Made by a program: the position numbers and the translations under genes | The notes under the pieces: generated by a model | The model's database searches: none | Told to the model about the DNA's origin: nothing | What the model saw: the letters and a program-made list of their open reading frames with translations, nothing else | Assembly (NCBI GenBank): GCA_040389905.1 | Contig: JAZJZK010000002.1 | Location: 23,401-87,400, forward strand | Length of the DNA stretch: 64,000 nucleotides | Direction: 5' to 3' | From: Gemmatimonadota bacterium | GTDB lineage: Bacteria > Gemmatimonadota > Gemmatimonadetes > Gemmatimonadales > Gemmatimonadaceae | Shown: in pieces, positions 1-64,000 of the stretch | How positions within the stretch are numbered: the stretch's first letter is position 1 | How the letters are laid out: each line of letters opens with the position of its first letter

Positions 1-385
1 CCCAGATGATTCGGTCGGTGAAGTGGCGCTGCACCATGAGCGATTCCTGACGCTGCATCCAGTCGTCCAGCGCGCGGAGCACTTCGGCAGGGGTCCCGCG
101 AATCGTCCGCTGTGCGCTCACGGCGGCGCCACCATAGAGGCTGGCGAGAATTCCGTGCTCCTCGGTGACGATACTCCGCGTGCGGTCTTCCGCGAGCGCC
201 TGCCGGAGGTTGACGACGTCGAGGCCGACCTCCTTGGCGAGCGCCTCGAGCTGGGTCTCTGAAAGACGACCCTCTGGATCTACGGAGCCGGCGGACTGCA
301 ACTCGAAGGCGCGCGCGAGCACGCGCTCGACAGCAGAGCGGTCGATTCCTGTTTGCACTTGCGGTGGTCGAGCATCGTCCGGCAT
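1..385 (-). CDS. Hypothetical protein, 3' end runs off the window (MPDDARPPQVQTGIDRSAVERVLARAFELQ...)
   Basis: Translated by hand from ATG at 385; open to position 1 with genome-typical codons. Not in the ORF track because it has no stop in the window. Confidence 0.7.
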   Translation of the reverse strand, partial: MPDDARPPQVQTGIDRSAVERVLARAFELQSAGSVDPEGRLSETQLEALAKEVGLDVVNLRQALAEDRTRSIVTEEHGILASLYGGAAVSAQRTIRGTPAEVLRALDDWMQRQESLMVQRHFTDRIIW

Positions 386-540
386 CCGCTAAAGATAGCG
401 CTGAGGCGATTCGTTTCCACACGCCTCTCGACGTGGATTGTCGGTGCTCCAGACGGAATACCCACCCATTCCATCTCGATCCGCAGCCGCAAGGCCCCGA
501 CCTGCGGCCGCACAGCCTCGATCCGCAGCCGTGCAACGAT

Positions 541-793
541 CGTTCACAGCTCTCCAGACGAGTCTCACACTTTTCCAACGTCCTTTCACACCCCCACCGG
601 AGCCATACCCAAGCTGATGGCCGGCATCCCCGCCGTTCCAGACGCGTTCCACACCCTTCCAACCACCGTTCACACTCATTTTGCTCGCCACTCCAGCCGT
701 TTCGATCGCATTCACAACGCCGCAGCCTCGACCAACGCCTTTTCCGTCGCCGTTCACAGCGCACCAGACACTCGGCGCACGAGTACAGTCCAC
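541..793. repeat. Degenerate 21-bp-period tandem array, C/A-rich on the + strand
   Basis: NNTTCACA-like cores at 541, 562, 583, 646, 667, 709 and 751; all offsets are multiples of 21. CGTTCACAGC is exact at 541 and 751. Confidence 0.8.
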
Positions 794-831
794 ATTGTGC
801 GAATCGGCTGCGGTGGATAGCCTCTAGCACC

Positions 832-1785
832 ATGGTGAATCTCCAGGATATCCGCGCCGCACGCGAGCGAATCGCCGACCGAGTGCATCGGACGCCCCTC
901 ATGGGATCGGCGACGATTGCGGACCGCATCGGCGCCGCCCAGTTCGGCCTCAAGTGTGAGAGTTTCCAGAAGACCGGCTCCTTCAAGGTGCGCGGTTCGC
1001 TCAATACGCTCAGCCAACTCTCCGACGAGGCAAAAGCGCGAGGAGTCGTCAGTGTCTCCGCGGGGAATCACGCGCAGGCTCTCGCGTGGGGTGCACGCGC
1101 CGCAGGCGTTCGGTGCACGGTCGTGATGCCTGCCAACGCGTCGGCGACAAAAGTCGCGGCGAGCCGAGGCTACGGGGCCAACGTCATCCAGTATGGGACG
1201 GGCGCCGACGCATTCGTCATGGCCCTTGGGCTCGCGGAGTCCGAAGGCTTCACCTTCGTCCACCCCTTTGACGACGATCGCATCATCGCCGGGGCAGGCA
1301 CCGTCGCGCTGGAACTGCTGGAGCAGTGCGACTCTCCGCCCGATGTGGTGGTCGTTCCGATCGGAGGAGGAGGTCTGATCGGCGGGGTCGCAGTTGGCGT
1401 CAAGGAGGCGTCACCTCTCACGCGAGTGATCGGCGTGGAGCCGGTGGGTGCGGCGGTAATGCGGCAAAGCCTCGACGCGGGGCATGCCACGCGCATGGCG
1501 TCGATGAACACGATTGCCGACGGTCTCGCAGCGCCGATGGCAGGCGAGCGCAACTTCGAGATCGTTCAGCGCTACGTTGATGACGTCGTGCTTGTGACGG
1601 ACGACGAGATTGCCGAGGCGATGGGTGTCTTGCTCTCTCGGTGCAAGCTGCTCGCGGAGCCGGCTGGTGCGGCGGCGACGGCGGCGCTGCTCGCCGGCAA
1701 GGTCGTGACTCGTGCGTCGGATCGCGTGGTCGCGTTGTTGAGCGGCGGGAATGTCGATCTGGAGAGGGTCAAGCAATTCGTGTAA
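832..1785 (+). CDS. PLP-dependent threonine/serine ammonia-lyase (short catabolic type)
   Basis: KCESFQKTGSFKVRG PLP-lysine motif, SAGNHAQ, PIGGGGL, LSGGN. Start set at MVNLQDI (ATG 832). Confidence 0.92.
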   Translation: MVNLQDIRAARERIADRVHRTPLMGSATIADRIGAAQFGLKCESFQKTGSFKVRGSLNTLSQLSDEAKARGVVSVSAGNHAQALAWGARAAGVRCTVVMPANASATKVAASRGYGANVIQYGTGADAFVMALGLAESEGFTFVHPFDDDRIIAGAGTVALELLEQCDSPPDVVVVPIGGGGLIGGVAVGVKEASPLTRVIGVEPVGAAVMRQSLDAGHATRMASMNTIADGLAAPMAGERNFEIVQRYVDDVVLVTDDEIAEAMGVLLSRCKLLAEPAGAAATAALLAGKVVTRASDRVVALLSGGNVDLERVKQFV

Positions 1786-1844
1786 TCGATTATCATCGCT
1801 CCGCATAAGGCATCCGGCCAAGGCAGCGCGGCGGCGTCGTTCTT

Positions 1845-1937
1845 ACCGCAGAGGACGCGGAGGGGCAGAGGAACTGCAGAGGAAACCGCGTAACACAGGT
1901 GCAGGCCCTTCGCTGCACCCAGGGCGACAAAACGAGC
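1845..1937 (+). repeat. Composite repeat half-copy: 9-bp CAGAGG-unit arm followed by a REP-like unit
   Basis: ACCGCAGAGGACGCGGAG...AGGTGCAGGCCCTTCGCTGC...CAGGGCGACAAAACGAGC, closely matching 56813-56897. Confidence 0.85.
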
Positions 1938-1984
1938 GGAACCGAGCAACCGCACAACCGCTCCGGGCGACAGCACGATCGGAA

Positions 1985-3043
1985 CTACGTCACGCATTCC
2001 TTAGACGTAGCGCAGCTCTTCTCTGGTTCAACGCTCGCGAGGTCGGCTGGATCACTCGACTCGACCGCGGTCAGTGGCTCCTGACCGTTGCCCGACACGG
2101 GAATCGGAGGGAGCGGTTTGAGCTGTCGCCCCTCCGGCACGAGTGTCTTATGAATGAAGAGCGCCGCAATCGCCCCGTCGCCGGCCGCGGCGATCGCGAG
2201 TTGCGCGCCGGGAATAATGTCGCCGGCCGCGAAGCAGTTCGGCACCGAGGTGTGATATCCCTTGTCGACGAGGATGTGCCCGCCACTGTCCCGCTCACAC
2301 CCGAGCTGCGAGCCGAGGTCGTCCGAGGGATACTGTCCGATGGCGAAGAAAAGTTTGTCGACGTCGAGCTGCATCCCGCCCTCGAACTCGATCGACGTCA
2401 CGTTCGAGCCGCGATGTTGCACGCACTTGATCGCCGATTCGATCATGGGGATGTTGAGCGCGTCGAGCTTGCGGCAGTACTCGTCCCTGTCAAAATCCGC
2501 AGGGGCGCCGTTGGTGCAGATGATGATGTCCCGCGTCCAGGTCGTGAGGTTGAGTGCCATCCCGACCGCTTTACGCCCCTTCCCGATCACCACGACTTTC
2601 TTGTCCACGCATTCGCGGCCGTCGCAATCCGGGCACACATGCGCGTTCGCGCCGTACACGTTGGAGATTCCCGGGAGGTCGGGCCAGACATCGCGCAGCC
2701 CAATGGCAAGCAGCAGGCGCTTCGCGTGGATCTTCTCGCCCGCCGACAGACAGAGCTCGAAGTCGTCGGCGCCATGCTTCGTTGCCCGCACGCATTCGGC
2801 GTCGACCAACTCCACGCCGTCCGCTCGTGCTTCATCGCGCCCTCGGCCGCGGAGGTCAGCGGGCTTGATGCCCGGCAATCCGAGGTAGCCGTTCACGCCG
2901 CGCGTTTCCCAATTGCGCGGATCGCCAGAGTCCACGACGACGACCGTGTGGAGATACCGAGCGAGCCAGATGCTGGCCGTCAGGCCGGCGGGCCCTCCGC
3001 CGACAATCGCAACGTCAAATACCTGGGTCGATTCGGGATGCAT
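1985..3043 (-). CDS. NAD(P)/FAD-dependent oxidoreductase, thioredoxin reductase-like
   Basis: GGGPAG dinucleotide fold, CPDCDG redox motif, TSVPNCFAAGD. Confidence 0.88.
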   Translation of the reverse strand: MHPESTQVFDVAIVGGGPAGLTASIWLARYLHTVVVVDSGDPRNWETRGVNGYLGLPGIKPADLRGRGRDEARADGVELVDAECVRATKHGADDFELCLSAGEKIHAKRLLLAIGLRDVWPDLPGISNVYGANAHVCPDCDGRECVDKKVVVIGKGRKAVGMALNLTTWTRDIIICTNGAPADFDRDEYCRKLDALNIPMIESAIKCVQHRGSNVTSIEFEGGMQLDVDKLFFAIGQYPSDDLGSQLGCERDSGGHILVDKGYHTSVPNCFAAGDIIPGAQLAIAAAGDGAIAALFIHKTLVPEGRQLKPLPPIPVSGNGQEPLTAVESSDPADLASVEPEKSCATSKECVT

Positions 3044-3082
3044 TGATAGCGAGCGGGGCAAGAAAAGCGCCGCGCACGCCCG

Positions 3083-3847
3083 CTAGCGCAACGATCCAGG
3101 GGGCACGAGATAAATCAGCCGCAAGGTCGACCGATCGGATGCCGAGATCTGCGCGGTCGCCGACTCCCGGTACATCACGCTGCTCGCATCACGCGAATGA
3201 TTCAATCCCAACGCATGTCCGATCTCGTGACGGAGAGTTCCGCTCATGACGGTCAGCGAGAGGGGCCGGCCAAGACTGTCGCGATTCGCGATGAACACTC
3301 GTGCCTTCGCGATCTGGAACGCGCTCGTCTGGAGGCGCTCGGTCACGCCGATCCGTTGGCCATCCTCGGACGGAAACCGATCGACCCACCGGATCAGGAT
3401 GTCGGCGCTCGTCGTATCGAAGATGAAGGTGAAGCGCAGCGGAAAGCCAGCCTGGCTCCACTCTGCGAACACGTTCTGCGCGATTGCCGGCAGTTGCGCA
3501 TTCCATCCGGCGATTGCCGAAGACGGCTCGACATAGACGCGCAGCGCATCGCTCACGCGCTCGGGCCACCGATAGAGTGCGCTGTCCTGCTCGGCCAGGA
3601 CGTCTTCGATATAGGTCCCGGGCGCGAGACCCTGTACCCGTCGGCGCATTTCCGCCGGGGGTGTGACGGGACTCGCGTCAGCTGGGATCAGTTCCCGACG
3701 CACGGTACCCTGAACCCGCCCAGCGGCGACGACCGTCGTGTCGCGCGTCAACGCCGACACTGACCGGCGTTGTTGACGCAAGCGAGCGGTGCGAGCCGCG
3801 GCGCCAAGCACGAATGCGGTGAGCGCGACGATCAGAACCAGCGGCAA
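3083..3847 (-). CDS. Matrixin-family (M10) zinc metalloprotease
   Basis: HEIGHALGLNH metzincin motif, SVM Met-turn, hydrophobic N-terminus. Start uncertain (TTG). Confidence 0.85.
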   Translation of the reverse strand: MPLVLIVALTAFVLGAAARTARLRQQRRSVSALTRDTTVVAAGRVQGTVRRELIPADASPVTPPAEMRRRVQGLAPGTYIEDVLAEQDSALYRWPERVSDALRVYVEPSSAIAGWNAQLPAIAQNVFAEWSQAGFPLRFTFIFDTTSADILIRWVDRFPSEDGQRIGVTERLQTSAFQIAKARVFIANRDSLGRPLSLTVMSGTLRHEIGHALGLNHSRDASSVMYRESATAQISASDRSTLRLIYLVPPGSLR

Positions 3848-4054
3848 GTGCTCGAATCGAAGACGGACTGGCGGACTCCTCCGTGGATGTGTAACTCACC
3901 CGGGGAGATCGCCGGTGCGCGCTCCCGAGGTGTTCGTCTTGAAGATTCCGGCAGCCCTGACGAATTCCAGCTGTCGATTTGGGCCGTCGCTATTCGACAA
4001 AGCTAAGCCGACCACGCACTACCGCTCGCTACACACATCGAACCGAGGCTTCCC

Positions 4055-4495
4055 ATGAGTGCCCAGACCGCTGACCAGAATCTCGCGAACCACGCTCGCT
4101 ATGTTCCCGGCTTTCACTTCGTGACCGGTTCGCTCACGATCGTGGTGTTTGGCTGGACCCTGTACCGGGCCGCGACGATTCGGACGTCCACCGAAGTGCT
4201 TGGCGCACTGATCGGCGTGGTGCTCCTCGCTCAGTTCTGGTATCTGCGTGCATTCCCCCTGGCCGTTCAGGATCGCCTGATTCGTCTCGAGGAGCGTCTC
4301 CGCCTGGAGAAGCTGCTTCCCGAGTTGCAGTCGCAGCATGCGGCCTTCACGGCGGATCAGCTGATCGCACTTCGGTTCGCGTCGGACGCGGAACTTCCTT
4401 CGCTGGCCAAGAAAGTCCTCGACGAGAAGATCACGACGCGCTCGCAGGTAAAGGCGCTGATCAAGGACTGGCGTGCAGACAACATGCGGGCCTAG
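4055..4495 (+). CDS. Small membrane protein, DUF6526-like
   Basis: QNLANHARYVPGFHF start, two TM segments, QDRLIRLEERLR, ALRFASDAEL, IKDWRAD end. Confidence 0.75.
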   Translation: MSAQTADQNLANHARYVPGFHFVTGSLTIVVFGWTLYRAATIRTSTEVLGALIGVVLLAQFWYLRAFPLAVQDRLIRLEERLRLEKLLPELQSQHAAFTADQLIALRFASDAELPSLAKKVLDEKITTRSQVKALIKDWRADNMRA

Positions 4496-4500
4496 TCCGT

Positions 4501-4609
4501 TGTCATCCCGCACGCGTCAGCGTGACGGGATCTATCGTCCATTCGCAGAATCAGGCTACGGAGCAGGGACGGTAGATCCCGACAGTCGCTTCGCTCCTGC
4601 GGGATGACA
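4501..4609. repeat. REP-like inverted doublet (TGTCATCCCG...CGGGATGACA)
   Basis: Complementary ends TGTCATCCCGCA / TGCGGGATGACA and internal GGGATCTA / TAGATCCC; lies between convergent genes. Confidence 0.8.
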
Positions 4610-4618
4610 CGGTGGTGT

Positions 4619-5350
4619 CTAGCGAACGCCCCCCGGCGGGAGCTGGTACAGGAGCCGCACTGTCGCGCGATCGGTGTGCGACAGCGCGCGAACGCGAACC
4701 TTCTGCGCCATGATGCTCGTGGAATCGCGCGTATGATCGAGGCCGAGCAAATGGCCGATCTCGTGGAGCGTCATGGCGTGCATGGCGTCGCTGTCGAGAA
4801 TCGGCCCGCCGCGATGGTAGACCGCGAGCACGATGTCGGCGTCCGTGATCCACCAATCATCATCGCGCGTCCACTTCGTGCGGCCACTGATTTCCTCATC
4901 GAAATGATCGATGAACGTGACGTGGACGTCAGCGGCGGCGGAGTCGGTGGTGAAGGTGAAGCGGACGGGAAGGCCAAGCCGGTCCCATTGGCGAAAGGCG
5001 GTTTGCACATCCTCGACGTAGTCCGGTACCCAGCCGGTAACCGTCGAACTCGATTGCACCCAGACAACGAGCGGCTCGCCTGCGCGATCCGGCCAGCGTG
5101 AGAGCGCACTGTCGTGCTCAGCGAGCATCTCGCCGATGTACGTACCCGAAGCGTTTTCGGCGAGTCGCCGCCGGACCTCGGCGCGCGTCGGGTCCGTGCT
5201 GTCCGACACCATGGACGGTCCAACCGCTCCACCGCTGGCGACACTCGTGAGGCCGCGCAACACATGGCTGTGCGACGAGACAGGATTGAGTGCGAGGATG
5301 AAAGCGGCGACAGTGCCGAGGCGGGAGGCGTGGCGAAGGCGAGGCGTCAT
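4619..5350 (-). CDS. Matrixin-family (M10) zinc metalloprotease, paralog of 3083-3847
   Basis: HEIGHLLGLDH, SIM Met-turn; shares GTYI, SAL.RWP and LxY.xPPG with the neighbouring paralog. Confidence 0.87.
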   Translation of the reverse strand: MTPRLRHASRLGTVAAFILALNPVSSHSHVLRGLTSVASGGAVGPSMVSDSTDPTRAEVRRRLAENASGTYIGEMLAEHDSALSRWPDRAGEPLVVWVQSSSTVTGWVPDYVEDVQTAFRQWDRLGLPVRFTFTTDSAAADVHVTFIDHFDEEISGRTKWTRDDDWWITDADIVLAVYHRGGPILDSDAMHAMTLHEIGHLLGLDHTRDSTSIMAQKVRVRALSHTDRATVRLLYQLPPGGVR

Positions 5351-6270
5351 CGGTTACTGCGCGGCGGACCTGTGCGGCCAGTCACGAGAAAGGTGTCGGT
5401 CACGCTGAAGAAGCGTTGGGGCGCTTCCCAGAACGGCATGTGGCCAGCGTCGGGAATCAGTTCGAGCCGTGCGTGGGGCAGGAGCGCGGACAGCTCGATC
5501 GCCACCGCTGCTGGAAGCGCGTCTCGTTCTCCATGTATGACGAGCGTCGGCGCCGAAAGGGCACGCAGCCGGTCACGCCAATCATACCCCGCGCGCCGCA
5601 AACGGGCCGCGACCGCCGTCCCGGTGAGGCTGGCCGCCTCGGGAGGTGCGAAATACGCCGCAAAATCGGCGTCGGCGAACCAGGCGGGATAGCTCGTGCG
5701 CGAGTGTGCGGCGTGCGTCGAGGGGTCGGGGTCGACCAATCGTGGATAGGTCTCGGCGAGGGTTGCGCGACCTGCGTCGCCAATCCGTTCCATGGCGTTC
5801 GCGTGGAGCAGCGGCATCCAGTCGCTCGTTGCCCCGATGGCATCGACCGTCACCAGCCGCCTGGTGCCGGAGGGATCGCTCGCCGCCGCCAACATGGCGA
5901 TACCGCCGCCCCACGAGTGACCGAGCACATCCCACTGCCGGATGCCGAGTGCCCGGCGAAGGGCGGCAATATCCGCTGCATCGTCCTCGATGCGCGCCTC
6001 CAACGGGTCTCGTGGCGTTTCCGATTCACCGCGGCCGCGCTGATCATATAGAATGAGCTGCCGTCCCTCGGCGAGTGGTGACAGTGCGGGCCAGAGCAAG
6101 GCATGATCGTAGAGCAGGCCCCCGTTCACGAGCAGGAGTGGAGGTGCCGACGTCGTGGGAGCCGTGGTCCACACGGCGAACTGCAGGCCGCGGACGGGCA
6201 CCGACATGCGATCCAATGCGGGGGTGCGCCCCAGCGAGCGACGAAAGGCGATGAAATCGGCGCGAGACAT
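5347..6270 (-). CDS. Alpha/beta hydrolase (proline iminopeptidase-like)
   Basis: YDQRGRG, GHSWGG nucleophile elbow, HGERD, AGHMP. Confidence 0.88.
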   Translation of the reverse strand: MSRADFIAFRRSLGRTPALDRMSVPVRGLQFAVWTTAPTTSAPPLLLVNGGLLYDHALLWPALSPLAEGRQLILYDQRGRGESETPRDPLEARIEDDAADIAALRRALGIRQWDVLGHSWGGGIAMLAAASDPSGTRRLVTVDAIGATSDWMPLLHANAMERIGDAGRATLAETYPRLVDPDPSTHAAHSRTSYPAWFADADFAAYFAPPEAASLTGTAVAARLRRAGYDWRDRLRALSAPTLVIHGERDALPAAVAIELSALLPHARLELIPDAGHMPFWEAPQRFFSVTDTFLVTGRTGPPRSNR

Positions 6271-6369
6271 TGCGCACAAGCTAACGGCGACACGCGCAGC
6301 CTACCTGTGCGAGTTGAGATCACGGTCGAAAGAGCGTACCGTATCCCCACCTCGAACTACGGTGCTTCG

Positions 6370-7425
6370 ATGAAATACCTTGTCCTTGCCGCCCTCGTCG
6401 CTCTCGCGCCGTCCGCTCCAGCGCAACAGGGTGTGCCGGAAATTCGCTTCGATGCCAATGAAAACTTCCTGAAGCTGCCTCCCGGGAAGAACTTCGGTGA
6501 AGTCGCCGGCGTGGCGGTGAACTCGAAGCGGCACATCTTCGTCTACGACCGCAGCGGCGAGCGCTCCACGGTGCACGGTGCGACAGCCGCCCAGCTCTAC
6601 GAGTTCGGCCCCGACGGCGCCTACATCCGTGAAATCGGCAAGGACCTCTACGGCTTTGCCTTCGCGCACACCGTGCGGATCGACAAGGATGACAACATTT
6701 GGGCGACCGACGAAGGGACGAACATGATCATCAAGTTCAACCCTGCCGGTCGCGTCACGATGGTGCTTGGACGCCGCGCGGAAGCCGTCGAAGCAGAGGC
6801 GCCCGTAGCCCCGAACGCGCCACCACCGGCACCGCGGTGGGGAACGTTCAACCGGCCGGCGGACGTCGCTTGGGACCTCGCGGGCAACGTCTTCATCGCC
6901 GACGGCTATGGAAACTCTCGCGTCGTGAAAGTCGACAAGAACGGCAAGTGGGTGAAGACCTGGGGAACGCGTGGTTCCGAGCCGGGGCAGTTCAACATCC
7001 TTCACACGATCGCGAACGACGCGAAGGGCAACATCTACATCGGCGACCGCACCAATCGGCGCATCCAGGTGTTCGATCCCGATGGGAACCCGGTGCGAAT
7101 CATTACGATCGACGTGCCGTTCAACGGCCTACCAAACGTTCTCAACGGCGGCATGCCGAACGCGAATTCGTTGTCAGTATCGGGCGCCCCCTGGGCCATC
7201 TGCATCACCCCCGGACCGACACAGTCTCTCTATGTCGCCGACGCGGTTCCGGGACGCATCTACAAGCTGACGCTCGACGGAAAAGTGCTCGGCGTGCTGG
7301 GGGAAGCAGGGAAGGCGGTGAAGCAGTTCGGATGGGTGCATGAAATTGCGTGCCCCTCCGAGAACGAGCTGTATGTCGCTGAATTGCTGAACTGGCGCGT
7401 GCAGAAGCTGACGCTGCATCCGTAG
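6370..7425 (+). CDS. Secreted NHL-repeat protein, peptidyl-alpha-hydroxyglycine alpha-amidating lyase (PAL)-like
   Basis: Signal peptide MKYLVLAALVALA; NHL repeats; AHTVRID, ADGYGNSRVVK, DRTNRRIQVFD. Confidence 0.85.
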   Translation: MKYLVLAALVALAPSAPAQQGVPEIRFDANENFLKLPPGKNFGEVAGVAVNSKRHIFVYDRSGERSTVHGATAAQLYEFGPDGAYIREIGKDLYGFAFAHTVRIDKDDNIWATDEGTNMIIKFNPAGRVTMVLGRRAEAVEAEAPVAPNAPPPAPRWGTFNRPADVAWDLAGNVFIADGYGNSRVVKVDKNGKWVKTWGTRGSEPGQFNILHTIANDAKGNIYIGDRTNRRIQVFDPDGNPVRIITIDVPFNGLPNVLNGGMPNANSLSVSGAPWAICITPGPTQSLYVADAVPGRIYKLTLDGKVLGVLGEAGKAVKQFGWVHEIACPSENELYVAELLNWRVQKLTLHP

Positions 7426-7435
7426 AGGATACGGA

Positions 7436-8164
7436 ATGCCGGAGCCTACGCTCAAGGGCATCCGCACCATCCTGCGCTCATCCGGAGATCCTCAACGCGC
7501 GCTCGGCACCGCTCGGTTCTTCAAGACCGGTCGGGGTGAGTATGGCGAGGGCGACAAGTTTCTTGGCATTCGCGTTCCCGATCTCCGGAGAATCGTGCGC
7601 GCGCACCGAGGGCTGTCGCTTGCCGATACGCTCGCGCTCCTCCAGTCGGGTTGGCACGAGGAGCGCGCCGTCGCGTTGCTTCTGCTCGTCGACGCGCACG
7701 CACGCGGATCGGCGACGGAGAAACGACAGATTCATCGCGAGTACCTCGCGAACACCAGGTACATCAACAACTGGGACCTGGTCGACTCATCGGCTGGAGA
7801 GATCGTCGGTTCCCACGTTCCAGAGCGGGGAACGGGTTTTCTCGAAAAGCTTGCCCGGTCGAACTCCCTCTGGGAACGGCGCATCGCCATGATTGCCACC
7901 TTCTGGTCGATCAAGCACGACGACTTCGCGCCGACGTTGCGCATTGCCGAGCAGCTTCTGGACGACGAACATGATCTCATCCACAAGGCGGTGGGGTGGA
8001 TGCTGCGCGAAGCGGGGAATCGCGACGTCACTGTCCTTCGCGCCTTCCTCGACACGCACGCCGCGACGATGCCTCGGACGGCGCTACGCTACGCGATCGA
8101 GCGACTCGGGCCGGATGATCGGCGCCGCTACATGGGTGCGAAGGCCGACGTGGCCCGAACGTAA
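7436..8164 (+). CDS. DNA alkylation repair protein (AlkD-like)
   Basis: FFKTG.GEYGEGD, NNWDLVD, LWERR, HKAVGWMLRE, MPRTALRYAIE. Confidence 0.9.
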   Translation: MPEPTLKGIRTILRSSGDPQRALGTARFFKTGRGEYGEGDKFLGIRVPDLRRIVRAHRGLSLADTLALLQSGWHEERAVALLLLVDAHARGSATEKRQIHREYLANTRYINNWDLVDSSAGEIVGSHVPERGTGFLEKLARSNSLWERRIAMIATFWSIKHDDFAPTLRIAEQLLDDEHDLIHKAVGWMLREAGNRDVTVLRAFLDTHAATMPRTALRYAIERLGPDDRRRYMGAKADVART

Positions 8165-8168
8165 CAGC

Positions 8169-8215
8169 AGGTGCGGGCCCTTCGCTCCCTTCGTCGCTTG
8201 CGCTCGACTCGCCGA
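8169..8215 (+). repeat. Degenerate REP-like unit
   Basis: AGGTGCGGGCCCTTCGCT right after a stop codon; matches the start of the units at 1897, 31701 and 56857. Confidence 0.6.
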
Positions 8216-8227
8216 GGATCCCGTCTT

Positions 8228-10912
8228 CTACGAACGCATGGTGATGGCCGGGTCGATTCGCGCGGCGCGAATCGCAGGAATCCAGCAGGCGGCGATTCCG
8301 ATTGTCGCCATCATCGCGGCCACGCCAACGAGCGTGAGCGGATCGTGTGGCGCGACGCCGAAAAGCAGACTTTGAATGATTCGGCCCGCGAAGAACGCAC
8401 CCGATACGCCAAGGGCGAGTCCAATCGCAAGCAGTACACCGCCCTCCTTCAGAATCATCCGCTGCACTCGTCCGCTCTCCGCACCAAGACTCATACGAAT
8501 ACCGATCTCGGTCGTCCGCGCGCTCACGGAGAAGGCGAGCACACCCCCGATTCCAACAGCAGCGATGATGACGGCGAGAATTCCGAACGAAGACACGAGC
8601 ACTGCGTTCAACCGCCGCGGTGAAACGCTCTGATCCTTGATCTGCGATACGGTCAACACGTTCTCGATGGGCGCCGTGGGTGCAATGCGACGAACAATGC
8701 GCGTCGCCGCGGTGGCCAGGGCAGAGACATTGCTATCAGCGCGGATCACGAGTCCGCCGCCAAACGACAACTCCTGCACGAAGGGCGCGAACACCACCGC
8801 TCGTGGCACCGCGTCCAACCCGCCGTCCTGCGTATTGCCTACAACGCCGACGATCGTTCGCCAATCAGTGGAAATGGGAGTGAACTTCATGATCTCGCCT
8901 GTCCACGCGACGCGCTTTCCGAGCGGATCCTCACCGGGAAAGAGCTCGTTGGCGAGCGTGCGGTTGATGATCACCACGCGTGCAGATCCAGCTTGATCCG
9001 TGACGGAAAACTCCCGTCCCATCAACAAAGGTATCCCAGCGGCGCGAAAGTACTCGGGGCTTGCCGTTCGATAATCGGGATGTGGAGCTGCCGTGCCGAC
9101 GTCGAGGGCCTTGCCTTCCGTCTTGAGGTCGAAGCCGACCTCCGAGCTCCGAAGCGGCATCGTGGAGCCGAGCCCAACCTCGATGACACCGGGCAGGGCG
9201 GCGATCTCATTTCGCATGCGATCGTACGACTGCTTGTTCGCCGCGTCGCTCGAGCTATCGGGGCCAGCCGGATTCATGAGCGGAACCGGCATCGTGAGCA
9301 CGTCCTCTGTGCGCAGGCCCGTATTGACGTCGGCGAGCTGGATCATGCTACGCGTGAGCAGGCCAGCGCCGGCAAGCAGCACCACCGACACGGCGATCTG
9401 CGCGACGACGAGTCCACGCTGCACCCTTTGGTTCTTCAAGCTTCCACTCATCTTCCTGACGCCCGCCGAAATTCCGGACGCGAACGTGCCTTCCTGTGGC
9501 AGCGAGGCGACAAATGACAGCAACAGCGCCAGCGCTACTGACAACGCCAAGGCGAAACTAAGGACGACGCCGTCGAGTCGAATCTCGTTTGCGCGAGTCG
9601 AATAGCGCTCCGCGAGCGAGATGAGCAGCCCCACACCGCCAATGGCGATGGCAAGCCCGAGTCCCGCACCCACGAGCGACAGCACGAGGTTTTCGACCAG
9701 GATCAACCGTCGTAAGCGCGATACGCCTGCGCCGAGCGCCGCGCGCACCACGAGCTCGTGTTCGCGCCGCACGCCGCGCATCAGCGTGAGGTTGATGACG
9801 TTCGCCGCAGAAATGATCATGACGAATGCAGCGGCGCCCATCAGGAGCCAGAGCGTGAGCGACGCACGCTCGCCAAGTGCTTGCTTGAACGGAATGACCG
9901 CCACGCGATAGTGCACTGCGGGATCGTATGCATCGGCGTGTTCGCTGTGGACCCGTGTCTGTAGAGCCGCGACCTCCTTCCGCGCCTGCTCGACCGTTGC
10001 ACCCGGCGCGAGCCTCGCAATCATCTCGGTCATCCGATGCACGCGTGCCTCGACCATTTGCGCGCTGACGTGGTGCGGACTGACCACCATGTTCGTCAGC
10101 GCATCCACGCGAGCGGGAAAGAAGGGCGCGCGCTGGAGCACGCCGATAACGGTCGCCGACGTACCGTTGAGTTTGACCTGCTTTCCCACGATGCTCGAAT
10201 CGCCGCCGAATCGCTTGATCCAGAATTCGTGCGTCAGCACCATCACCGCGGGAACTCCCGCGCCGTCGTCGCTCGGCGATGTCAAGCGCCCAAGCACAGG
10301 AGACAGTCCCATCACTTCGAAAAAGTTGCCCGTGACGAGGCCTATGTCGATGCGGACGGCGTCGTTCTCGTCGAGCAACGTCTGAAACCAGGGCGAGTAC
10401 TCGGCAATTCCAGCGAGTGATCGCGCACCGTTCCGGAAGTCACGAATCTCGGGCACCGAAAAGCTCACGTTCTCTCCGCCGGGACCGTCGACCGACTGAC
10501 GGAGGTACACAAGCCGGTCGCCATCACGATGAGGGAGCGGCTTGAGGAGCACGCCGCGCACGACGCTGAAGATCGCCGTGTTTGCGCCGATTCCGAGTGC
10601 GAGGGTGACTACGACCACGGCGGTGAACGCCGGGCTGCGCCGAAGCGCGCGAAACGCGTACCTGACGTCAGCGGCGATCCCTTCGATAAACGGTATGCCG
10701 CGTTGCGCGCGGACCGCGTCGGTGGCGACGCTCAGCCCACCCGACGCCAACAACGCCAGTCGGCGCGCCTCCGCTGGGTGCATGCCACGACGGATGTTCT
10801 CCGCCGTCTCCATTTCGAGATGCGCCTGCAGTTCTGCGCGGAGATCAGCGTCGGCGTTGTCTTTCGAAAAAACCCCGGCGATGCGTGCGAAAGCGGCGCG
10901 GAGTTGGCTCAT
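8228..10912 (-). CDS. ADOP-family duplicated ABC permease (MacB/FtsX domains)
   Basis: ELQAHLEM..ENIRRGM, LALGIGANTAIFS, EIGIRMSLGA, IPAIRAARIDP. ATG overlaps the PadR stop (ATGA). Confidence 0.92.
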   Translation of the reverse strand: MSQLRAAFARIAGVFSKDNADADLRAELQAHLEMETAENIRRGMHPAEARRLALLASGGLSVATDAVRAQRGIPFIEGIAADVRYAFRALRRSPAFTAVVVVTLALGIGANTAIFSVVRGVLLKPLPHRDGDRLVYLRQSVDGPGGENVSFSVPEIRDFRNGARSLAGIAEYSPWFQTLLDENDAVRIDIGLVTGNFFEVMGLSPVLGRLTSPSDDGAGVPAVMVLTHEFWIKRFGGDSSIVGKQVKLNGTSATVIGVLQRAPFFPARVDALTNMVVSPHHVSAQMVEARVHRMTEMIARLAPGATVEQARKEVAALQTRVHSEHADAYDPAVHYRVAVIPFKQALGERASLTLWLLMGAAAFVMIISAANVINLTLMRGVRREHELVVRAALGAGVSRLRRLILVENLVLSLVGAGLGLAIAIGGVGLLISLAERYSTRANEIRLDGVVLSFALALSVALALLLSFVASLPQEGTFASGISAGVRKMSGSLKNQRVQRGLVVAQIAVSVVLLAGAGLLTRSMIQLADVNTGLRTEDVLTMPVPLMNPAGPDSSSDAANKQSYDRMRNEIAALPGVIEVGLGSTMPLRSSEVGFDLKTEGKALDVGTAAPHPDYRTASPEYFRAAGIPLLMGREFSVTDQAGSARVVIINRTLANELFPGEDPLGKRVAWTGEIMKFTPISTDWRTIVGVVGNTQDGGLDAVPRAVVFAPFVQELSFGGGLVIRADSNVSALATAATRIVRRIAPTAPIENVLTVSQIKDQSVSPRRLNAVLVSSFGILAVIIAAVGIGGVLAFSVSARTTEIGIRMSLGAESGRVQRMILKEGGVLLAIGLALGVSGAFFAGRIIQSLLFGVAPHDPLTLVGVAAMMATIGIAACWIPAIRAARIDPAITMRS

Positions 10913-11253
10913 GGTGCGTCCGTTCGTGGCGAGAGAAAGGCAGCGATGAGATCGGCAGTCTGGTGCCACTCGCGCGCCTCACGCGCGAGTTGCTTGCGCC
11001 CCGATGGCGTCAACGCATAGAACTTCGCGCGGCGGTTATTCTCGGATTGGCCCCACTCGGCGGCAATGAAGCCCTCTTGCTCGAGCTTGAGCAGTGCGGG
11101 ATAGAGCGTGCCGTAGTTGAGCGTGAGGCGGTTCTTGCTCGTTTCCTCGATGCGGCGCGCGACACCGTATCCGTGCATCGGGCCCAGCACGTCGAGGGTC
11201 TTGAGGATCATCAGGGCGAGCGTGCCCTGCTTGACGTCGAGTTTCTCTGCCAC
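10909..11253 (-). CDS. PadR-family transcriptional regulator
   Basis: QGTLALMILKTL, MHGYG, GTLYPAL, SENNRRAKFY. Confidence 0.93.
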   Translation of the reverse strand: MAEKLDVKQGTLALMILKTLDVLGPMHGYGVARRIEETSKNRLTLNYGTLYPALLKLEQEGFIAAEWGQSENNRRAKFYALTPSGRKQLAREAREWHQTADLIAAFLSPRTDAP

Positions 11254-11326
11254 GGTGCCATCCTATTGGATTCCCATAGGAGGCTAATATCGCCCGGTGA
11301 ATTGCGCAATAGGCACGAGTCCTCCT

Positions 11327-12079
11327 CTAATCGGAGTCGTTGGCGCGCATCCACCAGAGTGCAATGGCGCCCTCGTATCGATACAGCAGCCACGGCAGGA
11401 ACACGCTCAACAAACAGATCAGCGAAAAGAGTCTGGCGATGGCGGGCACCGACATGTTGACGTGGTCTGCTGCCAGCACGACAAAGTCGTTCTCGACCGA
11501 CGACTTGCCCTCGGCGTAGGCTGCCTGGGCGTCGGTGCTTCGTGAGAGCGTCCACGCGAAGTGCACGTCATGGAGCCAGATCAGAAATCCGCACATGGCG
11601 TAGGCCGGTCGCTCGTCCGCCTGGAGTAGCGTCGTTCCACTCATGGCGCGGTGGAGGAAGACGAGTGCGATGAGCAGTTCCGCGCCGTGGCCCATGCCGA
11701 TGATTACGGCGTTATGCGCGTCGGTAGACGCGATGCGTGAATACACCGCCACGAGAACGAGTAGCGCGATCACTGTCGGAGCATGGCGCCGCACTCTCCA
11801 GAGCGCGGCGGCGAAGAGCCCGTACGGAATGACGAGCAGAAACGGCGCGCGCTCCAACGTGGTCGTCACACCACCGCCCTCGGAAAAATCGAACGACGGA
11901 ATCGCAGGATATCCGAACAGCCACGCCGTTCCCGCGTGCCCGAGTTCGTGCACAATCGTGACGAGGGGAATGAACAGGATGCGCGTAAAGGGAACCAGCG
12001 ACAACACGACCGCCAGCGCGAAGCCAATGGCCAGCGCGCGCTGCGCCTCATCGCTCAGTCGCGGTGTGTCGGAGGTCAA
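11327..12079 (-). CDS. Membrane protein with HExxH motif (M50-like peptidase)
   Basis: HELGH inside a multi-TM protein; TTG start overlaps the upstream stop (TTGA). Confidence 0.7.
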   Translation of the reverse strand: MTSDTPRLSDEAQRALAIGFALAVVLSLVPFTRILFIPLVTIVHELGHAGTAWLFGYPAIPSFDFSEGGGVTTTLERAPFLLVIPYGLFAAALWRVRRHAPTVIALLVLVAVYSRIASTDAHNAVIIGMGHGAELLIALVFLHRAMSGTTLLQADERPAYAMCGFLIWLHDVHFAWTLSRSTDAQAAYAEGKSSVENDFVVLAADHVNMSVPAIARLFSLICLLSVFLPWLLYRYEGAIALWWMRANDSD

Positions 12080-12453
12080 ACGCTCTGTATGATGGCCATG
12101 GTATTGCCCTCGCTGTCCTTGAACCATGCAGCCATCGCGCCGCCGCCAGTCGCGATACCATCGACCATGTTCATTCCCGGGAAATCGTATTCCTCGAACA
12201 CTACGCCGCGTGCTCGCAGTTCTTCTACTTCCGCCTTGATGTCGCTGACGTGCCAGAAAGCCTGACTGGCTTTCGAGGTACCCGCACCACCGGACACATA
12301 CATGAAGATGGCGGTCCCGTCGGCGCACGTGTACGTGTATCCGCCATTGTTGTGATCACTCGGCTCGAGGCCGATCTTCTCCTTGTAGAACAGGCGCGCG
12401 CGCTCGAGGTCGGAGACGGGGATGTACGCAAAGACCGGCGAATTCTGAAGCAT
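12076..12453 (-). CDS. VOC (glyoxalase/bleomycin resistance) family protein
   Basis: PVSDLERARLFY, GVVFEEYD, AAWFKDSEGN. Confidence 0.9.
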   Translation of the reverse strand: MLQNSPVFAYIPVSDLERARLFYKEKIGLEPSDHNNGGYTYTCADGTAIFMYVSGGAGTSKASQAFWHVSDIKAEVEELRARGVVFEEYDFPGMNMVDGIATGGGAMAAWFKDSEGNTMAIIQSV

Positions 12454-12474
12454 AGGTGCTCCGGGTTGGGCAGG

Positions 12475-13167
12475 CTAGGTAGTCGTCGACTGTTGGTCGG
12501 TCTGGCGCCCGAGCCAGCGTGAAGAAACAAGACGGTAGCCTTCGATGCACAGCAGAAGCCAAATCGCGCCGGCGAGAAATCCGCCGAGCACATCGCTGAT
12601 GTAGTGTACGCCAAGATACAGGCGACTGAGACCGACGGCCGCGACGATCGAACATGTCGACAGGACGATCCGCAACTGATGCTGCGTGTTGCGCTCGTTC
12701 TCGAATCGGAAATACGCGACGATTCCATATCCCACGAGCGATGCCATCGAATGACCGCTCGGGAAGCTCCATGTCGTGCCCGCAATGAACTCGACGGCAG
12801 CGTCCGGCCTGCCGCGATGAAACAGCGTTTTCAGAGCAATATCGAGATACATGCCGCCGATGCTCGCGACGGGAATCGTTGCCGCGGCCGCCCATCGACG
12901 CCGATGGATGAGAATGACAACCGCCACAGCGAGTAGCCCCGTGAGCGCAGTATCGCCGAGCCAACTCACCCATGTGAAGAATGTTGCGAAGCCGTCCGCC
13001 TGGTGGTGATTCATCCAGTTCACAACCATGGCGTCGAGCACGGTGGCTCCCCTCTCGGGAATGGCGCGCGCGAGGGCGGCGAACGCACACAGCAACAGCG
13101 TGGCGAGAACGATGCCGCCAACGCCCTGCAACTGCAGGTATCGGTGACCTAGAACACGATGGACCAT
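12475..13167 (-). CDS. PAP2-family membrane phosphatase
   Basis: K..FHRGRP, SFPSGH, SRLYLGVHYISDV. Start uncertain. Confidence 0.85.
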   Translation of the reverse strand: MVHRVLGHRYLQLQGVGGIVLATLLLCAFAALARAIPERGATVLDAMVVNWMNHHQADGFATFFTWVSWLGDTALTGLLAVAVVILIHRRRWAAAATIPVASIGGMYLDIALKTLFHRGRPDAAVEFIAGTTWSFPSGHSMASLVGYGIVAYFRFENERNTQHQLRIVLSTCSIVAAVGLSRLYLGVHYISDVLGGFLAGAIWLLLCIEGYRLVSSRWLGRQTDQQSTTT

Positions 13168-13994
13168 TGCACGACAGGGATCTGCCAATTCGCACGCTGC
13201 GGGCGTGGCGCGCCAGCCTCGGCAGGCGGCGCTTCGCGATGCAATTGGCGCTCAGCAATCGCCTTCCCGACGGCGAAGCCGATGACGCCGCCGATGAACA
13301 TGTCCGAGGCCCAATGGTGTCCGTCAGCGAGCCGGCCAAGCCCGATCGCAACTGAGTACACATAGGGAATTGGCTCAGCAAGTCCCAGCGAGTAGCGGTG
13401 GGTAAGAAAGGACGCGCATGCCATCGAGTTCGAGATGTGGCCGCTGTAGAACGACTCCTTGGACCAATCGGACGTACCCGGGATCGAGATGTCAAACGGG
13501 TCCGCCGTCACCGTGGGTCGACTCCGCGTGACCGCCCGAAACGCCACTTGCCGAAGTCCCATACTCGCGAGGTGACCCGCAGCGCAGCCGAGTCCCGCGT
13601 CGCGGAGATTCACGGAGTGGGACAATCGTCCGGCGACGTACAGCACGCCGGAGAAGGGAAGCAGATACTGCCCGCTTCCCATCTCGTACGGTGAGAACCT
13701 CGCGCCTTCCCGAGTTGGGGCAAGCAGGCGCATGGCGAATGTTCGCTCGTGCGTTCGCATCCATACGTACCCTGCGGAGTCGATCCGCGACGTCAGGGCC
13801 GCGGCGCCGAGTGCGGCCGCCGTGCTGAGAAGATCACGACGGCGCATACCTGCCGGTGACGTCCACGCGGACCAGATGTCGCCACCGAAGTTCCCGATGT
13901 CGCGGCGTTCAGGGCCTAGAGTGCTCTGGGCGGGAGCCGTTACGCTGATGCCGAGCATCGCCGTCAGAACCAACGCTGGGCATAGCCGATTCAT
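13149..13994 (-). CDS. PAP2-family protein with signal peptide
   Basis: RSRP, SFYSGH, GRLADGHHWASD. Confidence 0.83.
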   Translation of the reverse strand: MNRLCPALVLTAMLGISVTAPAQSTLGPERRDIGNFGGDIWSAWTSPAGMRRRDLLSTAAALGAAALTSRIDSAGYVWMRTHERTFAMRLLAPTREGARFSPYEMGSGQYLLPFSGVLYVAGRLSHSVNLRDAGLGCAAGHLASMGLRQVAFRAVTRSRPTVTADPFDISIPGTSDWSKESFYSGHISNSMACASFLTHRYSLGLAEPIPYVYSVAIGLGRLADGHHWASDMFIGGVIGFAVGKAIAERQLHREAPPAEAGAPRPQRANWQIPVVQWSIVF

Positions 13995-14065
13995 CCGATT
14001 CGTCGCGCGTTTAGCATGCGCGGCTGGAAGGCACGGTCCATGCCAGCGACTGACCAGGCCGCTCT

Positions 14066-14476
14066 TTATGATTGCGTCGAAGGATGAGCGTCCGGTGGCA
14101 GTGGAAGTCCACCCGGCGGTTCCGGCGGGCCCAGCACAGCGAAAATCAATCCCGCTTGTTCCCGCGAGAAAACGCCCAACATCCGTTCCTCGAATTCACG
14201 CGCTCGTGCCTGAAACGACTCTCGCGTGCCGCCGAAAAGCTCCGGCAACATCTCCGACGCTTCGAGGACGAACGCACGCTGCTCGGCGTTGAGCGACGAG
14301 TCCTCACCTGTAAACGTACGGAAGTGCTCGCGCCAAAAAGAGAGACGTTGTTCGTGCGACGCGGCGTTCACGACTACCTTGCGGAACGGAATCGGGAACG
14401 TGGAGAGCTCGGCCAGTGTCCGCGGCAACTTGTCTCGGTGAGCCTCGACCCACGCGACGATTTCTTCGTGCCGCAT
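14066..14476 (-). CDS. Protein resembling the N-terminal domain of bacteriocin fulvocin C-related proteins
   Basis: WVEAHRDKLPRTLAELSTFP..FRK, WREH, LNAEQRAF pattern recognised from memory. Start set at MRHEE; the upstream ORF extension is repeat DNA. Confidence 0.6.
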   Translation of the reverse strand: MRHEEIVAWVEAHRDKLPRTLAELSTFPIPFRKVVVNAASHEQRLSFWREHFRTFTGEDSSLNAEQRAFVLEASEMLPELFGGTRESFQARAREFEERMLGVFSREQAGLIFAVLGPPEPPGGLPLPPDAHPSTQS

Positions 14477-14544
14477 GGGAAACCATCCGCACGATCCACT
14501 CATATGGCGCCCTCCTGTGACTGGTTGTTGTGCGACATGCAGGT

Positions 14545-14635
14545 TGTCACCCCGAGCGAGCGAAGCTTTGTCGAGGGGTCTGCACCTCGTATGCCGGCCG
14601 CAAGTGCAGATCCCTCGACTTCGCACGGGATGACA
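14545..14635. repeat. REP-like inverted doublet
   Basis: TGTCACCCCGAGC...TCGAGGGGTCTGCAC followed by GTGCAGATCCCTCGA...CGGGATGACA. Confidence 0.85.
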
Positions 14636-14644
14636 GAACTGCAA

Positions 14645-15211
14645 TCAGCGTTCAAACGACCAGGCACTCCACGGCGCGTAGCTCCGTCGCGGGCCAACCT
14701 GATGCCAGCCTGCGGCTACGAGATGGCGTGCAGCCGCGGTGCGGAGCACGCCGTGCGTCACCGCGAGAACTGTCGAGTGCTCATCGGCGAGTTCAGTGAG
14801 GTCCTGAACGGCACTTCGAGCCTGCTGCTCGAATCGTTCGTCGAATCCGATGTGTCGCACGACGCGTAGACCCCACTCGAGGTGAATGAGTGCTTCCCAC
14901 ATGAACAACGGAAGGCGGCCAGGAAGTTTGGGAATCGGAAGCGGTATCTCGCGCAGGGCAGGGTTTTCTTTCACCTGCCGTCCCGGTGCAATGCGATCGG
15001 CTGATGTCAGTGCACGGAGCAGGTCGCTCGAAACAATGTGCGCGCACGACGAGGCCAACGCGCGGATGGCGTGAGGAGGTTGCGCGCTCGGGTGGATGTC
15101 CGTTCGATCATACGCCTCGCGACAGTCCTCGACGCCCGCGAGATCCACCCACGCCGTCGGATAGCGATAGGCTGACGGACCGTGCCGAACGAGGACGATG
15201 CGCCGGTTCAC
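14645..15211 (-). CDS. Histidine phosphatase (phosphoglycerate mutase) family protein
   Basis: LVRHG, SSDLLRA, LREI, VTHG motifs; GTG start at 15211. Confidence 0.8.
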   Translation of the reverse strand: MNRRIVLVRHGPSAYRYPTAWVDLAGVEDCREAYDRTDIHPSAQPPHAIRALASSCAHIVSSDLLRALTSADRIAPGRQVKENPALREIPLPIPKLPGRLPLFMWEALIHLEWGLRVVRHIGFDERFEQQARSAVQDLTELADEHSTVLAVTHGVLRTAAARHLVAAGWHQVGPRRSYAPWSAWSFER

Positions 15212-15215
15212 ATGC

Positions 15216-16433
15216 TCAGAACGTTCGAACGATAACGGGCACCGACGACGATATCGTGGTGCCAGTGCCCAGTTGGCCACGAGAATTATCGCCCCAACAT
15301 GCGACGCGACGATCCTCGAGCATCGCACAGGTGTGAGACGCTGTCGGAGAAACAGCCACCACTTTCGCGACGCCGGCCACCTTCGTCGGACTGAGCACGC
15401 AATCGAGAGGATCACTCGGGATACCAGAAACCGCACTGCATTGGATCGTGCCAGTTCCACCGGTCTGACCATCCTTGGTGTATCCCCAGCAATACAGCTC
15501 CGCATCGGTCGATATGCCGCACGTCGGCATATTGATGTTGTTCGCGTTTCCCGCCTGGATCGACGCAAAGACAACATTCCCGGAAACGGGATACGGCGTT
15601 GGTGTTTGTGCTTGAGCCAGCGCCGCGCCGAGTTGCCGGCTGTTGTTGAGTCCCCAGCAGAACCCAGCACCCGCGGTGGTCACACCGCAGGTGTACGCGC
15701 CGCCTGCGCTGATCATCTTGAACTTGATGCCGCCGGCGACCAGCACGGGCACTGTACTGATGGCCAGCGTGCTCGCGATGCCAAGCTGACCGTAGCCGTT
15801 GTGTCCCCAACAGTATGCGTCATTCGAGCTGGTGAGCGCGCAGGCATGGATGAGCCCCACGGAGATCGACGTGAACTTCAACGTTGTGGCAACAGGAACC
15901 GGATTCGCCTGTACGTCTACCGAGTTGTTCCCGACTTGCCCGTATTGATTGCCACCCCAGCAGTACGCCGCTCCCTCCGCCGTCAGGCCACATGACGTTG
16001 GCCCGCCCGTCGCGAGCTGAGCAAACTTGACTGGAGAGATGATGGCCGTTGGTTGCGCATTCGTGACGCCGCTCGATTGGCCCCAGCAATACGCAATGCC
16101 ATCGCGTCCCAGCGCGCACGAGACCCCTACGCCGACGTCAATGGCCTGGTAGGTGCCGGTTCCTGCCAGGGCGGCCGGAGCAGGTGCGTCGCTCGTACTG
16201 CCCGTGCCGAGTTGGGAAAGGTTGTTGGCGCCCCAGCAGTAACCTTGTCCGACACTGGTCAGCGCGCATGTCACCAGCTGTCCCGTGGCAATACTGGCGG
16301 CGGCAGACGCGACAAGCGTCACTCCGCCCTCCGGCGAGACGCCGTCACCACCGCAGCTTCCCGCTACCGCGGCGAACGCCAGACTTGCGATGCAAGTGAG
16401 CCTGGGGCGCAGAGGGTTCCGATGGTGAAGCAT
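15216..16433 (-). CDS. RCC1/BLIP-II repeat lipoprotein
   Basis: Lipobox-like AGSC; repeated CAL...AYCWG.N..GQLG units. Confidence 0.88.
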   Translation of the reverse strand: MLHHRNPLRPRLTCIASLAFAAVAGSCGGDGVSPEGGVTLVASAAASIATGQLVTCALTSVGQGYCWGANNLSQLGTGSTSDAPAPAALAGTGTYQAIDVGVGVSCALGRDGIAYCWGQSSGVTNAQPTAIISPVKFAQLATGGPTSCGLTAEGAAYCWGGNQYGQVGNNSVDVQANPVPVATTLKFTSISVGLIHACALTSSNDAYCWGHNGYGQLGIASTLAISTVPVLVAGGIKFKMISAGGAYTCGVTTAGAGFCWGLNNSRQLGAALAQAQTPTPYPVSGNVVFASIQAGNANNINMPTCGISTDAELYCWGYTKDGQTGGTGTIQCSAVSGIPSDPLDCVLSPTKVAGVAKVVAVSPTASHTCAMLEDRRVACWGDNSRGQLGTGTTISSSVPVIVRTF

Positions 16434-16502
16434 GCGAGCCTCCTCCTACACACAAGTAGCTAGCGGACCGTCACCGAAGTTCTGAGAGCAGCAGGGAGCA
16501 CC

Positions 16503-16666
16503 GGCACATTGAACGCGGATTGAGCGGATTGACCAGCGAAACAGTGATTGGTTCGGCGAGGCACGTCAGCAGCAGTTCACCGTGAAGTCTTCAAGCATGT
16601 GCTTCTCGTGTTTCACGCTTGATCATTGTTTTCTTTTCGATCCGCTCGATCCGCGTTCAATGTGCC
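16503..16666. repeat. Gene-less inverted-repeat element with CGGAT 9-bp units (MITE/REPIN-like)
   Basis: Left GGCACATTGAACGCGGATTGAGCGGATTGA..AAACAGTGAT pairs with right ATCATTGTTT..TCGATCCGCTCGATCCGCGTTCAATGTGCC. Confidence 0.85.
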
Positions 16667-16707
16667 CGCGCGCCGACCGACTCGGACCCGACGTTCCAAC
16701 CGACCTG

Positions 16708-17244
16708 CTATCGGAAACCACTCTGACCCCGTCGCCCGCGAGGCTTCCTTGCTTTCTGTACACGAACGAGGGAATCGACCAGCGCGCGAACTCGGAGTTT
16801 GATCGCGTCTCGTCCATTTGCGTAATCGGCGCTCACTGACGGCAACCCATCCCAACTCGTCTGCCGAGCGTGTGCTCCAGCCGTGAAGCTTCGAAGCACA
16901 TCGAATGACACGACAAAGGCGGCGTTGCGGAGGTCGGCCGGTCGCAGCGTCTGGGGATGCCACGTGCCGAGTTCCACGTGATCCGCGTGGAGTCCCTTCT
17001 GCATCCACTCCGGAACGAGCGAATCGGCGCGCGTCCCGCGGGAAAGCGCTCGCATCCGCAAGCCAGCATCCGCGGCGTACTGCTCGAAGAGGACCTTCGC
17101 GAGGAGGCTCTTCACCGTACCATGCTCGCAAACAAAGAGAACGGTCTCCGGCGGTCGGGCGCTCAACTCTTGCGCAAGGAGGTCAGTCCGCGCGGTCAGG
17201 CCAAGCAGCACCGGGAGGGCGACGTGCTGCCAACGGCGGATCAC
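16708..17244 (-). CDS. Secreted LMW-phosphatase/ArsC-fold protein with variant P-loop
   Basis: VLFVCEHGTVKS, ALSRGT, signal peptide. GTG overlaps the permease stop. Confidence 0.7.
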   Translation of the reverse strand: MIRRWQHVALPVLLGLTARTDLLAQELSARPPETVLFVCEHGTVKSLLAKVLFEQYAADAGLRMRALSRGTRADSLVPEWMQKGLHADHVELGTWHPQTLRPADLRNAAFVVSFDVLRSFTAGAHARQTSWDGLPSVSADYANGRDAIKLRVRALVDSLVRVQKARKPRGRRGQSGFR

Positions 17245-18842
17245 GGCACCATCCGCATGAAGAGCGGAACGTACGCCTGTAGCATCACCAGGATGCCAAC
17301 AAGAATCGCCAATACGAGACTATGCACGAAGACGAAACGCAGGATCTTTCCTTCGTGCCCATACCAGCGCGTCGCCGCGCTCGCGACAACGATCGACTGC
17401 ATATCGATCATCTTGCCCATCACGCCGCCAGAGCTGTTGGCCGCGGCCATCAGGATCGGCGAGAGTCCGAGTGTGCGGGCGGTGATCGTCTGCAAGCTGC
17501 CGAAGAGAACATTCGACGCCGTATCCGATCCCGTTAACGCCACGCCGAGCCATCCGAGCAACGTGCCGAAGAGTGGATAGAGCCATCCGGTTTTCGCAAA
17601 GGCGAGTCCCAGGATCGCATCGAGTCCGGAGAATCGAGTCAGATACCCGAGCGACAGCATCGCCGAGATCGTCATCAGCGAATTCGTCGCGAGCCGCAAG
17701 GTTCTGAGATACACGCGCCCGAGCTCTCCGAACGAACAGCCCATGGCGAGTCCACCGATGATCGCCGCAAGCAGAATGCTCGTGCCCGTCGCCGAGAGGA
17801 TGTTGAACGAATAGATGGCTGGTTCGAGCGTCGGCGCGGCGACGACGGGCGGAACCCGCTGAATGAGGTTGTCGAGATACGGGACGTGCAGTTGCGGCGC
17901 GAACAGACCATTCAGGAACTTCTTGACCGGCAGGAGCCCCCACACGAGAACGAAGACCGACAGCAGCATCCATGGAATCCACGGCTTGATCGATCCCAAC
18001 GATGCTTGCACCTGCGGTGAGGCGGCCGAACTCCGGCCGCGAAAGCGCACAAAGGCGGAGACGGCGAGAATGGAAACGGCTCCCGCAGTGACATCCACGA
18101 GGTACGGCCCCTGATAGTTGGACATCAGGAATTGCGGAATCGCGAAGCTCACGCCGGCAACGAGAATGGTGGGCCACGTTTCCCGGATGCCCTTCCACCC
18201 TTCGTATGCTCCGATGATCCAGAAGGGAATGACGAGCGCGAAGATCGGCGTCTGTCGCCCGACCATCTTGCTCACCTCCAACACGTCGATGCCGGTGACA
18301 CCGGCGAGTGCGGTGACCGGCGTACCCATCGCACCAAACGCGACGGGTGCCGTGTTCGCGATGAGTGAGAGCCCCGACGCTTGCAGCGGAGTGAATCCAA
18401 GTCCGATCAACAGGGCGCCGGTGATCGCGACGGGGGTTCCGAATCCCGCAGCGCCCTCAAAGAATGCGCCGAGCGAGAAGGCGATGAGCACGAGTTGGAT
18501 GCGCTTGTCGGAGCTCACCGCCCCGATGCTCGCCTGCATCTTGTCGAACGCGCCCTGTTCCTTGGTGAGCTGGTAGAGAAAGAGAATGTTGAGGACGATC
18601 CAACCGATGGGCATCAGCCCGTAGGCAGCGCCCGTGACACTTGCGGCGAGTGCGGACTGCACCGGCATGCCCAGCACCAGGACGGCAATCGCGAATGCGG
18701 CGGCGAGGGCGATGATCGCCGCGACGTGCGCCTTGAGGCGTCCCGTGGCAATGAAGCCGAGGAGGACGACGACCGGCACCGCGGCGAGGAGGGTCGACGC
18801 GAGAGGATTGCCCAGCGGATCGTAGCTTTGCGCCCAGGGCAT
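17241..18842 (-). CDS. lctP: L-lactate/glycolate permease (LctP family)
   Basis: W.QSYDPLGN, FFEGAAGFGTPVAI, ANTAPVAFG, GSDTASNVLFG, GGVMGKMI. Confidence 0.92.
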   Translation of the reverse strand: MPWAQSYDPLGNPLASTLLAAVPVVVLLGFIATGRLKAHVAAIIALAAAFAIAVLVLGMPVQSALAASVTGAAYGLMPIGWIVLNILFLYQLTKEQGAFDKMQASIGAVSSDKRIQLVLIAFSLGAFFEGAAGFGTPVAITGALLIGLGFTPLQASGLSLIANTAPVAFGAMGTPVTALAGVTGIDVLEVSKMVGRQTPIFALVIPFWIIGAYEGWKGIRETWPTILVAGVSFAIPQFLMSNYQGPYLVDVTAGAVSILAVSAFVRFRGRSSAASPQVQASLGSIKPWIPWMLLSVFVLVWGLLPVKKFLNGLFAPQLHVPYLDNLIQRVPPVVAAPTLEPAIYSFNILSATGTSILLAAIIGGLAMGCSFGELGRVYLRTLRLATNSLMTISAMLSLGYLTRFSGLDAILGLAFAKTGWLYPLFGTLLGWLGVALTGSDTASNVLFGSLQTITARTLGLSPILMAAANSSGGVMGKMIDMQSIVVASAATRWYGHEGKILRFVFVHSLVLAILVGILVMLQAYVPLFMRMVP

Positions 18843-19020
18843 CGCATCTCCGGTTAACGGTCGCGGCAATTGTATGGATGCGGCGGTATGCCTGCTAGGG
18901 CGGCGAGTTCGTCGCACAACGCTTCCGGCAGGGCGGATACCGTTTACGCGACAACGTTTCCGTGTATCGATTCAAACGTTTACCTTGGCGAACGGAAACC
19001 GAAGGGTTACTATGTCGCCC

Positions 19021-20265
19021 ATGGCTGCGCCCGCTGATCTCTCCAAACTTCGCATCGACCGCAACACGCCGTCGGCGCCCGAACGAAATGCGTTCGTCCG
19101 GAACCTTCTGATCTTCGTCGTCGCGATCGCGCTCGTAGCGGCGGGGGTGATGATCATGAAGGCGCGCGCCGTGCCGACGGTGCAGGTCGTCACAATCGCC
19201 GCCGGTTCCAGTGCCGGCGCCGCGTCGGCGGGCGAGACGAGCGTCACAGCGAACGGTTACGTGGTCGCGCGAACGAAGGCCTCGGTGTCCGCGAAAACGC
19301 CGGGGCGCCTCGCGTTCCTTGGCGTCAGCGAAGGGTCGTTTGTCCATCAAGGCGACGTCATCGCGCGACTCGATAACGCCGACTATCTCGCGGCGGTCGC
19401 GCAGGCGCAGGCGAACATCGCGACGGCGGAGGCCAGCATCATCGAAGCGCGCGCCGATCGCGATCAACTCGTGCGAGACGCCAACCGCATTCGCGACATT
19501 CGAACGAAGAACGCGAATCTCATCTCGCAGCAGGATCTCGAGCAAGCGACGAACCGCGCCGCGCAAGCCGAGGCTCGGCTCAGTGCAGCGGAAGCGCGCA
19601 AGCGGTCCGCGGATGCCGGTCTCCGCATGGCGGAGGTGAACTCCGAGAATACCATCATACGCGCGCCATTCTCGGGCACGGTCCTTCGCAAGGACGCGGA
19701 AGTCGGCGAGGTGGTTGCGCCGTCGGTCGGCGGAGGGCTGACCCGCGGGGCGGTCGTCACGATGGCGGATCTGTCCACGCTCGAAGTGGAGGTCGACGTC
19801 AACGAGGCGTACATCGGTCGCGTGCACGGCGGGCGCGGTGCGCGGATCACGCTCGATGCGTATCCGGATACGACGTTCCGAGGCACGGTGCGGCAAGTCG
19901 TTCCGACCGCTGACCGGCAGCGCTCGACGGTGCAGGTGAAAGTCTCCATCCTCGACCACGATGCGCGGATCCTGCCGGAAATGGGAGCGAAGGTGGACTT
20001 CCTCGCGCCCGACACGGTGAAGGCTGCTGCGCCAGGCACAGCGCAACGCGTCGTGCTTCGGGTGCCATCGGCGGCCGTGAAGGCAGAGGGTGGCACGAGC
20101 GTCGTCTGGATCGTGCGCGATGGAAAGCTGACGAAGCGTGCCGTTACCACGGGACCGGTGAGCGGTGGATTCCTCGAGGTCCGCACCGGCCTGAATGGCG
20201 GCGAACAGTTGCTCACTGGCGGCGTCGAGAAGCCGGTGGAAGGAATGAAGGTCAAGGTTCAGTAG
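19021..20265 (+). CDS. Efflux periplasmic adaptor subunit (MacA/HlyD family)
   Basis: N-terminal TM, TANGYVVAR, coiled coil, IRAPFSG, EVEVDVNE. Alternative start 19012. Confidence 0.9.
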   Translation: MAAPADLSKLRIDRNTPSAPERNAFVRNLLIFVVAIALVAAGVMIMKARAVPTVQVVTIAAGSSAGAASAGETSVTANGYVVARTKASVSAKTPGRLAFLGVSEGSFVHQGDVIARLDNADYLAAVAQAQANIATAEASIIEARADRDQLVRDANRIRDIRTKNANLISQQDLEQATNRAAQAEARLSAAEARKRSADAGLRMAEVNSENTIIRAPFSGTVLRKDAEVGEVVAPSVGGGLTRGAVVTMADLSTLEVEVDVNEAYIGRVHGGRGARITLDAYPDTTFRGTVRQVVPTADRQRSTVQVKVSILDHDARILPEMGAKVDFLAPDTVKAAAPGTAQRVVLRVPSAAVKAEGGTSVVWIVRDGKLTKRAVTTGPVSGGFLEVRTGLNGGEQLLTGGVEKPVEGMKVKVQ

Positions 20266-20286
20266 TTCACCCCCACCGATCGTGTC

Positions 20287-20976
20287 ATGGCACTCGTCGA
20301 AATTCGTGACGTTCACAAGTCCTTCAAGCGCGAAGCGCAGACCGTTGACGTCTACACGGGCCTCACGATCGACTTTGAAGAGGGCAGCTATACCGCGCTG
20401 ATGGGCCCATCGGGATCCGGGAAGTCGACGCTGCTCAACCTCGTGGCGGGGCTGGACAAACCGACGAGCGGCACGGTGCGTGTCGCCGGCGAAACGGTGA
20501 GTGCCATGAACGCGGCACAGCTTGCAGCATGGCGCGCGCGGATGATCGGTTTCGTCTTTCAATCGTACAACCTGTTGCCGGTCCTGACCGCGGAGCAGAA
20601 CGTCGAGCTGCCGTTGTTGTTGACGAGTCTCGGGAAGAAAGACCGAGCCGAACGCGTCGCGATCGCGCTGGGCGTCGTCGGTCTACAGGATCGCATGGAC
20701 CACTACCCTCGCCAACTGTCCGGTGGGCAAGAGCAGCGAGTCGCCATTGCGCGCGCCATCGTCGCCGACCCGACGTTGATCCTGCTCGACGAGCCGACAG
20801 GGCAGCTCGACTCGAAGAGCTCCGCGGAAGTGCTGGAATTGCTGCGCCGGCTGAACGAGGAGTTCAAGAAGACGATCATGATCGTCACGCACGACGCAAA
20901 GGCCGCGGAGAATGCCAAGACCGTGCTTCACCTCGAGAAGGGCGTGCTGCTCGAGCGCGAAGGAGTCGGTGCATGA
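20287..20976 (+). CDS. ABC transporter ATP-binding protein (LolD/MacB type)
   Basis: GPSGSGKS, LSGGQEQRVAIARA, LLDEPT, VTHD. Confidence 0.95.
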   Translation: MALVEIRDVHKSFKREAQTVDVYTGLTIDFEEGSYTALMGPSGSGKSTLLNLVAGLDKPTSGTVRVAGETVSAMNAAQLAAWRARMIGFVFQSYNLLPVLTAEQNVELPLLLTSLGKKDRAERVAIALGVVGLQDRMDHYPRQLSGGQEQRVAIARAIVADPTLILLDEPTGQLDSKSSAEVLELLRRLNEEFKKTIMIVTHDAKAAENAKTVLHLEKGVLLEREGVGA

Positions 20977-22115
20977 AATTCCTCCCGCTCGTTCTCGCGA
21001 ATCTCCGGCGGCACAAGCTGCGAACGATCCTGACGATTTGCAGTGTTGCGTTGGCGCTCTTCCTGTTCGCATCACTGCGAACGGTGGTCACGACGCTTGC
21101 GGCGGGGTCGGAGGTCAGCAGCGCGTCCCGCATGATCGTCCAGAACGCGACGGCCTTCGTCATTCCGTTGCCGCAGAGTTATGCGACGCGCATCGCGTCT
21201 ATTCCGCACGTGCAGCGGGTGACGTGGGCGAACTGGTTCGGCGGCAAGTACGGTGATGGCAAGAAGTTCTTCGCGCAGTTCGCCATCGAGCCGGAGTCCT
21301 ATCTCAAGATCTATCCTGAGATCGCGATTCCTGAAGACCAGAAGCAGGCGTTCCTCAAGGAACGATCGGCCGCGGTGATCGGCGAAGGGTTGGTGCGTGC
21401 CTTCGGGTGGAAGATCGGCGACAACGTGACGATCCAGGGCACGATCTTCCCCGGTGACTGGACGTTCACGATTCGCGGCATCTATCATCCGACCGAGAAG
21501 GCGTACGGCGACGACTCGTTCATGTTCCACTACGACTATCTGTACGAGAAGGAGCCAACGCGTGTCTCGCCGGGCTGGTTCATCATGCAGATCGATGATC
21601 CCGCACAGGGGCCAACGGTCGCCAAGACGATCGACGACCAGTTCCGGAATTCGAGCGCGCCGACCAAGACGGGAACCGAGAAGGCGTTTGCGGCGGGCTT
21701 CGCGAGCATGTGGGGCAATGTGAAGCTGCTGATGAGCACCATCGGTATGGCCGTCGTCTTTGCGATCCTGCTGGTGACGGCCAACGCGATGATGATGAAC
21801 CAGCGTGAGCGTCGCTCAGAAGTCGCAGTGATGAAGACCGTCGGCTTCTCCGATCAGCGCGTGTTCAGCCTCATTATCATCGAAGCGGCGGTGATCTCAT
21901 TGACGGGCGCGGTGCTCGGACTGGGGGCCGCGACGATCCTGCCCATCGTCACCGGATTCGGCGAGGGTGGATTCCTGCCCGGCTTCCACGTGACGCCGGG
22001 AACGCAGGTGATTGGCGCGCTCGTCGCCGTATTGCTCACCGTCGCCAGCGGCGTCTTCCCCGCGTGGCAGGCCGCGAAGCTTCCGGTGGTGCAGGCGCTG
22101 CGGAGGGTCGAGTGA
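20973..22115 (+). CDS. ABC transporter permease (FtsX/MacB type)
   Basis: NLRRHKLRTILT, ERRSEVAVMKTVGF, FPAWQA; ATGA overlap with the ATPase. Confidence 0.92.
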   Translation: MKFLPLVLANLRRHKLRTILTICSVALALFLFASLRTVVTTLAAGSEVSSASRMIVQNATAFVIPLPQSYATRIASIPHVQRVTWANWFGGKYGDGKKFFAQFAIEPESYLKIYPEIAIPEDQKQAFLKERSAAVIGEGLVRAFGWKIGDNVTIQGTIFPGDWTFTIRGIYHPTEKAYGDDSFMFHYDYLYEKEPTRVSPGWFIMQIDDPAQGPTVAKTIDDQFRNSSAPTKTGTEKAFAAGFASMWGNVKLLMSTIGMAVVFAILLVTANAMMMNQRERRSEVAVMKTVGFSDQRVFSLIIIEAAVISLTGAVLGLGAATILPIVTGFGEGGFLPGFHVTPGTQVIGALVAVLLTVASGVFPAWQAAKLPVVQALRRVE

Positions 22116-23278
22116 AGATTCCCTTTGTGTACAACTACCGGAGCGTGATGCAGCGCCCCGTGTCCACGGCGCTGACGGCGCTGGGCATTGGGCTCGTCGT
22201 GGCGGTGTTCGTCGCGATGCTTGCGCTCGCGAATGGCTTCATCGCGGCGCTCGTGGAATCGGGTTCGCCCGACAACGTGTTGTTGCTGCGTCGCGGCGCG
22301 GACAGCGAGTTGTCGAGTGGTATTCCGCGTGAGGCGGTGAGCATCATTGCCTCCTCGCCCCACATTGCCATCGGTGCGGACAACAGGCCGCTCATCAGCC
22401 CGGAAACGTATCTGGTGCTGAATCTGCGGCGCGCCGGCGGAACCGAATTCGAGGTCGCCAATGTAGTCGCCCGTGGCGTGTCGGCGAAAGCATTCGAGGT
22501 GCGGCGCAACATCAAGATCATCGAGGGAAAGCAGATCAGCTCTGGGCAGAGTGAAATCTGTGTGGGTTCCAAGCTGGCGGGCCGCTTCGAAAACGTCGCG
22601 GTTGGAAACGTGTTGCGGTTCGGCAATCGCGATTGGAACGTCGTGTGCCGGTTCACTGCAGACGGCTCGAGCTTCGAGTCGGAGATCTGGGGTGAGAACG
22701 AGCAATTCCAGAACGTCTTCCGGGGGAACAGCTTCCAGTCGCTCACCTTCCGGCTCAAGGATCCGGCGGCGTTCGACGAGGTGAAGCGCGCCATGCTCGC
22801 CGACCAGCGGATTCAGGTGGACGCGCACCGCGAATCTGAATTCTACGCGAGCCAGTCGGAACTCCTTGGAAACATCCTTCGCTTCCTCGCCATCATGATC
22901 ACGAGCATCATGGCGGTGGGTGCGGTGTTCGGCGCGGTGAATACGATGTATGCCGCCGTCAGTTCACGCACGCCGGAGATTGCGGTGTTGCTCACCCTCG
23001 GTTTTCATCCGCGCAGCATCCTCACGAGCTTTCTCGCCGAGTCGGCGCTGATCGCGTTCGTGGGAGGTATCGTGGGGTGCCTGCTGGCGCTGCCGATCAA
23101 CGGTGTCGTGACCAGCACGACGAACTGGGCGAGCTTCAGCGAGATTGCATTCGCCTTTCGCGTGACGCCTCAGCTGTTGCTCGCGGGCATCGTCTTTTCG
23201 GTGGTCATGGGAGTGGTTGGCGGATTTTTCCCAGCGCGCCGGGCGTCGAAGATGCCGGTCATCCAGGCGCTGCGATAA
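22112..23278 (+). CDS. ABC transporter permease (FtsX/MacB type)
   Basis: GTG start overlapping the upstream stop; NTMYAAVSSRTPEIAVL, FFPARRA. Confidence 0.92.
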   Translation: MKIPFVYNYRSVMQRPVSTALTALGIGLVVAVFVAMLALANGFIAALVESGSPDNVLLLRRGADSELSSGIPREAVSIIASSPHIAIGADNRPLISPETYLVLNLRRAGGTEFEVANVVARGVSAKAFEVRRNIKIIEGKQISSGQSEICVGSKLAGRFENVAVGNVLRFGNRDWNVVCRFTADGSSFESEIWGENEQFQNVFRGNSFQSLTFRLKDPAAFDEVKRAMLADQRIQVDAHRESEFYASQSELLGNILRFLAIMITSIMAVGAVFGAVNTMYAAVSSRTPEIAVLLTLGFHPRSILTSFLAESALIAFVGGIVGCLLALPINGVVTSTTNWASFSEIAFAFRVTPQLLLAGIVFSVVMGVVGGFFPARRASKMPVIQALR

Positions 23279-23321
23279 ACGGCGCCACACAAGCCTCGCC
23301 ACGGATTGAGGAACGCATCAA

Positions 23322-23395
23322 ACGGATGCAACGGAAACAACCAGATCAAGCGACTCTATCGAGCAGCTTGATCCGGCTGTTTCTGTCGCATCCGT
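23322..23395. repeat. Inverted repeat hairpin, CGGAT-type
   Basis: ACGGATGCAACGGAAACAACCAGATCAAGC pairs with GCTTGATCCGGCTGTTTCTGTCGCATCCGT. Confidence 0.8.
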
Positions 23396-23494
23396 AGAAC
23401 CCTCTCCTAGACCCAATGCTGTTCAGTTACGGTGAGACCCCGCCGACGCGGCTTTGTTTTCGATTGTCGCTCGGCGAAGAGCAAAAGCAAAGCC

Positions 23495-23688
23495 TACCGC
23501 AGAGGACGCAGAAGCTCTGCCCTCCGTGCACTCATTTGTGCGCCGGACCGCAGAGGGGCGCAGAGGACGGCGGAACAGATTTAGCGGGAGTTCGGTATCC
23601 GGTCTCTCGCAGTCCCTCTGCGACCCTCTGCGGTCCGGCGCATCGGAGGTCGCTCAGGGTGCGCATGGCCTCCGCGTCCTCTGCGGTA
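23495..23688. repeat. Nested inverted repeats of CAGAGG-type 9-bp units
   Basis: Outer TACCGCAGAGGACGC / GCGTCCTCTGCGGTA; inner TGCGCCGGACCGCAGAGGG / CCCTCTGCGGTCCGGCGCA (23539-23642). Confidence 0.88.
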
Positions 23689-23768
23689 AAGCTTATCGCT
23701 TTGCTGCAGGTCCTAACTAAACTAACTGAACCGTATTGCTCCTAGACCTAGATCGACAACTCCAGGAT

Positions 23769-23891
23769 TGTCACCTCGACCGAGCGTGGACTCGAGCGCG
23801 TGCATCCCAAAGCCAAAGCACGTGCAGGCCCTTCGCGGAGTTTACCCTCGAGGAGCGCAAGCGACGAAGGGCTCAGGGCGACAAAACGAGC
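23769..23891. repeat. Degenerate REP-like doublet
   Basis: TGTCACCTCG start, GTGCAGGCCCTTCG...CGAAGGGC internal stem, CTCAGGGCGACAAAACGAGC end. Confidence 0.75.
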
Positions 23892-23932
23892 GGGCGAGCA
23901 GCCGACATGCAGTCCTCTGCGTGCAATTCAGT

Positions 23933-25840
23933 TCACTGTTTGTGCGAGCCATTCTCCCGAATTCTGCCGATACCAACTCCGCTCGACGTGTAGAGCGCCA
24001 AGGCGATTCGCCCCGCAAGCAAATCATTCCTCTCGACCTCACCGAGTGTAAGCGTGCCACGCGCTGACACAGCACCGGGCCCAGCGAGCCGCCGTAGCAC
24101 TGGCCCCTTGTGCGCTGCACTATCCCGGTCGAGGCTCACGCCAAACAGCCGATCGGCCGGGACGCCCGCGACTCGCACGACGTAGTCGAGGGACCGGCGC
24201 GTCGCGTCGAAGGTAAGAACAGCCTGTGCGGTTGCCGACCCGACCTTCGCATTCGCCCGGAACTGCCGAGGCGCCGGCGCCTTGCCCGCTACGAGCGGAG
24301 GCGTTGTGCTCGGCGCGCGCCTTGGATGCACTGACTGTTCATAATCGTACGCGAGTGCGAGCAACCGGGCGTCAGCCAGCGGGCGGCCGAGCATCTCGAG
24401 TCCGATTGGAAGGCCATCCGGGGTAAATCCCGCCGGCATGCTCAAGGCAGGCAATCCCGTAACCGCGCTGAGTTGGCAATTTGCGCCGCGCTGGGGCTCG
24501 TTGATCAGCGCTGCCTTTCGGCGCATCGTCGGATACACGAGCGCGTCGTAGCGATTCGAGTCGAGGAAGGCGGCCACGAGATCGCGCGCAACCTTCCGTC
24601 GCGCAAGCGCGGCGCGATACGCGTCGCTATCTCGCGTGCCCATCGCGTCTCGCCTGCGGAAGGCGACGTCCAATGCGGTGTGATACAGCCCGCGCTCGAG
24701 GATCTCTGTCAGCGACTTCACCGGCGCGCTCGGAATGGTCGCAAGGAAATCGCGCAGATCGAACTTGAATTCATAGTCGATGACGCCGGCCGCGCCGATG
24801 AGGCTGTCCAGGCTGGGAATGACGACATCCGTCACGACGGCGCCGCGTGCCTTCATTCGTTCGAGCGCGGCACGAACGACCCGGGCGCCCTCCTGATCAT
24901 CCGCTTCGGTGCCAAAATGGGCCGTGAGCACGGCGAGACGCGCGCCGCGCAACGACGCCGAGTCGAGCGACGCAACGAAGCGAGGAAGTGGCTTGCCGTC
25001 GAGCAGTCGAGTTGCCGAGTCAGCCGGATCGGCTCCGATCGTCGCGTCGAGCGTGATCGCGAGGTCCGTCACGGTACGCGCGAGTGGTCCTCCCACATCC
25101 TGCGTGTGCGACAGCGGAACGATGCCACTGATACTCGACAAACCCTTGGTCGGTCGCAGCCCGAAGAGATTGTGGACCGCCGAGGGAATTCGAATCGATC
25201 CGCAGGTGTCGGAGCCCATGGCAACGGCGGCAAAGCTCGCGGCGATCGCGGCTCCGCTACCTCCGCTGGAGCCGCCCGGATTCCGGTCGGGATCGTACGG
25301 ATTGCAGGTCTGGCCGCCGAGGGAACTGATGCTCGTGATGCCGGCCGCGAGCTCATGCATGTTCGACTTCCCAAGAATGATGGCGCCGGCGTCGCGGAGT
25401 TTCTGAACCTGGAAGGCGTCGAAGCCGGTGCGCAAGCCGGCGAGGGCGATCGAGCCTGCCGACGTCGGCATGTCGGTGGTGGAATAGTTGTCCTTGAGGA
25501 TGATGGGAATGCCATGCAACGGACCACGAAACTTCCCGCTGCGACGCTCACCGTCGAGCCGCGATGCTTCGGAACGAGCGTTCGGATTGAGCGCGATCAT
25601 CGCATTCAGTGAGGGTCCGCGATGATCGTAGGCTGCGATGCGCGCGAGGTAAGCGTCGACGAGCGCGAGCGACGTGAGACGGCCGGCGTTCATCGCGGCC
25701 TGCAGGTCGGGAATGCTCGCTTCGTAGACGATGTCCGTCGCTCCGTTCGACGGTTGCCGCTGCCCGAGTGCGTTGTCAGGCGGAAGACAAAGTGCGAAGG
25801 CCACAAGAACGAACACTTGACGATGCAACGTTTTGGTCAT
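23933..25840 (-). CDS. Secreted amidase-signature enzyme with extra C-terminal (CHRD-like) domain
   Basis: GPLHGIPIILKDN, GGSSGGSGAA, GSDTCGSIRIP; start MTKTLHR with signal peptide. Confidence 0.88.
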   Translation of the reverse strand: MTKTLHRQVFVLVAFALCLPPDNALGQRQPSNGATDIVYEASIPDLQAAMNAGRLTSLALVDAYLARIAAYDHRGPSLNAMIALNPNARSEASRLDGERRSGKFRGPLHGIPIILKDNYSTTDMPTSAGSIALAGLRTGFDAFQVQKLRDAGAIILGKSNMHELAAGITSISSLGGQTCNPYDPDRNPGGSSGGSGAAIAASFAAVAMGSDTCGSIRIPSAVHNLFGLRPTKGLSSISGIVPLSHTQDVGGPLARTVTDLAITLDATIGADPADSATRLLDGKPLPRFVASLDSASLRGARLAVLTAHFGTEADDQEGARVVRAALERMKARGAVVTDVVIPSLDSLIGAAGVIDYEFKFDLRDFLATIPSAPVKSLTEILERGLYHTALDVAFRRRDAMGTRDSDAYRAALARRKVARDLVAAFLDSNRYDALVYPTMRRKAALINEPQRGANCQLSAVTGLPALSMPAGFTPDGLPIGLEMLGRPLADARLLALAYDYEQSVHPRRAPSTTPPLVAGKAPAPRQFRANAKVGSATAQAVLTFDATRRSLDYVVRVAGVPADRLFGVSLDRDSAAHKGPVLRRLAGPGAVSARGTLTLGEVERNDLLAGRIALALYTSSGVGIGRIRENGSHKQ

Positions 25841-25865
25841 CGAAGTACCGTGAGGTCGGAAACGC

Positions 25866-25894
25866 TTGCGTTTGCCTGCCGCGACCACCACAAT
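25866..25894 (+). promoter_or_regulatory. Putative sigma70 promoter TTGCGT-N17-CACAAT
   Basis: Consensus-like hexamers with exactly 17-nt spacing, 25 nt upstream of the small ORF. Confidence 0.45.
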
Positions 25895-25919
25895 AGTCCC
25901 TCCAGAACTTCGAGAGTCA

Positions 25920-26003
25920 ATGATGAAGAAGCCATTCGTTGCGCCCGTACTCACGAGCGAAGACCGACTCACCACGCTTGGTAGCTCGTCTGTTCCAACC
26001 TGA
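25920..26003 (+). CDS. 27-aa small ORF MMKKPFVAPVLTSEDRLTTLGSSSVPT, RiPP-leader-like
   Basis: Hand-translated. GAGAG upstream, promoter-like sequence before, intrinsic terminator after, [Y/F]xxPxL motif. Confidence 0.6.
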   Translation: MMKKPFVAPVLTSEDRLTTLGSSSVPT

Positions 26004-26024
26004 GTACCAACCGCGCACTTGAAA

Positions 26025-26054
26025 TCGCCAGCCCCTTTTGGGCTGGCGTTTTTC
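26025..26054 (+). terminator. Rho-independent terminator
   Basis: CGCCAGCCC stem / GGGCTGGCG followed by TTTTT. Confidence 0.85.
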
Positions 26055-26140
26055 ATTCAACGCCGAGCGAGCATAGCCGACGAACGTGAGGCACAATACG
26101 TTTGTCGCCGCAGCCAACTAAATGGAGTAGATCCGGATCG

Positions 26141-27418
26141 ATGACCGAGCTCGAGGCTGGTCCAGGAAATAGGGGCCACGCGCCCGCACTGGGGCGCTGG
26201 TGGCAACTGTTTCTCGGCGTGATCTGCATGTCGATGATCGCCAACCTGCAATACGGTTGGACGCTCTTCGTCAACCCGATCAACGACAAGTATCACTGGG
26301 GGCGGCCCGCTATTCAGGTGGCGTTCACGATCTTTGTGCTGGTCGAGACGTGGCTCGTTCCCGCGGAAGGCTACCTCGTCGACCGAGTCGGGCCCAAGAT
26401 GGTGGCGGTCGTATCGGGGATACTGGTCAGCGCCTCGTGGGTCATCTTTTCGTACGCCGATTCGCTGTTCCTGTTCTACGTCGGGGCGGCGGTCGGCGGA
26501 ATCGGTGCTGGTGGTGTGTATGGCGCGTGCGTTGGAAATGCGCTCAAGTGGTTTCCAGACCGGCGTGGGCTCGCAGCCGGACTCACCGCGATGGGCTTTG
26601 GCGCGGGGTCGGCGCTCACGGTCTTTCCCATTGCCGCGATGATCAAGACGGCCGGCTACGAGGCGACGTTCTTCAAGTTCGGCATCGCGCAGGGCGCCGT
26701 CGTGTTCGTGCTCGGGTGGTTCCTGCTCGCGCCGAATGCGGGCCTCAAGGTGCCAGGAAAGTCAGGTGCGGCGGCTGTGGCAGCAACGAAAGAGTACACG
26801 CCGACAGAGATGCTCCGGACGCCGGCATTCTGGCTCATGTATCTCATGTTCGTCCTCATGGCCACTGGTGGTTTGATTGCGACGGCGCAGCTCACGCCGA
26901 TCGCCAAGGACATGGGCATCGCCGAGTCACCGGTGTTCATCCTGGGGATCACGCTGCCGGCGCTGACGTTCGCGCTCTCGATTGACCGTGTGCTGAACGG
27001 CATCAGCCGACCGTTCTTTGGTTGGATGTCCGACCATATCGGACGCGAGAACACGATGTTTGTCGCATTCGGGCTCGAAGGGGTGGCCATTCTTCTTCTG
27101 AACCAGTTCGGCGGTTCGCCGCTTGCGTTCGTGCTGCTCACCGCGCTGGTCTTTTTCGGATATGGAGAGATCTACAGTCTCTTCCCAGCCACATGCGCCG
27201 ATACGTACGGTCGTCGCTTCGCGTCCGCGAACGCCGGGCTGCTCTACACCGCGAAGGGAACAGCGTCATTGCTGGTGCCGTTGAGCAGCCTGATGGCGGC
27301 CGCGATGGGCGGATGGCACGCGGTCTTCATGGCGGCCGCCGTGATGAACCTGCTGGCCGCGGCGCTGGCGCTCCTTGTGCTCAAACCGATGCGGACGCGC
27401 ATGACGAACGGGACATGA
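26141..27418 (+). CDS. oxlT: Oxalate/formate antiporter (MFS)
   Basis: IANLQYGWTLFV.PI, GNALKWFPDRRGLAAGLTA, RPFFGW.SD.IGRENTM, NAGLLYTAKG. Confidence 0.9.
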   Translation: MTELEAGPGNRGHAPALGRWWQLFLGVICMSMIANLQYGWTLFVNPINDKYHWGRPAIQVAFTIFVLVETWLVPAEGYLVDRVGPKMVAVVSGILVSASWVIFSYADSLFLFYVGAAVGGIGAGGVYGACVGNALKWFPDRRGLAAGLTAMGFGAGSALTVFPIAAMIKTAGYEATFFKFGIAQGAVVFVLGWFLLAPNAGLKVPGKSGAAAVAATKEYTPTEMLRTPAFWLMYLMFVLMATGGLIATAQLTPIAKDMGIAESPVFILGITLPALTFALSIDRVLNGISRPFFGWMSDHIGRENTMFVAFGLEGVAILLLNQFGGSPLAFVLLTALVFFGYGEIYSLFPATCADTYGRRFASANAGLLYTAKGTASLLVPLSSLMAAAMGGWHAVFMAAAVMNLLAAALALLVLKPMRTRMTNGT

Positions 27419-28422
27419 AGATCGCCGTCGTGGGTGCCGGTGCGATCGGCGGGTACCTGGGAGGGTGGCTGTCCGCCGCTGGGGAGGATGTCACCTTCAT
27501 TGCGCGAGGGGCGAATCTCGACGCGATTCGGGCGAATGGCATGCGCGTCGTCGGTGAGGATGGCAGGGAGGTCGTCGCAACCGACACGCGCGCCTACGCG
27601 GACATGGGCGAGGCGGGCCCGCACGACGTCGTGTTGCTGACCGTCAAGGCGCATCAGGTGGCTGCAGTCGCCGAGGATCTTGGGCAGCTCTGTCATTCGG
27701 GGACGACGATCGTCACGATGCAGAACGGCATTCCATGGTGGTACTTCCACAAGCACGGTGGGCCATACGATGGTGCTGCTGTTCGCGCCGCTGATCCGGA
27801 TGGTGTCATCAGCCGTCATGTGGATTCAGAACGAATTATCGGGTCGGTTGTCTATCCCGCGGCAACGCTCGTCGCGCCCGGTGTTGTGCATGTTGTGGAG
27901 GGCCGGCGCTTTGCATTGGGTGAATTGAACGGGCAGTGGTCCGCGCGTGTGGAGGCGATTTCACAGCGTCTCGTGAAGGCGGGTTTCAAGGCGCCGGTCA
28001 TCGCGGACATTCGCAATGAGATCTGGCTCAAGGTGTGGGGCAACATGAGCTTCAACCCGATTAGCGCGCTCACGCATGCGACCCTGGTGGATTTGTTGCA
28101 GTTTCCGCTCACTCGGGAACTCAGCATTCAGATGATGAGGGAGGCGGAGGCGATTGCCGGGAAGCTCGGCATCACGTTCCGGGTTGGTATCGACAAGCGG
28201 ATCGCTGGCGCCGAGAAGGTGGGGGCGCACAAGACGTCGATGTTGCAGGATGTGGAGTCGGGGAAAGCGATCGAGCTCGAAGCGTTGGTTGGTGCGGTGG
28301 TCGAGCTTGGAGTTCTCACTGAGACACCGACACCGCATATCGATGCCGTGTATGCGTGTGCGTCGTTGCTGGCGAAGACACTCTCAGATTCTGGCGGACG
28401 TCTGATTATTGCTGGTCCTTGA
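27415..28422 (+). CDS. panE: 2-dehydropantoate 2-reductase family; probable oxalyl-CoA reductase (PanE2-like) by context
   Basis: GAGAIGG, QNGIPWWYF, WLKVWGN..FNPISAL, HKTSMLQD; ATGA overlap with oxlT. Confidence 0.88.
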   Translation: MKIAVVGAGAIGGYLGGWLSAAGEDVTFIARGANLDAIRANGMRVVGEDGREVVATDTRAYADMGEAGPHDVVLLTVKAHQVAAVAEDLGQLCHSGTTIVTMQNGIPWWYFHKHGGPYDGAAVRAADPDGVISRHVDSERIIGSVVYPAATLVAPGVVHVVEGRRFALGELNGQWSARVEAISQRLVKAGFKAPVIADIRNEIWLKVWGNMSFNPISALTHATLVDLLQFPLTRELSIQMMREAEAIAGKLGITFRVGIDKRIAGAEKVGAHKTSMLQDVESGKAIELEALVGAVVELGVLTETPTPHIDAVYACASLLAKTLSDSGGRLIIAGP

Positions 28423-29013
28423 CTGGCCACAAAGACGAAGGGCTCATGCGGATTCGACGGATTGAGCGGATTTCACGGGACGCTTCTCATTGGCGGTGCA
28501 GACAAGTCGGTAGAACTTTGCTTCGGGACCAAAGTGCAGGACCATGCCCACTTCAATATTGGTGGATTTGAGGTAGTTGTACGTTTGGCGAATAGAGATC
28601 TTGTTCATTTTGTACGTCGATTTGGTTTCGACGATGAGTTTGTCGTCGACGATGAGATCCATGCGTTGCGTGCCAAGTTCGTGACCCTTGTACATGACAC
28701 AAACCCTGTACTCTCGCACGACCTTATGACCGCGCTCCCGCAACTCGATTTCTAACGCCTTTACATACAGCCGCTCCAGAAATCCGAACCCGAGGGTGTT
28801 GTACACCTCGTAGAAGGCACCGATCACAGAGCGTGTGAGCCGCTCTTCGAGTAGTTGTCCTTTAGGCATGACCGAATCTTGCGAATCAATGCCTGCCATG
28901 CGTCATCAAAAAACAACGGCCGCGGTGCAAATCCACGCAACGAAACTCGGAACCATCCGCATAATCCGCTAAATCCGCAGAATCCGCATAGAACCCTTCG
29001 TCTTTGTAGCCAG
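28423..29013. mobile_element. Inverted-repeat-bounded GxxExxY cassette inserted in the oxalate operon
   Basis: Left CTGGCCACAAAGACGAAGGG versus reverse complement of the right end CTGGCTACAAAGACGAAGGG (19/20), each followed by four 9-bp CGGAT units. Mobility is inferred. Confidence 0.7.
28444..28869 (-). CDS. GxxExxY protein (PD-(D/E)XK nuclease-like)
   Basis: IGAFYEVYNTLGFGFLERLY (GxxExxY), RMDLIVDDKLIVETK, Q..NYLK. Alternative start 28899. Confidence 0.93.
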   Translation of the reverse strand: MPKGQLLEERLTRSVIGAFYEVYNTLGFGFLERLYVKALEIELRERGHKVVREYRVCVMYKGHELGTQRMDLIVDDKLIVETKSTYKMNKISIRQTYNYLKSTNIEVGMVLHFGPEAKFYRLVCTANEKRPVKSAQSVESA

Positions 29014-29015
29014 CG

Positions 29016-30548
29016 ATGAGCCATTCACCCCAAACGATCACAGATCTCTTGAAGGCAGGCGCAGATGACGCGCCCGCCCTCAGCACCCCTGGCGGAACGC
29101 CACTTTCGTACAACGCGCTCCGCCAACTCGTAGCCGACACTGGCAAGGCGCTCAACGAAAAGGCCATCGGCGCCGGCGACCGTGTCGCGATCGTCCTCGA
29201 CAACGGCCCGGAAATGGCCGCCGCGTTCCTCTGTGTCGGCGCCGCGGCAACAGCGGCCCCGCTCAATCCGAACTACCGCGCCGACGAATACGAGTTCTAC
29301 CTCACCGATCTGCGTGCAAAGTTGCTCATCGTCGGAGCAGGAAAAGAATCGCCCTCGATCGGCGTGGCAGAAAAACTCGGCGTTCCCATCGCCCGCCTCA
29401 CGCCCCATCCAGACAAGGGCGCGGGTAGTTTCACAATCGACTTCGGTGATTTCTCGCCGACAGAAGGCGCTGGTGCAAGTCGAGAAGTCACCCCCGACGA
29501 CACAGCACTCGTGCTGCACACGTCCGGCACGACCTCCCGCCCGAAAATCGTTCCGCTCGCCCAGAAGAACATCTGTGCCTCGGCGCGCAATATCCGCCAG
29601 TCACTCGCGCTCACGGCGGACGATCGCGGCATGGTCATCATGCCACTCTTTCACATTCACGGACTCATCGCCGCGTTGCTCGCGCCGCTTTCCGCAGGCG
29701 GTGAGGTGTCATGTACGACAGGGTTCAACGCACTGAAGTTCTTCACCTGGCTCGATGAAGTGAAGCCGACGTGGTACTCCGGTGTGCCCACGATGCATCA
29801 GGCGATCCTCCTTCGCGCGCCCAACAACGCCGACATCATCAAGTCACACCGACTGCGCTTCATCCGTTCGTCGTCGTCCTCATTGCCGACACGAGTGATC
29901 ACGGAAGTCGAAGCGCTATACGGTGTCCCGATTATCGAAGCGTACGGGATGACCGAGGCGGCACATCAAATGGCCACGAATCCGCTTCCACCGAAAGTTC
30001 GCAAGCCGGGTAGCGTGGGCCCATCCGGCGGGCCGGAAATCCGCATCGCCGACGAGACCGGCGCCACGGTGCCTGCCGGCGCAACCGGCGAGATCGTCAT
30101 CCGCGGACCCAACGTCATGACGGAGTACGAGAACAATCCGAAGGCCAACGCGGAAGCGTTCTACGGCGATTGGTTCCGCACCGGTGATCAGGGCGTGATG
30201 GACGAGGACGGTTACGTCAGCATCACCGGGCGCCTCAAGGAGATCATCAACCGCGGCGGCGAGAAGATCTCGCCACGCGAGGTGGACGAGATCATCATGG
30301 AGCATCCCGGCGTCCACCAATGCGTTACCTTCGGCATGCCGCACGACATGCTCGGCGAAGACGTCGCGGCGGCCGTCGTGCTCAAGCAAGGCGCTGACGT
30401 CACCGACAAGGAACTCCGTCAGTTCGCCGCCGTTCGTCTCGCGGACTTCAAGGTTCCGCGAAAGATCCTCATCCTCACGGAGATTCCGGTGGGTGCCACC
30501 GGAAAGCTCCAGCGCATTGGCCTCGCACAGAAACTGGGACTCGGATGA
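29016..30548 (+). CDS. Acyl-CoA ligase, probable oxalate--CoA ligase
   Basis: LHTSGTTSRPK, MPLFHIHGL, EAYGMTEAAHQM, WFRTGDQG, INRGGEKISP, TGKLQR (AAE3/Pcs60-like). Confidence 0.88.
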   Translation: MSHSPQTITDLLKAGADDAPALSTPGGTPLSYNALRQLVADTGKALNEKAIGAGDRVAIVLDNGPEMAAAFLCVGAAATAAPLNPNYRADEYEFYLTDLRAKLLIVGAGKESPSIGVAEKLGVPIARLTPHPDKGAGSFTIDFGDFSPTEGAGASREVTPDDTALVLHTSGTTSRPKIVPLAQKNICASARNIRQSLALTADDRGMVIMPLFHIHGLIAALLAPLSAGGEVSCTTGFNALKFFTWLDEVKPTWYSGVPTMHQAILLRAPNNADIIKSHRLRFIRSSSSSLPTRVITEVEALYGVPIIEAYGMTEAAHQMATNPLPPKVRKPGSVGPSGGPEIRIADETGATVPAGATGEIVIRGPNVMTEYENNPKANAEAFYGDWFRTGDQGVMDEDGYVSITGRLKEIINRGGEKISPREVDEIIMEHPGVHQCVTFGMPHDMLGEDVAAAVVLKQGADVTDKELRQFAAVRLADFKVPRKILILTEIPVGATGKLQRIGLAQKLGLG

Positions 30549-31693
30549 CACAGACACCGCCTCCGCCGCTCAATCCTCCCGAGCGTCTTCTCATGGGACC
30601 CGGCCCGAGCAATCCGGACCCTCGCGTGCTCGCCGCGATGGGTGCGAATCCCGTCGGTCACCTCGATCCGTATTTCGTCGACCTGATGGACCATACGATG
30701 GGCGCCCTTCGCGGCGTCTTTCGCACGGCGAACCACCACACCCTGCCGATTTCTGGCACCGGGTCTGCGGGCCTCGAAGCGATCATGCTCAACTTGCTCG
30801 AGCCAGGCGACAGTGCGGTCGTCTGCGTGATGGGCTACTTCGGACATCGGCTTGCCGAGCTCGCGCGGCGCTCGGGCGCAGATGTCCGCACCATCGAAGC
30901 AGGACCGGGCGAGATCATCGATCCCGCCGCCCTCGACGCGATGCTTACCGAGCGACCAGCGAAGCTCGTTGCCTTCGTGCATGTCGAAACGACGACGGGC
31001 GCGTGCCAGCCGATCCAACCGATGGTTGCCGCCGCAAAGAAGCACGGCGCACTGGTGGCGATGGACTGCGTCACGTCGCTCGCCGGTATCGAGCTCGAAA
31101 TCGACAAGTGGGGTGTCGACGCCGCTGGTTCGTGCACCCAGAAGGGGCTCGGCGCACCGGCTGGATTGGGTCCGATCACCGTAGGGCCCGCCGCGATGGC
31201 TGCGGTGCGCGCACGGAAGCAGAAGCCGCACACCTGGTACCTCGATCTCTCACTGCTCTTTCAGTATTGGGGCGAAGACGGCGCCACGAAGAAGCGCGCC
31301 TTCCACCACACCGCGCCTATCCAGAGTATCTACGGCATTCACGAGGCGTTGCGGCTCGTTCTCGAGGAAGGGCTCGAGGCACGCTGGGCGCGCCATCAGG
31401 CGGCGCACGAAACGCTGCTGCGCGGACTTGATCGTCTCGGGTTATCGCTCTTCACGCCCGCCGCAAACCGGTGCGCGACGATCAACGTGATCAACACGCC
31501 TGAGGGCATCGACGAAGCGAAGGTCCGCACCCGGTTACTGGACCTTGGCGTCGAAATGGGTGGAGGCCTTGGTGTGCTGGCGGGGAAGGTGTGGCGAGTT
31601 GGCGTGATGGGCTACAACGCGCAGGACGCGCGCGTCGAGCGTTTTGTCGGTGCGCTGGAGGAAGCTCTGTCTGCGGAGGGGTGGAGAGCGTAA
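30545..31693 (+). CDS. Alanine/serine--glyoxylate aminotransferase (class V PLP)
   Basis: RLLMGPGPS, SGTGSAG, HVETTTG, DCVTSL, TQKGL, HHTAP; ATGA overlap. Confidence 0.92.
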   Translation: MTQTPPPPLNPPERLLMGPGPSNPDPRVLAAMGANPVGHLDPYFVDLMDHTMGALRGVFRTANHHTLPISGTGSAGLEAIMLNLLEPGDSAVVCVMGYFGHRLAELARRSGADVRTIEAGPGEIIDPAALDAMLTERPAKLVAFVHVETTTGACQPIQPMVAAAKKHGALVAMDCVTSLAGIELEIDKWGVDAAGSCTQKGLGAPAGLGPITVGPAAMAAVRARKQKPHTWYLDLSLLFQYWGEDGATKKRAFHHTAPIQSIYGIHEALRLVLEEGLEARWARHQAAHETLLRGLDRLGLSLFTPAANRCATINVINTPEGIDEAKVRTRLLDLGVEMGGGLGVLAGKVWRVGVMGYNAQDARVERFVGALEEALSAEGWRA

Positions 31694-31700
31694 CAACAGC

Positions 31701-31742
31701 AGGTGCAGACCCCTCGACTCGCTTTGCTCGCTCGGGGTGACA
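31701..31742 (+). repeat. 42-bp REP-like unit
   Basis: AGGTGCAGACCCCTCGACTCGCTTTGCTCGCTCGGGGTGACA. Confidence 0.88.
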
Positions 31743-31759
31743 TTTGCCCGGATTGGGCG

Positions 31760-32257
31760 CTATGGCTTCTTCGACTCGATCCGGATTTCCTTGAGTGGAG
31801 CAAGTTCCGTTGGTAGCTCTGTGCTCCCGGCCGGAAAGCCATTCGACTTGAGTACGTACGCCAGCACATCGCTGATGAGCTGGCGTCCGTAAATGCCGGG
31901 ATCGTTCTTCGGCATCGTCGTGCGCACGCGCTCGTGGACGTCACCGACGGTGTAGCCGTTCCAGTTGCCGAGAAAGGCACCGCCGACGAGCGCGGGTGAT
32001 TCGTCGGCGCCCTCGAGCGAGGCCTGGTGGCACTTGGCGCAGTTCTGGTTGTACCCGGTCTTCCCACGCGTCGCCTGGTCTTCGGTGTACACGCTGTCCC
32101 AGACCGTACGACCAGGCCGCTGGCTGAGTGCGTGCCGCGGCGCGACCGTAAAGGCAGCGATGGCGACGAGCATGATCACACCAAGCGTTGTCACCCCGAG
32201 CAAGCGCAGCGCGTCGAGGGGTCTGCACCTCAGAGCTTTACCTCTCATCTCACGCAT
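31760..32257 (-). CDS. Monoheme cytochrome c
   Basis: TVWDSVYTEDQATRG, CAKCH, TMP axial Met; starts 6 nt after the dehydrogenase stop. Confidence 0.88.
   Translation of the reverse strand: MREMRGKALRCRPLDALRLLGVTTLGVIMLVAIAAFTVAPRHALSQRPGRTVWDSVYTEDQATRGKTGYNQNCAKCHQASLEGADESPALVGGAFLGNWNGYTVGDVHERVRTTMPKNDPGIYGRQLISDVLAYVLKSNGFPAGSTELPTELAPLKEIRIESKKP
32189..32230 (-). repeat. 42-bp REP-like unit inside the cytochrome c ORF
   Basis: Reverse complement AGGTGCAGACCCCTCGACGCGCTGCGCTTGCTCGGGGTGACA, near-identical to 31701-31742. Confidence 0.88.
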
Positions 32258-32263
32258 CGCGCT

Positions 32264-34261
32264 TTAGCGTCCATTAACGGATGGAAGGCGAAGTGCAATG
32301 AATTCCCCAGAATACGGGCCACCACTCACTGCCACGACAATGTATTGCTTCCCTCCCACAGCATAGGTCATCGGCGACCCACTGACCGGTGCGGGAAGCA
32401 GCACCTCACCGACCTCCTTGCCGGTCGCCTTGTCGTATGCGCGCAGCATCGCGCCGCGCGGCCGAGTCGCGAGCGTCGTCACCTGTGGGTCTCCGGCGAT
32501 GACGAGCGTCTTCGTCACGAGGGTCCCGACGATGAACCCGGGCTGTCCGGTGCGCGGGATGGTCATGTCCTTGAGTGCGGCGTGGTTCCGCACCGCATCT
32601 GGCGTCTCTCCGTGAGCCACTTGCCACTTGATCTCGCCCTTGTCGAGATCGATCGCCGAGAGGGTGCCGTAGGGCGGCTTGAAGATCGGTAGGCCTTGCA
32701 CATTGAATCCCCCGCCGCGCCCACCGGTCGCAACACCGGCAATCCAATCCATGTCGGAGCGTTCCTTGTCCGCCGGTTTCACGAGGCCGAGTGATACGGC
32801 CGCGGCGTTCGACGATGCAACGTAGACCGTGTGCGTTACCGGATCATAAGCGCCGCCGGGCCAATTCGTGCCACCATTGGTCGGACCGCGCGCAATGGTG
32901 CCCAATGGTCCCTCGGCCTTGCTGGCGACCGGCGGCGTGAAGATCGGACCAATCTTGTACTTGGAGGCAATCTCCAATCCGGCGGCCTTGAGCTCTGGAG
33001 TGAAGTCGATCAGGTCATCGGTGGACACACCATTCTTCGCATACGCAACGGGGCGCGTCGGAATGGGTTGTGTGGGTGAATACCACTCGCCGGGTACGTC
33101 ACCCTTTTCGACCGGGGTCTCCGTGAACGGCCACACGGGCTTTCCCGTCACACGGTCGAATACGTAGAGGATTCCCTGCTTGGTCGGCAATGCGACACTC
33201 TTGATCGCTCGCCCGCCAACCTTGATGTCCGCGAGGATTGGCGCCGAGGCAAGATCGAAGTCCCAGATGGGATGGTGCACGATCTGGTAATGCCACTTCT
33301 TCTTGCCCGTGCGCAGATCGAGGCACACGAGGCTCTCGCCATAGAGGTTGTTCCCCGGCCGGTGGCCGCCATAGTAGTCACCGGTCGGGGACTCGACCGG
33401 GAGATAGACGAGACCGAGTTCTTCATCGACCGTGACCTGCGTCCACACACCAGTATTTCCTGTGTACTCGGCGGATCCATTCTTCCAGCTGTCGTAGCCC
33501 GGCTCACCCTTGACCGGAATCGTATGAAAGGTCCAGAGGCGCTTGCCCGTTTTCACGTCGAAACCGCGCACGTAGCCCTTGTTGTTCCGGTAGCTCTTCG
33601 GCGCCGAGCCTTCCTTGAAAGCCGCGCCAATCACCACCACGTTGCGCCCGACGACAGGCGCTCCCTGATACCCGATCTCTCCGGTTGTGAGATCGGGCAA
33701 GATCGTCTGGTCGATATCCGTCTTGAGATCGACCACGCCGTCGGTGCCGAACGACGGGATTCGCGCGCCCGTCGCCGCACTCAAGGCGATCAGGCGGTAG
33801 CCCGGTGTGACGTAAAGAATCCGCGCCTCTTTACCATCGGTCCAATAGGCGAGTCCGCGTCCGGAAAGCGCTCTCGCCGCCGCTGCGCCCCGCTCGCCCT
33901 CGTCTTCCCGATGGACCCAGCGCTGTTCGCCCGTCACAGCATCGAGCGCCACGACCGCTCGGCCGGTGCCGCCTGTGGTGTACAACACGCCACCAACGAC
34001 GAGCGGCGTCCCTTCGAGCTTGAACTCGGGGCGCGGACCGAGCGAATCCGTCTTGAAGCGCCACGCCACTTCGAGCGTGCTGAAATTGTTCGCGGCGATC
34101 TGATCGAGCGGTGAATAGCGTGAGCCACGCGTATCACCCGTGTAGCTCGGCCATTCCCCCGTGCGCGTGGAGAAGGGAGCCTGCGTGGGCGCGGACTGCG
34201 CGTGCGCGAGGGAGTGCGAGGCGCACAGCGAAAGGAGCAGCAGCGGGACCACACGCATCAT
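32264..34261 (-). CDS. PQQ-dependent dehydrogenase (quinoprotein glucose dehydrogenase-like)
   Basis: SRYSPLDQI, GTPL, HHPIWDFD, GGTNWPGGAYDP, PPYG, PMTY..GGKQYIV; signal peptide. Confidence 0.92.
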   Translation of the reverse strand: MMRVVPLLLLSLCASHSLAHAQSAPTQAPFSTRTGEWPSYTGDTRGSRYSPLDQIAANNFSTLEVAWRFKTDSLGPRPEFKLEGTPLVVGGVLYTTGGTGRAVVALDAVTGEQRWVHREDEGERGAAAARALSGRGLAYWTDGKEARILYVTPGYRLIALSAATGARIPSFGTDGVVDLKTDIDQTILPDLTTGEIGYQGAPVVGRNVVVIGAAFKEGSAPKSYRNNKGYVRGFDVKTGKRLWTFHTIPVKGEPGYDSWKNGSAEYTGNTGVWTQVTVDEELGLVYLPVESPTGDYYGGHRPGNNLYGESLVCLDLRTGKKKWHYQIVHHPIWDFDLASAPILADIKVGGRAIKSVALPTKQGILYVFDRVTGKPVWPFTETPVEKGDVPGEWYSPTQPIPTRPVAYAKNGVSTDDLIDFTPELKAAGLEIASKYKIGPIFTPPVASKAEGPLGTIARGPTNGGTNWPGGAYDPVTHTVYVASSNAAAVSLGLVKPADKERSDMDWIAGVATGGRGGGFNVQGLPIFKPPYGTLSAIDLDKGEIKWQVAHGETPDAVRNHAALKDMTIPRTGQPGFIVGTLVTKTLVIAGDPQVTTLATRPRGAMLRAYDKATGKEVGEVLLPAPVSGSPMTYAVGGKQYIVVAVSGGPYSGEFIALRLPSVNGR

Positions 34262-34296
34262 TCGTCTCCAAGAATGGGAACTGGAACGCCCAAGGG

Positions 34297-35226
34297 TCAC
34301 CGCCGGGAGAGGTGAATGCCCGCGAGCATGCAACGCACCGATCCCCCCGCCAACTCGATCGTGGGGACGGAAAGGGGGAGCAATTGCGCCGAACGCGAAA
34401 TTGCCTGCCGTTGCGCGTCCGTCAAGCTTGCCGCCGCGCGCTCCGACATGGCGAGGACGCGTCCCTCCGTTGCCGACAGCTCGAGGGCATTGCCCGCGAA
34501 CTCCGTGATCTGCTGCTGGTCGAGTGCGATCACGGTGCGCCCGGTCTCCTCGAGGCGCGCCCGTACCTCCGCACGCCGCTTATCGTCGGCGATGAGGTCG
34601 AGGCCGACGAGCGCGAACTCAGTCGCGACGCACATCATGACGTTCGTATGGTAGATCGCGTGACCGGAGCGATCCGCCGTCGCGAACGCCATCGGTTCGA
34701 AGTTGAAGTGCGTGCAGAAGCGCTCGAGCGCGATCGGATCGGCGCGGTTGGACTTCGCCGTGTAGGCGATGCGCGCGCCGTGATCGAGCACCATCGCCCC
34801 CGTACCTTCGAGAAACACGCCATCGTACTCGAGACCGGAGTAGTCGATGACGTCCTGGACGCGATACTCGGACTTGAGCATCTCGATGATGTCGGAGCGC
34901 CGCTCACGCCGCCTGCTGGGTGAGTACATCGGGTACAGCGCCACATGTCCGCCGGGATGCGTCGAGAACCAGTTGTTCGGGAACACGGAATCCGGGGTCT
35001 GTCGCTCACCGTGGTCGTCGAAGACGTGAACGTGCACGCCGACGTCGGTGAGTCGAGCCGCGGCGATCGTGACTTCGTCGCGGGCGAGACGGGCGATGTC
35101 GGCCGCAGTGCCGTCGGCACTCGTCCGCTGGAAGGCGTTGTCCGCGGCCGTTTCGGGATTCGGATGAAAGCGATGCGGGCGGATCATGACGACGGCCCGC
35201 GGGGCCTGCAGGGAGTTGATATGCAT
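34297..35226 (-). CDS. ctlX: Amidinotransferase-fold hydrolase, citrulline utilization CtlX-like
   Basis: VVMIRP..F..NPETAADNAFQ, PDSVFPNNWFSTH, LEGTGAMVLD, YHTNVMM, GGSVRCM. Confidence 0.88.
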   Translation of the reverse strand: MHINSLQAPRAVVMIRPHRFHPNPETAADNAFQRTSADGTAADIARLARDEVTIAAARLTDVGVHVHVFDDHGERQTPDSVFPNNWFSTHPGGHVALYPMYSPSRRRERRSDIIEMLKSEYRVQDVIDYSGLEYDGVFLEGTGAMVLDHGARIAYTAKSNRADPIALERFCTHFNFEPMAFATADRSGHAIYHTNVMMCVATEFALVGLDLIADDKRRAEVRARLEETGRTVIALDQQQITEFAGNALELSATEGRVLAMSERAAASLTDAQRQAISRSAQLLPLSVPTIELAGGSVRCMLAGIHLSRR

Positions 35227-35313
35227 ACAGTTGGGCTGAGGATGCGGGCAGTTGAAAGTTCGATCGATGACACGGTACTGGACAACCCTGCGTGAGTCGT
35301 GCCTCTTCACCGC

Positions 35314-36615
35314 ATGACAGACCACGACCCATCGCGCCGTGAGTTTCTTGCCTTTCTAGCGGGCAGTCCCTTGCTCGCCGCGGCGGGACTCGATTCAGAC
35401 TTCGTCACGCGTCTCGTCGCCAATGACTCACGCCGGAGCACGGACGCTCTGGCACTCGCGCACCGCCTCGTCGAACAGAATCAGGCGCCAACTCCGATCC
35501 GATCCGCAAACGAAGCGTTGAGCGTCTTCGATTTCGAACCGGTCGCCAAACAGAAGATTCCCGTGGCGCATTGGGGGTACCTGAGCACTGGTACCGACGA
35601 TGACGGCACCATTCGCGCGAACCGCGAAGGCTTCGACCGCTGGGCATTGCGGCCCCGCCGGCTCGTCGAGGTGAGCCGAGTCGACGCCGGTGTCACATTG
35701 TTCGGAAATCGCTATCCAACGCCGATCGTCATCAACCCCGTCGGCAGCCAGAAGGCGTTTCATCCCGATGGGGAGATCGCGGTGGCGCGCGCGGCGAAGG
35801 CGCGCGATCACCTGATGGTCTTGTCCACTGTGGCGACGACGTCAATCGAGGACGCGATTGCCGCGCGCGGGGCCCCCGTGTGGTTCCAACTCTATCATCA
35901 GTCCGACTGGGCCATCACGCGGCAGATCATCCAGCGGGTCGAGCGTGCGGGTGCGCCGGCCATCGTGTTCACTGTCGACCTGATCGGCGGGAGCAATCGC
36001 GAGACGATGCTTCGTGAGGCGCGTCGCGATGCGCGCACCTGCAAGAACTGTCATCTCGGGGGCGCACCACTTCCCGGTTTGACGGGGAAGGTCGACGTCG
36101 ATCGCGACAATCGTCGCAAGCCGAATCTGTATGGTTACGAAAAGCGCACTCCGATTCCCGAGGTTGGCACCCCAACGTGGGAGTACGTCGACCGGATCCG
36201 AAACGCGACCCAGATGAAGGTGCTCGTGAAAGGCATCGTCACGCGAGAGGATGCGGAGATCGCCGTGCAACACGGCGTCGACGGACTCTTCGTATCGAAC
36301 CACGGCGGCCGAGCGGACAATTCGTTGCGCGCAACGGTGACGTCGCTCCCCGAGGTTGTTCAGGGAGTGGCGGGAAGAATTCCGCTCATCTGCGACGGCG
36401 GTTTCCGGCGTGGCACCGACATCTTCAAGGCGATGGCACTCGGCGCGACGGCCATCGGAATCGGTCGGCCGTACATCTGGGGGCTCGGCGCGTTCGGGCA
36501 GGAGGGCGTCGACGCCGTGTTGGCGATCCTGCGGAAGGAATTCGAGGTTGTCATGCGGCAGAGCGGTACGACTACCATCAGCGCGATCACGCGCAATCAT
36601 GTCGTGGTGCGTTAG
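35314..36615 (+). CDS. FMN-dependent alpha-hydroxy acid oxidase/dehydrogenase with Tat signal and CxxCH motif
   Basis: SRREFL, WFQLY, TVD, VKGI, SNHGGR, DGGFRRGTD, GRP; CKNCH in the variable loop. Confidence 0.9.
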   Translation: MTDHDPSRREFLAFLAGSPLLAAAGLDSDFVTRLVANDSRRSTDALALAHRLVEQNQAPTPIRSANEALSVFDFEPVAKQKIPVAHWGYLSTGTDDDGTIRANREGFDRWALRPRRLVEVSRVDAGVTLFGNRYPTPIVINPVGSQKAFHPDGEIAVARAAKARDHLMVLSTVATTSIEDAIAARGAPVWFQLYHQSDWAITRQIIQRVERAGAPAIVFTVDLIGGSNRETMLREARRDARTCKNCHLGGAPLPGLTGKVDVDRDNRRKPNLYGYEKRTPIPEVGTPTWEYVDRIRNATQMKVLVKGIVTREDAEIAVQHGVDGLFVSNHGGRADNSLRATVTSLPEVVQGVAGRIPLICDGGFRRGTDIFKAMALGATAIGIGRPYIWGLGAFGQEGVDAVLAILRKEFEVVMRQSGTTTISAITRNHVVVR

Positions 36616-36625
36616 GGTGGTGGCG

Positions 36626-37717
36626 TCAGTCGTTGCGGTCGATGGGAAATGCGGCACGCAGGACGTCGTCGTACACCGCCGCGCGCTTGTCCCACGTATG
36701 GTGCGCGAGGATGTAGCGTTGCGCGGCGTCCCTGTCCCAGTACTGCCGGGATGCCTCGATGACACGCGCGGTCATATCTTCGATGTCGCCATTGGCAACG
36801 ACATACCCCAGGCCGGAGGCGTGCACGACATGGTCGTTTGGAAAACCGGACTCGCTCACAACGGGAAGCCCCGCGCGCAGGTAATAGTAGATCTTGGTGC
36901 TCTCGTTGTTATGCATCCACGGGCCTGCCGACACGACGACGCCGACGTCGGCACAACGCATGTGATCCCATGCTGATTCATGCGGCACGCTACCAAGGTG
37001 CGTGACGAATCGCGGGTCGAGCTTCGAGCGATCGCCTCCGCCAAGAACGTAGAGGCTTCCCCGGCTGGCGATTCGCGCGCCGAGCTCGTTCAGCTTTTGC
37101 GAGAGGACTCGCGTGGCCTCCGGTTGATTGTTGTACAGGTTCCCGGAAAAGACGCAACGGATTCCTCGTCGCGGGGGAAAAGGATCCGGCCCCAAGGGAG
37201 GCAACTCGGCATCGGTCGCACCGGGAACGAGGAGAAAGCCCGCGTGCGCGCCGATGGACTGTTCCCAGAGCGTTTGCGCCGGCGGCGAGAGCACGGTGAT
37301 GTGCCGCGCCCGCGCGTGAATGTCGCGTTGGACCTCGAACATCCGTCGACGTTGGGCGCCGTAGAAGTAGATGCCGGCCATGTCCGCCGGCCCAACGACC
37401 GAGCCAAGTTTCGCGATGATGAACGGATGGTCGGCGCCGCCCCGGTGCCGCAGCGTGGTGAACCCCTGGTGGAAGAGTGTCTTCACGACGTCGTACTCGT
37501 TCCAGCGAACACTCCCCAGTGGAATCCGGCGAAGATTCGGGGCCATCTGCACCGGGCGCCGATTCAGGCGAAAGGTGAACTCCGCGCTCGCGATGTCGAC
37601 CTGATGTCCGCAGCGCGCGAGGGCCTCGGACATCCTGATCCATCGGATGTGGGCCATGTCTCGCGGCTGGCGGAAGATGTCCCGCTCTGTGTTGTAGACC
37701 GTAACGATTCTCGCCAT
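36626..37717 (-). CDS. Glycosyltransferase (GT-B fold)
   Basis: HLGSVPH, ADVGV, KIYYYLRAGLPVV, HTWDKRA. Confidence 0.8.
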   Translation of the reverse strand: MARIVTVYNTERDIFRQPRDMAHIRWIRMSEALARCGHQVDIASAEFTFRLNRRPVQMAPNLRRIPLGSVRWNEYDVVKTLFHQGFTTLRHRGGADHPFIIAKLGSVVGPADMAGIYFYGAQRRRMFEVQRDIHARARHITVLSPPAQTLWEQSIGAHAGFLLVPGATDAELPPLGPDPFPPRRGIRCVFSGNLYNNQPEATRVLSQKLNELGARIASRGSLYVLGGGDRSKLDPRFVTHLGSVPHESAWDHMRCADVGVVVSAGPWMHNNESTKIYYYLRAGLPVVSESGFPNDHVVHASGLGYVVANGDIEDMTARVIEASRQYWDRDAAQRYILAHHTWDKRAAVYDDVLRAAFPIDRND

Positions 37718-37734
37718 TCGCTGGGCACTGAACG

Positions 37735-38985
37735 TTGAGCACTCCGGTGAGGGACATCGGCGAGACGTCACACCGGCCACGCGTCGCATTTCTGGCCCGC
37801 AACATGATGGTTGGGGGCGCAGAACGCACCTATCTCAATCTGGCGAATCACACGCGGCACGTAACGCCAGTGCTCGTTCTACTCGAACGGCGAGGTGACC
37901 TACTCCGCCAGCTGTCAGCGGATCTGGATGTTCGCTCGCTCGCCGGCAACGAGGCCAACGACTCCGGCACACCGGAATTGCTGCAACGAATTCCCGGCGC
38001 GTCAATCCCACAACTCCTGCGCGAATGCCGGCGCCTGACAACACTCGTTGACACGCTGGACATCCGCGTGGTGTCCTCCTTTGTCATGCGAACGCACCTG
38101 ATCGCGTTGATGGTCAAGCAGTTATTTCGTCCGGAGTTGCGCGTGGTGCTGAACATCCATGAGCACATGTCGGAGTCTCTCGGCTATCTCTACCCAACGC
38201 CGCGCTCCCGCCTCGCCGCACGGTGGGTCGCCACGCAGCTGTTTCCACGCGCAGACCGGATTGTCGTCGTCGCAGATGAACTGAAGCGCGATCTTGCGGC
38301 GAACTTCGGAGCCTCCCCGCGCCTGATTGCGGTTCACCGCAATCCGGTCGACCTCGAAGGAATTCGCGCGCTCTCCCGAGAGCCGGTGTCGCCTTTCTTT
38401 CCCGACGACGACAACCGGCCGATGATCTGCGCCCTGGGCCGAGTCGTGTACCTCAAGGGTATCGACATACTCCTGAACGCAATGGCGGCGCTGAGGCCAA
38501 CACTGGCCACGCGACTCATTGTCGTTGGCGATGGCCCCGAGCGAGAAAGGCTTTCCGGACAGGCCCGTCAACTTGGGTTGGAGGACGCCGTCCGCTTCGT
38601 GGGATGGCAAAGCAACCCGTGGCGCTACCTCGCGCGCGCGAATGTGCTCGCCCTTTGCTCGCGAACAGAGGCTTTCCCGAATGCACTGGTGGAGGCGATG
38701 GCGCTCGGCATCCCTACCGTCGCCGTCGAGTGCACTGCGGGAATCCGGGAATGTCTGGACGACGGCGATGCGGGCCTCTTGGTTCCACCCAATGACGGGC
38801 CTGCGCTCAGCAGAGCGCTTCACCGTGTGCTCACCGAGCCGGCGCTCGCCGCGTCCCTCTCCCAGCGGGGCACTGCTCACGTGGCCCAGTTCGGTCTCGC
38901 ATCACGGGTCGCGGACTACGAGGCGATGCTATTGGAGCAGCTCACACCGTCCTCGCCGCGAGGTAAACGGACTCCCGTGCGTTGA
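37735..38985 (+). CDS. Glycosyltransferase family 4
   Basis: GGAER, NPVD, GR...KG, VGDGPER, EAFPNALVEAMALG. Start uncertain. Confidence 0.9.
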   Translation: MSTPVRDIGETSHRPRVAFLARNMMVGGAERTYLNLANHTRHVTPVLVLLERRGDLLRQLSADLDVRSLAGNEANDSGTPELLQRIPGASIPQLLRECRRLTTLVDTLDIRVVSSFVMRTHLIALMVKQLFRPELRVVLNIHEHMSESLGYLYPTPRSRLAARWVATQLFPRADRIVVVADELKRDLAANFGASPRLIAVHRNPVDLEGIRALSREPVSPFFPDDDNRPMICALGRVVYLKGIDILLNAMAALRPTLATRLIVVGDGPERERLSGQARQLGLEDAVRFVGWQSNPWRYLARANVLALCSRTEAFPNALVEAMALGIPTVAVECTAGIRECLDDGDAGLLVPPNDGPALSRALHRVLTEPALAASLSQRGTAHVAQFGLASRVADYEAMLLEQLTPSSPRGKRTPVR

Positions 38986-39766
38986 GGCCGTGAATGTTTG
39001 GTGCGCCGCCAAACCCCGTTGGGTTCGTGACCCAGCGGAACACCGTCACCGCGAAACCTGCCCCGGCAAGCCGGCTGCGATAGTCGGCAGCGTAGATGCG
39101 CACGTGATCTTCCTGGCCGAAGGCCTGCTCCCGACCCGCCGTCGACGTGATTGACGGATCCTCGTACGTGTGTTCGAGCGTCTCCGAGAGCGGGACCTGA
39201 AGAATGGCCCAGCCCCCCGGTTTCAGCACTCGATGGAGTTCGGACATCGCGCGACGGTCGTCGGGGATGTGTTCAAGCACGTGGTTGCAGAGAATGACGT
39301 CGAAGGTGGCGTCGGGAAACTGGATGTCGGTGACGTCCATCCGGATCATGACTTCGGAGGGGTCGAGATCGGCCGACAGGTAATCGATATTCGCGCTGGC
39401 CCGCAGCGCGGCCGCGAGTCTGGGTTCCGGCGCCACGTGCAGCACCTTCTGTGGCTTCGCGAAGAGATCCGTTTGCTGAAGGAGATAGAGATAAAGGAGT
39501 CGCTCGCGATCCAGGGAACGACAGACGGGACAGCGCGCCTGTTCCCGATACCCACCGCCCACCACCGCAAGCTCCTGCAGCACGGGGAAGGTGGCTCCGA
39601 AGGGAACGAAGCGTCGAAGCCGCGCGCGACAGAAGGGGCACACGTACCGAAGTCCAAACGAAGACAGCTTCCTGAGCGCAGTTCTCGTCTTCGCACCCAG
39701 TGCTCTGCGCAGGCGCCACACAATGGCATCTCTCACGACGGCATTCTGGAGAAAAGAAGCGCACAA
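38942..39766 (-). CDS. Class I SAM-dependent methyltransferase with two CxxC motifs
   Basis: CPFC, CPVCRSLDRER, LHVAPE, FDVILCNHVLEHIPDD, RVLKPGG, FGQEDHVR. Start uncertain. Confidence 0.85.
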   Translation of the reverse strand: MCASFLQNAVVRDAIVWRLRRALGAKTRTALRKLSSFGLRYVCPFCRARLRRFVPFGATFPVLQELAVVGGGYREQARCPVCRSLDRERLLYLYLLQQTDLFAKPQKVLHVAPEPRLAAALRASANIDYLSADLDPSEVMIRMDVTDIQFPDATFDVILCNHVLEHIPDDRRAMSELHRVLKPGGWAILQVPLSETLEHTYEDPSITSTAGREQAFGQEDHVRIYAADYRSRLAGAGFAVTVFRWVTNPTGFGGAPNIHGLNARESVYLAARTV

Positions 39767-39781
39767 TGCAATCTTGTGCCC

Positions 39782-40645
39782 GTGAGCACGAGCGCGCGGG
39801 TCCTCTCACTGCACGGAGTCGCCACGAATGTGGACCACCGACTGTTCTCCTTTCGCAACATGTGCGAGGAGAATGATCTTGGGCGCTTCCTACGCGCCGC
39901 CGCCCCCTTCGTTCCACTTGCTAACGCACTTACCGGCAAGGGCATTGGGCTGACGATCGACGACGCCACAGGCGGCGCGGCGGCGGCGGCGATGCTGGCA
40001 AGGAATCTTGGACACGCCGTGACGCTGTTCGTGAACCCCGAGCAGGTCGAACTCGGCACGCCGCACTCCTTTCTCGTCATGCATCTCATGCTCGACACGC
40101 TTGGCGGCCGGCCGGTGTCGCTCTGGGGAGAACGGTATCCTAGCAGAAGCAAGGCGAACCGACAGCAGTTGCACTCGGCAATCAAGACGCGCCTTCGGGC
40201 GATCGTGGACGAACGCGCGCGGCTCGCGATGCTCTCAGACCTCGGTGCGGAATGGGGAACGGCTCGGTTCACGGTGCCGCCTCACCTGCGGACCTTGACG
40301 CGCGACGACCTGATCGCCCTGCGCGATGCGGGGGTCGACATTCAGAACCATGGCTGGTCACACACCTCGCATCGCGACTTATCGGCGCAGGATAGCGCGC
40401 GGGAAATCGCGAGTGGTCGTGCGTGGCTGCAACGTGAACTCCGTGTCGACGCACCGTTGTTCGCGGTCCCATTCGGCGACGACCTTCCGCATCCGTCCGT
40501 GTCAGCGGACTGTACGACCTGGTTCAGCCTTCATCCCGCACTGGCCTCAGGGTGGCTGGCACCGGACGTGTTCAATCGTGATGTGTTGGACGTGACTCCG
40601 CCGCGCTCGTCATGGCGGCGCTGGTGGGAGCGCCGATTCCACTGA
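39782..40645 (+). CDS. Polysaccharide deacetylase family protein
   Basis: LTIDDA, TLFVNP, NHGWSH, FAVPFG; GTG start inferred. Confidence 0.82.
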   Translation: MSTSARVLSLHGVATNVDHRLFSFRNMCEENDLGRFLRAAAPFVPLANALTGKGIGLTIDDATGGAAAAAMLARNLGHAVTLFVNPEQVELGTPHSFLVMHLMLDTLGGRPVSLWGERYPSRSKANRQQLHSAIKTRLRAIVDERARLAMLSDLGAEWGTARFTVPPHLRTLTRDDLIALRDAGVDIQNHGWSHTSHRDLSAQDSAREIASGRAWLQRELRVDAPLFAVPFGDDLPHPSVSADCTTWFSLHPALASGWLAPDVFNRDVLDVTPPRSSWRRWWERRFH

Positions 40646-41998
40646 CGAGAACTCGCCGCCACCGGAGAGAGACTGAAAGAGCCGCACGCGTGCAGCCACG
40701 GTCCGTGCGCTATCGAAGCGCGTTTCGACTTTTCGACATGCCGCGGCGCCAAGTGCGCGCCGGAGCGCCGGGTCGTTCGCCAGTCGTTCGATCGCGTCTG
40801 CCAGGGCCTCGTCGTCTCCCGGCGGCAACAGCAGCCCATCGATGCCATCATCGACGATCTCTGGAATTGCGCCGCTCGTCGTCGAAATCACCGGCAGACC
40901 GGCCGCCATGGCTTCGATGAGGCTGTTCGGGGTAATGTCGTGTGAGCCGTCGCGAGCCCGCACGCATGGGAGAACGAAGAGATCGGCGCGCGAGAGCGCG
41001 TCGAGAACGGTTGCAAACGGCTGTGCGCCACGAAAGTGCACGATGGAGTGCAGGTCGAGCGCGGTGTGCATCATCCGCAGCTCGAGCCACGTGACAATGT
41101 CGTCGGGCTCCATTGGGCCGCCGATGATTTCGCACGTGAACGCAAGCCCGCGCTCGCGGAGCCGGTGACAGGCGCGCAGCAGGTGTCGAAACCCTTTCGG
41201 CTCGACCAGACGGCCAACCGCGAGGATTCGGAACGGGGCCTCGTGCGATTGCATCGCGAGGGCGCGAAAGGGCGCCAGGACAAGACTGTCGTAGATGACG
41301 TGAATGGGTGGAGTGCGTAGCCCCTGCATTTGCGCCGCGAGATGCCGCGCGTTGTACTGGGAGTTCGTGACGATGAACGCTCCGAAACGAAGCCGATCGG
41401 CGATCTGCGGCGCTTGTGCAAACCGGTGAATCTCCGAGGCGCGGGCCTGCACGCTGAAGGTTGCACCGATCAGGCGTGAGGCGACAAAGGAAATCAAGGC
41501 ATACCGGTCCGCCCACGTGGAATGCACATGCGTGATGCCGTGCGACGACAGCACGGTCGCGAGTTGTGCTGCCTCGATGACGATTTCGCGGTCACGCCAC
41601 CATGGCCAGTGGAGCAGTGCGCCATGTCGGATGACGAACAGGACGAGGCGAACGACCGTCCAGGGCGTGCGCCGCGCATAGGCGCGAATGGCCGCTTTTC
41701 CGACGGCGTCGTCGATGGGTCCGAAGTAGACCGTGCCAGGAGAAGAGTCGGTCGCACCAGGCACGTCGGGTTGATCGCCGGATTCGACCGCAAATACCAG
41801 AACCGAAACGCCTGCCTCGCGAAGCGTCTCAACTTCGCGGCGCACGAACGTCTGCGAGAGCCAGGGATATCGCCACAAGACGTATGCGATGCGACCGGGA
41901 CCAGCGTGCGGCCGCCGGCTCCGCGCACGAAGTCCGTCGAACGACGAACGCACGAGGACCGAACCAAGCATCCGGTAGAACGCGTCGAACGTCACCAT
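40610..41998 (-). CDS. Glycosyltransferase family 4 (WcaL-like)
   Basis: YP.LSQTFVRREV, VGRLVEPKG, PNSLIEAMAAGLPV. Confidence 0.88.
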   Translation of the reverse strand: MVTFDAFYRMLGSVLVRSSFDGLRARSRRPHAGPGRIAYVLWRYPWLSQTFVRREVETLREAGVSVLVFAVESGDQPDVPGATDSSPGTVYFGPIDDAVGKAAIRAYARRTPWTVVRLVLFVIRHGALLHWPWWRDREIVIEAAQLATVLSSHGITHVHSTWADRYALISFVASRLIGATFSVQARASEIHRFAQAPQIADRLRFGAFIVTNSQYNARHLAAQMQGLRTPPIHVIYDSLVLAPFRALAMQSHEAPFRILAVGRLVEPKGFRHLLRACHRLRERGLAFTCEIIGGPMEPDDIVTWLELRMMHTALDLHSIVHFRGAQPFATVLDALSRADLFVLPCVRARDGSHDITPNSLIEAMAAGLPVISTTSGAIPEIVDDGIDGLLLPPGDDEALADAIERLANDPALRRALGAAACRKVETRFDSARTVAARVRLFQSLSGGGEFSSVESALPPAPP

Positions 41999-43074
41999 TC
42001 GACGTTGGCGCGATGCCGCAGTCCGCCACGTGCGATGTCTACTACCTGCGCGCGCAGGAGCTCCCGCCATCCGGCCTGGGAGCGTAGGCTGAGCCGAATA
42101 AACCTCCCCAACATCGCCTCATCACGCGTGGCACCTGCGCCATCTCTCGCGTCCATGAGGACGCCGCGCCCAAGGGCAACTTTGGCGACGAGCGCGCGCC
42201 AATCGTGCCCAGCACCCGTCGACTGCGCGATGATGTCTCGCAACGTCGCGCCGGCCCGATTCTGGGCTACACACTTCCCCGCCGCGAGAAAAGCACGATA
42301 GACATCGCGCAGCCGTTCGTGGCGCTGCAGGGGCAACAGGCCGGGAAGCACGGCGGTTCCGTCTCCGACAAGCCAGTTCGCCAGTTCCTCAGCGCGAGGA
42401 TCAACCGACGACGGCTTCAACTCGTCTTGGGTAAACGAGGCGAACACGCCGTAACCCAGAGCCAACTGGGCCAGCAGCGACTGCGGGTGCCTGTTACCCT
42501 CGAGGTCTCCCATCCAGGTGAATAGTCCGGAGCGCGCGCCGCGATATCGAATGCGTGCACCTTCGAGCACGAATTTTCTCAACGTGTACGACGGCGTGTA
42601 ATCGGGCCGGTGCTCCCCCACGGTGGGGCGCGCCGCTCCTCGCTCGGCGCTCGGATCTTCGACGTACACTGTATGCCAACCGAACCGCTGCACGAGCGCA
42701 ACAAAGTCGGTCTCCGGTGCGATGGAGTCGGGCTTCTGTGCGACGCGAAAGCACTCGGTGCGAAGCAGTCTGATCCCGACAACCTGGCCACAGAGCGGAT
42801 CGCGCAATTCTGCGACGACAATTCCCGTGTCGTCCCGCATGCGTCCGAGAAGGCGTTCGACACAGTCCTCATCCAGGATCATGTCCGCGTCGACATAGAT
42901 GAAAAAGGGCGTCACCACGCGACGTGCGCCTTCGTTCGCCGCGCGGGAGTACGGCGACACGTTCTCGATGACGATCGTCTCGTGAACGGGAACGGTCTGT
43001 GCCGCAATGCTGCCGAGGGCGCGCTGCACGAACGGCTCGCCGACGGAGAGAACGACGGCCGTGACGTCGCTCAT
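41992..43074 (-). CDS. Glycosyltransferase family 2-like
   Basis: SIAAQT, AANEGA, YVDADM DxD motif. Confidence 0.75.
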   Translation of the reverse strand: MSDVTAVVLSVGEPFVQRALGSIAAQTVPVHETIVIENVSPYSRAANEGARRVVTPFFIYVDADMILDEDCVERLLGRMRDDTGIVVAELRDPLCGQVVGIRLLRTECFRVAQKPDSIAPETDFVALVQRFGWHTVYVEDPSAERGAARPTVGEHRPDYTPSYTLRKFVLEGARIRYRGARSGLFTWMGDLEGNRHPQSLLAQLALGYGVFASFTQDELKPSSVDPRAEELANWLVGDGTAVLPGLLPLQRHERLRDVYRAFLAAGKCVAQNRAGATLRDIIAQSTGAGHDWRALVAKVALGRGVLMDARDGAGATRDEAMLGRFIRLSLRSQAGWRELLRAQVVDIARGGLRHRANVEW

Positions 43075-44225
43075 CCAACCACCTCCGGCACGAACGGACG
43101 CGTGAATGCCGCCACCAATGCCATCAGCTCGTCGTACGAAGAATTCCGCAACGCACCCGCGAGGTTGTCATCGTACTTGTGCGCGATCCCGCGGAGAATG
43201 CATGCCGCCATCGTCTCCGCGTTGAACGGATCTGCGAGGAGCTCTGAATGGCAGAGCTCCCAGTTTCCACAGTTCCGCGACGCGACGACGTTGCTGCCCA
43301 TGACAGCGCCTTCGAACAGAATGCCAGGCGCGGCGTCGATTCGCGATGGGCAAACCACACACCGCGCGCGTCCGATCAGCTCGAACATCGCGCGTCGATC
43401 GCCAAGGAACCCGTGATGCGCAACGGACGGCAGGGTGAACGGAACGCGACCCACGATGTGCGTGCGCACGTCGCCAAGGATGCGGACGAGAGCCTTCACG
43501 AGATCATATCCCTTCTCCGCGCGCGCCCAATCGCTCGCGATGAACAACACGTCGATATCGCGATCGCCAAAGGGGCGCGCCAGGTGGTGCCACACTGCTG
43601 CACCGGCGCTGATCCATTCCGCGAATGAGATGACGTTGGGATACACTCTTCCCAGTGCCGTAGGAAAGAACCGCGTGATCATTTCCAGCGTCTGCGCAGA
43701 ATGCGTCACGACAAGATCGCACGCCCTGACAGCATCGTCTTCACCGCGATGAATGATGCGTGGTGCCAGCGTTCCGTTCGCCAACATGCTGCCGAGCGCG
43801 ACGGCATCCGCCGCTCGGCCCGTGGTGACGTACTCCTGTGCCTGACTACAATTGCCGGTCAGGAAAACGGTGCGCCTTTCCGGGGCAGCGCGCTTGAGTT
43901 GCCGTGCGGCCCGAAAGCCGAACCCCAGCGCGACATCGGCGTTGAGCGTTGTCATCAACGTGCTCAACTCCGGCTGCGGCACGTGCGGTGACTCGCGAAG
44001 CCAGCACAGATGCGTATTCGGCAGCGCATCGGGGTTACCAGGATGCTCGCCAAACGCAGCGCGAACGGACGGCGCATCCTCCGGTTCGATGACCGTGAGG
44101 TAGTGCGCATCTTGGCCCTCGGCGAGCATGTGGCGAAAGAGATCATACGCCGCCGTACTCAATCCGCCCACCGTCGGCACCTCGGCGGCGCCGAGTAGCA
44201 AGCGCGGAGGCCGTTGCGCGGACAT
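43071..44225 (-). CDS. Glycosyltransferase (GT4-like)
   Basis: EKGYD, CPSRIDAAPGILFEGAVMG. Confidence 0.75.
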   Translation of the reverse strand: MSAQRPPRLLLGAAEVPTVGGLSTAAYDLFRHMLAEGQDAHYLTVIEPEDAPSVRAAFGEHPGNPDALPNTHLCWLRESPHVPQPELSTLMTTLNADVALGFGFRAARQLKRAAPERRTVFLTGNCSQAQEYVTTGRAADAVALGSMLANGTLAPRIIHRGEDDAVRACDLVVTHSAQTLEMITRFFPTALGRVYPNVISFAEWISAGAAVWHHLARPFGDRDIDVLFIASDWARAEKGYDLVKALVRILGDVRTHIVGRVPFTLPSVAHHGFLGDRRAMFELIGRARCVVCPSRIDAAPGILFEGAVMGSNVVASRNCGNWELCHSELLADPFNAETMAACILRGIAHKYDDNLAGALRNSSYDELMALVAAFTRPFVPEVVG

Positions 44226-44230
44226 CGATC

Positions 44231-44992
44231 TTACGCGCGTGGCGTCGCCGACTGGGCCGCGAGGTATTCCTCGACGACCGTCGCGCTCGCACCGAATGCC
44301 CTGATCTGGCCGCGGTCGATCCACAGCGTCCGCGAACAGAACGATCGCGCGAATGCCATGTCATGTGTCGCCACCAGAAAGGTGCGCGACGCGTTTTGCG
44401 GTTCATCGAAGAACGCACGACACTTCTCGCGAAACGACACGTCACCTGCCGACAGCGCCTCATCGATGAGAAAGATGTCCGTTCCGATGTACCGGACGAT
44501 GGAGAATGCCAGCCGTGCCCGCGTGCCCGTCGAGAGCGTCTTCAGCGTCGCGTGCTCGTAGCCGGAAATCCCTGCCCATTCGAGGACCTCGGGAAAAATG
44601 GCACGCACACGTTTCGGCTCGATGCCGTAAATGGCGCCGTACATCAGTGTGTTGTCCAACACGCTGACGTCGTCGATCATGCCGACACCCAGCGCCGTCA
44701 AGTGGACCATCTCTCCTTTGACCGCAACGGAACCGGAGGTTGGGCGGAGCAAGCCGGCAACGATGCGCAGCATCGTACTCTTGCCGGCGCCATTGTTTCC
44801 GATCACGGCAATCTTCTCACCGCGTACTACGGACACGTTGATGCGTTCCAGTGCCGGCCGTCGAGCGGGTTCTGGAGGCCGGCCTCGTACCGCGTCTCGG
44901 AGGACACGAAAGAGCGTGCGGCGTTCACGCTGTGGGCGGAACGCCTTGGTGACGTCGCGCACGTGGATGACGACATCGTTCGCCGCCGGCAC
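44231..44992 (-). CDS. wzt: Polysaccharide ABC exporter ATP-binding subunit (Wzt/TagH-like)
   Basis: GNNGAGKST, LSTGTRARLAF, IDEALSAGD..F, ATHD. Confidence 0.88.
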   Translation of the reverse strand: MPAANDVVIHVRDVTKAFRPQRERRTLFRVLRDAVRGRPPEPARRPALERINVSVVRGEKIAVIGNNGAGKSTMLRIVAGLLRPTSGSVAVKGEMVHLTALGVGMIDDVSVLDNTLMYGAIYGIEPKRVRAIFPEVLEWAGISGYEHATLKTLSTGTRARLAFSIVRYIGTDIFLIDEALSAGDVSFREKCRAFFDEPQNASRTFLVATHDMAFARSFCSRTLWIDRGQIRAFGASATVVEEYLAAQSATPRA

Positions 44993-45786
44993 TACAAGCG
45001 CTCCAGAATCGAGAGTTCCGCACGGCGGAACAGCAATATGGCCGCGTAGACGAGCACGATGTTCAGGACAAGAAAGCCAGCGAGCAACGGTACGGAGGGA
45101 AGCTGCCCATCGAGCACCAGACTCCGAGTGATTCCAATCGCGTGCGTGAGCGGGTTCACCTGTGCGATCATTCGCATGCGCGGCGACAGGATGTCGAGAC
45201 TGTACATGACGGGTGTTGCGAAGAACAGCAGCCGCATGCCCACCTCGTAGATATGCTCGAGATCGCGAACGACGACGAACAGCATCGAGAGGAGCAGCGA
45301 CATCCAGGTCACCAGCAACACCTGGATCACCAGGGCCAACGGCAGCGCGAGTAACGACCATGAGGCCGGAACGCCGCTCGCGAGCGCAATCACGACGGCG
45401 AGTCCCATCGAGATGAGGAATTCCGGCAGATCCGCCAGGAGCGCACTGTAGACGAGTACCTCCTTTGGAAAAATCACGCTCGTCGCGAGGCTCCGCATCA
45501 TGTGAAGTGCACGCATCCCTGAACCAAGGCTCTTCGAGAAGTGCGTGAATTGCACGATGCCGAGGAGCAGGAACACCGGATAGTGCGGAATGCCTGCCCC
45601 GACGCGCTGGCTGAAAAACGCCCACAACACGAGGAGCATCAGGAGCGGACTGAGAAAGCTCCAGAGGAAGCCGAGCCAGGTGCTCTGATCGAGCAGCTTG
45701 TGCTGGATGGATGCGACCTGCCGCATCAGCACCAGGTGCCGCCGCCGGATGGGGCGAAAGGGATTGAGCATCGAGGCGCCGTTCAC
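44992..45786 (-). CDS. wzm: Polysaccharide ABC exporter permease (Wzm-like)
   Basis: LGFLWSFLSPL, RDLEH, FFATPVMY, NPL. Confidence 0.88.
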   Translation of the reverse strand: MNGASMLNPFRPIRRRHLVLMRQVASIQHKLLDQSTWLGFLWSFLSPLLMLLVLWAFFSQRVGAGIPHYPVFLLLGIVQFTHFSKSLGSGMRALHMMRSLATSVIFPKEVLVYSALLADLPEFLISMGLAVVIALASGVPASWSLLALPLALVIQVLLVTWMSLLLSMLFVVVRDLEHIYEVGMRLLFFATPVMYSLDILSPRMRMIAQVNPLTHAIGITRSLVLDGQLPSVPLLAGFLVLNIVLVYAAILLFRRAELSILERL

Positions 45787-46649
45787 CGGTTGCGATCCGC
45801 TGCGCGCGCCAGGCCCACGATTTCACCGGCCGACTTCCCGGCGTCGAACAGGAGCGTGAGCAGGCCGTCGACCACGTTACCGCGCGGCAGGCGTCGCAGG
45901 TCGCCAAGCATTCGGCGCGCGGCAGCCGAGCGCGGCGGCTGCACGCGAGCGTCGAGCGCCGCGTGCTTTTCTCGAAGGCGAACGCTGTGGAGGCCATGCA
46001 CGTACCCTTCGTGCACGAGGCCCCTGATGGTGCGCTCATTGTGGTGGCGGATCACCGCGTCCGGCGCGTACGCCAGCCGATACCCACATCGTTGGATTCG
46101 CCACGAAAGATCGACATCCTGCCCGCGAAGCAGCGATTCGTCGAAGAGTCCAGCTTCATGCAAGATCTCCGTACGCGACGCCCAGTTCATTGAGATCACG
46201 TACGGCAATTCATCTTCGACGATCGCGCGTCGGTGATCGTGAATGCGTTCGCCATATCGCTCGATGCGATTGCCATCGAGCCGGCTGAGGATCCGGCCAC
46301 CCGCGATACCGACCGACGGATCGCCCAGCGGAGCGACCAATGCCGCAAGCCATCCGCGTTCGACCTCACAGTCGGCGTCCGTGAACGCCACGATGTGCCC
46401 ACGTGCTTCGCGAATGCCGCGATTGCGCGCCGCCGAAACGCCACGCGTCCGTTCTGTCAACACGGTGACCTGCTCGCCGAAGCGATCGAGTATCGATCGA
46501 GTACCGTCGGTAGAGGCGTTATCGACCACGAGGAACTCGACCCGCCCTGGCAAAAAATCACTGGCGAGCAACGATGCGACGCACGCGGCAATCGTCGTCT
46601 CGCCGTTGTAGACCGGGACGATCACGGTCACGTCAGGGCCAGCGCTCAT
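45783..46649 (-). CDS. Glycosyltransferase family 2
   Basis: VIVPVYN, VVDNASTDGT, ARNRG, FTDAD, DVDLSWR. Confidence 0.92.
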   Translation of the reverse strand: MSAGPDVTVIVPVYNGETTIAACVASLLASDFLPGRVEFLVVDNASTDGTRSILDRFGEQVTVLTERTRGVSAARNRGIREARGHIVAFTDADCEVERGWLAALVAPLGDPSVGIAGGRILSRLDGNRIERYGERIHDHRRAIVEDELPYVISMNWASRTEILHEAGLFDESLLRGQDVDLSWRIQRCGYRLAYAPDAVIRHHNERTIRGLVHEGYVHGLHSVRLREKHAALDARVQPPRSAAARRMLGDLRRLPRGNVVDGLLTLLFDAGKSAGEIVGLARAADRNR

Positions 46650-47506
46650 CGGTACGACTCGCGCCAACCGCGATTGGCATCGAATCCGAGACGCTCGAGA
46701 ATCCAGCGATGGAACTCGTTGCGAAACAGGCTCTGACGCAAATAACTGCGCCGGCTTTTCCGCAGACGCGCCTGGATGCGCTCCTCCGAGACGCGATGCT
46801 TCGTGAGGATGCGCCGAAGTGTTTCGATCTGCACGTTTCGAGGCACGTGCGTCGTGAGCCGATAACCATCACGGTGATCCCTGAACAGGTACAGGGCCTT
46901 CGGAATCGCGCGGAACTGCGCACCATGCTCGAGCATGGTCCAGGGGAAATCGTAGTCGTCGGAGCCGTGGTTGTTCAGGGTTTCGTCCACGCCCCCGCAC
47001 GCCAATCCAGTGCGGACGCGCCAGCAGAGCAGGTGCTTTACCGGTGGCGCGTCGAGGAACGCGTCCACCGTCACCGGGCGGTCGGGCAGATACTCCGAGC
47101 TGATCGAGCGGCCGGCCCCATCGATGAAACGCCGCCCACTGTGAAAGAAGTCGACCTCCGGGTGCGCACGGATGCTGTCGGTAAGTACCTCGACGGCATC
47201 GAGTGACCAGAGGTCGTCTCCGAGCAGCGGCGCAATGAACTCCGTCTCGGCCGCACGCATCGCGGAGTTGTATGCACCTGCGAGAAGACGGCCCGTGCGG
47301 ATGATGAGTCGCACTCGCTCATCGGCGAGCGATTCGCGCAGCAGTTCACTGAAGTGCTGCGCGCGCTCCGCGTGCACGACGATGAGCAGGCGCCAGTCAG
47401 TACGCGTCTGCCGCATGACACTATCAACCGCCTGCCGAAGGAACCCTTCGTGATAGTGGTTGATGGGGATGAAAACGGAGACGGGGCCAGGGGTCGAAAT
47501 CGGCAC
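46646..47506 (-). CDS. Glycosyltransferase family 2
   Basis: VSVFIP, SVMRQT, LGDD, GGVDE, DDYDF. Confidence 0.85.
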   Translation of the reverse strand: MPISTPGPVSVFIPINHYHEGFLRQAVDSVMRQTRTDWRLLIVVHAERAQHFSELLRESLADERVRLIIRTGRLLAGAYNSAMRAAETEFIAPLLGDDLWSLDAVEVLTDSIRAHPEVDFFHSGRRFIDGAGRSISSEYLPDRPVTVDAFLDAPPVKHLLCWRVRTGLACGGVDETLNNHGSDDYDFPWTMLEHGAQFRAIPKALYLFRDHRDGYRLTTHVPRNVQIETLRRILTKHRVSEERIQARLRKSRRSYLRQSLFRNEFHRWILERLGFDANRGWRESYR

Positions 47507-47637
47507 GCCTCAAAGTCGCGGTCGGCGGAAACGTGCGCCAGCGGGCTACCCCACGCGGGATCGGGCAGGGAGCCTCCCTTGCCGTATGCCACCAGATATC
47601 CGCAGCTTTGTGCTGCCCTCTCACCACGGCTGACTGG

Positions 47638-48468
47638 ATGCTCCTTCGCCGCGTCTCGCTCGGAATCACTATGGCTGGTTGCGCGGCGGCAGTCGCGCCC
47701 GCGGCCAGTTTCGCGCAAGTGTCCCTCTCCCCACCGACGGCGTCCGGACAGACCGCGACGCCGGCGTTCGAAGGTTGGTACAAGAACCCCGACGGGACGT
47801 TCAGCCTCTCGTTCGGCTACTACAACCGCAACGAGTCCGAAGTGTTGTCCATTCCAGTCGGTCCGGACAATTTCATCGCGCCGGGCGATTCGAATCAGGG
47901 ACAGCCAACGTACTTTTTTCCGAAGCGGCATTGGGGCGTCTTCGCGGTCAAGGTGCCCGCCGATTTCGGCGAGAAACGCGTCGTCTGGACGGTAAAGGTT
48001 CGCGGGAAGACGTTCGCGATCCCCGGCACCTTGCACCGCGACTGGCAGATCGATGCGCTCGAAGGAGAAGCCGGTTCCGACAACACGCCACCGGCGATCA
48101 GCTTCGATGCCAACGGTGTTGCAGGGAAGGGCCCCGGAGGGATCACGGTCGACCGCGCCACGAGCGTCGGCAAACCAATCACCATCACCGCATTCGTGAA
48201 GGATGACGGAAAGGGCGTTGGCGGGGCGCGTGCGGCGATTCCTGTGTCGCTCGCCTGGTTCACACATCAGGGACCGACGCAGGCGACGTTCGAGCCAAGC
48301 GTGGCCAGGCTGACGCCGACCGGTGGCACGGCGACCACGAGCGTCTCGTTCACTGCCCCGGGCGAGTATGTGCTTCGAGTTCGTGCCAATGATTCAGCGA
48401 TACCAACGGCTGGTCACGCGCAGTGCTGCTGGTCCAACGCATTCGTCAAAGTGAGGGTGATGCCATGA
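47638..48468 (+). CDS. Secreted hypothetical protein with C-terminal Ig/PKD-like domain
   Basis: Signal peptide; PAFEGWY.NPDG, FGYYNRN, QGQPT.F, F.APGEYVLRVRAND, terminal QCCW.N. Coupled to the next gene. Confidence 0.75.
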   Translation: MLLRRVSLGITMAGCAAAVAPAASFAQVSLSPPTASGQTATPAFEGWYKNPDGTFSLSFGYYNRNESEVLSIPVGPDNFIAPGDSNQGQPTYFFPKRHWGVFAVKVPADFGEKRVVWTVKVRGKTFAIPGTLHRDWQIDALEGEAGSDNTPPAISFDANGVAGKGPGGITVDRATSVGKPITITAFVKDDGKGVGGARAAIPVSLAWFTHQGPTQATFEPSVARLTPTGGTATTSVSFTAPGEYVLRVRANDSAIPTAGHAQCCWSNAFVKVRVMP

Positions 48469-49817
48469 TCCGCACGCCGTTTCGCTCGTTTTGTCTCGTG
48501 ATGACCGTGGCCGTAGCACCAGCTGCCGCGCAAGGGCCCAGTGTGCGAGCGCCGAACGCGGAAGTGGTCACGTACGCCAAGCACATCGCACCGATCCTTC
48601 AGCAGAAGTGTCAGGAGTGCCACCAACCCGGCTCCATCGCACCGATGTCGCTCCTCACCTACGAAGACGCGAAGAAGTATGCGAAGCGCATCAAGGCGAA
48701 GGTGAGCTCGCGTCTGATGCCCCCATGGCACATCGACAAGACGGTCGGCATTCAGCAATTCAAGAACGACCGCAGCCTGACCGACGCCCAGATTGACGCC
48801 ATCGTCAGTTGGGTGGACGGTGGTACGCCACTCGGCAGCATCGCAGACATGCCCGCGCCGATCAAATTTCCCGATCCGAACCGCTGGCAGCTCGCCGAGA
48901 AGCTCGGCGCGGCACCGGATCTCGTGATTCGCTCGACGCCGTACACGCTTGCCGCACGCACGCAGGACAAGTGGTTCCGCCCCACTGTCGAAACGGGCCT
49001 CACGGAGCCGCGCTGGGTGCGCGCCATCGAAGTGAAGCCGGTGCGGCCCGACGACCGCAAGATCGTGCACCACGTCCTCGCCTATCTCCTCCAGGACGAG
49101 CCGGAAGTCACCGGCCTCGCGAGTACCGCGCACGACCACCAGTCGAACGCTGGCTTGTTCATGGAGTGGGCCGTCGGCAAGACAGGACAGATCTTCGCCG
49201 AGGATGCAGGGAAGTTGATGCTGCCCGGATCGCGCATTCGGTGGGAAGTTCACATGCATGCCATCGGCGAGGAGTACAAGGACAGCCAGGTCGAGTTGGC
49301 GGTCTACTTCTACCCGAAGGGCTTCGTTCCGAAGCACCGCACCGTGCTCACGATGTTCAACATGGCGCGTGGATCGGACCTCGACATTCCGCCGAACGAG
49401 AAGACCATCACGCAGAACTTCTACGTGCTGCAGGCGCCGGCGCGACTCGAGAATTTTCAGCCGCATATGCACATGCGCGGAAAGGCAATGTCGCTCGAGG
49501 CGATCTATCCCGACGGCAGGAAGGAAACGCTCAGCGCCGTGAGCAACTTCCAATGGAACTGGCACGTCAACTATGTCTATGCAGACGGAGTGGCACCATT
49601 GCTCCCGAAGGGTACGACGTTGGCATTCACGGCGTGGCACGACAACACGGCGGACAACCCGAACAATCCCGATCCCGCGCAGTGGGTCGGTTGGGGAGAC
49701 CGCACCGTGGACGAGATGGCGCACAACTGGATCGATGTCACCTATCTCGAGCAGGACGAATTCACCAAGCTCGTAGCCGAGCGGAAAGCAAAGGCTGCTC
49801 AGAAACCAGTACCCTGA
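48465..49817 (+). CDS. Secreted heme c / copper type II monooxygenase (PHM/DBM)-like protein
   Basis: CQECH, MPPW, IVHH, EVHM, PHMHMRG, DEM. Confidence 0.8.
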   Translation: MIRTPFRSFCLVMTVAVAPAAAQGPSVRAPNAEVVTYAKHIAPILQQKCQECHQPGSIAPMSLLTYEDAKKYAKRIKAKVSSRLMPPWHIDKTVGIQQFKNDRSLTDAQIDAIVSWVDGGTPLGSIADMPAPIKFPDPNRWQLAEKLGAAPDLVIRSTPYTLAARTQDKWFRPTVETGLTEPRWVRAIEVKPVRPDDRKIVHHVLAYLLQDEPEVTGLASTAHDHQSNAGLFMEWAVGKTGQIFAEDAGKLMLPGSRIRWEVHMHAIGEEYKDSQVELAVYFYPKGFVPKHRTVLTMFNMARGSDLDIPPNEKTITQNFYVLQAPARLENFQPHMHMRGKAMSLEAIYPDGRKETLSAVSNFQWNWHVNYVYADGVAPLLPKGTTLAFTAWHDNTADNPNNPDPAQWVGWGDRTVDEMAHNWIDVTYLEQDEFTKLVAERKAKAAQKPVP

Positions 49818-49844
49818 AGGAGTTGGTTTTCGTCATTCGAACCG

Positions 49845-50705
49845 ATGCACTCGCGACGCCGACTTCGTACTGATCTCGAGACACTCGGCGTCGTGGTGGG
49901 CGATGTGATCATGGCGCACGCGTCCGTTCGATCGATTGGTGAAGTGGCCGGCGGTCCGGACGAGATCCATCTCGCGATCAAGGATGCGTTAAGCGACGAA
50001 GGCACCTTGATGATGTATGCCGGGTGTCCACAGTATGCGGATGAAGTCGGCCGCGGTCATTTGACCGCGGCGCAAGAAGCGGAGCTCATCGAGAAGCTCC
50101 CACCCTTCGACGCAAACACCGCACGTGCTGACCGCAGCAACGGAACGCTCGTCGAGTTCTTTCGCAGCTATCCGGGCACCCACGTCAACCAGCACGTCAC
50201 GCGCTTCGCGACATGGGGCCGCAGCGCGGAGTTCCTCCTGTCGGAACAGCCGTGGAGCTACGCCTTTGGCCATGGCTCCGCACTCGAACGGTTCGTGAAA
50301 CTCGACGGCAAGATCCTGCTGCTCGGGTCAGATCACGACACCGTCACCTTTCTGCACTACGCCGAACACATCGTGGATATTCCGGGCAAGCGCGTCGCGC
50401 GCTTTCAGGTGCCCGTGCTCGAGGATGGCGTACGTGTCTGGCGCACGATGGAGGAATTCAACAGCGCAAGCGACGGCCTGCATGAGAACTGGCCAGATCG
50501 GTTCTTCGCCTTGCTCACGGATAGCTTCATCGCGGCGTCTGGCAACGCGGGTGGACGAGTTGGCGACGCGTGGTGCTACCTGCTGAGCGCGCGAGAGCTA
50601 CTGGACTTCTCTTTGCCGATCATGCAGGCACTCGGTGCAGACCCACGCGCGGCCGACGCATTGCGCGAACTCCCACCGGAGTTTCAGGGTCGGCGTGAGT
50701 CGTGA
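49845..50705 (+). CDS. AAC(3)-family N-acetyltransferase
   Basis: MAHASVRSIG, GTLMM, GKILLLG, TFLHYAEH, GRVGDA. Confidence 0.88.
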   Translation: MHSRRRLRTDLETLGVVVGDVIMAHASVRSIGEVAGGPDEIHLAIKDALSDEGTLMMYAGCPQYADEVGRGHLTAAQEAELIEKLPPFDANTARADRSNGTLVEFFRSYPGTHVNQHVTRFATWGRSAEFLLSEQPWSYAFGHGSALERFVKLDGKILLLGSDHDTVTFLHYAEHIVDIPGKRVARFQVPVLEDGVRVWRTMEEFNSASDGLHENWPDRFFALLTDSFIAASGNAGGRVGDAWCYLLSARELLDFSLPIMQALGADPRAADALRELPPEFQGRRES

Positions 50706-50757
50706 GGCGCTCCTCCGGTGAAAGGAACCAACGCGATCACGCGCTGTAGCACGACGG

Positions 50758-51054
50758 ATGATTCCCGCAACCACCCGGACACCCTTCCTTCGCCAGTCGC
50801 CGGCAGAACGAGCGGCCGAGCTTCTCGCGAACGAACGCGAAACTGAGCGGATGGCGAGGCGTCTCCTGATCCAGACGCTGCTCGGATGCGCCATCTGTAG
50901 TGCACTCGGGATTCTGCTCGTGTCGTGGGCGGTGCACACCACGGACGCTGGTTGGGCCGAAATCGCCTTCTGGGGCGGCCTGCTGGTCGGCGATGGCGGG
51001 ATGATGTTCCTGCTGCTGCGTCACTATCGACGCCAGGAGCAACTCGGGGAATAG
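50758..51054 (+). CDS. Hypothetical two-TM membrane protein
   Basis: Fills the gap between genes; two hydrophobic segments. Confidence 0.6.
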   Translation: MIPATTRTPFLRQSPAERAAELLANERETERMARRLLIQTLLGCAICSALGILLVSWAVHTTDAGWAEIAFWGGLLVGDGGMMFLLLRHYRRQEQLGE

Positions 51055-51085
51055 CCAAAACAAGCGGTAGGGACACGGCCGCCGT

Positions 51086-51544
51086 TCACACCGTTGCGTC
51101 TTCCACAGAAATACCGTACGCGGCAAGCGCGCGGTCCGCCGATACGAGTGTCAGCGCCTCGTATCGGGCCTGCGCGACCAGTAGCCGGTCAAATGGATCA
51201 CGATGGATGTACGGCAGCGCCCGCACCACTTCGGCGTGAGCGAGTTCGACCGGAAGAGGCAGGAATCCACTATGTGCCAACTCGCCAGCGATATCCGCGT
51301 TCGTCGGGAGTGCAAGTTTCCCGATCGATGTCTTGATGGCGATCTCCCAGGCCGACGCGGCACTGAACCGCACCTCCGACGCACGCTGAATGAGTCGTCG
51401 CGCCTTGGCGCCAAGACGGCCGTCGTTCGCCTGCCACCAAAGCCACACGTGCGTGTCGAGCAGAAGCCGTCGCGGCGACAGTTCGAGCACTGACGCCGCA
51501 TCGGCGGACGCCGTCTTTCGAGTGCGCGTACGCGCCGGAGTCAC
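51086..51544 (-). CDS. vapC: PIN-domain toxin (VapC family)
   Basis: LLLDTHVWLWW, SAASAWEIAIK, HRDPFDRLLVAQA; GTG overlaps the antitoxin stop. Confidence 0.9.
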   Translation of the reverse strand: MTPARTRTRKTASADAASVLELSPRRLLLDTHVWLWWQANDGRLGAKARRLIQRASEVRFSAASAWEIAIKTSIGKLALPTNADIAGELAHSGFLPLPVELAHAEVVRALPYIHRDPFDRLLVAQARYEALTLVSADRALAAYGISVEDATV

Positions 51545-51786
51545 GCGGGCTCGCCCTCGAACGCCGCAAGGATATCGCCCGAGAGCGGTGCGTCGAAGTC
51601 GTCCGCGATCGTGACCTTTCCCGCCCATCGCCCAGGAGCGCGGTTCTCATGAAGCGCGCGCAACGGAACCAGCCGCGCCACAGGAACCCCCGCCTTGGCG
51701 ATGATGATCTCTTCGCCCGCCGCCGCCCGGTCAACGAGCTCCGACAAATGCGTCTTGGCGTCGTAAATGTTCATTGGCTTCGCCAT
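51541..51786 (-). CDS. Phd/YefM-family antitoxin
   Basis: NIYDAKTHLSELVD, GEEIIIAKAG.PVARLVP, DDFDAPL; AGGAG RBS. Confidence 0.92.
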   Translation of the reverse strand: MAKPMNIYDAKTHLSELVDRAAAGEEIIIAKAGVPVARLVPLRALHENRAPGRWAGKVTIADDFDAPLSGDILAAFEGEPA

Positions 51787-51826
51787 CCGTCCGCTCCTGA
51801 AAGGGACGACAGCGAATCTAGTAGGA

Positions 51827-51844
51827 TTGGTCAAGTTGGTCAAG
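51827..51844 (-). promoter_or_regulatory. Putative toxin-antitoxin operator/promoter repeat
   Basis: Perfect tandem TTGGTCAAG x2 (CTTGACCAA on the - strand) about 40 nt upstream of the antitoxin. Confidence 0.5.
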
Positions 51845-51925
51845 CTTGCTGGAGGATAGCCACATCACGGAGATGATGTCATCCTATCGAGTCAACGAAG
51901 CCAGTGCGTCACCATTTCCACGCAA

Positions 51926-53632
51926 TCAGTGTCGTTTCGCGGCGCGCAGCATCTCCTCGCGGCGCGCGCGGAATTCCGTGCCGGCATTCCACGTTGGCCA
52001 CTTGGTTCCGTTTGCCACATTCAGTCCAACGCGGAACAACAGTCGCGCATCGTCAACGATGCCTGACAGATCCCAGTCGGCCTTCGGTTCGTCGGTTGGC
52101 TTGTGATAGTCCCTCGCGACATACTCGCCGCGCTTCGTGGCCCCGAACGCTTGCGGCTTCAAGAGCCAGTCCGCGCCGGGAAACAGGAATGACAACGCCG
52201 GAACGCCGCGCTGTGCCAATGCGAAATGGTCCGCGCGATAGAAGTATCCCTTCTCCGGCTCCGGATCAGGCTTGACCGTGCGGTCATCGAGGGCCGCCTC
52301 TCGCGCGAGCAGTTCCTCGAGCGATGACTGTCCGTATCCGAGGCTCACGATGGATCGTGTGCGTCCCCATGGATTCATGATGTCCATGTTAATGTTCGCG
52401 AGCGTCCGCTCGAGCGGGTAGACAGGGTGCTGGGCGTAATAGGAGGAGCCGAGCAGGCCCTGTTCCTCCGCGGTCACGGCGAGGAACACGAGCGTGCGCT
52501 TCGGAGCCACCGGCAGTGACGCAAATGCGCCAGCAGTAGCCAATAGCCACGCGACGCCCGACGCATCGTCGAGCGCGCCATTGTAGATCGAGTCTCCACC
52601 AATCGGTCGGCCAATGCCGTACGCGTCCCAATGCGCGGAGAAGAGGACGAACTGATCGCGGAGCTTTGCGTCTGAGCCGGGTCGTGTTGCGATCACGTTG
52701 CGCGACTGGACCGGCCGGACGGTATTGCGCACGGTGAAGTCCGCGGATGCGCCGAGCATCACCGGCCGGAACGATCTCGTGCGTGCCGAACGTTCGAGCG
52801 CGTCGAAGTCTTTCCCATCGGCGGCGAACAGCTTCTTCGCGACGTCGAGCTGAATCCACCCTTCGACAGGGGTATGCGCCGTGCCGCCGGCGACCTCGAA
52901 CTTTTCGTGCACGTTGCTCTGCACGGTGGTCCATGGGTACCCGGCCTGTCGGGTCTGGTGCACGATGATGGCGGCCGCGGCACCTCGTGCGGCGGCAGTT
53001 TCGTACTTGTACGTCCACCGGCCGTAGTAGGTCATCGCGTCGCCGCGAAACACTTTGGCGTTGAGCTTGGTGCTGTCGCGAGGATCTGGAACGGGAGGGT
53101 CGCCAATGAGAAAGACGACCGTCTTGCCGCGAACATCGACGCCCTTGAAGTCATCCCAGCCAAATTCGGGTGCGACGACACCATATCCAACGAAAACGAG
53201 ATCAGCGGCGCGTACCTGAATCAGCGTATCGGGGCGCAGTGACCAAGCCACGATATCCTCGAGTTGCCGCAAGGGTTGCCGTTGCCCCTTCGCGCTGATG
53301 CTCGCATCGAGGAGCGAATTGGTTCCGATCAGCGGTACCGCCTGCAGGTAACTCTCGCCATTGCCGGGGCGCAGTCCGATTGCACGGAACCGCGAGGCGA
53401 TGTAGGCGACGGCGGAATCCTCACCGCGCGTGCCCGGCGCGCGTCCCTCGAACCGGTCTGAGGCGAGGGTGCTGATATCGTTCAGCAGACCGTCGGTTGT
53501 GATGGTCCGTTGCGCTCGTGCCATCGCCGACGTCGTATCAACGGTGCGCGGCGCGGGGCGCTGCGCCGAGGCCGCGGGAAATGGCGTGCAGAGAAGCAGG
53601 CAAACGAGGCGAAGTCCGCGGAGTAGGTGCAT
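51926..53632 (-). CDS. M28-family metallopeptidase with PA domain
   Basis: LASDRFEGRAPG, SAHWD, NGALDDASG, TAEEQGLLGS, NMD, RADH, YHKP.D. Confidence 0.92.
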   Translation of the reverse strand: MHLLRGLRLVCLLLCTPFPAASAQRPAPRTVDTTSAMARAQRTITTDGLLNDISTLASDRFEGRAPGTRGEDSAVAYIASRFRAIGLRPGNGESYLQAVPLIGTNSLLDASISAKGQRQPLRQLEDIVAWSLRPDTLIQVRAADLVFVGYGVVAPEFGWDDFKGVDVRGKTVVFLIGDPPVPDPRDSTKLNAKVFRGDAMTYYGRWTYKYETAAARGAAAAIIVHQTRQAGYPWTTVQSNVHEKFEVAGGTAHTPVEGWIQLDVAKKLFAADGKDFDALERSARTRSFRPVMLGASADFTVRNTVRPVQSRNVIATRPGSDAKLRDQFVLFSAHWDAYGIGRPIGGDSIYNGALDDASGVAWLLATAGAFASLPVAPKRTLVFLAVTAEEQGLLGSSYYAQHPVYPLERTLANINMDIMNPWGRTRSIVSLGYGQSSLEELLAREAALDDRTVKPDPEPEKGYFYRADHFALAQRGVPALSFLFPGADWLLKPQAFGATKRGEYVARDYHKPTDEPKADWDLSGIVDDARLLFRVGLNVANGTKWPTWNAGTEFRARREEMLRAAKRH

Positions 53633-53695
53633 AGCGAGGCCACGAGAAGAAGGGTGGGTCTGGACTGTGAATATGCACCAGGGCCTGAACTAATG

Positions 53696-53763
53696 AACCA
53701 CGGAGGACACAGAGGACACGGAGGACGCAGAGAACCATGCAGTCCTCTGTGTCCTCTGTGGTT
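53696..53763. repeat. Inverted-repeat hairpin of 9-bp CAC(A/G)GAGGA units
   Basis: AACCACGGAGGACACAGAGGAC pairs with GTCCTCTGTGTCCTCTGTGGTT. Confidence 0.88.
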
Positions 53764-53858
53764 AAGGCTCTTCCGCAGTTCAAGTAAACCCCAGTCGAAC
53801 CTTGCGTGTCCAACAACTGTTGGACATTCATCCCACCCACCTCGAGCCGGCCCCCGAC

Positions 53859-55220
53859 ATGTACCGACGACTTGCAGTCTTCGCGCTTCTGATCTCCAGC
53901 CCCGCCGTAGCGCAGGACCTCACCGCGCGCCTCGACTCCGTCATGAAGGCGTCCGAGAAAGCCGGATTCAGCGGCGTTGTGCGCGTCGAACGGAAGGGCA
54001 CCGTGCTTCTGAACAAAGGCTACGGCTTCGCCAATCGAGCCCAGAAGATTCCGTTCACACCCGAAACCGTCGTACAGATCGGCTCCAACACCAAAGACTT
54101 TACCGCCATCGCGATTCTCCAGCTCCAACAGGCAGGCCGACTCGCGCTGACGGATTCGATCGTCAAGTACTTCTCCAACGCGCCGGCCGACAAGCGTGCC
54201 ATCACGATTCGGCAACTCATGAATCACCGCGCCGGCTTTCCACTCGGTATCGGACCCGACTTCGCGCCCATCGGCCGCAAGGCATTCGTGGACAGCGCCA
54301 TGCGAACGGAGCTGAACTTCAAGCCCGGCACCAAGGAGGGCTACTCGAACACCGGATTCAGCCTTCTCGCCGCGATCATCGAGCAAGTGACCGGCAAGTC
54401 GTATGACGAATATGTGCGAGACGCGATCCTCACTCCTGCGGGGCTCAAGCGCACGGGCTTCCACCTTCCAGGTTTCAAGGCCACGGAACTGGCGCACGGT
54501 TATACCGCGTCCGGCGATGACCACGGAACCATGCTCGCCAAACCACATGCCGCAGACGGGCCGTGGTGGAACCTTCGCGGCAACGGTGGCATGCTCTCGA
54601 CCGTCGGCGACATGCACACGTTCTACAAGACATTGTTCGAGACGAATACGCTCATGACGGCAGCGACGCGGGCGCTGCGCTTCGATCCAAATGAGCCGAT
54701 CGGTCTCGCCGGCTCCGACGGCGTGAACTTCTTTCTCTACGATCGCTTCCCCGGAATGGGCATGGAGATCATCATCGCATCGACGAACGGCGCGGTAAAA
54801 TCGCCTGCAGTCCGTCGTGCACTCGGGGCCGTGCTCGGTATGCCAAACCCCGATGATGGAGCCGAGGATGCCGTCGCGAGCCGGCCGGGAGGCAAGCCGC
54901 CGGCCGCAGCGATCGCAACCGTGCTCACCGAGCTCATTGCGACCATCAACACCGGTGACGCAACAAAACTGCGCGCATTCATTGCCGCGCATTTCGCGTC
55001 GGATGCCGGAAGCCCAACGCTCGCGGAACGCGTTGAGCGATTCGGGAAGATGCACGAGAGCCTCGGCGCGCTTGCGATCGAGAAGGTCGAGACCTTCGAC
55101 AAGGGGCCAATCGAGATGCGCGTCACGACCGGGGATGGTCCGAGGGCCACGTTCCTGGTCGACATGGAAAGCGCCGCCCCGTACAGGATTCGCGGCATCC
55201 AGGTTCGGCTCGGGGGCTGA
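53859..55220 (+). CDS. Secreted serine hydrolase (beta-lactamase/AmpC-like family) with C-terminal extension
   Basis: IGSNTK (SxxK), YSN, LMNHRAG. Confidence 0.88.
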   Translation: MYRRLAVFALLISSPAVAQDLTARLDSVMKASEKAGFSGVVRVERKGTVLLNKGYGFANRAQKIPFTPETVVQIGSNTKDFTAIAILQLQQAGRLALTDSIVKYFSNAPADKRAITIRQLMNHRAGFPLGIGPDFAPIGRKAFVDSAMRTELNFKPGTKEGYSNTGFSLLAAIIEQVTGKSYDEYVRDAILTPAGLKRTGFHLPGFKATELAHGYTASGDDHGTMLAKPHAADGPWWNLRGNGGMLSTVGDMHTFYKTLFETNTLMTAATRALRFDPNEPIGLAGSDGVNFFLYDRFPGMGMEIIIASTNGAVKSPAVRRALGAVLGMPNPDDGAEDAVASRPGGKPPAAAIATVLTELIATINTGDATKLRAFIAAHFASDAGSPTLAERVERFGKMHESLGALAIEKVETFDKGPIEMRVTTGDGPRATFLVDMESAAPYRIRGIQVRLGG

Positions 55221-55270
55221 CCTTCTGCCGGGAGGATGCACCGCGGCGAAATTCCGGCTAATCTTCGCGA

Positions 55271-56293
55271 ATGCCAAACGCGAGGAAGGTCCAGCTCGTC
55301 GCCGCACTGCTGTTTCTTGCAGCATGCCGGTCGGGAGGCGCGTCGGTCGCGCCGTCGCCGCAGGGCGCGGCGGTCCCTCCGTCACAGCCTCCCGCCAACT
55401 GGGTCGGCTTGCTTGGCGAATACGGTCCGGACTCGGCCGTCCAGATTGTCCTCGAGCGTGATGGCCAGCTCATCATGCACTCAGCCAAGGGTACCGAACT
55501 GACGCTGAAGGCCGCTGGGAACGACGCGTTCGACGGCGGCGGCAGTGTGGTACGATTCGTTCGCGCATCCTCGGGCCGAGCCGCGCGCGTTTCCATTGGC
55601 GGCGTTGCACTCGAACGTCGGCCGCTCGGACCTGAGTCGGGAAACCAACTCGTTGTTACGCCCGTCCGTCCAATCGACGAGCTGCGACGAGAGGCGATGG
55701 CCGCGACGCCACCAGTGGAGACGGGGCCATTCAAGGCGGTCGAGTTGGTGGAGCTGACGAAGCTGGACCCGACCATCCGCCTGGAGATCCGGTACGCCAC
55801 GAGCAACAACCTCTTCGGCACTCCGTTCTACACCGAGGGGCGCGCGTTCATGCAACGTCCGGCGGCGGAGGCGCTCGTGCGCGTCAACGGTGCGTTACGC
55901 AAACAGGGTTACGGCCTGCTCATTCACGATGGATACCGCCCGTGGTTCGTGACGAAGATGTTCTGGGAGGCGGCTCCTGTCGACAAGCGCATCTTCGTCG
56001 CCGATCCGGCACAAGGCTCGAAGCACAACCGCGGAGAGGCGGTTGACCTGACGCTGTTCGACCTCGCGACGGGCGCTCCCGTCGAGATGCCTGGCACGTA
56101 CGACGAGACAACGGTCCGATCCTATTCCGACTATCCAGGCGGAACTACCCGACAGCGATGGTTTCGCGCGCTCCTCCGGCGAGCCATGGAAGCCGAGCGC
56201 TTCGCCGTCGTGAAAACGGAATGGTGGCACTTCGACTACGCCGATTGGCAGCAATACCCAATCAACAACATCGCGTTCGACCGGATTCGCTGA
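55271..56293 (+). CDS. D-alanyl-D-alanine dipeptidase (M15D) lipoprotein
   Basis: Lipobox LAAC; DGYRPW, SKHNRG.AVD, EWWHF. Confidence 0.9.
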   Translation: MPNARKVQLVAALLFLAACRSGGASVAPSPQGAAVPPSQPPANWVGLLGEYGPDSAVQIVLERDGQLIMHSAKGTELTLKAAGNDAFDGGGSVVRFVRASSGRAARVSIGGVALERRPLGPESGNQLVVTPVRPIDELRREAMAATPPVETGPFKAVELVELTKLDPTIRLEIRYATSNNLFGTPFYTEGRAFMQRPAAEALVRVNGALRKQGYGLLIHDGYRPWFVTKMFWEAAPVDKRIFVADPAQGSKHNRGEAVDLTLFDLATGAPVEMPGTYDETTVRSYSDYPGGTTRQRWFRALLRRAMEAERFAVVKTEWWHFDYADWQQYPINNIAFDRIR

Positions 56294-56710
56294 CTACGCT
56301 GAGCTCAGGGGCGAGCACTTTCCATTGCTCGGGAGCGCGCGGATCTCGAGGATCTTCGTGATCAGCATATATCTCGAGCCACCACCCATCATTCCCGCTT
56401 CCGTCCGCGGACCGACGGTTGCGCGGACGCGCATTTCGAGCCCGCCCGTCGGCCGCGCGGAGAGTGTCGCGAGAAGACTGTCCCGCTGCGTGAGCGCTTC
56501 ATCGGTGAGCGTCACCCACCACCGTGTTTCGCCCGCGGGCAACTGGCACGGGATGAACCAGCTCTGCTCGAAGCCGCGCTGATAGGCGCCGCGGTATTCG
56601 CGGATGGTTGTGTCGGGGGCCTGGGTCGTTGACTGGGCGTTTGCGACGCGCGATCGTAGGCCCAGTGCGATGCCGACGAGCAGTGCGCCAGCAAGAGAAT
56701 TCCTTGTCAT
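56294..56710 (-). CDS. Secreted hypothetical protein
   Basis: Signal peptide ending ANA-Q; GFEQS.F.PC motif. Confidence 0.65.
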   Translation of the reverse strand: MTRNSLAGALLVGIALGLRSRVANAQSTTQAPDTTIREYRGAYQRGFEQSWFIPCQLPAGETRWWVTLTDEALTQRDSLLATLSARPTGGLEMRVRATVGPRTEAGMMGGGSRYMLITKILEIRALPSNGKCSPLSSA

Positions 56711-56812
56711 GCTCCCGATACACCATCCGAGCGGGCGGGGTCCGCTCTAGGGATCAGCTACAGCCCGGTTCGAGAAGAACGGGGGTTCAAGGACAGAGTC
56801 TTCGGAATTTGA

Positions 56813-56992
56813 ACCGCAGAGGACGCGGAGGAGCAGAGGAACGCAGAGGAAAAGGGAGGTGCAGGCCCTTCGCTGCGCTCAGGGCGACAAAACGAGCACG
56901 TGTCACCCCGAGCGAGCGAAGCGAGTCGAAGGGTCTGCACCTGCTTTCCGCGTTTCCTCTGCGAACCTCTGCTCCTCTGCGTCCTCTGCGGT
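56813..56992. repeat. Complete nested palindrome: CAGAGG 9-bp arms enclosing a REP-like doublet
   Basis: Outer ACCGCAGAGGACGC / GCGTCCTCTGCGGT; inner AGGTGCAGGCCCTTCG / CGAAGGGTCTGCACCT (56857-56942). Confidence 0.9.
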
Positions 56993-57020
56993 AGAAATGA
57001 GCCTGAATGCCGAGCGCTGC

Positions 57021-59321
57021 CTAATACCGGAAGGCCTCCATTCCCACGCGCACCGTCCGCGGCATCCCATACGAAATCAAGGTGCTCGCCCCAGTACCGG
57101 AGAGATTGATCTGATACCGCACGTCGCCGGCATTCTCGATGGAGACGAAGGCGCGCAGGCCCGGCACGAGTTCGCGCCGCACGTTCGCATCGACTTGCGT
57201 ATACGCCTCCAGAGGAGCTCCACCGAGTGTCGTCGTCTGTCCCTCATGACGGTAGATCACAGTCCAATCGCCAGCGATCGGCGACGTGTACGTCAGGCGA
57301 ACGTTCTGCTTCGGTGATGGAACTCGATTGAAGTGCGCACCGACCACCGTGCCGGTCGGGCCGTCCACGACGCGATCGTCATCGTAATTCACACTGCCGC
57401 TGATGAACAGCGATTGGACCGGACGCACCGCGACATAGAGCTCCGCACCCTTGCTCTTGGCCTTGCTGACGTTGAGTCGCTGACGAGTCGCCGGTGGGCC
57501 GGCAGATATCTGTACCGGTACGTTGAAGTCGTTGTAATCCGCAACGTAGTACGTGCCCTTCATCTGGAACGCATCGATCGGCTGGAAGTTGAAGCCCACT
57601 TCCCGCCCGAATGCCGACTCCGGCTTGAGGTCGGGGTTGGGGAGTGTGATCTGCGTCGGGCTGATCGACTTGCGGTACAGCTCCGCCAGATTCGGCGCGC
57701 GGAATGCCTTGTAGACCGCACCATGCAGCGCGAACGATTTCAGGAACTGATATCGCGCGCCGGCGCGCGGGGAAAACCCGGACTTGCTCTTGTTCGGGTA
57801 GCACACAGCGCCAGCGGTGTTGTCGTTCGACGTGCCGTTATTGTTCTGCCAATTGTCAACGCGGCCGCTGAGTTCCACACGCAAGTTGGTGACGGGCGAC
57901 GCGACGGTCTGGATGAACACGCCACTCAGCGCCTGATCACCGCCGGAGATCACCCGCCGAGACACCGTCCCGCAGTTGGCGCCGGGGCACGTCGTGTTGA
58001 AATCCACCTCGTCATAGTTCCCGCTCATCTTTCGATAGTCTGCGCCGACTGCCACGGTTTCCAGCCCAAACAGATTTCCGCGCGTCCATTGCCCCGACGC
58101 GCCCCAATCATGGCTGGGAATGAGCACGGTCAGGCTCGAATCTTCTGCCACGCGGTTGGTGCGGATGGCGGATGCGCGCTGACGTTCGTCCTGCTCACCG
58201 TCCCATCCACGAATCGAGAGCACGCCGCCCGCAATGCGGTTGTGATCGAACCCCACATCGACGTGCTTCTGGCTGCGGTTTGCGAATGTGAGTGGTGTTC
58301 CGAGATTGCGTGAGTCGCCGAAGAGATGCCCAGTGGCGAAGGCAGACCAATCCGCCGATGGTCCGTAGTTCAGCCGCAGATACGAATTCCGTTGGATGAT
58401 CCCCGACGGACCGTCCACCGCGCCGCGCTTGAGTGAGTCGAGCAGTGTGTAGCCACCACCCTGCTGATAGTCACCGCTCACGTTCGCCGTCAACGCCCCG
58501 TAGATCGGCACGCCCGCCGAGAAAAACGCGTGACGTGTCTCTCGGCTGCCCCCTTCGATCGTGGCGTTGACCGCGCCAGGTGCGAGTGGTCGTGAATAGA
58601 ACGAGATGATGCCGCCCAGCCCACCGTTTCCGTACAGGCTCGACGTGCCGCCCTCGATCACTTCGACGCGGTCGACCATCCCCTTCGGCACGCGTCCCCA
58701 GTCGATCCATTCACCCCATGCGTCATTGACCGGGATGCCGTCGAACAGCACGCCAGTTCGACCTTCGTCTACACCGCGAATCGAGACGATCTGCGCCGTT
58801 CCACCGACGAGGCTGCTCGTCCGTGGCAGCTCGATGCCGGGAATCTCGCGCAGCATGTCCTGCGACTCGCGCGCAGGGCTCGTCTGGATCTGCTCGGTCG
58901 ACAACACGTTCACGGTCGAGGCGACGTCTTTCGCCTGCGTTGGCGTGCGGGTCGCAGAAACGATGACGCTGGAGAGCATGAGCGAACCGCGCACGAGCGA
59001 GACATCATGCGTGGTAGTCTGGCCGGCAGCGACGTCGACGGAGTCGCGGCGCGGTTCGCGGCCGAGCGCCGTGAAGACGACCTCGTACCTGCCTGCGGGC
59101 AAGTCGCGGAGCAGGTAGACGCCGCGCTCATCGCTGATGGCGGCACGTGCCGGCGTCGTAACCTGAACATGCGCCTTCGGAATCGGCGCATTCGCGTCCG
59201 CCATGCGAACCACGCCGCGGATGTCTCCACCCCGGCTCTGCGCCGCGAGCGGGACGGCAACCATTGTCAGCACGACGACAGCACGAAAAATGGCGCGAAG
59301 GGGCCGACGGAATTCTCGCAT
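57021..59321 (-). CDS. TonB-dependent receptor with N-terminal carboxypeptidase-regulatory-like domain
   Basis: VIVSATRT, LREIPG, SIRG, VEVIEG..SSLYG, FRAPNLAELY, NPDLKPE, C-terminal aromatic residue. Confidence 0.93.
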   Translation of the reverse strand: MREFRRPLRAIFRAVVVLTMVAVPLAAQSRGGDIRGVVRMADANAPIPKAHVQVTTPARAAISDERGVYLLRDLPAGRYEVVFTALGREPRRDSVDVAAGQTTTHDVSLVRGSLMLSSVIVSATRTPTQAKDVASTVNVLSTEQIQTSPARESQDMLREIPGIELPRTSSLVGGTAQIVSIRGVDEGRTGVLFDGIPVNDAWGEWIDWGRVPKGMVDRVEVIEGGTSSLYGNGGLGGIISFYSRPLAPGAVNATIEGGSRETRHAFFSAGVPIYGALTANVSGDYQQGGGYTLLDSLKRGAVDGPSGIIQRNSYLRLNYGPSADWSAFATGHLFGDSRNLGTPLTFANRSQKHVDVGFDHNRIAGGVLSIRGWDGEQDERQRASAIRTNRVAEDSSLTVLIPSHDWGASGQWTRGNLFGLETVAVGADYRKMSGNYDEVDFNTTCPGANCGTVSRRVISGGDQALSGVFIQTVASPVTNLRVELSGRVDNWQNNNGTSNDNTAGAVCYPNKSKSGFSPRAGARYQFLKSFALHGAVYKAFRAPNLAELYRKSISPTQITLPNPDLKPESAFGREVGFNFQPIDAFQMKGTYYVADYNDFNVPVQISAGPPATRQRLNVSKAKSKGAELYVAVRPVQSLFISGSVNYDDDRVVDGPTGTVVGAHFNRVPSPKQNVRLTYTSPIAGDWTVIYRHEGQTTTLGGAPLEAYTQVDANVRRELVPGLRAFVSIENAGDVRYQINLSGTGASTLISYGMPRTVRVGMEAFRY

Positions 59322-59441
59322 CTGCTATTCTAGGTTTGAGTCCGGACGAAAGGTCGGGCGTGAAGTATTCATGAATACGTTATGAACAGCAATGCCGTTG
59401 AATTGGTTGCGCCGAGGCGTCCAGCAGGTGAGAATGCCTCT

Positions 59442-60161
59442 ATGTCGGCCTCCAATTCCGCTGCGCTCCTCGTACGAAATCTGTCGCGTTCCTATGGCAC
59501 GATCGCCGCGCTGCGCGACGTGAGCCTGCAGGTCCGCGAGGGGGAAATCCTCGGACTGATCGGCCCGAATGGTTCCGGAAAAACAACGCTCTTCGAATGC
59601 GTTGCCGGGGTGATTCCCGCGGATTCCGGCTCGGTCGCGCTCGGCGACGTCGATCTCGGGCAACCGCGCAGAAAGGCCGCGCTTTTCTATCTCCCTGATG
59701 GAATTCGGCCCTGGCCGGACCAGCGTGTTTCGTGGGTGCTCGCGCTCATTGGTGACCTGTACGGCGTCAGCGTTCCCGATCGGCTAGCGATCATCTCGGC
59801 GCTGGGGCTCGGTGCCCACCTGGGTGCACGGATGCGTTCGCTATCAAAGGGCGAGCACAAGCGCGTCATGCTCGCGACCGCCCTCCTGGCGACCCAACAG
59901 ATGCTGCTGCTCGACGAGCCGTTCGAAGGACTCGACTTGCGGCAGACGCGTGAAATGATGGACGTGCTCCGCGCGCAGCGCGAAAGGGGAAAGACGCTTT
60001 TTCTCTCGATTCATCAGTTGCTGGACGCGGAACGCGTGTGCGACAGATTCGTGCTCTTGAGCGCAGGGCGCACCGTCGGCGAGGGAACCCTGCACGACCT
60101 GCGCGGCGCGGTGGGTCGCCCTACGGCAACGCTCGAGGAGGTCTTCCTTGCCCTCACGTGA
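59442..60161 (+). CDS. ABC transporter ATP-binding protein
   Basis: GPNGSGKTT, LSKG, LLDEP, TLEEVFLALT. Alternative start 59382. Confidence 0.9.
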   Translation: MSASNSAALLVRNLSRSYGTIAALRDVSLQVREGEILGLIGPNGSGKTTLFECVAGVIPADSGSVALGDVDLGQPRRKAALFYLPDGIRPWPDQRVSWVLALIGDLYGVSVPDRLAIISALGLGAHLGARMRSLSKGEHKRVMLATALLATQQMLLLDEPFEGLDLRQTREMMDVLRAQRERGKTLFLSIHQLLDAERVCDRFVLLSAGRTVGEGTLHDLRGAVGRPTATLEEVFLALT

Positions 60162-61488
60162 GTGGTGGCTCCTTCTGCGAAAGGAACTGCAGGAACTGGC
60201 GAATTCCCGCTCATGGTGGCTGCTGCTCGTGTTGGTTGGGTTGCTCGTTGGCCACGCATTCATTGACGCCACGAGCAGCTATGCCGAAGCGAGTGGGGCA
60301 GGCGGTGGACCTGCCGCGCTGTCACAGGGCCTCAATCCATTGAGCGGGATCGTGGTGCCGGTATTTGGTGCATATGACCTCGCGGGAATGCTGCTCTTTC
60401 CATTTGTCGTGATCCGCTCGATTGCCGCGGAGCGTGACTCTGGTGCTCTGGTGCTGCTCCTGCAGGCACCGGTCCGTGTGCACAATTTGATTGTCGCGAA
60501 AGGCGTCGCGCTGCTGATGGGATGGATCGCGGCGGGCCTTCCTGGTTTGCTCGCGCTGCTGTGGTGGCGAGCCATGCATGGACACCTGCATGCACCCGAA
60601 GTGGCGACGGTGCTGTTGGGCCACCTGCTTCGCGGTGCGTTGACGATCGGTATCGGAGCGGCCGCGGGAGCGCTCGCGGCCAGCGCCGCCAGCGCCGCCA
60701 TTCTCGCGCTCGCCTTCACACTCGGTACGTGGGCATTGGACTATGCGGCCGCGGCGCGCGGCGGTTGGTTTCAACTGATCGCGGCGTACACGCCGTCGGC
60801 GGCCCTGCGGACGTTCGAACAGGGGGAGCTTCGTGCCAGCACCGTCGCTGTGATGCTGGTGATGACCGGCGGTGGCCTCGCCGTCGCCGTTCAGTGGCTC
60901 CAAACGGGTCGTACGACAGCTCGTCGCGCAAAGGGGCTGGGCGCCGTTCTCGTTGTCGTTGTGGCAGCGGCGCTCGCGAGTTCGCGCTTTCGCTCGAGTA
61001 CAGATGTGAGCGAAGACCGGCGCAATTCGTTCTCTGGCGCCGATGAACTGGCGTTGCGTCGCATCGACTCACCTCTCTCGATCGAAGTCCATCTTTCGCC
61101 TGAAGATCCTCGCCGATCAGATCTCGAGCGCGGGGTATTTGCGAAACTTCGCCGAACGATGCGAGATGTTCGGATCACGTACGTGGCTCGTGGTCGAAGT
61201 GGGCTGTTCGAGCGGGATGCGGATCACTATGGTGAGGTCTGGTATCAGATCGCCGGTCGGCGCGCGATGACGCGTTCCGCTACAGAGGAAATCGTCCTGG
61301 AAACGATCTATGATGTCGCAGCGCTCACGCCACCGGTTTCTGCAGCGGCCGAGCCGTATCCAGGGTACCCGTTACGCGCCACCCCGGCGCATGCATCACT
61401 CGCTTTCTTCGCACTCTGGCCGCTGATCGTGGGACTCGCATGGTGGCAGTCGAGGCGCGCATTCATCACTCATCCATCGTTGCCATGA
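60148..61488 (+). CDS. ABC-2 permease fused to a GldG-like soluble domain
   Basis: KELQEL, AAERDSG, six TMs, D.SEDRRNSFS then soluble domain and terminal TM. Confidence 0.8.
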   Translation: MPSREWWLLLRKELQELANSRSWWLLLVLVGLLVGHAFIDATSSYAEASGAGGGPAALSQGLNPLSGIVVPVFGAYDLAGMLLFPFVVIRSIAAERDSGALVLLLQAPVRVHNLIVAKGVALLMGWIAAGLPGLLALLWWRAMHGHLHAPEVATVLLGHLLRGALTIGIGAAAGALAASAASAAILALAFTLGTWALDYAAAARGGWFQLIAAYTPSAALRTFEQGELRASTVAVMLVMTGGGLAVAVQWLQTGRTTARRAKGLGAVLVVVVAAALASSRFRSSTDVSEDRRNSFSGADELALRRIDSPLSIEVHLSPEDPRRSDLERGVFAKLRRTMRDVRITYVARGRSGLFERDADHYGEVWYQIAGRRAMTRSATEEIVLETIYDVAALTPPVSAAAEPYPGYPLRATPAHASLAFFALWPLIVGLAWWQSRRAFITHPSLP

Positions 61489-62201
61489 AACGTTCGTCCG
61501 CTCTGGCGGTCGTGTTGATCGCCTCGCTTGCAACTCCGTCCGCGGCCCAACGCGCGCGTACGATCGGCGTCGAGAAGGACAAGCCCGGCCACGAGCCGAC
61601 CAATTTCCTGCCGATGGTCGGAAGCTGGGTCGTCGCGAGGGAGGGTGCGAAGAACGTGCTTTTCATCGATGGACGCGTCTGGAAGCGCGGGCAGCCGGCC
61701 GGAGGGCTCGCCGACAAGGCACGCGCGCTCTACGGCGCGCGAAACGAGGACTTCATCGAGAGCATCAAGGCATTCGCGTATTTCCCGATCGCGGTCGCGA
61801 AAGGCATCGACGACTTTCAGAATGGCGAAATCTCGGTGCGTTTCCAGATGGTTGGCGGAACGCTCGATCGCTGCGCAGGCATTCTCTTCAATGTGAAGCC
61901 CAACGGCGACTATCTGACGGTGCGCTTCAACGGCACGGAAGACAACGTCGTGCTGTGGACGTTCAACAAGGGCGTTCGAAAGTTCGTCAAGCGTGCTCCG
62001 GAGCTGGCGCCGCTTGAACTCGGGACGTGGCACACGTTGAAAATCGCCGTGTTGGGAACGCAGCTTCGCGGGTATCTCGACGGCAAGTTGATGCTCGAGT
62101 ACACGCTCACCGAGCCTGTATCCGGCAAGGTCGGCGTCTGGGCGAAAACCGACAGCATGACGGAGTTCGACGACTTCACCGTAACGCCGAGCGTACCATG
62201 A
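61485..62201 (+). CDS. Secreted LamG/DUF1080-like beta-sandwich protein
   Basis: Signal peptide; AGILF, WHTLKI, GKVGVW, FDDF. Confidence 0.7.
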   Translation: MKRSSALAVVLIASLATPSAAQRARTIGVEKDKPGHEPTNFLPMVGSWVVAREGAKNVLFIDGRVWKRGQPAGGLADKARALYGARNEDFIESIKAFAYFPIAVAKGIDDFQNGEISVRFQMVGGTLDRCAGILFNVKPNGDYLTVRFNGTEDNVVLWTFNKGVRKFVKRAPELAPLELGTWHTLKIAVLGTQLRGYLDGKLMLEYTLTEPVSGKVGVWAKTDSMTEFDDFTVTPSVP

Positions 62202-62863
62202 GAATGGTGAGAGTGCTGGCGGTTGCGCTGGCGGTCGCGTGTATTCCCTTGCTCGCGTCCTCAGCCCAAAGGAAAGCAACGTCCGGCGGACGGATCATCT
62301 GCAAGCTCGACTCCTCGGCGCGTTGGTACGTCAAACAACGCGAGTGGCTCGACGATTCGCGTCATGCATGGAGTGACGACACGTTGCGGCTGAAGCTTCT
62401 GCGCGCCGCTGGTCTCGAACAGGTGCGCGAGCTTCCGGTGCAGCAGGGCTGGATGCAACCAAACGATGAGCGAATCGCTGGCGACAGCGCGATGATTGCC
62501 CAGCTACGTTCCACGGCGGCAACGCGCGGAACAACCTGGCCGACGAAGAGCGTCGTCGGCGCGGCCGGCGTTCGCGCGGTATGGCTCTTGTCGCTCAAAG
62601 ACACTGCGCTCGCTCGTGCGACGCTCAAGCGGACGATGGAGGCAGGCCCCGAAGAATCGAATTCAGCGGATGTCGCGATGCTGGAGGACGGCGTTCGACT
62701 GACGTCCGGCCGGAAGCAGATCTATGGGACGCGCATGACGCGGCAGAATGGCACGCTTGTGCTCGCGCCCATGGAAGATTCGGCCCACGTCGATCTCCGT
62801 CGCGACGACGCGGGGCTGCCACCGTTCAAATACTCTGCCTGCCTCGCGCTGAAGGGACCCTGA
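62198..62863 (+). CDS. Secreted DUF6624-like protein
   Basis: WPTKSVVG, AMLED, GRKQIYGT, VD.RR..AGLPP. Confidence 0.72.
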   Translation: MRMVRVLAVALAVACIPLLASSAQRKATSGGRIICKLDSSARWYVKQREWLDDSRHAWSDDTLRLKLLRAAGLEQVRELPVQQGWMQPNDERIAGDSAMIAQLRSTAATRGTTWPTKSVVGAAGVRAVWLLSLKDTALARATLKRTMEAGPEESNSADVAMLEDGVRLTSGRKQIYGTRMTRQNGTLVLAPMEDSAHVDLRRDDAGLPPFKYSACLALKGP

Positions 62864-63943
62864 TCAGGGACGCCACGCAGGTGCGGGGCCGGCACTCGAG
62901 GAACCGAGGTACAGCTCAGCAATACGCTGAGCTGTATCCCACGGCGCTCCGCCGCTTCGGTTCGAGAGGATGACGACGGTGAGCCGGCGTTCCGGATACC
63001 GGATGATGCCATTGGTGAACCCACGGCTCTCTCCGTGATGGCGCACGCGGAGCGTACCGTGATCGCGATCGACGAACCAGCCGAAACCGTATTCTGTTTT
63101 TTGTCCACTCGCCAACGTGCCCGGCGTCCATGCGAGTTGCTGTTCCTTCGCGCTCACGAGCGTGTGTTTTTCCAAGGCACGATCCCACTGCGCCAGATCG
63201 ATCGCGGATGAGTAGATGCCACCGTCGCCGAGTGTCGCACTCGTGTTGCTCTGATCGGTGCGACGAACGCCGGTGGCGTTGACACGATAGCCGTAGGCGC
63301 GGTGTGGAACGACCGAACGACCCTCTTCGAGCGCGACGGTAGCTGTCATCTTCAACGGCACGAAGATGTGGTCGTGGAGAAAGTCGGCGAAGCGCTGTCC
63401 ACTCACGCGCTCGACGGCCAGGGCAAGGAGCACGTATCCGGTGTTGCTGTAGTCGTAGCGTGTCCCAGCGGCGAATTTCGCGGTGTCAGAGTGGGCAATC
63501 AGCGACGGTATCTCGCTGTCGTGCACCTGAACAGTCTGGGTGTCGGGGACGAAGTTCTCGTAGGCGGGAAGGCCGCCGGTGTGATTGAGCAACTGTCGGA
63601 TGGTCACGTTTCGCGCGTACGCCGGCAGCCCTGGAACGAGCGGGCCAATCGGGTCATCGTAGCGAAGCTTCTTCTTCGCCGCGAGCAGCATGATCGACGT
63701 TGCGGTGAATTGCTTCGTGAGCGACGCGAGCCGAAAGTTCGATTCGGCGGTGACAGGCGTGTTCGACTCGACGTCTGCGAGGCCGTAGCCTTTCGCAAAG
63801 AGTACACGCCCGTCGCGGACCACGAGGAGGCTCGCGCCAGGCCCATTCGGAACGGCGTAGCGGGCCATCAACGAGTCGATGACCGGCTCGAATTTCTGCG
63901 CGTGCGCGGACATTGACATCATGAGCGCTATTGCCGCGAACAC
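62864..63943 (-). CDS. Secreted serine hydrolase (beta-lactamase/AmpC-like family)
   Basis: ASLTKQF (SxxK), YSNTGY, HHG. The frame stays open to the window end, so the start is uncertain. Confidence 0.88.
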   Translation of the reverse strand: MFAAIALMMSMSAHAQKFEPVIDSLMARYAVPNGPGASLLVVRDGRVLFAKGYGLADVESNTPVTAESNFRLASLTKQFTATSIMLLAAKKKLRYDDPIGPLVPGLPAYARNVTIRQLLNHTGGLPAYENFVPDTQTVQVHDSEIPSLIAHSDTAKFAAGTRYDYSNTGYVLLALAVERVSGQRFADFLHDHIFVPLKMTATVALEEGRSVVPHRAYGYRVNATGVRRTDQSNTSATLGDGGIYSSAIDLAQWDRALEKHTLVSAKEQQLAWTPGTLASGQKTEYGFGWFVDRDHGTLRVRHHGESRGFTNGIIRYPERRLTVVILSNRSGGAPWDTAQRIAELYLGSSSAGPAPAWRP

Positions 63944-63984
63944 CCACGCTCGTTTCGTCGAGAACGAGCAGACGCATTCCGCTT

Positions 63985-64000
63985 GTTTTGTCGCCCTGAG
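63985..64000 (-). repeat. Partial REP-like unit at the window edge
   Basis: GTTTTGTCGCCCTGAG is the reverse complement of CTCAGGGCGACAAAAC seen at 23873 and 56878. Confidence 0.75.

Follow-up and report, generated by a model that had tools for sequence, protein, structure and literature searches.

Why should two neighbouring genes read in the same direction carry opposite silent-site biases on the two sides of a small insert? The question is raised by a locus in a window of 64,000 nucleotides (the whole stretch of DNA analysed) from a Gemmatimonadota bacterium, in which an earlier note had described an excess of G and T to the left and of C and A to the right of a GxxExxY element. The features concerned are as follows.

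26000-28422, + strand: left halo, silent sites G/T-enriched on the top strand; panE plus the greater part of the oxalate/formate antiporter gene
27415-28422, + strand: panE, within the left halo
28423-29013, no strand assigned: inserted cassette of 591 bp, the GxxExxY gene between inverted arms; midpoint 28718
28423-28478, + strand: left arm, a 20-nt outer stem plus 3-4 GCGGATT/ACGGATT units with a 9-nt period (repeat family R3)
28444-28899, - strand: GxxExxY gene, 151 aa (141 aa from the gene caller's start at 28869)
28650-28700 (best 28680), no strand assigned: centre of the skew flip; change-point fit, chi-square gain of 71
28957-29013, - strand: right arm, which repeats the left one imperfectly in inverted orientation
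29016-31400, + strand: right halo, top strand C/A-enriched; acyl-CoA ligase and class V aminotransferase
29016-30548, + strand: acyl-CoA ligase, within the right halo
30545-31693, + strand: class V aminotransferase, within the right halo

The cassette lies at the panE/CoA ligase junction of an operon, between two + strand genes, and extends from the first base after the panE stop codon to 2 bases short of the ligase ATG. The 3' end of the GxxExxY gene extends into the left arm, and the fold of the cassette gave a z of -4.85 relative to 20 shuffles. One contig of a sequencing run, not independent of the assembly, spans 23864-31730 with 0 differences.

The mirror-image skew is real, and both hand counts on which it had been based were exact (G24 T15 C11 A10 at 28261-28320; C22 A16 G13 T9 at 29101-29160). 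Third positions of panE at 27775-28422 (216 codons) comprised T53 A17 G93 C53, and those of the ligase at 29016-29495 (160 codons) T20 A30 G31 C79. Thus, the left side was G/T-rich as described, while the A-ending bias claimed for the right side was milder, the main shift there being C over G. Residual skew was then calculated with gene strand controlled, after removing the effects of codon family, next base, position relative to the gene end and gap class. When all the repeats of the genome were compared in this manner, as had been suggested, the cassette ranked first among 470 scorable elements (mean 0.55, SD 1.33), with a joint mirror z of 6.5 (left 5.1, right 4.1). It also scored above 759 of 760 repeat-free junctions, the single higher control being a type I restriction-modification specificity gene that lies in an island free of repeats. 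Since the site had been chosen by eye, its standing should be judged by the rank rather than by the nominal z. A scan of 45,240 positions placed the cassette as the second-highest peak.

The skew is centred on the element, as proposed: it flips within the GxxExxY gene, 20-70 bp off the cassette midpoint, a placement that depends on 126 third positions of that gene. The change-point fit gave a decay length of 1000-1500 bp. The left residual fell from +0.44 beside the cassette to about +0.1 at 1.5-2.4 kb, and the right one was -0.35 beside the cassette and -0.04 to -0.20 as far as 2.4 kb. The change is therefore strongest next to the cassette, fades over 1-2.4 kb and reverses in mid-cassette. 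The same polarity had been seen by eye near other repeats of the window. At 750 bp it held for the right side at 53700 (left/right z of 1.2/3.1), but most of the others were weak (1.2/-1.1 at 1845, 1.5/1.2 at 23495, 0.6/-0.4 at 31700 and -2.8/1.7 at 56800).

To describe the substitutions we use the inward strand, which runs 5' to 3' into the cassette (the top strand to the left of the cassette, the bottom strand to its right). At four-fold sites within 750 bp this strand showed changes of -0.157 for C, +0.103 for T, +0.063 for G and -0.009 for A; at two-fold sites T-over-C rose by 0.23 and G-over-A by 0.016. The spectrum was alike on both sides, even though the inward strand serves as coding strand in the left flank but as template in the right one, so coding-strand damage coupled to transcription was rejected as the sole cause. 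Outward transcription from the cassette would be expected to give the opposite sign. Within 1.2 kb, 123 T were observed on the inward strand against 77.5 expected, and 71 A against 78.7, so that the reading of C-to-T on the left and G-to-A on the right held at this locus; across genomes the signal was mostly one of G versus C (see below). The T excess was 1.45- to 1.81-fold across all four 5' neighbours, and by 3' base 1.85 for CpG, 1.74 for CpT, 1.20 for CpC and 0.68 for CpA (4 sites only). Enzymatic deamination, either APOBEC-like at TC or of 5-methylcytosine at CpG, was ruled out, there being no sequence-context preference. Loss of uracil repair was likewise discarded, as three UDG-family genes are present. 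The skew at a replication origin has the sign opposite to that at the cassette, which excluded a local origin.

Gene order was conserved between the focal locus and four orthologous operons (G007, G040, G064 and G066), which ruled out an inversion at the arms; these operons lack the insert and have a gap of 3-38 bp in its place. In 33 orthologous panE-ligase junctions the switch in skew was 0.000±0.137 (maximum 0.20), compared with 0.66 at the focal junction. Its T-A component was 0.18 versus -0.01±0.05 in the orthologues, and its two-fold component 0.62 versus -0.05±0.18. This sequence comparison supports the view that the skew goes with the insertion and not with the host genes. Polarisation against orthologues lacking the element, another proposal of the earlier note, was favourable in part. 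Within 800 bp, 50 third-position changes were toward G/T and 23 away (p=0.002), compared with 25:40 in the G007 lineage, and the asymmetry was absent from codon positions 1 and 2 (29:22). The G066 lineage, without the insert, was also asymmetric (inward C>T at 13/53 versus G>A at 3/74, p=8e-4), and polarisation was weak, because silent sites are only about 50% identical to those of the nearest relatives. No relatives close enough for clean polarisation were found, the best DNA matches in the genus being about 70-73% and the best ligase relatives 77-85% identical in protein; a search for a close cassette-free allele found none. As regards strain variation, of three sequencing runs one contained the stretch and two, of the same study, next to none of it, with nothing usable. 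Since the insertion, C has been depleted from silent sites on the inward strands, in favour of T and, to some extent, G.

Cytosine deamination is faster in single-stranded DNA, and it would act on the inward strands if these were repeatedly single-stranded. We consider some single-strand mutational cause of the skew probable. A toy model with author-chosen parameters, in which the C-to-T rate was tripled, gave -0.13 for C, +0.08 for T, +0.04 for G and +0.235 for T-over-C; roughly a 3-fold rise in that rate would thus be required. The source of the single strands is less sure. They may be 3' tails left by 5'-to-3' resection where the cassette is broken or gapped, a version centred on the cassette to which we give slightly less than an even chance. 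RecJ, which is present in the genome, is a candidate for the resection; an AddAB/RecB-type nuclease domain was not found in this genome (84.6% complete), nor was NurA. Repair from the sister or a donor would extend both 3' ends until they met in mid-cassette, which would explain both the central flip and the reversed gradient of the cassette gene. The inward C-to-T polarity fits the origin by break and resection put forward in the earlier note; we infer the breaks from it rather than observe them.

The candidate cutters that had been named, the GxxExxY protein and SbcCD, are both available. SbcCD (SbcC and an adjacent SbcD-like gene are encoded in the genome) is the counterpart of Sae2/Mre11, and might open the paired arms. 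For its part, the GxxExxY protein might cut or excise its own cassette, or act in homing. It matched TIGR04256 (E 1.6e-32, 112.3 bits; curated cut-off 35) and PF13366 (E 7.3e-34, 117.1 bits; curated cut-off 22). The GxxExxY motif corresponds to G39-E42-Y45, and the conserved columns E42, D81, E91, K93, Q105 and Y109 are all present, the E-D-E-K-Q-Y set being intact in 169 of 193 homologues. A search of PDB sequences gave nothing. The structure model (pLDDT 84) had the Cas4 protein SSO0001 as its best Foldseek match (E 3e-4, TM 0.51) and was matched by VIA to 3ijm (Z 8.7, rmsd 3.5, 101 aligned); exonucleases, restriction endonucleases and junction resolvases were fold neighbours with tied scores. 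By the modelled fold and the catalytic E, D and ExK, the protein is a predicted PD-(D/E)XK nuclease. PF13366 was present in 110/301 genomes of the focal phylum and 83/151 of another. In the portion consulted of Steczkiewicz 2012 (PMC3424549), the function of PF13366 (PDDEXK_3), the family of the cassette gene, is given as unknown and is not linked to repeats or flanking mutation.

The polarity recurred at GxxExxY cassettes of other genomes, but more weakly. Three sets of cassettes differed from neighbouring junctions (p=0.002, 3e-5 and 0.004), the last two sets being pre-specified replications, and z exceeded 3 at 11/57 GxxExxY junctions compared with 7/205 repeat-free controls. The mean z was 0.92 (n=101) versus 0.06 (n=254) in the first replication, and 0.54 (n=48) versus -0.04 (n=113) in the second phylum, where inward G was gained at the expense of A and C was unchanged. 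After de-duplication of sites, 67/101 (p=7.5e-5) and 40/64 genomes (p=9e-4) were positive. Over 158 other loci pooled, G-C was +0.054 (112 positive), T-over-C minus A-over-G +0.015 (p=0.04) and T-A +0.004 (not significant). Thus, C-to-T on the 3'-ended strand, switching at the putative break, was observed at the focal locus and only weakly in the pooled loci. Cassette genes showed the reversed gradient, the 5' half being richer in G/T (+0.066, 109/193, p=4e-4; +0.62 at the focal locus). A steady C-to-T model failed to predict the pooled pattern, and only a post hoc version did so, in which a pulse is followed by decay: after the events stop, T would revert quickly under the GC pressure of the genome and a G-over-C relic would stay, the pattern seen at most other loci.

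No comparison singled out GxxExxY or SbcCD cutting, whether by cargo, catalytic integrity, AddAB or fold energy. The mean z was 0.97 (n=147) with intact catalytic residues versus 1.03 (n=11) with damaged ones, and 0.42 (n=24) with AddAB-like genes versus 0.91 (n=69) where none was found (p=0.39; five ambiguous genomes, mean z 2.5, were left out). Neither the GC3 of the cassette, taken as a proxy for age, nor its inner gradient correlated with the flank score. The other two GxxExxY genes of the focal genome lacked an inner gradient and showed only a small T excess.

The same single-strand chemistry might operate without a break, if the polymerase stalled at arms folded in a single-stranded template and left a gap 5' of the structure. 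On one side such gaps, of about one Okazaki fragment, would lie in the lagging template and on the opposite side in the leading one; they would expose the same inward strands, and the expected polarity would be unchanged, with a reach of 1-2 kb. No cassette nuclease would be needed, in agreement with the positive scores of copies that carry no gene, in all four repeat families, and of five cassettes with four-helix-bundle genes (0.9-2.7), a cargo without known nuclease activity. The two sides also differed slightly with fork direction (0.062 versus 0.039, SE 0.007 each). However, the effect was not predictable from the fold energy of the elements (rho -0.01, n=494), and stalling at each arm would not readily produce the mid-cassette flip or the reversed gradient of the cassette gene. 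Moreover, 10/10 cargo-bearing sites were positive, and their mean of 2.6 far exceeded the scores of gene-less copies whose arms are similar. We regard stalling as unlikely. Single-orientation repeats were positive on both flanks, with no clean one-sided signal, R2 being stronger upstream (0.088 versus 0.044).

A further explanation that we hold to be unlikely is selection on RNA at a new transcription boundary, where outward or antisense transcripts would be C-rich and G-poor, amplifying a gradient common to gene boundaries. C-rich, G-poor transcripts are Rho-type termination signals. A generic gradient does exist, strong at transcription-unit boundaries and weak inside operons, and three genomes lacking GxxExxY genes also had its 5' half. 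The skew at repeat-free junctions, which the earlier note had taken as potentially fatal if equally strong, was of the same sign but milder: 3' G-C was +0.147 at repeat-free unit ends versus +0.224 beside elements (first 15 codons), and the orthologous junctions lacked the switch. The pooled cross-genome signal shares the G-versus-C make-up of this gradient, and codon positions 1 and 2 were unaffected, both as RNA selection would have it. Yet the generic gradient almost lacks T-over-C, which dominates the focal signal: at repeat-free boundaries it was +0.008 at 3' ends and +0.002 at 5' ends (codons 15-100), compared with +0.048 and +0.052 within 200 bp of other elements of the focal genome. 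The focal effect is also several times larger and extends 2.4 kb, the excess holds inside the convergent and inside the divergent junction classes, and a signal was found in a phylum sample without a clear generic gradient past codon 15. In addition, the gradient of the cassette gene is opposite to the generic one, and a search of 28300-29100 revealed no sigma-70-like promoter, although this test was weak. The non-coding flanks of elements count against the single-strand reading: their G-C of +0.05 was close to the +0.04 of element-free divergent gaps, and their T-A was 0.00.

It is improbable that the focal skew is an accident of a heavy-tailed distribution, caused by mosaic or imported gene pieces with other codon habits, on top of a small boundary effect. 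Repeat-free islands reached scores of 5-8 of both signs, the site was selected after being seen, and the asymmetry of G066 at the same locus is chance-like. Against this stand the gene order kept in the four operons, the location of the flip within a 591-bp insert, the smooth decay on both sides and the pre-specified replication, and as an account of the general effect an accident is already largely refuted. Among score peaks of the genome, 14/60 top maxima and 6/60 top minima had an element no more than 400 bp away, against a background of 8.7%. Reverse causation, with cassettes entering DNA already often single-stranded or broken, is very improbable: 27/101 insertion-site clusters were common to several genomes (shared versus unique sites, 1.19 versus 0.71, p=0.14), and a repeat-free 3' G-over-C tail occurred here and not in three cassette-free genomes (340 genes, one genus), which is readable either way, but the switch was absent from the orthologous junctions.

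The break or gap repair reading has partial precedents. In yeast, mutation rises for kilobases to either side of inverted repeats, which requires hairpin opening and 5'-to-3' resection (Sae2/Mre11), according to the parts consulted of Saini et al. 2013 (PMC3681665). These are laboratory rates in a eukaryote, mostly from polymerase zeta errors at long near-perfect repeats, whereas the cassette shows a fixed bacterial compositional scar of C-to-T form beside 56-nt imperfect arms. In break-induced replication and D-loop repair, synthesis leaves single strands, both nascent and template, open to deamination (Osia et al. 2022, PMC9262586, in part), but that yeast system is APOBEC-driven and extends over hundreds of kb; the cassette lacks the deaminase context and reaches about 2 kb. 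Some of the skew found at any junction is of the kind described in Hockenberry 2014 (PMC4069614), where gene starts differ in silent-site use, in connection with weakly structured mRNA around the start codon; a 3' mirror image, kilobase reach or dependence on insertion is not described in the text consulted. REPIN/RAYT, REPtrons and TIRtrons place a nuclease gene between inverted repeats, with many gene-less pairs (PMC3733652, PMC5581495, consulted in part). Similarly, many gene-less inverted pairs occupy intergenic space here: 72/111 R3-containing clusters had R3 matches in +/- orientation, and 59 pairs measured, gene-less or gene-bearing, had a median arm of 32 nt and loop of 68 nt. Unlike REPIN/RAYT, the enzyme is PD-(D/E)XK (PF13366) and not an HUH Y1 transposase, PF01797 not being found in the genome (84.6% complete). 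Unlike insertion sequences and MITEs, no target-site duplication above 2 nt was found at 59 R3 and 57 R4 pairs, with arm ends estimated automatically. The word skew does not occur in the main texts of Di Nocera 2013 (PMC3733652) and Bertels 2017 (PMC5581495) as far as consulted, and we found no description of strand skew around bacterial repeat cassettes in a literature that covered few subscription journals and no supplements.

A more specific proposal, which we consider doubtful, is that GxxExxY is the mobilising nuclease of cassettes without target-site duplication, cutting or excising its own cassette or cutting the empty allele, with two-ended gap repair restoring it as the extended 3' strands meet at its centre. 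The inward strands would be exposed in every round. Flanking silent sites would then record the frequency and recency of cutting at each copy, C-to-T-rich halos marking active sites, such as the focal one, and G-over-C halos those no longer recent. The generic 3' codon gradient seen in repeat-rich bacteria would in part be a relic of vanished copies. The interpretation in the earlier note, taken as a whole, is partly supported. If it is true, small repeat-bounded cassettes rewrite neighbouring bacterial core genes over kilobases, a local mutational force outside current models of codon usage and skew. It would provide a sequence-readable record of cutting or stalling at PF13366-bearing elements, and the function of PF13366 would become testable through strand-biased C-to-T beside the cassette.

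Replication-associated G/T (keto) skew switches at the terminus. The cassette skew resembles it in sign, its G/T-rich strands pointing inward, but is local, decays and occurs at many sites, with a residual of up to 0.4 compared with about 0.01-0.05 for 80-kb blocks of the genome.

The skew lies around a 591-bp cassette (28423-29013) between the panE and ligase genes, with the following features.

28423-28478 and 28957-29013, cassette arms, pairing into a long imperfect stem (fold z -4.85)
28444-28899, - strand, GxxExxY gene
+ strand, all four: oxalate/formate antiporter, PanE-like reductase, acyl-CoA ligase and class V aminotransferase genes

The cassette starts directly after the panE stop codon and ends 2 bases upstream of the ligase start; since the panE-to-ligase gap is 3 to 38 bp in four relatives, the cassette is an insertion. 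The nearest relatives of its protein were Gemmatimonadaceae records, which makes this family the probable group of the host. The protein has a PD-(D/E)XK fold by modelling, and its catalytic residues are intact; such a fold does not distinguish an endonuclease from an exonuclease. Its family, PF13366, is described as of unknown function in the available part of PMC3424549, and those papers listed that use the word GxxExxY concerned other subjects.

A total of 3,990 genes were called in the source genome (G000) with a purpose-built codon model. Four intergenic repeat families (R1 to R4) gave 569 clusters, 470 of them with enough coding flank to score; 43 clusters mostly inside called genes were excluded from scoring. 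The main scores are residuals after subtraction of what control genes show for each codon family, for gene-end position and for the class of the gap.

The earlier note had described G/T-rich sequence to the left and C/A-rich sequence to the right, and both of its hand counts (28261-28320 and 29101-29160) proved exact. The abundance of T-ending codons in the 3' part of panE was borne out (T53 versus A17 across the 216 codons of the 3' two-thirds), whereas the A-ending excess of the ligase, although present, was mild (first 160 codons: C79 G31 A30 T20), the main shift being C over G. With controls, third-position skew gave z values of 5.1 on the left and 4.1 on the right, and a joint score of 6.5, first among the 470 elements and exceeding 759 of 760 repeat-free junctions. 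In a 45,240-position scan of the genome the locus was the second-highest peak; the top peak and most strong opposite-sign peaks lay far from any called repeat. The top mirror score (z 6.9-8.2) fell on G000:C14:153001-154188, which has no called repeat within 13 kb and whose translation suggests a type I restriction-modification specificity subunit gene.

Next to the cassette the residual was +0.44 on the left and -0.35 on the right, and over 2.4 kb it shrank to about +0.1 and about -0.1, respectively. A change-point fit placed the flip at 28680 (range, 28650-28700), with a decay length of 1 to 1.5 kb. The switch was 0.66 at this locus, compared with 0.000 ± 0.137 (maximum, 0.20) at 33 orthologous panE-ligase junctions (4 genomes plus 29 of 80 metagenome loci, the remaining loci having too little of both genes).

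On the strand running 5'-to-3' into the cassette, four-fold sites showed shifts of -0.157 for C, +0.103 for T, +0.063 for G and -0.009 for A, and two-fold sites a T-over-C shift of +0.23, similarly on both sides. A toy mutation-fixation model with a 3-fold inward C-to-T rate reproduced these shifts; no context preference of the base change was found. When substitutions within 800 bp were polarised against three genus relatives, 50 ran towards G/T and 23 in the opposite direction (p=0.002). Taken alone, however, C>T against G>A was not significant (19/84 versus 13/96); silent sites are near saturation. Polarised C>G changes (asymmetry 23 versus 10) were as frequent as C>T, and changes at codon positions 1 and 2 showed no asymmetry (29:22). 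The G066 lineage, which lacks the insert, had its own asymmetry at the same junction (13/53 versus 3/74).

The main confound is that, in arithmetic terms, a junction with a mirror skew cannot be told from one with a 5'-versus-3' codon gradient. A generic gradient of this kind, from C over G at gene starts to G over C at gene ends, was indeed found at repeat-free junctions, strong where the gap was at least 150 bp and weak within operons; beside elements, however, the gradient was stronger and contained an extra component missing from the generic one. At 3' ends, two-fold T-over-C beside elements was +0.100 in codons 1-15 and +0.086 in codons 16-30, whereas gaps of at least 150 bp without repeats gave +0.008 and +0.010. 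Convergent ends, which are boundaries with or without an element, gave +0.114 beside elements (237 ends) versus -0.014 (516 ends, including short gaps; p=4e-6), tandem rows of the same analysis overstating the contrast. In G026, G032 and G034 (L352-L371; 340 genes, one genus), which lack GxxExxY genes, the 5' C-over-G gradient was retained but the 3' G-over-C tail past codon 15 was lacking (-0.014 ± 0.024, versus +0.070 ± 0.008 in G000). G000 has five four-helix-bundle (PF05635) genes (at C6:201658, C9:40401, C6:173814, C7:413479 and C12:208990), and on the flanks of some of them lie periodic, inverted repeats of low complexity from uncatalogued families, so the "repeat-free" controls include some uncalled elements.

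Among 80 GxxExxY loci from GTDB, 57 junctions were scorable once loci below 56% GC or short of flanking sequence had been dropped; mean z was 1.01, and z exceeded 3 in 11/57, versus 7/205 repeat-free junctions of the same loci. A second set, scored identically, comprised 120 stretches picked by position among the 150 matches listed (116 used), and gave a mean z of 0.92 (n=101) versus 0.06 (n=254; p=3e-5), with z above 3 at 14 cassette and 7 control junctions and a reach of ~1.5 kb. When sites with homologous flanks were merged, 67/101 were positive (p=7.5e-5), and 40/64 when then counted by genome (p=9e-4). The match tallies include G117 and G213, but sequences of these two and of G012 were used in no analysis. 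Fifty loci from the phylum of G386, which we take to be Bacteroidota, gave 0.54 (33/48 positive) versus -0.04 (53/113 positive; controls mostly from 20 long stretches; p=0.004); past codon 15 this set showed no generic gradient clearly. In G000, all ten cargo-bearing sites were positive: GxxExxY cassettes (6.7, 2.5 and 2.7), GIY-YIG genes between R1/R2 repeats (2.3 and 2.7) and four-helix-bundle cargo (0.9, 2.7, 1.2, 2.6 and 1.7). The skew is therefore real, linked to insertion and replicated in two further samples; it is general yet usually small, the focal locus being extreme, and there it is C-to-T-like.

Other results fit a simple C-to-T change less well. The pooled asymmetry of 158 other loci was mostly G over C (+0.054), T-A not being significant, and in the third set G was gained on the inward strand at the expense of A. 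With falling GC content, T-A rose (rho -0.22) and G-C fell (rho +0.24) among other loci, as expected if one loss of C shows differently under GC pressure. A modelled C-to-T pulse followed by relaxation, its parameters picked post hoc, came near the pooled values (G-C +0.049, T-A -0.004, T-over-C +0.015). Fold energy did not predict the effect, nor did the integrity of the catalytic residues, the GC3 of the cassette or AddAB status.

Strands with 3' ends towards the site are G/T-rich. Two processes would produce this polarity, namely 5'-to-3' resection and gaps lying 5' of a folded template; both expose the same strands, and we infer a single-strand or repair mechanism. A break or gap in the cassette would be repaired by extension of both 3' ends, which would meet centrally. 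Cassette genes showed a gradient opposite to the generic one (109/193, p=4e-4; sequences related, some from the same genomes). Because of this reversal and of the mid-cassette flip, we tentatively prefer such repair, at somewhat under an even chance, to stalling at each arm, an unlikely alternative. Selection for C-rich outward transcripts would account for the G/C part of the skew but not easily for its size, its reach or the T excess at the focal locus, and seems improbable. G000 carries genes for SbcC with an SbcD-like neighbour, RecJ and UDG; neither PF12705, the nuclease domain of AddAB/RecB, nor NurA was found in this 84.6% complete genome, and PF12705 had no match at E<=1e-10 in 48 of 73 related genomes, several near-complete, so many Gemmatimonadota may lack AddAB/RecBCD-type resection. 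None of the tests run singled out a cutter.

In the parts of the papers available, break-associated mutagenesis beside inverted repeats is already known in yeast (PMC3681665, PMC9262586). The REP/RAYT and TIRtron layouts are known as well, with HUH proteins as their enzymes (PMC3733652, PMC5581495), whereas that of the cassette is of the PD-(D/E)XK type. The literature searched, which did not extend to most subscription journals or to supplements, contained no account of halos of strand skew beside cassettes in bacteria.

R1 and R2 are the commonest repeats of G000 (606 and 293 motif matches), and their palindromes presumably resemble CGTC-type REPs. Inverted copies enclose the GIY-YIG genes at G000:C13:67284-67803 (L350) and G000:C7:365271-365728 (L351); GIY-YIG is a candidate partner of CGTC-type REPs, since these have no dedicated transposase according to the available text of PMC3733652. 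In the window, an inverted R1 pair (31698-32231) surrounds a host cytochrome c gene (31760-32257). The layout is the one seen in the nuclease cassettes; the halo at 750 bp is slight. R1/R2 palindromes are nested within or next to R4 inverted arms at 56807-56998 and 23495-23891, and an RCC1-repeat protein gene (15216-16433, - strand) adjoins an R3 element (16495-16674). Elsewhere, G000:C43:42775-44907 holds a helicase-like frame of 645 aa ending in six AT-rich repeats, in which a MWxTMT motif recurs.

Follow-up and report, generated by a model that had tools for sequence, protein, structure and literature searches.

Results

The GxxExxY element and its host operon

The window analysed here, a stretch of 64,000 nucleotides from the genome of a Gemmatimonadota bacterium (G000), contains an operon at 26102–31693 encoding an oxalate/formate antiporter, a PanE-family reductase, an acyl-CoA ligase and a class-V aminotransferase. 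The antiporter, the product of the first gene (26102–27418, + strand), matched TIGR04259 above cut-off. The ketopantoate-reductase-family (PanE/ApbA) protein (27415–28422, +) and the AMP-binding acyl-CoA ligase (29016–30548, +) were assigned by profile matches. Presumably, the operon serves the uptake of oxalate and its reduction via oxalyl-CoA to glyoxylate. Its distribution in the genus is patchy: a search for the ligase at E 1e-100 gave matches in 4 of 55 genomes.

An element at 28423–29013, composed of two inverted arms and a single gene, separates the PanE-family gene (panE) from the ligase gene. Both other junctions of the operon are ATGA overlaps (27415–27418 and 30545–30548), as had been stated in an earlier reading of this DNA (the sequence-only reading). 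The left arm (28423–28480, +) consists of a 23-nt head followed by four 9-bp units with CGGAT cores, of which the final unit is degenerate, and was classified as type A. The right arm (28955–29013, −) contains four ATCCG units and a 23-nt head and is inverted relative to the left arm. The units are marked by CGG at 28449/58/67/76 in the left arm and by ATCCG at 28955/64/73/82 in the right arm. Two blocks of the arms pair with each other, one of 23 nt (28423–28445 with 28991–29013, 91% complementary) and one of 27 nt (28446–28472 with 28963–28989, 89% complementary). The outermost 20 bp of the two arms match at 19 of 20 positions. The CGGAT cores are retained in both arms, and the linkers between them differ from one arm to the other. 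Folding of the element yielded a z value of −5.1 as RNA and −4.7 as DNA, which 0 of 20 shuffles equalled in either case.

The gene enclosed by the arms (28444–28899, −) is antisense to the operon and encodes a GxxExxY (PDDEXK_3) protein of 151 amino acids. Its last nine codons and the stop codon lie within the left arm, which thus encodes the C-terminus KSAQSVESA*. An alternative ATG at 28869 would give a form of 141 amino acids, the version found in the protein database. This open reading frame is the sole cargo of the element and matched PF13366 and TIGR04256 only. The arms, the match of their outer ends, the unit positions, the antisense cargo and the C-terminus encoded by the left arm were all reproduced from the sequence-only reading. 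No sigma-70 promoter was found, and a comparison with Rfam gave no match.

An assembled contig of run X1, possibly from the same sample, covers 23864–31730 with zero differences and at approximately single-copy depth. A joint skipping the element was not found among the matches listed, which are contigs of one study. The genome contains a single copy of the element, whose gene is saturated at synonymous sites relative to its closest relatives. Judged by its sequence, it is an old copy and not a young or active one.

The insertion junction in related genomes

The locus was compared with that of 15 relatives with a syntenic panE–ligase junction. None of the 15 carries the GxxExxY gene there, which bears out the earlier claim of an insertion. 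The junction is short in 14 of these relatives, and an ATGA overlap is present in 5 of the 15. The 15th relative, G345 (L216, G345:C54), has about 200 bp of extra DNA here: a nonamer hairpin, unrelated and without a gene, starts directly after the same panE stop. From its sequence, this hairpin represents an independent insertion at the same panE–ligase spot. The GxxExxY unit is likewise likely to be an insertion between panE and the ligase gene.

Measured between the final conserved Ile of PanE and a fixed ligase residue, the spacing is 53 nt in two relatives with the ATGA overlap vs 647 nt here, corresponding to a net gain of 594 bp. Other relatives show other junction spacings. Since the DNA of the relatives around the junction is only about 69–75% identical, the junction was assessed by codon spacing alone and not against a base-precise empty site. 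A net insertion of 594 instead of 591 bp implies that the present panE stop codon (28420–28422, +) may have come with the element and that the original stop was probably the TGA at 29017–29019. If the insert comprises 28420–29013, the Pro codon at 28417–28419 continues in frame to 29014–29016 and is followed by a stop at 29017–29019, which overlaps the ligase ATG. The likely original ATGA overlap of panE and ligase would then lie at 29014–29019 (+), with its TGA in the panE frame. In 32 A-type head matches, the position of 28421 is most often G (18 of 32) and that of 28422 most often A (17 of 32). The GA of the present stop therefore fits the arm-end consensus, and the consensus of the left arm may extend 2–3 nt leftward into this codon; the stop could also be a decayed 3-bp duplication.

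The element at 28423–29013 was found as described in the sequence-only reading, with ends that are less clean than claimed; the positions 28423 and 29013 could each be off by about 3 nt, and the right end is equally frayed. Because of this frayed end, the varied spacings and the identity of only about 69–75%, the 594-bp boundary is suggestive only. According to the sequence-only reading, deletion of 28423–29013 leaves a tight TGA-CG-ATG junction. This is probably not the original junction, as the relatives imply a net insertion of 594 and not 591 bp.

The GxxExxY protein

The protein was assigned to PF13366 (E 7e-34, 117 bits vs a cut-off of 22) and TIGR04256 (E 2e-32, 112 bits vs a cut-off of 35). 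Its closest relatives are mostly from Gemmatimonadaceae genomes, and the host is therefore probably a member of this family. The eponymous motif is present as G39-E42-Y45, and a D...ExK core is formed by D81, E91 and K93. In an alignment of 38 sequences, from which L188 (internal stop) and L191 were left out, D81, E91, K93 and Q105 are invariant, and E42 and Y109 are conserved in at least 90%; the invariance of GAFYEVYN is an artefact of the retrieval pattern and was ignored. For Cas4, RecB motifs I–III and a QxxxY motif are described in the available part of PMC8610317. E42, D81, E91-K93 and Q105-Y109 correspond to these motifs as given there. A conserved cysteine column, of which Cas4 has four for its Fe-S cluster, is absent from the 38 sequences.

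A structure model was confident over residues 20–130, with a mean pLDDT of 85.6. The best Foldseek match was the Cas4 protein Sso0001 (E 4e-4), and matches to Cas4 profiles were weak (E 0.003–0.006). VIA-align gave a best Z of 8.9, a modest similarity scattered over many restriction-like folds, and tRNA splicing endonucleases were among the weak fold matches. Values of Z 8.9 and below across many restriction-like folds indicate a nuclease scaffold and not a particular substrate. A solved homologue was not found by sequence, nor were a PHROG of known function and an integrase domain in the protein. We infer a putative minimal metal nuclease of the RecB/Cas4 type. In the eight pairs with computable dS, dN/dS was about 0.05–0.19, and the gene is, by this comparison of coding sequences, under purifying selection.

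Repeat families in genome G000

The sequence-only reading had proposed a gene-bearing member of a repeat-plus-nuclease family. Both the gene-less copies and the arm subtypes A, B and C found in the genome agree with this proposal. G000 contains exactly three PF13366 matches, namely paralogue A in the window, B on contig C14 and C at C15:74863–75222. All three are boxed by inverted arms, each of a different subtype. Diagnostic patterns detected 16 A, 90 B and 120 C arms (226 in total) and none in three shuffled genomes, while three-unit arrays numbered 93 in the genome vs 1–3 in three shuffles. Inward-facing pairs of less than 700 bp amounted to 76, of which 74 are of the same type. Almost all of them (73 of 76) span 64–207 bp, and the remaining three (477, 477 and 581 bp) are the three GxxExxY genes. 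Many arms are unpaired (A 11, B 44, C 19). When the limit for the span was raised to 3 kb, one further same-type pair (807 bp, with an unrelated ORF inside) and two mixed composites were obtained. Thus, the GxxExxY paralogues account for three of the four same-type pairs of at least 300 bp. At G000:C5:77448–78254 a low-complexity repeat ORF of 144 amino acids lies between B arms belonging to outward-facing doublets on each side.

According to a rough purpose-made gene caller, 0 of 158 gene-less pairs lie inside called genes, and 65 of 153 are located between convergent genes vs 347 of 2004 wide junctions. The sequence-only reading had noted the lack of a target-site duplication. Target duplications were not in excess among the 48 C and 22 B pairs compared (best case 6 vs 3.0 at at least 5 bp, p 0.08), which agrees with this observation for families B and C; at the window element itself the decayed 3-bp duplication mentioned above is possible. 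Between gene-less and gene-bearing copies only the arms and inner shoulders align reliably. An arm of a gene-less C copy is no more similar to its partner than to the arms of other copies (37.9 vs 39.1); for B the difference was marginal (p 0.04).

A further family, D, has CAGAG nonamers and is, with 254 arms and 88 short pairs, the largest nonamer family of the genome. A gene-bearing copy of family D was not detected in the 84.6%-complete assembly. The same assembly gave no match to the Y1 transposase family PF01797, and the sole cargo of the window element matches PF13366/TIGR04256 only; the sequence-only reading had seen no DDE or HUH transposase. The window itself contains a gene-less family-C hairpin (16511–16658), whose cognate gene is G000:C15:74863–75222, and a composite (23309–23685) of a family-B arm (23309–23337) and a family-D arm with CAGAG units (23670–23685). 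Family D is represented by a gene-less hairpin (53699–53760), an arm pair with SRM-like palindromes between its arms (56815–56990) and an arm match at 1847.

All 13 A arms with a GACCCAG-type head (for example at C7:330572, C8:214339, C10:85328, C20:112949 and C30:82108) have an invariant CGCGTTGG box about 22–25 nt outside the head, beyond a variable spacer. A arms with the GACGAAGG head of the window are without the CGCGTTGG box. The box may serve as an additional binding site or as a target motif. A genus-wide search for the outer CGCGTTGG box with a loose pattern gave a count equal to the control.

Other small genes of G000 are also boxed. An Ssn-like GIY-YIG gene (G000:C13:67419–67631) is boxed by SRM-like palindromes, the core motif of which has 290 matches in the genome. 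Matches to the SRM-like motif in the window are located at 14546, 14634, 31741, 32190, 56888 and 56902. Two of five PF05635 four-helix-bundle genes (G000:C6:201658–201972 and C9:40401–40712) are boxed by their own, different inverted arms (scores 69 and 89), one of which consists of tandem units. These PF05635 genes are possibly a parallel gene-plus-repeat system. GxxExxY is thus not the only kind of gene in this genome to lie between inverted repeats, since the Ssn-like gene and two PF05635 genes have arms of their own.

GxxExxY loci in other genomes

Within the genus, 48 of 55 genomes contain the PF13366 family; such tallies of genus genomes include the unpublished G012, and no claim depends on G012 alone. 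For the flanks, loci of this genus and of GTDB contigs from several phyla were collected. Beforehand, 16 loci were skipped (own-genome or ligase loci, two gene-less loci and two of the unpublished G012). Of 181 loci with a match 169 were kept; 156 were unique and near full length, and 144 had full flanks. Inverted arms with a score of at least 30 were detected at 102 of the 144 GxxExxY loci. As controls, the same score was reached by 2 of 294 windows that had been shifted and, in direct orientation, by 25 of 144 loci. The flanks of other GxxExxY genes behave as the sequence-only reading had predicted, with 42 of the 144 loci below the arm threshold.

In a quick tree built from 140 of the 144 loci, 13 of 15 loci with CAGAG-type arms fell into one clade of 23 proteins (SH-aLRT 99). 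Since kin share labels, this clade shows clustering and not proven co-evolution, and the cross-genome counts are not independent. Genome G041 (97% complete) has one gene of the CAGAG clade, 78 CAGAG matches and 0 CGGAT triplets. G057 and G017 have 12 and 9 CGGAT triplets, respectively, and no PF13366 match. These two genomes and the gene-less family D indicate that the repeats can occur without a detected gene. In 31 armed close relatives the own partner arm scored a median of 73 vs 21 for the arms of other elements, and it was the best match in 23 of the 31.

Among 109 usable metagenome A-type arms, a GxxExxY gene was found on the inner side in 6 cases and on the outer side in 0. The same arms formed 41 short pairs and 5 long pairs, 3 of which enclose a GxxExxY gene. 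In viral contigs, 124 CGGAT-triplet stretches were found, of which 118 were unique and usable; these showed 0 GxxExxY genes and 7 short pairs.

The genomic surroundings of 77 GxxExxY loci fall into 59 neighbourhoods. Among the close relatives (24 loci at at least 55%, the window's own included) none of the others shares the neighbours of the window. Both neighbours are common to 15 locus pairs, including paralogue B with G005 (about 62% protein identity), which shows that movement is rare. Taken together, these sequence comparisons indicate that gene-bearing units move, rarely, and are then inherited under purifying selection.

Discussion

A putative nuclease gene within its own repeat family

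The comparisons described above demonstrate how the element is built, that it was inserted, that each gene is paired with its cognate repeat subtype and that the gene is under selection. The balance tips slightly towards a unit of 591–594 bp that is the gene-bearing copy of an intergenic hairpin family, its gene likely encoding a nuclease that recognises and spreads the hairpins. The two parts of this explanation differ in strength. Some partnership of the GxxExxY nuclease and the repeat is very probable, whereas the chances of a mobilising role are about even.

The following course of events is conceivable. The nuclease would bind the repeated CGGAT cores once the arms fold back, either in single-stranded DNA or in a cruciform, and would nick the DNA near the hairpin. 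The hairpin, rarely together with the gene, might then be copied by host gap repair or template switching into DNA just beyond gene ends. Such copying would leave the ends frayed and would not produce a regular target duplication. Gene-bearing copies would persist for a long time, one per subtype, like RAYT and ssnA genes. Conserved cores with variable linkers, frayed ends and the absence of regular duplications fit this nick-and-copy proposal.

Alternative explanations

Instead of mobilising the hairpins, the nuclease could be part of a domesticated host system which recognises the cognate hairpins but restricts or shapes recombination with incoming single-stranded DNA in an SsnA-like manner, the repeats being spread by host processes. 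One copy per subtype, purifying selection and long residence would be expected of such a system, as would the wide occurrence of the family in the genus (48 of 55 genomes), and SsnA in Neisseria, as far as covered by the available part of PMC11893778, provides a precedent. It is at odds with the 59 neighbourhoods among 77 loci and with the 15 of 15 orthologous junctions that are free of the gene, which indicate that gene and arms moved together. We regard this explanation as unlikely; it is not exclusive of the preferred one. More improbable are MITE-like hairpins that are moved by another enzyme and have captured GxxExxY genes as cargo between their arms. Each of the three paralogues lies between arms of its own subtype, and together they make up three of the four same-type pairs of at least 300 bp. 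In addition, the arm type tracks the protein clade, the gene is invariably on the inner side of the arm (6 vs 0), and neither a Y1 transposase (the only transposase family searched) nor an excess of target duplications was found. All this speaks against mere cargo, which is favoured by the lack of a gene for family D in the assembly, by the 42 of 144 GxxExxY genes without strong arms and by the other small genes that are likewise boxed by inverted repeats.

An element acting at the RNA level was also considered. Here the operon mRNA would contain a long stem formed by the arms, comparable to the intervening sequences with an ORF in 23S rRNA; the stem would be excised or would hide the insert, and the protein would act on, or be made from, that RNA. 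The arms indeed close a long stem in operon-sense RNA (z −5.1), gene-less copies prefer the 3' ends of genes, and tRNA splicing endonucleases occur among the weak fold matches. However, the active-site residues are those of a RecB/Cas4-type DNase, and the gene is antisense to the operon and therefore not producible from excised operon RNA. Furthermore, there is no Rfam match, and the linkers differ between the arms while the CGGAT cores are kept, which points to recognition of a motif more than to perfect pairing. We give this explanation little credit. An ordinary gene with accidental flanking inverted similarity or local duplication, or an assembly artefact, is suggested by the degeneracy of the arms and by nothing else. 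The shuffle, shifted-window and folding controls, and a contig that spans the locus without differences (possibly from the same sample), exclude it for practical purposes.

Significance

In a survey of 2012, the available part of which lists PF13366 as of unknown function, the family forms mixed clades ascribed to multiple transfers (PMC3424549). A published description of a link between GxxExxY and hairpins was not found in a search that excluded subscription journals and supplements, and the term GxxExxY occurred in passing mentions among the matches listed. New at this locus are the 15 orthologous junctions without the gene, the second insertion at the same junction, and the three paralogue–repeat pairs plus an orphan family in one genome. 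The link to cognate hairpins provides PF13366 with a specific, testable substrate. Moreover, G000, in which three paralogues with one arm subtype each occur beside an orphan repeat family, constitutes a natural comparison of specificity.

The preferred explanation, a hairpin family spread by its own nuclease, can be generalised. GxxExxY proteins may be the mobilising enzymes of widespread, undescribed elements without a transposase, in which a Cas4-like nuclease reads a phased nonamer array and each paralogue has its own hairpin population, with several pairs per genome. We put this forward tentatively and hold its chances to be somewhat below even. If true, hundreds of intergenic hairpins per genome would be explained, and the principle of repeat plus nuclease would reach a third fold, after HUH (RAYT) and GIY-YIG (Ssn). 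GxxExxY proteins would also be a supply of very small nucleases that are sequence-specific and differ in the sequences they recognise.

Comparison with known systems

Several known systems share single features with the element. Like ORF-bearing 23S rRNA intervening sequences (described in the accessible part of PMC4990558), it has an ORF enclosed by a long stem. Unlike these, it is located between two protein genes and antisense to the host transcript, and its product has a nuclease fold and not a four-helix bundle. With IS elements and MITEs, in the available part of PMC3733652, it shares terminal inverted repeats around one gene and short non-autonomous relatives. It differs from IS elements in having no DDE transposase among the family matches, no excess of target duplications and frayed ends, as well as one copy per subtype and saturated synonymous sites. 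The protein resembles the Cas4/RecB nucleases in motifs I–III and QxxxY, as these are presented in part of PMC8610317, and in its best Foldseek match Sso0001. In contrast to Cas4, it is shorter, is without conserved Fe-S cysteines and has no adjacent cas gene in the window.

The analogy to RAYT and REPIN drawn in the sequence-only reading fits, while Ssn with its NTS repeats is the closer published analogue. In REP/REPIN–RAYT systems, according to the parts available of PMC3116915 and PMC3733652, a low-copy enzyme gene has inverted-repeat flanks and gene-less doublets are dispersed. As in REPINs, the inverted doublet is the dispersed unit (74 of 76 inward pairs of the same type). Long vertical persistence and several enzyme–repeat pairs per genome are common to the GxxExxY elements, RAYT/REPIN and TIRtron/TIRYT (for the latter see also 10.1101/119735). 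Unlike RAYT and TIRtron, the cargo is a PF13366 protein and no HUH or tyrosine transposase, and the repeats are nonamer arrays and not REP palindromes.

Ssn with NTS/SRM combines a small single-domain nuclease gene and hairpin repeats on both sides that also form a dispersed gene-less family, as reported in the available part of Chenal et al. 2025 (PMC11893778). According to the same text, Ssn homologues pair with their own repeat variant, and the authors remark on the IS-like layout of repeat, gene and repeat. The GxxExxY gene is similarly flanked by repeats of a dispersed family. Its enzyme, however, is PD-(D/E)XK/Cas4-like and not GIY-YIG (cd10448), and the four GIY-YIG matches of the genome are on other contigs. 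Whereas the Ssn repeat is a self-palindrome of 20–50 nt, the GxxExxY arm is a tandem nonamer array that pairs with the opposite arm. Furthermore, the GxxExxY ORF extends into the arm, and cleavage is predicted only. Since the enzyme is neither GIY-YIG nor HUH, the element belongs to neither Ssn nor RAYT/REPIN/TIRtron. Its features are best read as those of an Ssn- or RAYT-like partnership of a repeat and its cognate nuclease, with a putative third class of enzyme.
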